Position numbers and translations under genes: made by a program. Below, piece after piece: positions 1 through 20,235 of a stretch of 20,235 bases of DNA. Within the stretch, counting starts at the first letter, position 1; the number at the start of each line of letters is the position of its first letter. The stretch is from Promethearchaeota archaeon. GTDB taxonomy: Archaea; Asgardarchaeota; Lokiarchaeia; Sigyniarchaeales; SOKP01. The stretch lies in the NCBI GenBank assembly GCA_048940645.1, contig JBHLOI010000061.1:1-20235 (forward strand). Direction: 5' to 3'. The notes beneath the pieces are model-generated. The model was not told the origin of the DNA, searched no databases, and saw only the letters and a program-made list of their open reading frames with translations.

Positions 1-18
1 TAACTATTTTAGATCTTC

Positions 19-684
19 ATGATTGAAAGAGGAAAAATTATTTTAAGTTTTGATTTGGATAATACTCTTATTAATAATAAGGAGGGTATAACTAATTCTT
101 TTAATTATGCTTTAAGAAAATTTAATTTTTCAGAAATAGAACGAGTAAAAATAGAAAAAATGATTGGAATACCATTAAATCAAATGTTTTCAAAGGTAGC
201 AGACTTAGATCCTTCAATATTATCATCTGCTTTTAGAGAATATTATGGTTCTAAAGGGATTTATCAATCACATCTACTACCAGGTGTAAAGAAGAAATTA
301 AAAGAGCTTAAGAAACATAATTTTATTATGGGCGTAATTACTTCTAAAAAACAGGAAATGGCAGAGAGAATTCTCGAAATATTAAAGATTAAGAAATATT
401 TTAACTATGTTTTAGGAGAGACTGAAGAAAGGAAGGAACTAGGTAAACTTGATCCAAAATTGAAAACAATTTTGCAAGAAAAATACCCAGGATGTAATAT
501 TATTGTTATAGGAGATCATCCTAAGGATGTTTTATTGTCTAATAACCTTAACTGTCCATTTATTGGTGTATTGACTGGACATCATTCAATTAATCAATTA
601 ATGGACCTAAAGGAGGGAAAGAGGCTAGTTATAAATTCTATACGAGATATAACTCTGAAACAGATTTATTCACTTTTAGAATAA
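19..684 (+). CDS. HAD-superfamily hydrolase (phosphoglycolate phosphatase-like)
   Basis: Motif I FDLDNTL, motif II ITSK, motif IV IGDHPKD; 221 aa. Substrate cannot be assigned. Confidence 0.88.
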   Translation: MIERGKIILSFDLDNTLINNKEGITNSFNYALRKFNFSEIERVKIEKMIGIPLNQMFSKVADLDPSILSSAFREYYGSKGIYQSHLLPGVKKKLKELKKHNFIMGVITSKKQEMAERILEILKIKKYFNYVLGETEERKELGKLDPKLKTILQEKYPGCNIIVIGDHPKDVLLSNNLNCPFIGVLTGHHSINQLMDLKEGKRLVINSIRDITLKQIYSLLE

Positions 685-722
685 TAAAATATTTAAAAAT
701 TTAAAAAAAGGAAAAAGAATTT

Positions 723-2180
723 TTATTCTTTTGACCAGGATTCATATTCTTTCATGAATTCTTCTGGTTTCCATTGGGTCTCCATAAATTTTGGTATACC
801 GCTCGAATCTCTTGGACCCACAACAACAAAAGCGTCTGCTTCGTCCTCTAAAGCTCCACTTAACCTTGCAGCCATACCAGGAAGTACTAATATTCTATGT
901 TTTACATTATCAAAGGCTTTAAACTCCTTTACAGCTTCTGCTATACCACCAGCGTTAAATTGACCTCCTGCTACAGCACTCTCAATGCCAATACCTTCTG
1001 TATCAGCTACTAGCAACCAACAATTGAGATTTGCGCCTTGTAAATCTTGTTCAACGGGAATTTTCGTCATCCGATAGTTACTTGTGACAAAAATAGGCGC
1101 CATATCATCGGGTTCTCCAATTTTATATAATCCCGGATCTACAGCAGGATACACACGAGGATCGCTGAATACAGATTGTCTTAAAGTCATCAGAGCTAAT
1201 AAAGCCCAGATATCCTCCTTTTTCTGGCCTGTATGTAGTACAATTAAAGATGTATCGATTGATTCCATGATTGCACCCATAATTACTTCTTGATATTGAT
1301 GTAACCAAAGGTCTTTATCACTTTCTATTTTAACTTGACTCCAATATGCAGCAGGTACTCCCATTACTGGCCATCCTGCATTAACATCTTCATTATCTAT
1401 CGCTGCCTTTCTAATTTGCATTATTTTATCATATGTATAAGCCAATTTACCTGGGCCGTAAAAAGTACCAGGATCTAAAACTATTTCCTTAACACCTAAT
1501 TTTTTCAACGTAGCACTAATTGATATTAATTCATCCAAATTGCTTGAGAGCGCTACTACAGGTAAACCATTTTGTGCTGCAAAAGTCCCAACTTTTTCCC
1601 AAGAATCTTTGGTAATAGCATATAATAAAGGCTTTTTATCTTTAATTTCTCCAGCTGCCTCTAATAACAGATCCGGATTTAAGCAGCATAACATAATCGG
1701 TAGGTTTGAAACTTCTGTTAACTTTTTAGCAGCCAATTTGAATTGTTCAGCATCCCCAGATACACATCTTAATGCAAAACCATCAAGAGTTAAAACATCG
1801 CCAATTCTTTCTATCTTTAAATCTGTTAAATATTTAGCTGTGTCTTCTATATCAGGATCGTCATCAGCTATTTCTAAGAAGAGAGCGGTGGGATTATAAT
1901 ATGTGAGTTGATGACGCATTAATACTTCTTCACCTCCTATCTCACATGCTCTCTCTCCTGTACCAATTATAACCGGTTTTTGAGGAGGAGTTACTACTTT
2001 TATCAATTTATCAAGATTTTTTGCTTGTTTAGGATCCTGCATTAAATGAGTACAATCTTTTACCTTAATTTTTCTTTCGAGTAAATCTGTAGCAAAAGCC
2101 ATACAAGTATCGTATCCACAATCTTTACAGTTTGATTTATCAAGAAGGGCATAAATTTCTAATGGGCTTGGTCTTGCCAT
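723..2180 (-). CDS. cdhE: Acetyl-CoA decarbonylase/synthase gamma subunit (corrinoid Fe-S protein large subunit, CdhE/AcsC)
   Basis: N-terminal 4Fe-4S motif NCKDCGYDTCMAFA...C; GGEEVLMRH; C-terminal PIFVTSNY, DTEGIG, ILVLPGMAARLSG, VVGPRDSSGIP. Confidence 0.95.
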   Translation of the reverse strand: MARPSPLEIYALLDKSNCKDCGYDTCMAFATDLLERKIKVKDCTHLMQDPKQAKNLDKLIKVVTPPQKPVIIGTGERACEIGGEEVLMRHQLTYYNPTALFLEIADDDPDIEDTAKYLTDLKIERIGDVLTLDGFALRCVSGDAEQFKLAAKKLTEVSNLPIMLCCLNPDLLLEAAGEIKDKKPLLYAITKDSWEKVGTFAAQNGLPVVALSSNLDELISISATLKKLGVKEIVLDPGTFYGPGKLAYTYDKIMQIRKAAIDNEDVNAGWPVMGVPAAYWSQVKIESDKDLWLHQYQEVIMGAIMESIDTSLIVLHTGQKKEDIWALLALMTLRQSVFSDPRVYPAVDPGLYKIGEPDDMAPIFVTSNYRMTKIPVEQDLQGANLNCWLLVADTEGIGIESAVAGGQFNAGGIAEAVKEFKAFDNVKHRILVLPGMAARLSGALEDEADAFVVVGPRDSSGIPKFMETQWKPEEFMKEYESWSKE

Positions 2181-2322
2181 TCTTTTACTTCACTATTTTT
2201 AATTTTTGTTTTATGAATTATAATGTGTACTCTAATTGTATTTTACATTAAAAATTTGGTTTTTTACATGTATCTGAATTCTATCAAAAAGAATTTAACC
2301 ACTCGATTTTTTCTCTAGTTAA

Positions 2323-3765
2323 ATGGTATCAACAGAATACAACTTTGAAAAATTTAACACATTATTTTACCCAAAGCACATAGCCTTTATTGGAGCCTCT
2401 GAAAATTCCAAATTTGGTTCAATGTTGTATTTAAGTGTTTTTAAAGAATCAAAATGGACGACAACCTTTTACCCTGTTAATCCAAAGTACGATAAAATTC
2501 TAGATTGGAAATGTTATGCTTCAATATTAGATATACCTTATCCCATTGATACCGTATATATTTCTGTAAAAACAAAAATCATTCCTAAAGTTTTAAAAGA
2601 ATGTGTTGAGAAAAAAGTTCCATGGGTAATTATCTTTTCATCAGGGTTTTCAGAAACAGGTGATTTTGAAGGTTTACAATTAGAGCAAGAAATAAAAGAT
2701 ATTATTAATGGATCCGAAACCCGGATTATTGGTCCTAATTGCTTAGGACCTTATAATGCAGATACAGGAATGGCATTCTCATTTAGTACTCCCTTTGTAG
2801 TTCCTGGATCTATATCATTTATGTCTCAATCAGGAGGGCATTTAAATCAATTAATTGAAGCTAGCTCTAAAAGAGATATGAGACTCAGATATGGAGTTTC
2901 ATTCGGTAATCAAATAGATTTGAATTGTGTTGATTTTATTAGACATTATAGTTCGGATATTAAAACTAAAGTCATAGCTGCATATTTAGAATCTTTTGGT
3001 TCAGCTAACGGTTATGGTTTTTTTGAAGAATTAAAAAAAACTACAAAAAAAAAACCTGTAATTATATGGAAAGGAGGATATACTACAGAGGGTTCTCGGG
3101 CAACATTTTCTCATACAGGTGCGATTGCAACTGATTTGAGATTTTGGAATGCAATGGCTAAACAGACAGGTGCTACTTTAGTTAAAGATAATGAACAATT
3201 TTGGAATGCAATAAAAACTTTTGAATTATTATATCCCAAAACCATTCCTAATGGGAGAAATATTGGTATAATTACTCCTGGTGGGGGCAATTCAGTAAAT
3301 TCCACAGATTTATTTTCATCCCATAATTTAAGAGTGCCTGAATTAACTCAAAGTTCGCAAGAAAAACTTAGTAATATTCTCCCATATGAGAATGTAAACA
3401 TAAAAAATCCAGTAGATTTGGGAGCTCTTGGATTTGTAGTGGAAGTATTTATAGAATGTATTGATATAGTTAAAACAGATCCTAATATTGATATTTTAAT
3501 AATACCTTTATGGCAACATTTTATCTATAATCATGTGTTTAAAAGATTAGTGAAGGTAAAAAAATCGACAAATAAGCCTTTTGCAATATGTTTACCAAGC
3601 ATAGCAGATTCCCTTGAATTGTCGCAAAGATTTTCATCCACTAAAAAAGTATTACATAAGGAGCGAATTCTTTATTACTTCTCTTTAAGAGACGCTGCCT
3701 ATAGTTTATCTTTATATTGTAACTATATAGACTATTTAAAATTTCATAATTTTGAAATTGGTTAG
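2323..3765 (+). CDS. NDP-forming acyl-CoA synthetase alpha subunit (CoA-binding plus ligase domains)
   Basis: IAFIGAS, YPVNPK, SSGFSETG, IIGPNCLG, SQSGG, phospho-His motif SHTGAIA, NPVDL. No ATP-grasp beta domain in the window. Confidence 0.9.
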   Translation: MVSTEYNFEKFNTLFYPKHIAFIGASENSKFGSMLYLSVFKESKWTTTFYPVNPKYDKILDWKCYASILDIPYPIDTVYISVKTKIIPKVLKECVEKKVPWVIIFSSGFSETGDFEGLQLEQEIKDIINGSETRIIGPNCLGPYNADTGMAFSFSTPFVVPGSISFMSQSGGHLNQLIEASSKRDMRLRYGVSFGNQIDLNCVDFIRHYSSDIKTKVIAAYLESFGSANGYGFFEELKKTTKKKPVIIWKGGYTTEGSRATFSHTGAIATDLRFWNAMAKQTGATLVKDNEQFWNAIKTFELLYPKTIPNGRNIGIITPGGGNSVNSTDLFSSHNLRVPELTQSSQEKLSNILPYENVNIKNPVDLGALGFVVEVFIECIDIVKTDPNIDILIIPLWQHFIYNHVFKRLVKVKKSTNKPFAICLPSIADSLELSQRFSSTKKVLHKERILYYFSLRDAAYSLSLYCNYIDYLKFHNFEIG

Positions 3766-3769
3766 GTAT

Positions 3770-4054
3770 TTAAACCTTTTTTACAACTTTTTTTAAATAT
3801 TGGATCATTAAGTTCCTTTCAGCTTTACAATAATCTAATCTTTGATTATTTGATAATTTTGGATTAGTCTTTAATAAAAAGTGAATCTCAATTATTCTAT
3901 AAAGAATATTCTCCAGACTATTTATATTTCCTTTTGTGTCAAGAACCAAAGGATTACTTATCGGATTTTCTTCCTTATAAATAAAATCTAAACTTAAGTC
4001 AAATTCATTACTCACTTTAAATTGGTAAGTATTGAGAATTTTCCCTGAGCTCAT
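3770..4054 (-). CDS. Hypothetical protein (94 aa)
   Basis: ATG start with AAGTGA upstream; fills the gap and converges on the upstream gene with a 4-nt spacer; no recognised motif. Confidence 0.6.
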   Translation of the reverse strand: MSSGKILNTYQFKVSNEFDLSLDFIYKEENPISNPLVLDTKGNINSLENILYRIIEIHFLLKTNPKLSNNQRLDYCKAERNLMIQYLKKVVKKV

Positions 4055-4332
4055 ATCTTTTTATCACTTATCATTTAAATATTGCCTTAAGTAGACTTAT
4101 ATTATGTATAAAATGATTTCGGAAATTCTGTCGGACAAATTATCAATTAAACTTCTCAAAATCATTACATTTCAAAGTAAATTCGTCGAATTTTACATAT
4201 ACTATTGTTAATCTTATATTAATTTCACAACGTAATATGTATTAACCAGTTAATATTTGATTTTCCCTCAATATAGATCCTACTAAAAACTTTTCAGACT
4301 TTTAGAAAAAGAAGAAATAATTAAAATTAGAT

Positions 4333-4851
4333 TTAATAATATTCTGTTTTTGTAAATAATAATGCAAAAGCGCCATAAAATACTCCATTTACAGCTCCGC
4401 TCATTATAGATATAATAAAAGTCGATGTTGGGTCTAAAACGGGGATACCATAATAGGTTAATACTAATGGTTCTATAAAGGCAAATATTCCAAGGATTAT
4501 TGAACAGAGCATACTTGCGGCGAACCAACCTCCAAAACTACCAATTTTGTTCTCTCCCATTTTACCAGCAATAATCGATGCTACAAAAGGAGAAACCACA
4601 GATCCAATAGCAAGGATTAATATGTCTGGTGTTGCTCCCAATGCAATTGATGAATAAATACCCAATACATTTAATCCTGGGAAAAAATATATTGGTCCTA
4701 AAAATAGTACAAAAAGTATTAGTGGTTGACTTGATATATCTTGAAAAAGTAAATTTAGAGCTCCACTTATAGTAAATGCGATTATTAAAAATAGAAAATT
4801 TAAACCTATATATGCGAGTAAACTAAATCCAAATGCTTTACCAAAACCCAT
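4333..4851 (-). CDS. Hypothetical multi-pass membrane protein (~172 aa)
   Basis: About 5 Gly-rich hydrophobic segments. The ATG at 4851 (MGFGKAFG) is preferred over 4902, whose extension is AT-rich and promoter-like. Confidence 0.8.
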   Translation of the reverse strand: MGFGKAFGFSLLAYIGLNFLFLIIAFTISGALNLLFQDISSQPLILFVLFLGPIYFFPGLNVLGIYSSIALGATPDILILAIGSVVSPFVASIIAGKMGENKIGSFGGWFAASMLCSIILGIFAFIEPLVLTYYGIPVLDPTSTFIISIMSGAVNGVFYGAFALLFTKTEYY

Positions 4852-5046
4852 TTTTGTCAGTCTCTTTATAAGCTTTATAAATGAATTTATGTATAAATAC
4901 AACTTTAAAAGTATTTAAATTTATTTAAGACCAAATATTGTTTTTATTTAATTCTAAACATTGTATCTATCTGTTTGATTAGAATAATAATTTAAACCTG
5001 TTCAATAAAAAAGCTCTACTTCCCTTCTTATAAGAGTTGTAAATAA

Positions 5047-6087
5047 ATGGAAAAAACTAATAGATTTTTTAGCATTGGAAAAATAAAACATAAATTCTTG
5101 AGTAGTATCCTTAAAGATTTCGTTTCAGATTTGGAATATAAAGATAAAAGGATAATTTTAGGCTCAAAAATTGGTGAAGATGCAGCCGTTATTGATATTG
5201 GAGATAAATATCTAGTTGCTAAAACTGATCCTATTACTTTTGCCACAGACGAGATAGGTTATTATTCTGTAATTGTTAATGTTAATGATGTAGTATGTAC
5301 TGGAGCTACCCCAAAATGGTTTCAATCAACTATTTTGTTACCAGAAAAAACAACTAGCGAAGAATTATTAGAAGGAATCTTCAAAAGTATTCATGATACG
5401 TGTGATTCATTGGATATATCAGTGATAGGTGGCCATACAGAGGTGACCGTTGGAATTGATAGGCCAATTGTAATAGGATCCTTGTTGGGAGAGGTCGAAA
5501 AAGAAAAACTAGTAAAATCTTCTGGAGTATTGCCAAATGATGCGCTAATTTTAACAAAAGGCATTTTTATTGAAGGAACTTCCATTATTGGTAGAGAAAA
5601 AGAAAATCTCCTATTAAAGAAGGGATATAATAAAAATTTCATAGATAAATGCAAAAATTACTTATTTAATCCTGGTATTAGTATTTTTAATGAGGCCCTT
5701 TTAGCTAATAAAAACTTTAAAATAAATGCAATGCATGATCCTACAGAAGGAGGACTTTCTACTGGTATTGCTGAAATGACTATTGCATCAAAGAAAGGAG
5801 TTTTGATTGAAAAAGAAAAAATATTAATTTTACCAGAGCCATTGGAGTTAAGCAAAGTATTTAATTTAAACCCAATGGGTACTATATCTTCTGGATCACT
5901 ACTAATTTCAATTATTAATGAACATGCATTGGATTTAGTCGAATTTTTAAAAAGAAAAAAAGTAACGGCAGAAATTATTGGCAAATTCACCGCTGAAAAT
6001 CAAAAAAACCTAATCATAGATAAACAAGGGATTAAAAAACCCTTTACTTATTCTGAGATTGATGAAATAACAAAAATTTTTAATTAA
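5047..6087 (+). CDS. AIR synthase (PurM-like) family protein, HypE/ThiL-related, function unassigned
   Basis: GEDAAVID, TDPIT, NDV..TGATP, GGHTEVT, AMHDPTEGGL. Lacks the HypE C-terminal PR(I/V)C and the SelD N-terminal Cys/Sec motif. Confidence 0.85.
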   Translation: MEKTNRFFSIGKIKHKFLSSILKDFVSDLEYKDKRIILGSKIGEDAAVIDIGDKYLVAKTDPITFATDEIGYYSVIVNVNDVVCTGATPKWFQSTILLPEKTTSEELLEGIFKSIHDTCDSLDISVIGGHTEVTVGIDRPIVIGSLLGEVEKEKLVKSSGVLPNDALILTKGIFIEGTSIIGREKENLLLKKGYNKNFIDKCKNYLFNPGISIFNEALLANKNFKINAMHDPTEGGLSTGIAEMTIASKKGVLIEKEKILILPEPLELSKVFNLNPMGTISSGSLLISIINEHALDLVEFLKRKKVTAEIIGKFTAENQKNLIIDKQGIKKPFTYSEIDEITKIFN

Positions 6088-6365
6088 AAACAAGTACTTG
6101 TTTTAAACTTTAATAAGCTATCTATTCCTATGAAATAATAATTAGAATAATTAATTATTCACTCCTTCTCTAATTAACAAATAAACTTTAATATAAATCG
6201 CCTGAAAAGCACATCTAAATAAAAATTTCGTGAAACATGTAACATTTCAAATTATGAAGTTAACATTTTTATTTCCTAATTTTCATTGTATTTATATACC
6301 TTTGGTATATTATTAAGGGTTATTAGATAATAGCGTTATTATTTCAAGTTTGAATTGGGGTAAAT

Positions 6366-8303
6366 TTGGAAAATATAGAATTAAGTAATATTTTAGAATT
6401 AATTAGGAAAAATTTTAAGGAAGATCGATTTACTCTTAAACTCACTTCAAACGTTTTTTTTGACATTTTAAACCAAAATGAAGACAAATTTAATAAATTT
6501 AAACAAGAAATTAAATCTGAATGGGAACAGTTTAGAATAAAGAATCAGAGAAGAATTATTGCCAAAACATATAGTACATTTTTTTATCAAAAGTTTCATG
6601 AGTATTTTAAATATTTTTTACAAAATTTTTGTGGTTTTAATATTGATTCTTTAGATTTAGTAATTAAAGAAAAAATATCAGAAGATACTGTATTTCTGGA
6701 ATATAATTATTCCTTGTCAAATGAAGAACTAGAATACTTTAATGAATTCAAGAGAAAAATTAATAACCACATCAATGGTATAACCTCACCTTTCGGATAC
6801 ATTTATTTAATTGTTTCAATACTAGGAGTTGTTTTGAGAAAACTACTCCAAGAAAAGTTTCATATAATCCTGGATGGGGCTGTGATAAAAAATGGTGAAG
6901 TTAATAATACTATCAACTTTTTAATTGTGATTAAGAATAGTCATGATGAAATGTTCAAAAGTTATTACTATATGTTTCTTTATTACTTTCTAAAACATCT
7001 TAAAGGAATACCAGATGAATATTATGAGAGATTATTACAAGGAAGAGAAAGGTTATATCAAATTGCTTTGGAAGAATACCCATTTGCCAAAGAAAGATTG
7101 GTAGATTTATTATATTATTTTTATAAAAAATGTAATTTATTACAAAATTTTTCTCCATTATTAGATTTCTTAAATTTCGTTTGTGCGCGAGTTGAAGATT
7201 CAGTTTTTTCAAAAATTGATGTTATAAAAAGAGATTTTTTAGCAAATTTTAATTACACAGAAGAAAAGAAGAATGCTCTTATTAAGATATTCGACTTTAT
7301 TGATAAAAAATCTACCCTATATTCCACCTTTCAAGCGAATAATTTACCATCGGTGAGATCGCAATTTAATTTATTTTTACTATATATGAAGTATTATTTT
7401 GGTAGTGGGAGTTTAGAAGCATTTGAAGTTGGTGATTTGTTATTTTTACCCAAAGAATTTAAAACGAAATTAAATCAACGCAATAAAAAATTAAAAAATG
7501 TAATTAATGCATCTGCTATTAAAGACATTGAAGTCTTTCTAGATTACTTCTCAATCATTTCTAATTTTGATAATTTTGATCTACTTTTTGAGAAAATTTT
7601 CGGTAAACAAATTAATCATTTAAATTATGAATTTTTTAAAACCTTCTTAAGGAGTTTAAATTTGAGGATTTTATCATTAATAGATCAAGAAAATAAATTA
7701 ATAACTGAAAATCCTGAAAATATACCTTTTTCATTTACTATTATAATAGATCACGTTTGTCGTATGTTGTATACATTAATTGATAAAATATTCATCAAAA
7801 TTAATCCTAACCAAGCATCTAAAAATTTTATTGACCCTCGAAGTAGATATATTGGTAAAAATATCGCTTTAAGAGTATTAGAATTATTCATTTTCCAGGA
7901 TCTAAATGTTTCAGATGATGTTTGGCCAGATTATATTATTAGTATGAATAGAAATTACTTAATGGAAGATTTAAAGTCATATGAAGTTGAAGTTCAGTCA
8001 CCAAAATTTGATGAAAAATTTTATAATTTTAGGGATATAGCTAGATTTGTAATAACCTACAATTTCATATCCTACAAAGAACAAATTACATTTGAAGAAT
8101 GGTTAATAAATGAGCTTATTTCCCCATTAAATGACTTTATATCTGAAATTAGATTATTAATTAAAAATCCAAAAGACAAAAATGAGATTTATTCTAAATT
8201 GAACAAATACTTTTTAGACCAAATTTCTAATAAGAATAAGGATGTAAAAGAAAATTTCAAATTAATGTGTCAACAACTTACACCCTTTTGGTATAAAACC
8301 TAA
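6366..8303 (+). CDS. Large hypothetical protein (645 aa)
   Basis: Long ORF; TTG start preceded by SD-like GGGGT; aromatic-rich and probably helical; no recognised motif. Confidence 0.85.
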   Translation: MENIELSNILELIRKNFKEDRFTLKLTSNVFFDILNQNEDKFNKFKQEIKSEWEQFRIKNQRRIIAKTYSTFFYQKFHEYFKYFLQNFCGFNIDSLDLVIKEKISEDTVFLEYNYSLSNEELEYFNEFKRKINNHINGITSPFGYIYLIVSILGVVLRKLLQEKFHIILDGAVIKNGEVNNTINFLIVIKNSHDEMFKSYYYMFLYYFLKHLKGIPDEYYERLLQGRERLYQIALEEYPFAKERLVDLLYYFYKKCNLLQNFSPLLDFLNFVCARVEDSVFSKIDVIKRDFLANFNYTEEKKNALIKIFDFIDKKSTLYSTFQANNLPSVRSQFNLFLLYMKYYFGSGSLEAFEVGDLLFLPKEFKTKLNQRNKKLKNVINASAIKDIEVFLDYFSIISNFDNFDLLFEKIFGKQINHLNYEFFKTFLRSLNLRILSLIDQENKLITENPENIPFSFTIIIDHVCRMLYTLIDKIFIKINPNQASKNFIDPRSRYIGKNIALRVLELFIFQDLNVSDDVWPDYIISMNRNYLMEDLKSYEVEVQSPKFDEKFYNFRDIARFVITYNFISYKEQITFEEWLINELISPLNDFISEIRLLIKNPKDKNEIYSKLNKYFLDQISNKNKDVKENFKLMCQQLTPFWYKT

Positions 8304-8327
8304 ATATTCCCTTTACCTTTTACAATA

Positions 8328-8831
8328 CTACATTACTTTAAAAATATTCAGAAATTTGTCAAATTCCTTATGAATATCTATTATTGGAATCCCTATTTCT
8401 TCCTGAAGTTCATTAGGTTTAGTTGTAATTAAACCAGATATCATTTTAACTTGATTTGTTAACTGAGGTTTGATTTCTGGTGAATCATTTATACATAGTA
8501 TTGCTGGAAATGGTAAATTTCTAAATCCTTCAAGGAATAATATATCTGTTTTTAAAGGACCATCTTCAATCCATTCAATTATATTATGAATTTCAATATC
8601 CTTTTTAATGAAGATAACATTTTCATTGAATTTGTTTCTAGATATAGAATATTGAGCACCAGCATCAGTAAATTTATATGAATCTTTTCCCTGTGTATCT
8701 ATTCTGTGCTCATGAATATTTTTAATTACTGAACAGTTATAGTTTAACTGTTGCTTAAATAAAATAATTGCCTTTACTATTAAGAAAGTTTTACCAGTTC
8801 CAGAATAACCAATAACACTTATAATTTTCAT
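8328..8831 (-). CDS. mobB: Molybdopterin-guanine dinucleotide biosynthesis protein B
   Basis: P-loop GYSGTGKT, IKNIHEH.IDTQGKDSYKF..AGA, LFLEGFR. Confidence 0.9.
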   Translation of the reverse strand: MKIISVIGYSGTGKTFLIVKAIILFKQQLNYNCSVIKNIHEHRIDTQGKDSYKFTDAGAQYSISRNKFNENVIFIKKDIEIHNIIEWIEDGPLKTDILFLEGFRNLPFPAILCINDSPEIKPQLTNQVKMISGLITTKPNELQEEIGIPIIDIHKEFDKFLNIFKVM

Positions 8832-9025
8832 TAAAATTCACATAATCATATTAAGTATCAAAAGATAATCCATTCAATTATTTCTCATTTTTTAATTTTC
8901 CAGTTCTAAAAAAATTGAAGCCTCAATAATCATAATAAAACAATATAAACAATTAATCTATAATATAATTGTTAAAATTTTATTTCATGAATTTAGTAAA
9001 AATAATTTGTTGAAAATTTTAAATT

Positions 9026-11020
9026 ATGGTTGAAAAAAAAGAAAAGATCGTCTTCGATGCTAATTTTTTTATTTGTGCCATCTCAATCAAAGCTAAAAAC
9101 TTTTTGAAAAATTTAGACTATGCAGGAAAGGAATTAGGACTTGATTATTATATTTCCGAAAAAGTATTTAATGAAATTAAAGCACCTCATACTTTTAAAG
9201 ACAGATTTAAAGCTTTTATAAATATTGAAAAAATTTTGCGATCTGAAATTCAGATGATAAAGGACGAGTTAAACAAATCGAACATCAAGTTCCCTGCTCA
9301 AGATCCTGATTTGTCATTAATAGCTTTGAGTGAAAGATTGATGGATGACGATTCAACGATACATATAGTTACGGATGATTTTAAATTAGCAAAAAATACA
9401 GCATCTATCTTGAAAAATAAAGTTAATATCTTATCTCTTTCAAGTTTTCTCCTTAAGATCAATAGGACAATACCAAATAAACATATGAGAAATTATTTTA
9501 AGACTTTATGGAGAAAAAGTTTGAATTACACATTACATTATATGATAGAACGAGCCCATGTTTACCCTGCTGAACAGAAAATACAATGGTTAATTGAAAA
9601 AGCTATAAATGTTACTCAAGACTCTATATTAACTCAAGATGTTCATTTTCTTAATAAAAGAGAGGAACCAATGAAATTTGAAATCGGAGTTAGCAAATAT
9701 TCTCAAGAAATCGCTATTGCCGAGAAATATATTGAAGATCAAAAATTACCGTTTAGTGAGGAAGAAAAAATTTATGAAATTCAAAATTATTTAGAAAATT
9801 TAAAGATTTCAAGAGAATATCTTAAGAGAGCGCGTGAATCTATTGTTAAAAATGAATCTAATGAGGCTGCTAAGCTCTTAAAAAAAGGTAACAGATTTTT
9901 AATTTCATTATTACAGTTAGCAGCGGGGGAATTAACTAAATTAAGAAGTTATGAGATTGTAGAATCTCTTATTTGCTCTGAGATATCTAAGATGGAGTTT
10001 TTACGGGCTTTTATTTTAGTCTCCTTAGGACGAGTTAATTCTGCTATAGATTCACTTGAAAGAGCTTCATTATTTTCAACCATAATACATAATCACCAAA
10101 CATGTTTAACTCTAAATTATGTTAAAGCACTTATCCTACTGTTTCATGGACTTTACGATAATGCAATTATGGCTTATAACTTCACTGAAGAGTTAGCAGA
10201 TATTTATAAGGATGATAAATTGAGATTGAAATGTCTAATAGGGAAATCTATTGCATTATATATTCAAGGAAAGGAGACAAAAACCGCGATGGGAATAATG
10301 GAAGAAGTGTCAAATATGGATTTTGAAAAAAACTTTTTAGATGCAATAATCGTTTTTGGTGAATTAGGAGATTATTTCCTAGCTTTGGGTCATTCGCAAC
10401 TTGCTACAAACCTTTATAATGAAGCGTTAGAAATTAGTATTGATTATAAACTGAAAGTTAGAAGTGAGATTCTCATTGAAAAATTAAAAAGAGCTTATAT
10501 CGCAACCGTATTGAACGGATATTCAGCAGAAGACATGATGGTTGATAAATTGGATTTATTATTAGACAAGGCATATTCCGTGAAAAACATTGAGAAGTAT
10601 AATGAACAGATTAAAAAAATATCAAGCTTTAATATTTTATTCTACACTCCCTTTCCATATATCTCTGGAAAAAAGAAACATATACAAGTCCTTAAATTAC
10701 CTAAGGAGCTTCAGGAAGATTATTTGGAAGTTGTACATTTTGAGAAACTAAGTAATGTAAAGGAGATTCAATATTTATTTATCATATCTCATTATGAATT
10801 AGGGTTATTAGGAATAATTGTTAGAACTGATGACAATCTTACTGGAATTGCAGAAAATTATTCTTTAAAATTAAAACCAGATGCAAAAGTAAAGATATAT
10901 AATCCCACAGATGAGTTAAAAGATAGTTTTTTAATACGTGCGATAATTGAAGTTTTAGGTAAAAATGGTTGTGAAATAGTATACTCCTTACCCTCTTTCT
11001 TTAAAGCACTTAATTTATAG
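9026..11020 (+). CDS. PIN-domain ribonuclease fused to TPR repeats
   Basis: PIN acidic residues in VFDANF, VFNEI, QDPDLSLIAL, IVTDDFKL. TPR-like units such as RAFILVSLGRVNSAIDSLERA and LGDYFLALGHSQLATNLYNEALEI. Confidence 0.8.
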   Translation: MVEKKEKIVFDANFFICAISIKAKNFLKNLDYAGKELGLDYYISEKVFNEIKAPHTFKDRFKAFINIEKILRSEIQMIKDELNKSNIKFPAQDPDLSLIALSERLMDDDSTIHIVTDDFKLAKNTASILKNKVNILSLSSFLLKINRTIPNKHMRNYFKTLWRKSLNYTLHYMIERAHVYPAEQKIQWLIEKAINVTQDSILTQDVHFLNKREEPMKFEIGVSKYSQEIAIAEKYIEDQKLPFSEEEKIYEIQNYLENLKISREYLKRARESIVKNESNEAAKLLKKGNRFLISLLQLAAGELTKLRSYEIVESLICSEISKMEFLRAFILVSLGRVNSAIDSLERASLFSTIIHNHQTCLTLNYVKALILLFHGLYDNAIMAYNFTEELADIYKDDKLRLKCLIGKSIALYIQGKETKTAMGIMEEVSNMDFEKNFLDAIIVFGELGDYFLALGHSQLATNLYNEALEISIDYKLKVRSEILIEKLKRAYIATVLNGYSAEDMMVDKLDLLLDKAYSVKNIEKYNEQIKKISSFNILFYTPFPYISGKKKHIQVLKLPKELQEDYLEVVHFEKLSNVKEIQYLFIISHYELGLLGIIVRTDDNLTGIAENYSLKLKPDAKVKIYNPTDELKDSFLIRAIIEVLGKNGCEIVYSLPSFFKALNL

Positions 11021-11021
11021 C

Positions 11022-11294
11022 TTAATCTTTTCTTAAACTTTTATCTCGCTGACTTATCTGGTGAGAATGAATAGCACAGCTAATACAATAGTATTTCGTC
11101 TTAGTGGGAGCTTGAATGATTGTTCCAGATTTTTTAAGCTCTGTATACATTCTTCCATCAACTAATGGAACTCTTCTTGTAACAGCCTTAGCTTTACTAC
11201 GAGCAACAAAACGCCCACACTTGGCACACTGAACTTTTGAGTGTTGACCTTTACTTGAACCGCTTTTACCACCACTTTTTCTCTTTTTCGGAAT
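11022..11294 (-). CDS. rps26e: Small-subunit ribosomal protein eS26 (S26e), 90 aa, probable ATT start; absent from the ORF track
   Basis: Manual translation: (M)PKKRKSGGKSGSSKGQHSKVQCAKCGRFVARSKAKAVTRRVPLVDGRMYTELKKSGTIIQAPTKTKYYCISCAIHSHQISQRDKSLRKD*. MPKKR N-terminus and two CxxC match archaeal eS26; it lies next to a CDP-alcohol phosphatidyltransferase, as I recall for TACK archaea. Confidence 0.93.
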   Translation of the reverse strand: MPKKRKSGGKSGSSKGQHSKVQCAKCGRFVARSKAKAVTRRVPLVDGRMYTELKKSGTIIQAPTKTKYYCISCAIHSHQISQRDKSLRKD

Positions 11295-11434
11295 TAAAAT
11301 CAGCCTTTTTAGTATAGTTTTAGATGAAATTAGTTCTAATTATTTGAATAAGATAAACCTTAAATAATTTATCCTTTCTCTCAAATTTTTAATATTATCA
11401 AGTGATTTTAATGTAAGGTTTTAGAAGAACTGCT

Positions 11435-12166
11435 TTATTTCGATTTTACTTTATCAATTTTATGCAAAGATTTCAATGAATATAAAATCCTCTGGAGGAT
11501 GGTAAAAACAAGTAATCCTGTATATATTATAATGAAAATTGGAAAAAATAATTTGAAATGAGAGCCATATATAAGATTAGATAAATAAAAGATCCAAAAC
11601 TCAGTAATAAAAGCGAACCACAAAATTATAAGTCTTTCAGCTCTTTCCATAAATCCTATTCCTTTCATTTCAACTCCAAGATTTTCAGCACGAGCTCTTA
11701 TATAAGAAATCATTATTACTAAAAAGAGAAGAATATAACCCCATAAATAATCGATTAAATTTCCAAATATCAGCCCTAAAATAATTACTGCGTCAGATAG
11801 TCTATCTAAATTTGAATCTAGGAATGCTCCTGCTCTTGAATTATGGCCAGTTCTTCTAGCAACTTCTCCATCAAAAACATCAAAAGCTCCCGCCCAAAAC
11901 ATTAGAAAAGGTACAATCCAAGCCAACCATATGGGAAAATGGAGTCCTCCAATTGAAATAAAGAAAGCAGCAGCAATAGAAAATATAAAACCAATAAAAG
12001 AAAGAGAATTAGGAGAGACATTGTGCTTAATTAAAAGCCTTACTGGACGATCAATAAATTTATCAAGTACCTTTCTTTGATTTTTTCTCTTTGTATTTGC
12101 TTTTTCTTTTTCATTCACTTTTATTGCCGCTTTCGAATTTAGAGATAATATAATTTTAACATTCAT
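11435..12166 (-). CDS. CDP-alcohol phosphatidyltransferase (probable archaetidylinositol phosphate synthase)
   Basis: Signature DVFDGEVARRTGHNSRAGAFLDSNLDRLSD; SPNSLS, SYIRARAE, GFMERAER. The true start may be GTG at 12118. Confidence 0.9.
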   Translation of the reverse strand: MNVKIILSLNSKAAIKVNEKEKANTKRKNQRKVLDKFIDRPVRLLIKHNVSPNSLSFIGFIFSIAAAFFISIGGLHFPIWLAWIVPFLMFWAGAFDVFDGEVARRTGHNSRAGAFLDSNLDRLSDAVIILGLIFGNLIDYLWGYILLFLVIMISYIRARAENLGVEMKGIGFMERAERLIILWFAFITEFWIFYLSNLIYGSHFKLFFPIFIIIYTGLLVFTILQRILYSLKSLHKIDKVKSK

Positions 12167-12182
12167 TAAAATAAAAAATTTT

Positions 12183-12782
12183 TCATATTAATAACTTTAA
12201 ATTTAATCTTATTAATCGAATTACGGAAGAAGCTAAATATGATTGAGTTCCTAAACTTAAACTTGGTAGATTTAACTCAATCAATTCTATTGATTTTAAT
12301 ATTTCACCAGTTTGACTGCCAATAACGAAAATAATATACTCTTGTGATAATATCTCCTTTAGGTATTTAAAGAAATCTTGTCCACTCTCATCTAGTACAT
12401 ATATAGAATATTTTTTTTCTTTATAGACTTTTAATGTAATAAAGATATCTTGATTAATGTATTTAATACCTTTTAAAGGGTTATTACTATACTTTAGCTG
12501 ACCAGTTCTATTTTGGATTAAATCTACAAAATATTCTGTAAGTAGAATTTCATTTTTTGGAAATATCCCCTCATCCAATGATTTAGGATCAAATATAAAA
12601 GTACCATATTTTTCTAAAAATACCCAAATTTGGATATTATTATTAAATCCATTTTGATTCAATAAGGCAGCTAGAATGCATCTTGAAATTACATCTAATC
12701 TTCCGGATGAACCAGGAATTTCTTTAATTGTGTAATTTGTAATATCTACACTACTAGATTTAATAAAGAAAAGTATTCCCAT
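12183..12782 (-). CDS. trmY: tRNA (pseudouridine54-N1)-methyltransferase, SPOUT family
   Basis: IPGSSGRLDVISRC, PKNE, YVLDESG, FVIGSQTG, SLSLGTQSYLAS. Confidence 0.82.
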   Translation of the reverse strand: MGILFFIKSSSVDITNYTIKEIPGSSGRLDVISRCILAALLNQNGFNNNIQIWVFLEKYGTFIFDPKSLDEGIFPKNEILLTEYFVDLIQNRTGQLKYSNNPLKGIKYINQDIFITLKVYKEKKYSIYVLDESGQDFFKYLKEILSQEYIIFVIGSQTGEILKSIELIELNLPSLSLGTQSYLASSVIRLIRLNLKLLI

Positions 12783-12826
12783 TAAAAATTAAGAATGAAT
12801 CCTAAAAGATAAAGAGTTTATTTTTT

Positions 12827-13141
12827 TTAATTTTCTTTTTCTATTTTTCTTTTTTTTAAAAACATTATTAGGTAAAACGTAGAACTCATAATAATGGCAA
12901 CAAAAATTACTCCAATAATCCCTGCGATATACTGATTTTCAATCCAACCTAATATTGGATTCCAAGGTGATTTTAAATTTTCAAGCCATGATTCACCAAA
13001 ATAATCGATTAATACTCTCTCTAATCCATCAGGATTCTCAGAAAGAATTCCTGAAGGATAGCCTATTGCTATAATCAAGATTAATAAAATAATAATTGTA
13101 GAAACTGTAATTATCGGCCATTTATATTTCTTTAAATTCAT
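12827..13141 (-). CDS. nikN: PDGLE-domain membrane protein (NikN-like ECF accessory component)
   Basis: SENPDGLE between two TM helices; 6 nt downstream of nikM. Confidence 0.82.
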   Translation of the reverse strand: MNLKKYKWPIITVSTIIILLILIIAIGYPSGILSENPDGLERVLIDYFGESWLENLKSPWNPILGWIENQYIAGIIGVIFVAIIMSSTFYLIMFLKKRKIEKEN

Positions 13142-13147
13142 AAACCC

Positions 13148-13819
13148 TTACTCCACCCCCAGAATAGATTCTGTTGTTATAAAGCTTGGTTTAGCTTTAT
13201 AAATATAGAAAATAATTAAAGCGGAGATGATCGCTTCACCAATACCAATTATTAAATGCCAAAATACCATCGCTGGTATTGAAATTTCAATTGGAATATC
13301 ACTTGCAACACCAATTTCAATTCCACATACTAAAGCTGCAAGAATAATAGCAAGATATGATCCAATAGCAGTAGAAATGGTCACTTTAATTTCTTTTTTT
13401 AAAGAAGTTTTATTAAACATTTTTACGAGAATTACAACAATATAAAATCCAATAATTCCCCCAATAATTCCCATATTGAAAGCATTTGCTCCTAATGCTG
13501 TAATACCTCCATCTCCAAATAAACTCTGGATAATAAGTATTAAAAAGAGTACAATTAGAGACGCCCAAGGTCCTAAAATAACTGCCACTAACGTCCCTCC
13601 TACTAAATGACCAGAAGTGCCACCAGGTATGGGATAATTAACAAATTGAAATGCAAAAATAACTGCCCCTAAAACGCCGATATATGGTATTAACTTCTCA
13701 GAATCTTCCTTCTCAAATACTCTACCCATTTTAAAATAGCCTAATATCATCATAAGTACTGTAACTATCCAAAGAAGCACTATGGTTATAGGATCCAATA
13801 AACCATCTGGTAAATGCAT
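13148..13819 (-). CDS. nikM: ECF Ni/Co transporter substrate-binding component (NikM/CbiM family; N-terminus is the Ni-type variant)
   Basis: MHLPDG N-terminus (NikM MHIPDG versus CbiM MHIMEG), GTSGHLVGG, FGDGGITALGAN, HLIIGIGE; SD AGGTG. Confidence 0.88.
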   Translation of the reverse strand: MHLPDGLLDPITIVLLWIVTVLMMILGYFKMGRVFEKEDSEKLIPYIGVLGAVIFAFQFVNYPIPGGTSGHLVGGTLVAVILGPWASLIVLFLILIIQSLFGDGGITALGANAFNMGIIGGIIGFYIVVILVKMFNKTSLKKEIKVTISTAIGSYLAIILAALVCGIEIGVASDIPIEISIPAMVFWHLIIGIGEAIISALIIFYIYKAKPSFITTESILGVE

Positions 13820-14019
13820 TTTATTCGCACCTATAAATTATTAACACTTAATTTTATTATCAATAAATATTATTAATTTATAATTTAGTATTACTTTTTA
13901 ATAATGTGATTATATTATAAAAAAGTATGAAGTAAGAAATAGACTATTAAAACAAAAAAATTAGCATAATTATTAACTGAAAAGACGAATAAAAAAGATC
14001 AGCACCAGGAAATAAACTT

Positions 14020-14826
14020 ATGAAGTCATATTTACCGTTTAAACATGAAAAGGAAAGAAATCTACTTAATGGTCTTCATCCGATAATTCGATTTTTACTA
14101 CCATTTTTGTTTGTTATACCTTTTCTAATCTTTAATAACGTCTTTCTTGTAATAACAGTTATTCTAATTGTAACTTGTATCAATATCTTTTTTAAATTAC
14201 ATATTTTCAAAACAATTTCAAGACTTAGAGTTTTAATACCATTTTTATTAATAATTTGTATTTTTATACCATTCTATTTAGGTAATACAATAATTTTTCA
14301 AATTAGAATCGGGATTGTCCTCAATATTTATTTAGAAGGTCTTAAAATGGCACTTCTTTTATTTTTTAGGATAATTGGGGCGGCTTTTACCTTCTTATCC
14401 TTCTTTTCTTCCTTAACATATTCCGAATTTATAGAAGCATTAACAAAAATCAGAATAATACCTGCATTTATTATTGGAAGCATTGTGATAATGCTTCATT
14501 ATATTCCAATTCTCGCAAGTTCTAATAGAAAAGTTTTAGACGCACAGGAATTAAGGGGAAAGAATTTAACCTCTTACTGGCAGAAACTTAAGACCCATGC
14601 ATTTATAATGGGAAAAAATATTGTGAATAACATGGAACGAAGTGAAAAATTATATGAAAGTTTAAAAATGAGAGGTTTTACTGGAAAGATTACTTTTGCT
14701 CCACGAAAATTAAAAATTTATGATTATCTCGTAGTTTTCTTAACACTAAGTCTTATTATTTCTCTCATATTTTTTATAAATTTAGAACAAATATATGTAG
14801 GGGTTTTTAGATTATTTTTGCCATAG
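14020..14826 (+). CDS. ECF transporter transmembrane T component (NikQ/CbiQ)
   Basis: LHP motif, hydrophobic core, AQELRG and ESLKMRGF coupling-helix motifs. Confidence 0.9.
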   Translation: MKSYLPFKHEKERNLLNGLHPIIRFLLPFLFVIPFLIFNNVFLVITVILIVTCINIFFKLHIFKTISRLRVLIPFLLIICIFIPFYLGNTIIFQIRIGIVLNIYLEGLKMALLLFFRIIGAAFTFLSFFSSLTYSEFIEALTKIRIIPAFIIGSIVIMLHYIPILASSNRKVLDAQELRGKNLTSYWQKLKTHAFIMGKNIVNNMERSEKLYESLKMRGFTGKITFAPRKLKIYDYLVVFLTLSLIISLIFFINLEQIYVGVFRLFLP

Positions 14827-15566
14827 AAGTTCAAAACCTTAATTTTAATTACAATTCAGGATTTGAAATTAAAAATTTATCTTTGAAAATCGAAGAAAAT
14901 TCAATTTATGCATTGATTGGAAATAATGGTTCAGGAAAAACCACATTATTACGATTATTAGTAGGTTTGTTAAAACCATCTTCTGGTATGATAAAAATTT
15001 TCAATGAACAATTAACTCGAAATAAAAATAAGCTTTGGGAAATGAGGAAATCAATTGGTTTCTTGTTTCAAAATCCGGATGATCAGCTTTTTGCTCCAAC
15101 CATAGGAGAAGATGTCAGTTTTGGTGCTAGAAATTTAAAACTAGATGATGATGAAGTAAATTTGAGGGTAAACTGGGCTCTTAATGCTGTGAAGATGACT
15201 GAATATAAAGATTACTCCCCATTTGATTTATCATGGGGCCAGAAGAAGAGAGTTGCTTTAGCGGGAATTTTAGTAATGAAACCTAAATTGTTGATTCTAG
15301 ATGAACCTTTTGCTAATCTTGATTTTAAATCAATTTATAATCATTTAGATATTTTAGAAAGGCTTAGAAAAGATGAAAAGCTAACTATTCTTTTCACAAC
15401 TCATAATCTCTTTTTTGTTAAAAATTGGGCAGAAAAAATGCTATTTCTAAATAAGGGAACAAATATATTTGAAGGAAAACCAGAAGAGGGATTAAATCAT
15501 CCTAAGGTTCAACAAGTTCTTGGTTCTTATGATGAGATACTGAGCCTTATCAGAAAAAATATATAA
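14811..15566 (+). CDS. ECF transporter ATPase (NikO/CbiO), probable ATT start upstream of the track's TTG
   Basis: Walker A GNNGSGKTT, FQNPDDQLF, LSWGQKKR, ILDEP, TTH. The frame extends 24 codons upstream (IIFAIEVQNLNFNYNSGFEIKNLS) to TAG at 14808-14810. Confidence 0.88.
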   Translation: MIFAIEVQNLNFNYNSGFEIKNLSLKIEENSIYALIGNNGSGKTTLLRLLVGLLKPSSGMIKIFNEQLTRNKNKLWEMRKSIGFLFQNPDDQLFAPTIGEDVSFGARNLKLDDDEVNLRVNWALNAVKMTEYKDYSPFDLSWGQKKRVALAGILVMKPKLLILDEPFANLDFKSIYNHLDILERLRKDEKLTILFTTHNLFFVKNWAEKMLFLNKGTNIFEGKPEEGLNHPKVQQVLGSYDEILSLIRKNI

Positions 15567-15601
15567 ATTTTTTAGCTATTTTGTTTTATTATATTATTGG
15601 G

Positions 15602-15688
15602 AAAATAATGATGGAGTAGTCGCATTTATCGAGGTCATATATGACTATGATGATTATATGTGCAAAAAAATGCGAACATCCTGAATTT
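15602..15688 (+). ncRNA. Candidate box C/D (K-turn) RNA
   Basis: C box ATGATGG (15608), D box CTGA (15681), canonical terminal K-turn geometry; internal TCGA-hairpin-ATGATGA as D'/C'. Confidence 0.55.
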
Positions 15689-15706
15689 AATAATCAATAA
15701 TTCAAA

Positions 15707-15785
15707 CTGCAAAAAATACGGGCTCTTAACCAAGCAAAGGTAAACACCAATGCGATGCGGTTCGAGTCAGCAACCCTAATTGCAG
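15707..15785 (+). ncRNA. Candidate structured RNA with tRNA-like T-arm
   Basis: Closing stem CTGCAA/TTGCAG; TGCGG-TTCGAGT-CAGCA; about 42% GC over 15701-15840 by hand count. Confidence 0.35.
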
Positions 15786-15873
15786 ATATGATTATGTCCC
15801 AAAACGGCATAGAGATTATTGCCTTCCACGAGAGAACTTTTCTGATTTTTATGGTGTATCCATGAAATGATTA

Positions 15874-16083
15874 AAAAGAGTTAGTGTATAAGGCTACAAT
15901 CTATGCTCACTTTTTTCTAAAATCGTAAAACTAAATCAATACTAGGATTAGAGAAATTTATAGAGTGAAGGTCCTTTTCTTTTAGTCTTTTTTTTTATTT
16001 TCTTTCAAAATTTAACCTAAACATTATTTTATAATGGGATAATAAGTGATAGAAAAGAGTTAGTGTTTCAGGCAACAAAACTA
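15874..16083. repeat. Two copies of a ~30-nt hairpin-forming direct repeat (15874-15903, 16053-16083)
   Basis: AAAAGAGTTAGTGTATAAGGCTACAATCTA versus AAAAGAGTTAGTGTTTCAGGCAACAAAACTA. Confidence 0.8.
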
Positions 16084-16085
16084 CA

Positions 16086-16556
16086 TTATAATAGACCGAG
16101 AGTATCTGAGCTAAATAATTCTTTTAACTCTTTATTAATTTCACCCTGATCTGCTTGAAGGTAGCGGTTTAAAATTGTTGTTATTCTGGGAGCATATTTT
16201 TTCATAATTGCACGTACAAATCCTATTTGTACATTTTTATCTGTTGCGATACAGAGAATTCCTTTACCGACTTTAACTGAAAATATCATACCTTTGTAAT
16301 ATTCAGTAAATTGGAGATCAATATCTCCATATCCTAAAATATGTCCTTGTTCTTCTCCTGCTGTAAAGACTGCTCCCCCTATTGCCCCAATTTTCTCAAC
16401 AGAAATATCATCTTCATTTATAAACGCAAATTTAGCCTCACTCATTATTGTTATTCCAGTATCATCAATAAGAATAACATTTTTTAATCCGGGCGTGCTA
16501 TTGATTATATCATGTATTATTTTCTTTAACAATGCCTCATCTTGGGAATAACTCAA
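16086..16556 (-). CDS. Roadblock/LC7 (MglB/LAMTOR-like) domain protein
   Basis: TPGLKNVILIDDTGITI, EKIGAIGGAVF, QIGFVRAIMKK pattern; TTG start with SD GAGGT. Confidence 0.88.
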   Translation of the reverse strand: MSYSQDEALLKKIIHDIINSTPGLKNVILIDDTGITIMSEAKFAFINEDDISVEKIGAIGGAVFTAGEEQGHILGYGDIDLQFTEYYKGMIFSVKVGKGILCIATDKNVQIGFVRAIMKKYAPRITTILNRYLQADQGEINKELKELFSSDTLGLL

Positions 16557-16644
16557 TAGCCTTAACCTCAGAATATGTTATAAAGAATTTATTTAAAAAT
16601 CACATAAAATTCAATCTTTCTTACTTACTAAGTAAAGCTTCATC

Positions 16645-16675
16645 TATAAAAATTTAATTCGCATATTCGCATATT
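16645..16675 (-). promoter_or_regulatory. Putative TATA box (TTTTTATA) with an upstream 8-bp tandem repeat
   Basis: Minus strand reads AATATGCGAATATGCGAATTAAATTTTTATA, about 90 nt upstream of the Roadblock start. Confidence 0.4.
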
Positions 16676-16736
16676 AATGGTCTGCCTTGCGTTACAAATA
16701 AAATCTAAAAAGTAAAATAAGAATAACCTAAATTCA

Positions 16737-17087
16737 TTAGAATAATTCTTGTGATTTAATAATCTCTTTTAATGGTTTAATTCCATCTTTATAGCTCTTA
16801 CTTTTCTCTAATAATATAAATAGTTTATATCTCTTATTCTTATCAATATCAAATTTTAATTGGATTAGGTTTGGATCTTTTATTACTTTTTCTTTATGCT
16901 TTGATATTGCCCATAAAGCTAATGTATTTTCATGTACCCACAATCTACTTGAGATACTTGAACCAATTGGAAAACCATTACGGTCTGTAATAACTCCGGC
17001 TACGAAATTGGGAAAGTGTTTTTTTACTCGATGTAAAAAATAATTGACTTCAGTTTGATTTATTAGCCTTGTGTTTTCCATCTTCAT
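16737..17087 (-). CDS. Divergent Roadblock/profilin-like fold protein
   Basis: Helix followed by FVAGVITDRNGFPIGS, a typical Roadblock beta-hairpin; SD-like AGGTCA. Confidence 0.6.
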   Translation of the reverse strand: MKMENTRLINQTEVNYFLHRVKKHFPNFVAGVITDRNGFPIGSSISSRLWVHENTLALWAISKHKEKVIKDPNLIQLKFDIDKNKRYKLFILLEKSKSYKDGIKPLKEIIKSQELF

Positions 17088-17210
17088 AAAATCTGACCTA
17101 TCAATAATGCATTACTGATAGGATAAAAGTGATAAAAATGAATCTTTAAATGTTGTATTATAAGGATAACATCCTTTTTTATTACTAAAGTGTAAAAGTA
17201 AAAAAGAAAT

Positions 17211-18170
17211 TTATTTCTTTTTTAATGAGATGCCCAAATCTAAATTCTCTATAAGCTCACTGAATCGATTACGGACAGTAACTTCAGTTACCTGACTAAT
17301 CTTAGCAATTTTCCTTTGCGTTCTTCTTTCTTTAGTCAAAATACTTGCGGCATAAATAGCTGCGGCACAAACTCCCGTTGGTCCTCTTCCTGAAGTTAAC
17401 CCACGAGTTTCTGCTATTTTAATAATTATCTTAGCTGCTTTTTGACAGTCATGTGTTAGTTCTAGCTCAGAAATAAATCTAGTAAGGAAATCGAGAGGTT
17501 TAGTTGGATTCAAATTAAGGACCAATTCATTGGATATAAAACGGAAAGATCTTCCTATTTCCTTTTTATCCACTCGAGCAACTTCGGCAATTTCATTCAA
17601 TGTCCTAGGTATCTTATACATTCTACAGGCAGCATATAAACTTGCTGCAGCTACACCCTCAATACTTCTTCCTCTTATGAGGTGGGCATCAACTGCATCC
17701 CTATATATTTTTGCGGAACACTCCCGAAGATTTTTAGGGAGATCTAAATTTGAAGCCATACGATCTAATTCACTTAATGCAAAAGTCAGATTTCTTTCTG
17801 TTGCGTCGGATACTCTTATTCTACTTTGCCATTTCCGTAATCTATAGATTTGGCCTCTTGATTTTGCGGGAATTTCCTTGCCAAAAATATCTCTATTTTT
17901 CCAATCAATCATTGTACTTAAACCTTTATCATGGATCATATAAGTCATTGGCGCTCCTGTTCGAGTTCTCTTTTTCTTCTGATCAGCATCAAATGCTCTC
18001 CATTCAGGACCACGATCAATATGATTTCCCGAATGGACTAAGCCGCACTCTTCACAAACCAAAAGTGAATCTGAATTTTTTATGATTTTTTTACCACATT
18101 CGGTACAAATATCTTCTTCAGTAGAAATTTCTCTTTTTGGTAGAACTTCTATATAATTCCAACTCGAAAT
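17211..18170 (-). CDS. tfb: Transcription initiation factor IIB (TFB), 319 aa, probable ATT start
   Basis: Zn ribbon CTECG...VCEECG (first half lies upstream of the track's TTG), [17 protein letters not shown], two cyclin repeats ([22 protein letters not shown]). Confidence 0.96.
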
Positions 18171-18218
18171 ATTTTACACCTTCTAAAATTATGAATCGTT
18201 AAAAATTCTATAAACTTT

Positions 18219-18467
18219 TTAACGAATTTTAATATAAAATTTATTTTCTAGACCAAACTGTAGATCTGGCAAAGATTTTACAGAGATAAAGGGTGTATTG
18301 ATAGGACCAAATATTTCTTTGATGTTACCAACCTCTTCATAATTCTCATTGAAAACTGATTTATGTAATATAATCTCAAAATTTTTATTCCATCTTTTAG
18401 CTCTGAAAATAGAATGCTTCTTAGATTTTCCGAGATAGAATAGGTTTAGCTTTATCCAGTTTTTCAA
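18219..18467 (-). CDS. gar1: H/ACA RNP component Gar1/Naf1
   Basis: VGNIKEIFGPINTPFISVK; the gar1-tfb adjacency is common in archaea; TTG start with SD AGGGT. Confidence 0.82.
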   Translation of the reverse strand: MKNWIKLNLFYLGKSKKHSIFRAKRWNKNFEIILHKSVFNENYEEVGNIKEIFGPINTPFISVKSLPDLQFGLENKFYIKIR

Positions 18468-18686
18468 GAATAACCCTACTTAACTAATAAAATATAGAGT
18501 AGAAAATTGAAAGGCAATATTTAAATATAACCTTTTTGGGGTAAATTTTTACAAAAATGGTATGAATAATTTATTAATTTCTCTTTAAAAAATTATTGAA
18601 AATTAAAGTATCTATTTTTTTTTACATAAAACTAAAATTGTTTGTTTTTCGAAAATTAATAATTTATCCCGATCTTTGGATAATAT

Positions 18687-19805
18687 TTAATGGAAATTCT
18701 TTTGAAGACGGTATCTTGTTAAACAATCACAGTCATAATACGCATTTTTTTTATTTAAATAGTTAAAATCTTGTGATAATACAAAATTTCTAAGAGTAGT
18801 CATCATTTTTTGATTACATTCTCTTTTTAGGCAATTGTGAATACCTCGTTTCGTTCCAGCTCCAGATGGATCTGAAATTAGACGAGGAAAAGTTGAATCT
18901 TTTTTTAATTCGTGAATTTTTCGTAAGCTTTTAAAAAGAGAATAGAACCATGGAGGTCTATAACGATTTTGATACCATAAATATTCTAATAATGTTCCTT
19001 TTTGAATATTAATGGGATTTATTGATATCGTTTCTACTCCTAAATTAATTAGATTTATAATAGATCCGACACAATCGTCTATAGCACCTTGTTCATTTAA
19101 AAAGGGGGCTTTAAATAGTAAATAAACCCTCACACCGATTCCAATTTCTTTACAAATGCGAAAAACTTTTATAAAATCATCATAAGACATTGCCTTATTT
19201 ATATAAGTGTTTCTAATATAATCATTAACCGTTTCAAGGCCAATCGCTAATTCAATATATTTATCATTTAGTTGGTTTTTTAAATCTATTAATTTCATTT
19301 TTGAAATATATTCTAAGCGAGACTCAATAACAAATTCTTCTATCCTATTACTCTCATATACCTTCTGATAAATATAATTCCTTACTTCTTCAGAGATTTC
19401 ATTTTCATCAAAAAAACTCCCAGAATTAAAAATCTTAAATATAAATTTCTTTTTTTCACTTCTGATTTCTTCCAATTTAGATTGAAAAGCATGATTTACT
19501 TGATTGATAATATGTTTATCGTCTATACTTTCAATACTGGAATCATTTATATATCCACACATTGAACATCCTCCGCTATCGCTTAATGCCCAGCTGCATC
19601 CTTTAGTTCTTAATATAATAGTAAATTCCTTTCCTTTTTCATGTAAGAGGCGATCGTCTTTTATCCAAAAACTAACCGGTTTATTTAGTTGATCGCTTGT
19701 AAAACTTTTTCTCTTTAAAATTATTCGGTCTCTAATTTCTTTAATATTTTCGACAATTGAACGAGAGTTAACTGATTTTTTCATAAACTTTAGCAATCCT
19801 TCCAT
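18687..19805 (-). CDS. raSEA: Archaeosine biosynthesis radical SAM enzyme RaSEA
   Basis: ILRTKGCSWALSDSGGCSMCGY, KIFNSGSFFD, IESRLE, IGLET, YRPPW, GTKRGIHNC; overlaps arcS. The start may be ATG at 19784. Confidence 0.9.
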   Translation of the reverse strand: MEGLLKFMKKSVNSRSIVENIKEIRDRIILKRKSFTSDQLNKPVSFWIKDDRLLHEKGKEFTIILRTKGCSWALSDSGGCSMCGYINDSSIESIDDKHIINQVNHAFQSKLEEIRSEKKKFIFKIFNSGSFFDENEISEEVRNYIYQKVYESNRIEEFVIESRLEYISKMKLIDLKNQLNDKYIELAIGLETVNDYIRNTYINKAMSYDDFIKVFRICKEIGIGVRVYLLFKAPFLNEQGAIDDCVGSIINLINLGVETISINPINIQKGTLLEYLWYQNRYRPPWFYSLFKSLRKIHELKKDSTFPRLISDPSGAGTKRGIHNCLKRECNQKMMTTLRNFVLSQDFNYLNKKNAYYDCDCLTRYRLQKNFH

Positions 19806-20235
19806 TATTTGAATTTTTTATATAGTTTGAACCAACAATTAATTTGGCAAGGCCGATCACACTTTTTTTACTTTTATCCAAAATAATAACATAATTATTT
19901 GGGATAAGATTCTGACTAAACTCAACAATTCCAGGTCTAAAGAGAGTATTTCCCTTTATTAAATCTCCATCAAAGACCAAAATATTAAACTCTTTATCAA
20001 TAGCAAATAAAAGTTCTGCTCCCTTTAATGTTAATTCAATTTGTCCCGTCTTAACTAAAAATCTTCCTAATAAATTTTTGTTTTCAATATCAATAATATC
20101 AAAATTTTTGCTTACTTTACTTTTCTTGACTCTTATTCCTTTTGAAAAGATTTTCATACCAATATTAGAACCAAACTGATAATCAGCAATTTTAACTAAT
20201 TTTCGAACCCATGATTTTGAATAATACTTCGATTT
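19768..20235 (-). CDS. arcS: Archaeosine synthase ArcS (TgtA2-like), C-terminal PUA region; 5'-truncated by the window edge
   Basis: Frame is open to the window end (KSKYYSKSWVRKLVKIADYQFG...); IADYQFG, LTLKGA, PUA-like LFRPGIV; directly upstream of raSEA. Confidence 0.75.
   Translation of the reverse strand, partial: KSKYYSKSWVRKLVKIADYQFGSNIGMKIFSKGIRVKKSKVSKNFDIIDIENKNLLGRFLVKTGQIELTLKGAELLFAIDKEFNILVFDGDLIKGNTLFRPGIVEFSQNLIPNNYVIILDKSKKSVIGLAKLIVGSNYIKNSNNGRIAKVYEKIS

Follow-up and report, generated by a model that had tools for sequence, protein, structure and literature searches.

Conserved ATT codons as the most likely translation starts of core genes in a family of Lokiarchaeia

Animal mitochondria initiate translation at AUA, AUU and AUC on leaderless mRNAs and have reassigned AUA to Met, and in Escherichia coli pcnB starts with AUU. 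Bacterial infC, which encodes IF3, also has an AUU start, for which translational autoregulation is established (PMC4705826), and eukaryotic eIF1 autoregulates via the poor (Kozak) context of its start codon (PMC4705826, PMC6237735). For archaea, reviews give AUG, GUG and UUG alone as start codons (PMC7531240, PMC4705826), while in Ribo-seq data from Haloferax volcanii ~30% of the putative alternative starts were near-cognate codons, which were unvalidated and put aside by the authors (PMC7261190). Archaeal aIF1 promotes proofreading of start codons (PMC7531240), and Shine-Dalgarno sequences (SDs) are described as rare in Lokiarchaea (PMC7531240, PMC12993045). Herein we analysed a 20,235-nt stretch of DNA (the window) from a Lokiarchaeia/Promethearchaeota metagenome-assembled genome (MAG) with 30% GC. 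Judging by comparative sequence analysis, intact core genes of this genome and its family (those for eS26, TFB and aIF1) most likely start translation at ATT, not ATG. Our literature search, with most subscription papers outside its reach, retrieved no paper describing AUH starts in Asgard archaea, and none describing autoregulation of aIF1.

Three genes of the window have an ATT at the expected start: rps26e (eS26, 90 aa; 11022..11294, minus strand, ATT at 11294-11292, PF01283 from residue 1), the gene for an ECF ATPase (14814..15566, plus strand, PF00005, ATT at 14814 with an alternative ATT at 14811) and tfb (transcription factor B, 319 aa; 17211..18170, minus strand, ATT at 18170-18168, PF08271 and PF00382). 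As the sequence-only reading had described, each ATT has an in-frame stop upstream and zero ATG, GTG or TTG in between, and the full conserved protein is unreachable from any of these canonical codons. The first canonical codon is codon 49 of 90 in rps26e, whereas the Pfam S26e match begins at residue 1; it is codon 25 in the ATPase gene, past the conserved IEV strand, and codon 37 in tfb, within the Zn ribbon (Pfam 21-60) and past the first Cys pair. The distances of 5-6 nt previously given between SD-like motif and ATT were also correct: the motif stands 5 nt ahead of the codon in rps26e and 6 nt ahead in tfb, and in the ATPase gene it is 6 nt from ATT 14811 and 9 nt from ATT 14814. The anti-SD was supplied by the genome's own 16S rRNA, of which only the 3' end was located, and the match to it is clear for tfb and weaker for rps26e and the ATPase gene. 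With the source being a MAG, an artefact or RNA-level repair could be suspected, i.e., sequencing error, a pseudogene, editing to AUG or an intron that adds an upstream AUG. We regard this as extremely improbable: the genes are intact, single-copy and essential, the upstream DNA is unconserved save the SD, and we know of no U-to-G RNA editing. Chance and sequencing error are dismissed because the identical codons recur in dozens of separately assembled genomes, in agreement with the earlier argument that three independent errors would be unlikely. It is very probable that the ATT codons of rps26e, the ATPase gene and tfb are genuine translation starts.

The family-wide pattern is clearest for tfb, where the start codon in 78 family loci is ATT in 66, ATC in 6 and ATA in 2 (74/78) and ATG in 0, related genomes in this and the other family counts not being independent samples. 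The sole conserved upstream element (18174..18183, minus strand) is the SD GAAGGTG (18183-18177) followed by an in-frame TAA (18176-18174), and the T of the SD sits 7 nt from the ATT in 29/31 loci. One relative has an ATG one codon upstream of the start position, and tfb begins with ATG in those genomes of two sister families that were sampled. The start of rps26e is more variable: orthologue alignments place its ATT opposite ATG, TTG or CTG, and across relatives the codon interchanges among ATT, ATG, TTG, CTG and ATA. Its SD-like motif AGGCTGA (11300..11306, minus strand) pairs with the anti-SD of this genome at -6.7 kcal/mol; it is present as had been read, 5 nt ahead of the ATT, but is only a weak SD with a conserved GCTGAT core (median -4.3 kcal/mol in ATT-type relatives). 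The NCBI annotation of one relative uses the ATT start for eS26. Such interchange in a genome of 30% GC is what one would expect of tolerated drift, where under lax fidelity AT-biased mutation from ATG to ATT or ATA would be near-neutral given an SD, and the AUUs of aIF1 and tfb would be frozen accidents. The tfb tree is compatible with this, as the start codon changes to ATC or ATA only about six times and never to ATG, too few changes to prove selection against ATG. ATT, however, makes up 89% of the Ile codons at the tfb start versus 30-74% at all 18 internal Ile columns, a preference exceeding that of every internal Ile codon, and we consider drift possible but rather unlikely.

The ATPase start lies within the final codons of a gene for a cbiQ/EcfT membrane subunit (14020..14826, plus strand, from the ORF list; the CbiQ family assignment was found in syntenic locus L373). 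Upstream is the SD-like AGGGGT (14799..14804, plus strand), which is GGAGGT in most relatives, followed by an in-frame TAG (14808-14810). The sequence-only reading had left the start at 14811 or 14814; an ATT start is upheld, but the conserved codon is 14814, not 14811, and since ATT is frequent in a 30% GC genome, single start calls may err by one codon. The 14814 column is ATT in 43/52 loci, and 51/52 are without a canonical codon nearby; ATT 14814 is additionally constrained by Leu-Phe codons in the cbiQ frame. The start falls inside the cbiQ 3' end in 50/52 loci, which would suit termination-reinitiation, with ribosomes leaving the upstream gene and restarting at an SD-presented codon so that they escape proofreading, and a GTG-TAA just upstream of tfb could be read in the same way. 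As a general explanation this is quite improbable, however, because the ATT is retained at locus L195, where cbiQ and the ATPase gene do not overlap, because the upstream stop is 48 nt from the tfb start and ~140 nt from that of rps26e, and because an upstream stop within 20 nt is rarer among near-cognate genes with an SD (23%) than among ATG genes with an SD (36%). Only the ATPase gene has the overlap or close stop, and reinitiation may apply to it alone.

Three further genes of the window start with TTG, which recurs in relatives: gar1 (18219..18467, minus strand, PF04410; TTG in 59/76 loci), a gene that we read from its sequence as roadblock-like, with no Pfam match (16086..16556, minus strand; TTG 46, ATG 5 and GTG 5 of 62 loci), and an uncharacterised 645-aa gene (6366..8303, plus strand; GTG/TTG in 3/3 loci, TTG in L373). 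The sequence-only reading had grouped them with the ATT genes, but they are ordinary archaeal alternative starts.

For a genome-wide estimate we scanned for codons 7-9 nt behind a strong SD with the first canonical codon distant, using decoy codons as the control. Near-cognate codons (ATT, ATA, ATC, ACG, CTG) occupied this position in 48 cases versus 12 expected (observed/expected: ATT 23/5.8, ATA 13/4.5, ATC 7/1.3, ACG 4/0.2), while the decoys were not enriched (AAT 1/5.6, TTA 2/5.6, TTT 0/6.1, AAA 3/7.4), and the pattern was repeated in stretches of three relatives. Third-position variants account for 43/48 cases, and the lower bound for near-cognate starts is ~43 genes, or 1.4% of the genome's genes. 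This decoy-controlled count is preferred over a pairwise 'forced' count of 22/688, as the latter takes in frameshifts and antisense shadows. In 683 orthologue pairs, nine N-terminal ATGs stood opposite ATT, ATA or ATC where the nearest canonical codon was more than 12 codons away. Eight of these nine cases carried a 5-7 nt SD at a spacing of 7-8, an SD found in only 8% of ATG genes; the family norm is an AUG start without an SD for most genes, with SDs in about a tenth. The orthologue alignments and the controlled enrichment thus bear out the earlier proposal of relaxed, SD-positioned start selection in this lineage. 'Relaxed' fits a few percent of genes, but ATG is still dominant, and aIF1 and the initiator tRNA showed no lesion. 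The codon set is identical to the Haloferax near-cognates and the alternative initiators of NCBI table 11 (ATT, ATC, ATA, CTG); unlike those of Haloferax, the codons here are family-conserved and, as read from the sequences, would be the sole possible starts of essential genes.

The other option raised by the sequence-only reading, a dedicated near-cognate-start regulon co-regulating one functional gene set, did not hold up. The products of tfb, rps26e and the aIF1 gene are all gene-expression factors, and three cases among ~21 window genes exceeds the genome floor. On the other side, the 48 genes span diverse functions (including ones read as gatB, hisB, hdrA, mvhD, small GTPases, transporters and unknowns), a mixture that also accords with drift, and upstream of them we found no common element except the SD. 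A regulon is therefore very unlikely, and the data support near-cognate initiation as a habit of the lineage instead.

The consequence for annotation had been foreseen: gene callers truncate eS26 to 42 or 61 aa in JGI, ENA and Logan, while NCBI often recovers the 90-aa ATT start via homology and annotates some ATT starts silently. An exact cluster look-up of the truncated window proteins gave no match at first.

The sequence-only reading had suggested inspecting aIF1 and the initiator tRNA for substitutions. The aIF1 gene (SUI1 family), found in 94/111 genomes of the order, lies outside the window (G000:C43:36271); its loss was ruled out, as the gene is present with Zn knuckle, basic loop and GD motif, and by eye no family-specific lesion was seen. 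An altered initiator anticodon was likewise ruled out, the canonical tRNAi gene keeping CAU and the three G-C pairs. A low-threshold ARAGORN search allowing introns produced mainly noise, and motif searches did not recover aIF2 beta/gamma, uS9 or uS13, which does not show their absence. The tolerance at the third position of the start codon resembles that of animal mitochondria, and the prevalence of third-position variants would fit an initiator tRNA with a modified C34, or an altered P-site, that reads AUU, AUA and AUC efficiently, giving near-normal starts. Such a system is improbable: ACG, mismatched at the second position, is also enriched (4 vs 0.2), ATH starts stay at a few percent, and the tRNAi gene is canonical. 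In contrast to mitochondria, the starts here are an SD-led minority and AUA remains Ile, because internal ATG faces ATA no more often than ATT in orthologue alignments (4.2% for each).

We instead favour, as the likely best explanation, SD-held initiation that tolerates third-position mismatches. The SD:anti-SD duplex would anchor the 30S subunit so that its distance from the start codon is fixed, letting the normal Met-tRNAi (anticodon CAU) accept third-position mismatches in the order AUU > AUA > AUC and sometimes ACG or CUG as well. Such starts would be weak and hold output low, with an efficiency probably set by the amount of aIF1.

That probable aIF1 dependence draws attention to the start of its own gene, which, unlike the three window genes, encodes a fidelity factor. 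Its first canonical codon lies downstream of both Zn knuckle and basic loop 1, and in 38 family sequences the start column is ATT in 32, ATC in 1 and ATG in 0, although one internal Ile column is likewise 84% ATT. In the family a conserved motif precedes the ATT with a 9-nt spacer; the SDs of aIF1 (spacing 11) and rps26e are imperfect. In many family members a GTG-started mini-uORF with no usable SD ends over the ATT, where ATT followed by an A-purine codon creates the stop. Among 20 Asgard genomes outside the order, aIF1 is forced to an ATA or CTG start in five, in which control ribosomal-protein genes have a canonical start in 24/25; these near-cognate starts in five distant families argue against drift. 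The conserved AUU suggests, with slightly better than even confidence, that aIF1 limits its own synthesis, as IF3 and eIF1 do; aIF1 starts with ATG in 11/20 of the outer genomes, so the feedback loop is not universal. As in infC, an AUU stands behind an SD and a weak start lies on a fidelity factor's own gene, but bacteria have single such genes (infC, pcnB) and here there are at least 43, aIF1 is a homologue of eIF1/SUI1 and not of IF3, and the feedback is proposed by analogy. As in eIF1, its homologue, the start signal is suboptimal; eIF1 keeps its AUG and weakens the context, whereas in aIF1 the codon itself is altered and positioned by an SD-like motif.

More tentatively, and with somewhat less than even confidence, an Asgard stringency circuit can be envisaged, in which aIF1 would repress itself via AUU, AUA or CUG in several families and in the Loki family would tune dozens of SD-led genes, including those for TFB and eS26. 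For the family, the SD-led minority appears to contain essential genes with AUH starts that ab initio callers truncate, which skews Asgard proteomes and probably SD counts too. With the weak conserved aIF1 start, the third domain would join those in which start-codon fidelity is autoregulated, and this would be relevant to the evolution of strict AUG selection in eukaryotes; the circuit, if true, would be the archaeal counterpart of IF3/eIF1 autoregulation, located in the lineage nearest to eukaryotes.

The window is contig C116 of a 3.83 Mb MAG of 30% GC, whose closest relatives include Loki_b32 and the AMARA bins, labelled Promethearchaeota; this makes the source a Lokiarchaeia-type Asgard archaeon. 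The genome carries a normal anti-Shine-Dalgarno sequence at the 3′ end of its 16S rRNA (GAUCACCUCCU). As the sequence-only reading had proposed, three genes of the window have an ATT codon with an in-frame stop upstream and no ATG, GTG or TTG between: rps26e (eS26; 11022–11294, minus strand, ATT at 11294), the ECF ATPase gene (14814–15566, plus strand) and tfb (17211–18170, minus strand, ATT at 18170). The first canonical codon (ATG/GTG/TTG) is codon 49 of 90 in rps26e, codon 37 in tfb, within the Zn ribbon, and codon 25 in the ECF ATPase, past the first conserved strand; in none of the three does it give the whole protein. Two adjacent ATT codons had been considered for the ATPase, of which 14814 is the conserved one and 14811 the alternative. 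The TTG codons at 6366, 16556 and 18467, also put forward as starts, are kept in relatives and on sequence comparison are ordinary starts.

In an alignment of 30 loci, the rps26e ATT column is occupied by ATT, ATG, TTG or CTG ahead of the same PKKR motif, which marks this column as the start. The tfb column holds ATT in 66, ATC in 6, ATA in 2 and ATG in none of 78 loci. Upstream of it the Shine-Dalgarno site (SD) is the sole conserved element, its T lying 7 nt from the start codon in 29/31 loci, and 26/32 loci have no canonical alternative upstream. Of the Ile-type codons in the column, 89% are ATT, vs 30–74% at 18 internal Ile columns. The ECF ATPase codon at 14814 is ATT in 43 of 52 loci, with a canonical codon absent nearby in 51; because it overlaps the 3′ end of cbiQ and is constrained by it, this is the least independent of the three cases. 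In sister families, tfb starts with ATG in five genomes from two families, and rps26e does so in the one genome examined. One sister-family genome had few SD-spaced candidates, and 0/64 of its orthologues were forced to a non-canonical start, in samples that are small.

Several further observations concern these genes and their neighbours. Beyond the family, the eS26 start (window 11022–11306) tends to be weak, being TTG in 4/5 other Asgard genomes (loci L358–L362, L315); some of these genes have SD-like motifs, and in genome G044 an SD precedes ATG. In Flavobacterium, bS21 is self-limiting. As eS26 and the SD duplex compete for the exit channel (PMC11698992), an eS26 mRNA that depends on an SD could, by analogy, limit itself. 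The genome has four TFB-like genes (contigs C43, C86 and C117, and window 17211–18170), and ATT is needed only by the conserved gar1-tfb copy, the other three having ATG nearby. Several public records (L123, L124, L141, L156, L157) carry the names Odin-, Hermod-, Hod-, Thorarchaeota or Nanopelagicaceae but are placed inside this Loki family by the TFB tree, and are probably mislabelled. Orthologues of the radical SAM gene (18687–19805) and pgsA (11435–12166) have variable N-termini (loci L120–L199), and in many relatives no canonical codon lies close to the start column of the window's gene, so that these genes may hold additional near-cognate or shifted starts. The window's cbiM and the small membrane gene downstream (12827–13837) are separate, and a single 337-aa CbiM call at L373:5142–6155 suggests fusion in some relatives. 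Ribosomal protein genes, e.g., uS19 and uL2, do not form the usual archaeal operon but are dispersed (contigs C68, C86, C52, C46), and uS19 is extended at its N-terminus by a long acidic stretch.

Near-cognate starts were counted genome-wide in 3049 ORFs of at least 120 aa. An in-frame codon qualified if it followed an SD of 5 nt or more at a distance of 7–9 nt and preceded the first canonical codon by 10 codons or more. The observed/expected numbers were 23/5.8 for ATT, 13/4.5 for ATA, 7/1.3 for ATC, 4/0.2 for ACG and 1/0.3 for CTG, and for the decoy codons 1/5.6 (AAT), 2/5.6 (TTA), 0/6.1 (TTT) and 3/7.4 (AAA); the same pattern was seen in the stretches examined of three family relatives. The 48 matches correspond to ~43 true genes (1.4%), alongside 296 canonical starts with a comparable SD. 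This is a floor, since the strict SD criterion excludes even rps26e, the ECF ATPase and aIF1, and the true share is likely a few percent. Among 683 orthologue pairs, an N-terminal ATG faced ATT, ATA or ATC without a nearby canonical codon in nine cases, eight with an SD at spacing 7–8; by these alignments AUA is not reassigned. A 5-nt SD precedes only 8% of ATG-start genes, in agreement with the reported rarity of SDs in Lokiarchaea (PMC12993045, PMC7531240). The mixed functions of the 48 genes and the lack of enrichment of close upstream stops (23% vs 36% in ATG-start genes with an SD) speak against the suggested near-cognate-start regulon and against reinitiation.

AUU initiation is known from individual genes of bacteria and from mitochondria, and AUU is among the starts of table 11. 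Our literature search found no paper on a family-wide AUU/AUA/AUC habit in archaea, nor on aIF1 autoregulation. Public collections list the family's eS26 as fragments of 42 or 61 aa (JGI, ENA, Logan, some NCBI) or spuriously extended, while some NCBI records restore the 90-aa protein from ATT yet cut the ECF ATPase at a downstream TTG in the same record. The expectation that gene callers would miss or truncate such genes is thus borne out for ab initio calling, and in part for NCBI.

The aIF1/SUI1 gene itself has such a start (contig C43, minus strand, ATT at 36271; homologous loci L090–L119, L260–L299). Its first canonical codon comes only past the Zn knuckle and the basic loop, by which the Pyrococcus factor binds the 30S subunit (PMC6237735). 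The start column is ATT in 32 and ATC in one of 38 family sequences; the five others belong to one genus, are poorly aligned and have ATA with GTG upstream. The upstream AAAGGTTGTGA motif and the 9-nt spacer length are conserved, whereas the spacer sequence is variable and often contains a stop. In 20 Asgard genomes outside the order, aIF1 starts with ATG in 11, a forced ATA/CTG in five, GTG/TTG in three and ambiguously in one; the five forced cases represent five other families, and in these five genomes the starts of control ribosomal-protein genes are canonical in 24/25. The encoded aIF1 looks intact, the aIF1A and aIF2 alpha genes start with ATG, and the initiator tRNA gene has CAU, three G-C pairs and introns. 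The latter gene (C43:~12089–12225, plus strand) seemingly has two introns, in the anticodon loop and before the T-arm, and escapes default ARAGORN.

The main rival explanation is drift tolerated under AT bias; on the tfb tree, ATC or ATA arose about six times and ATG not once, too few events to choose between drift and selection. Codon identity, homology, SD spacing, enrichment and intact factors are established at the level of sequence. In the SD-positioned mechanism we propose, the duplex would place the 30S subunit so that Met-tRNAi accepts third-position mismatches, and near-cognate starts would be weak. aIF1 favours proofreading (PMC7531240), and its own near-cognate start makes it a candidate for autoregulation, likened here on DNA-sequence evidence to IF3 and eIF1, which both limit their own synthesis (PMC4705826). 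aIF1 would set the efficiency of near-cognate starts, thereby limiting its own synthesis.
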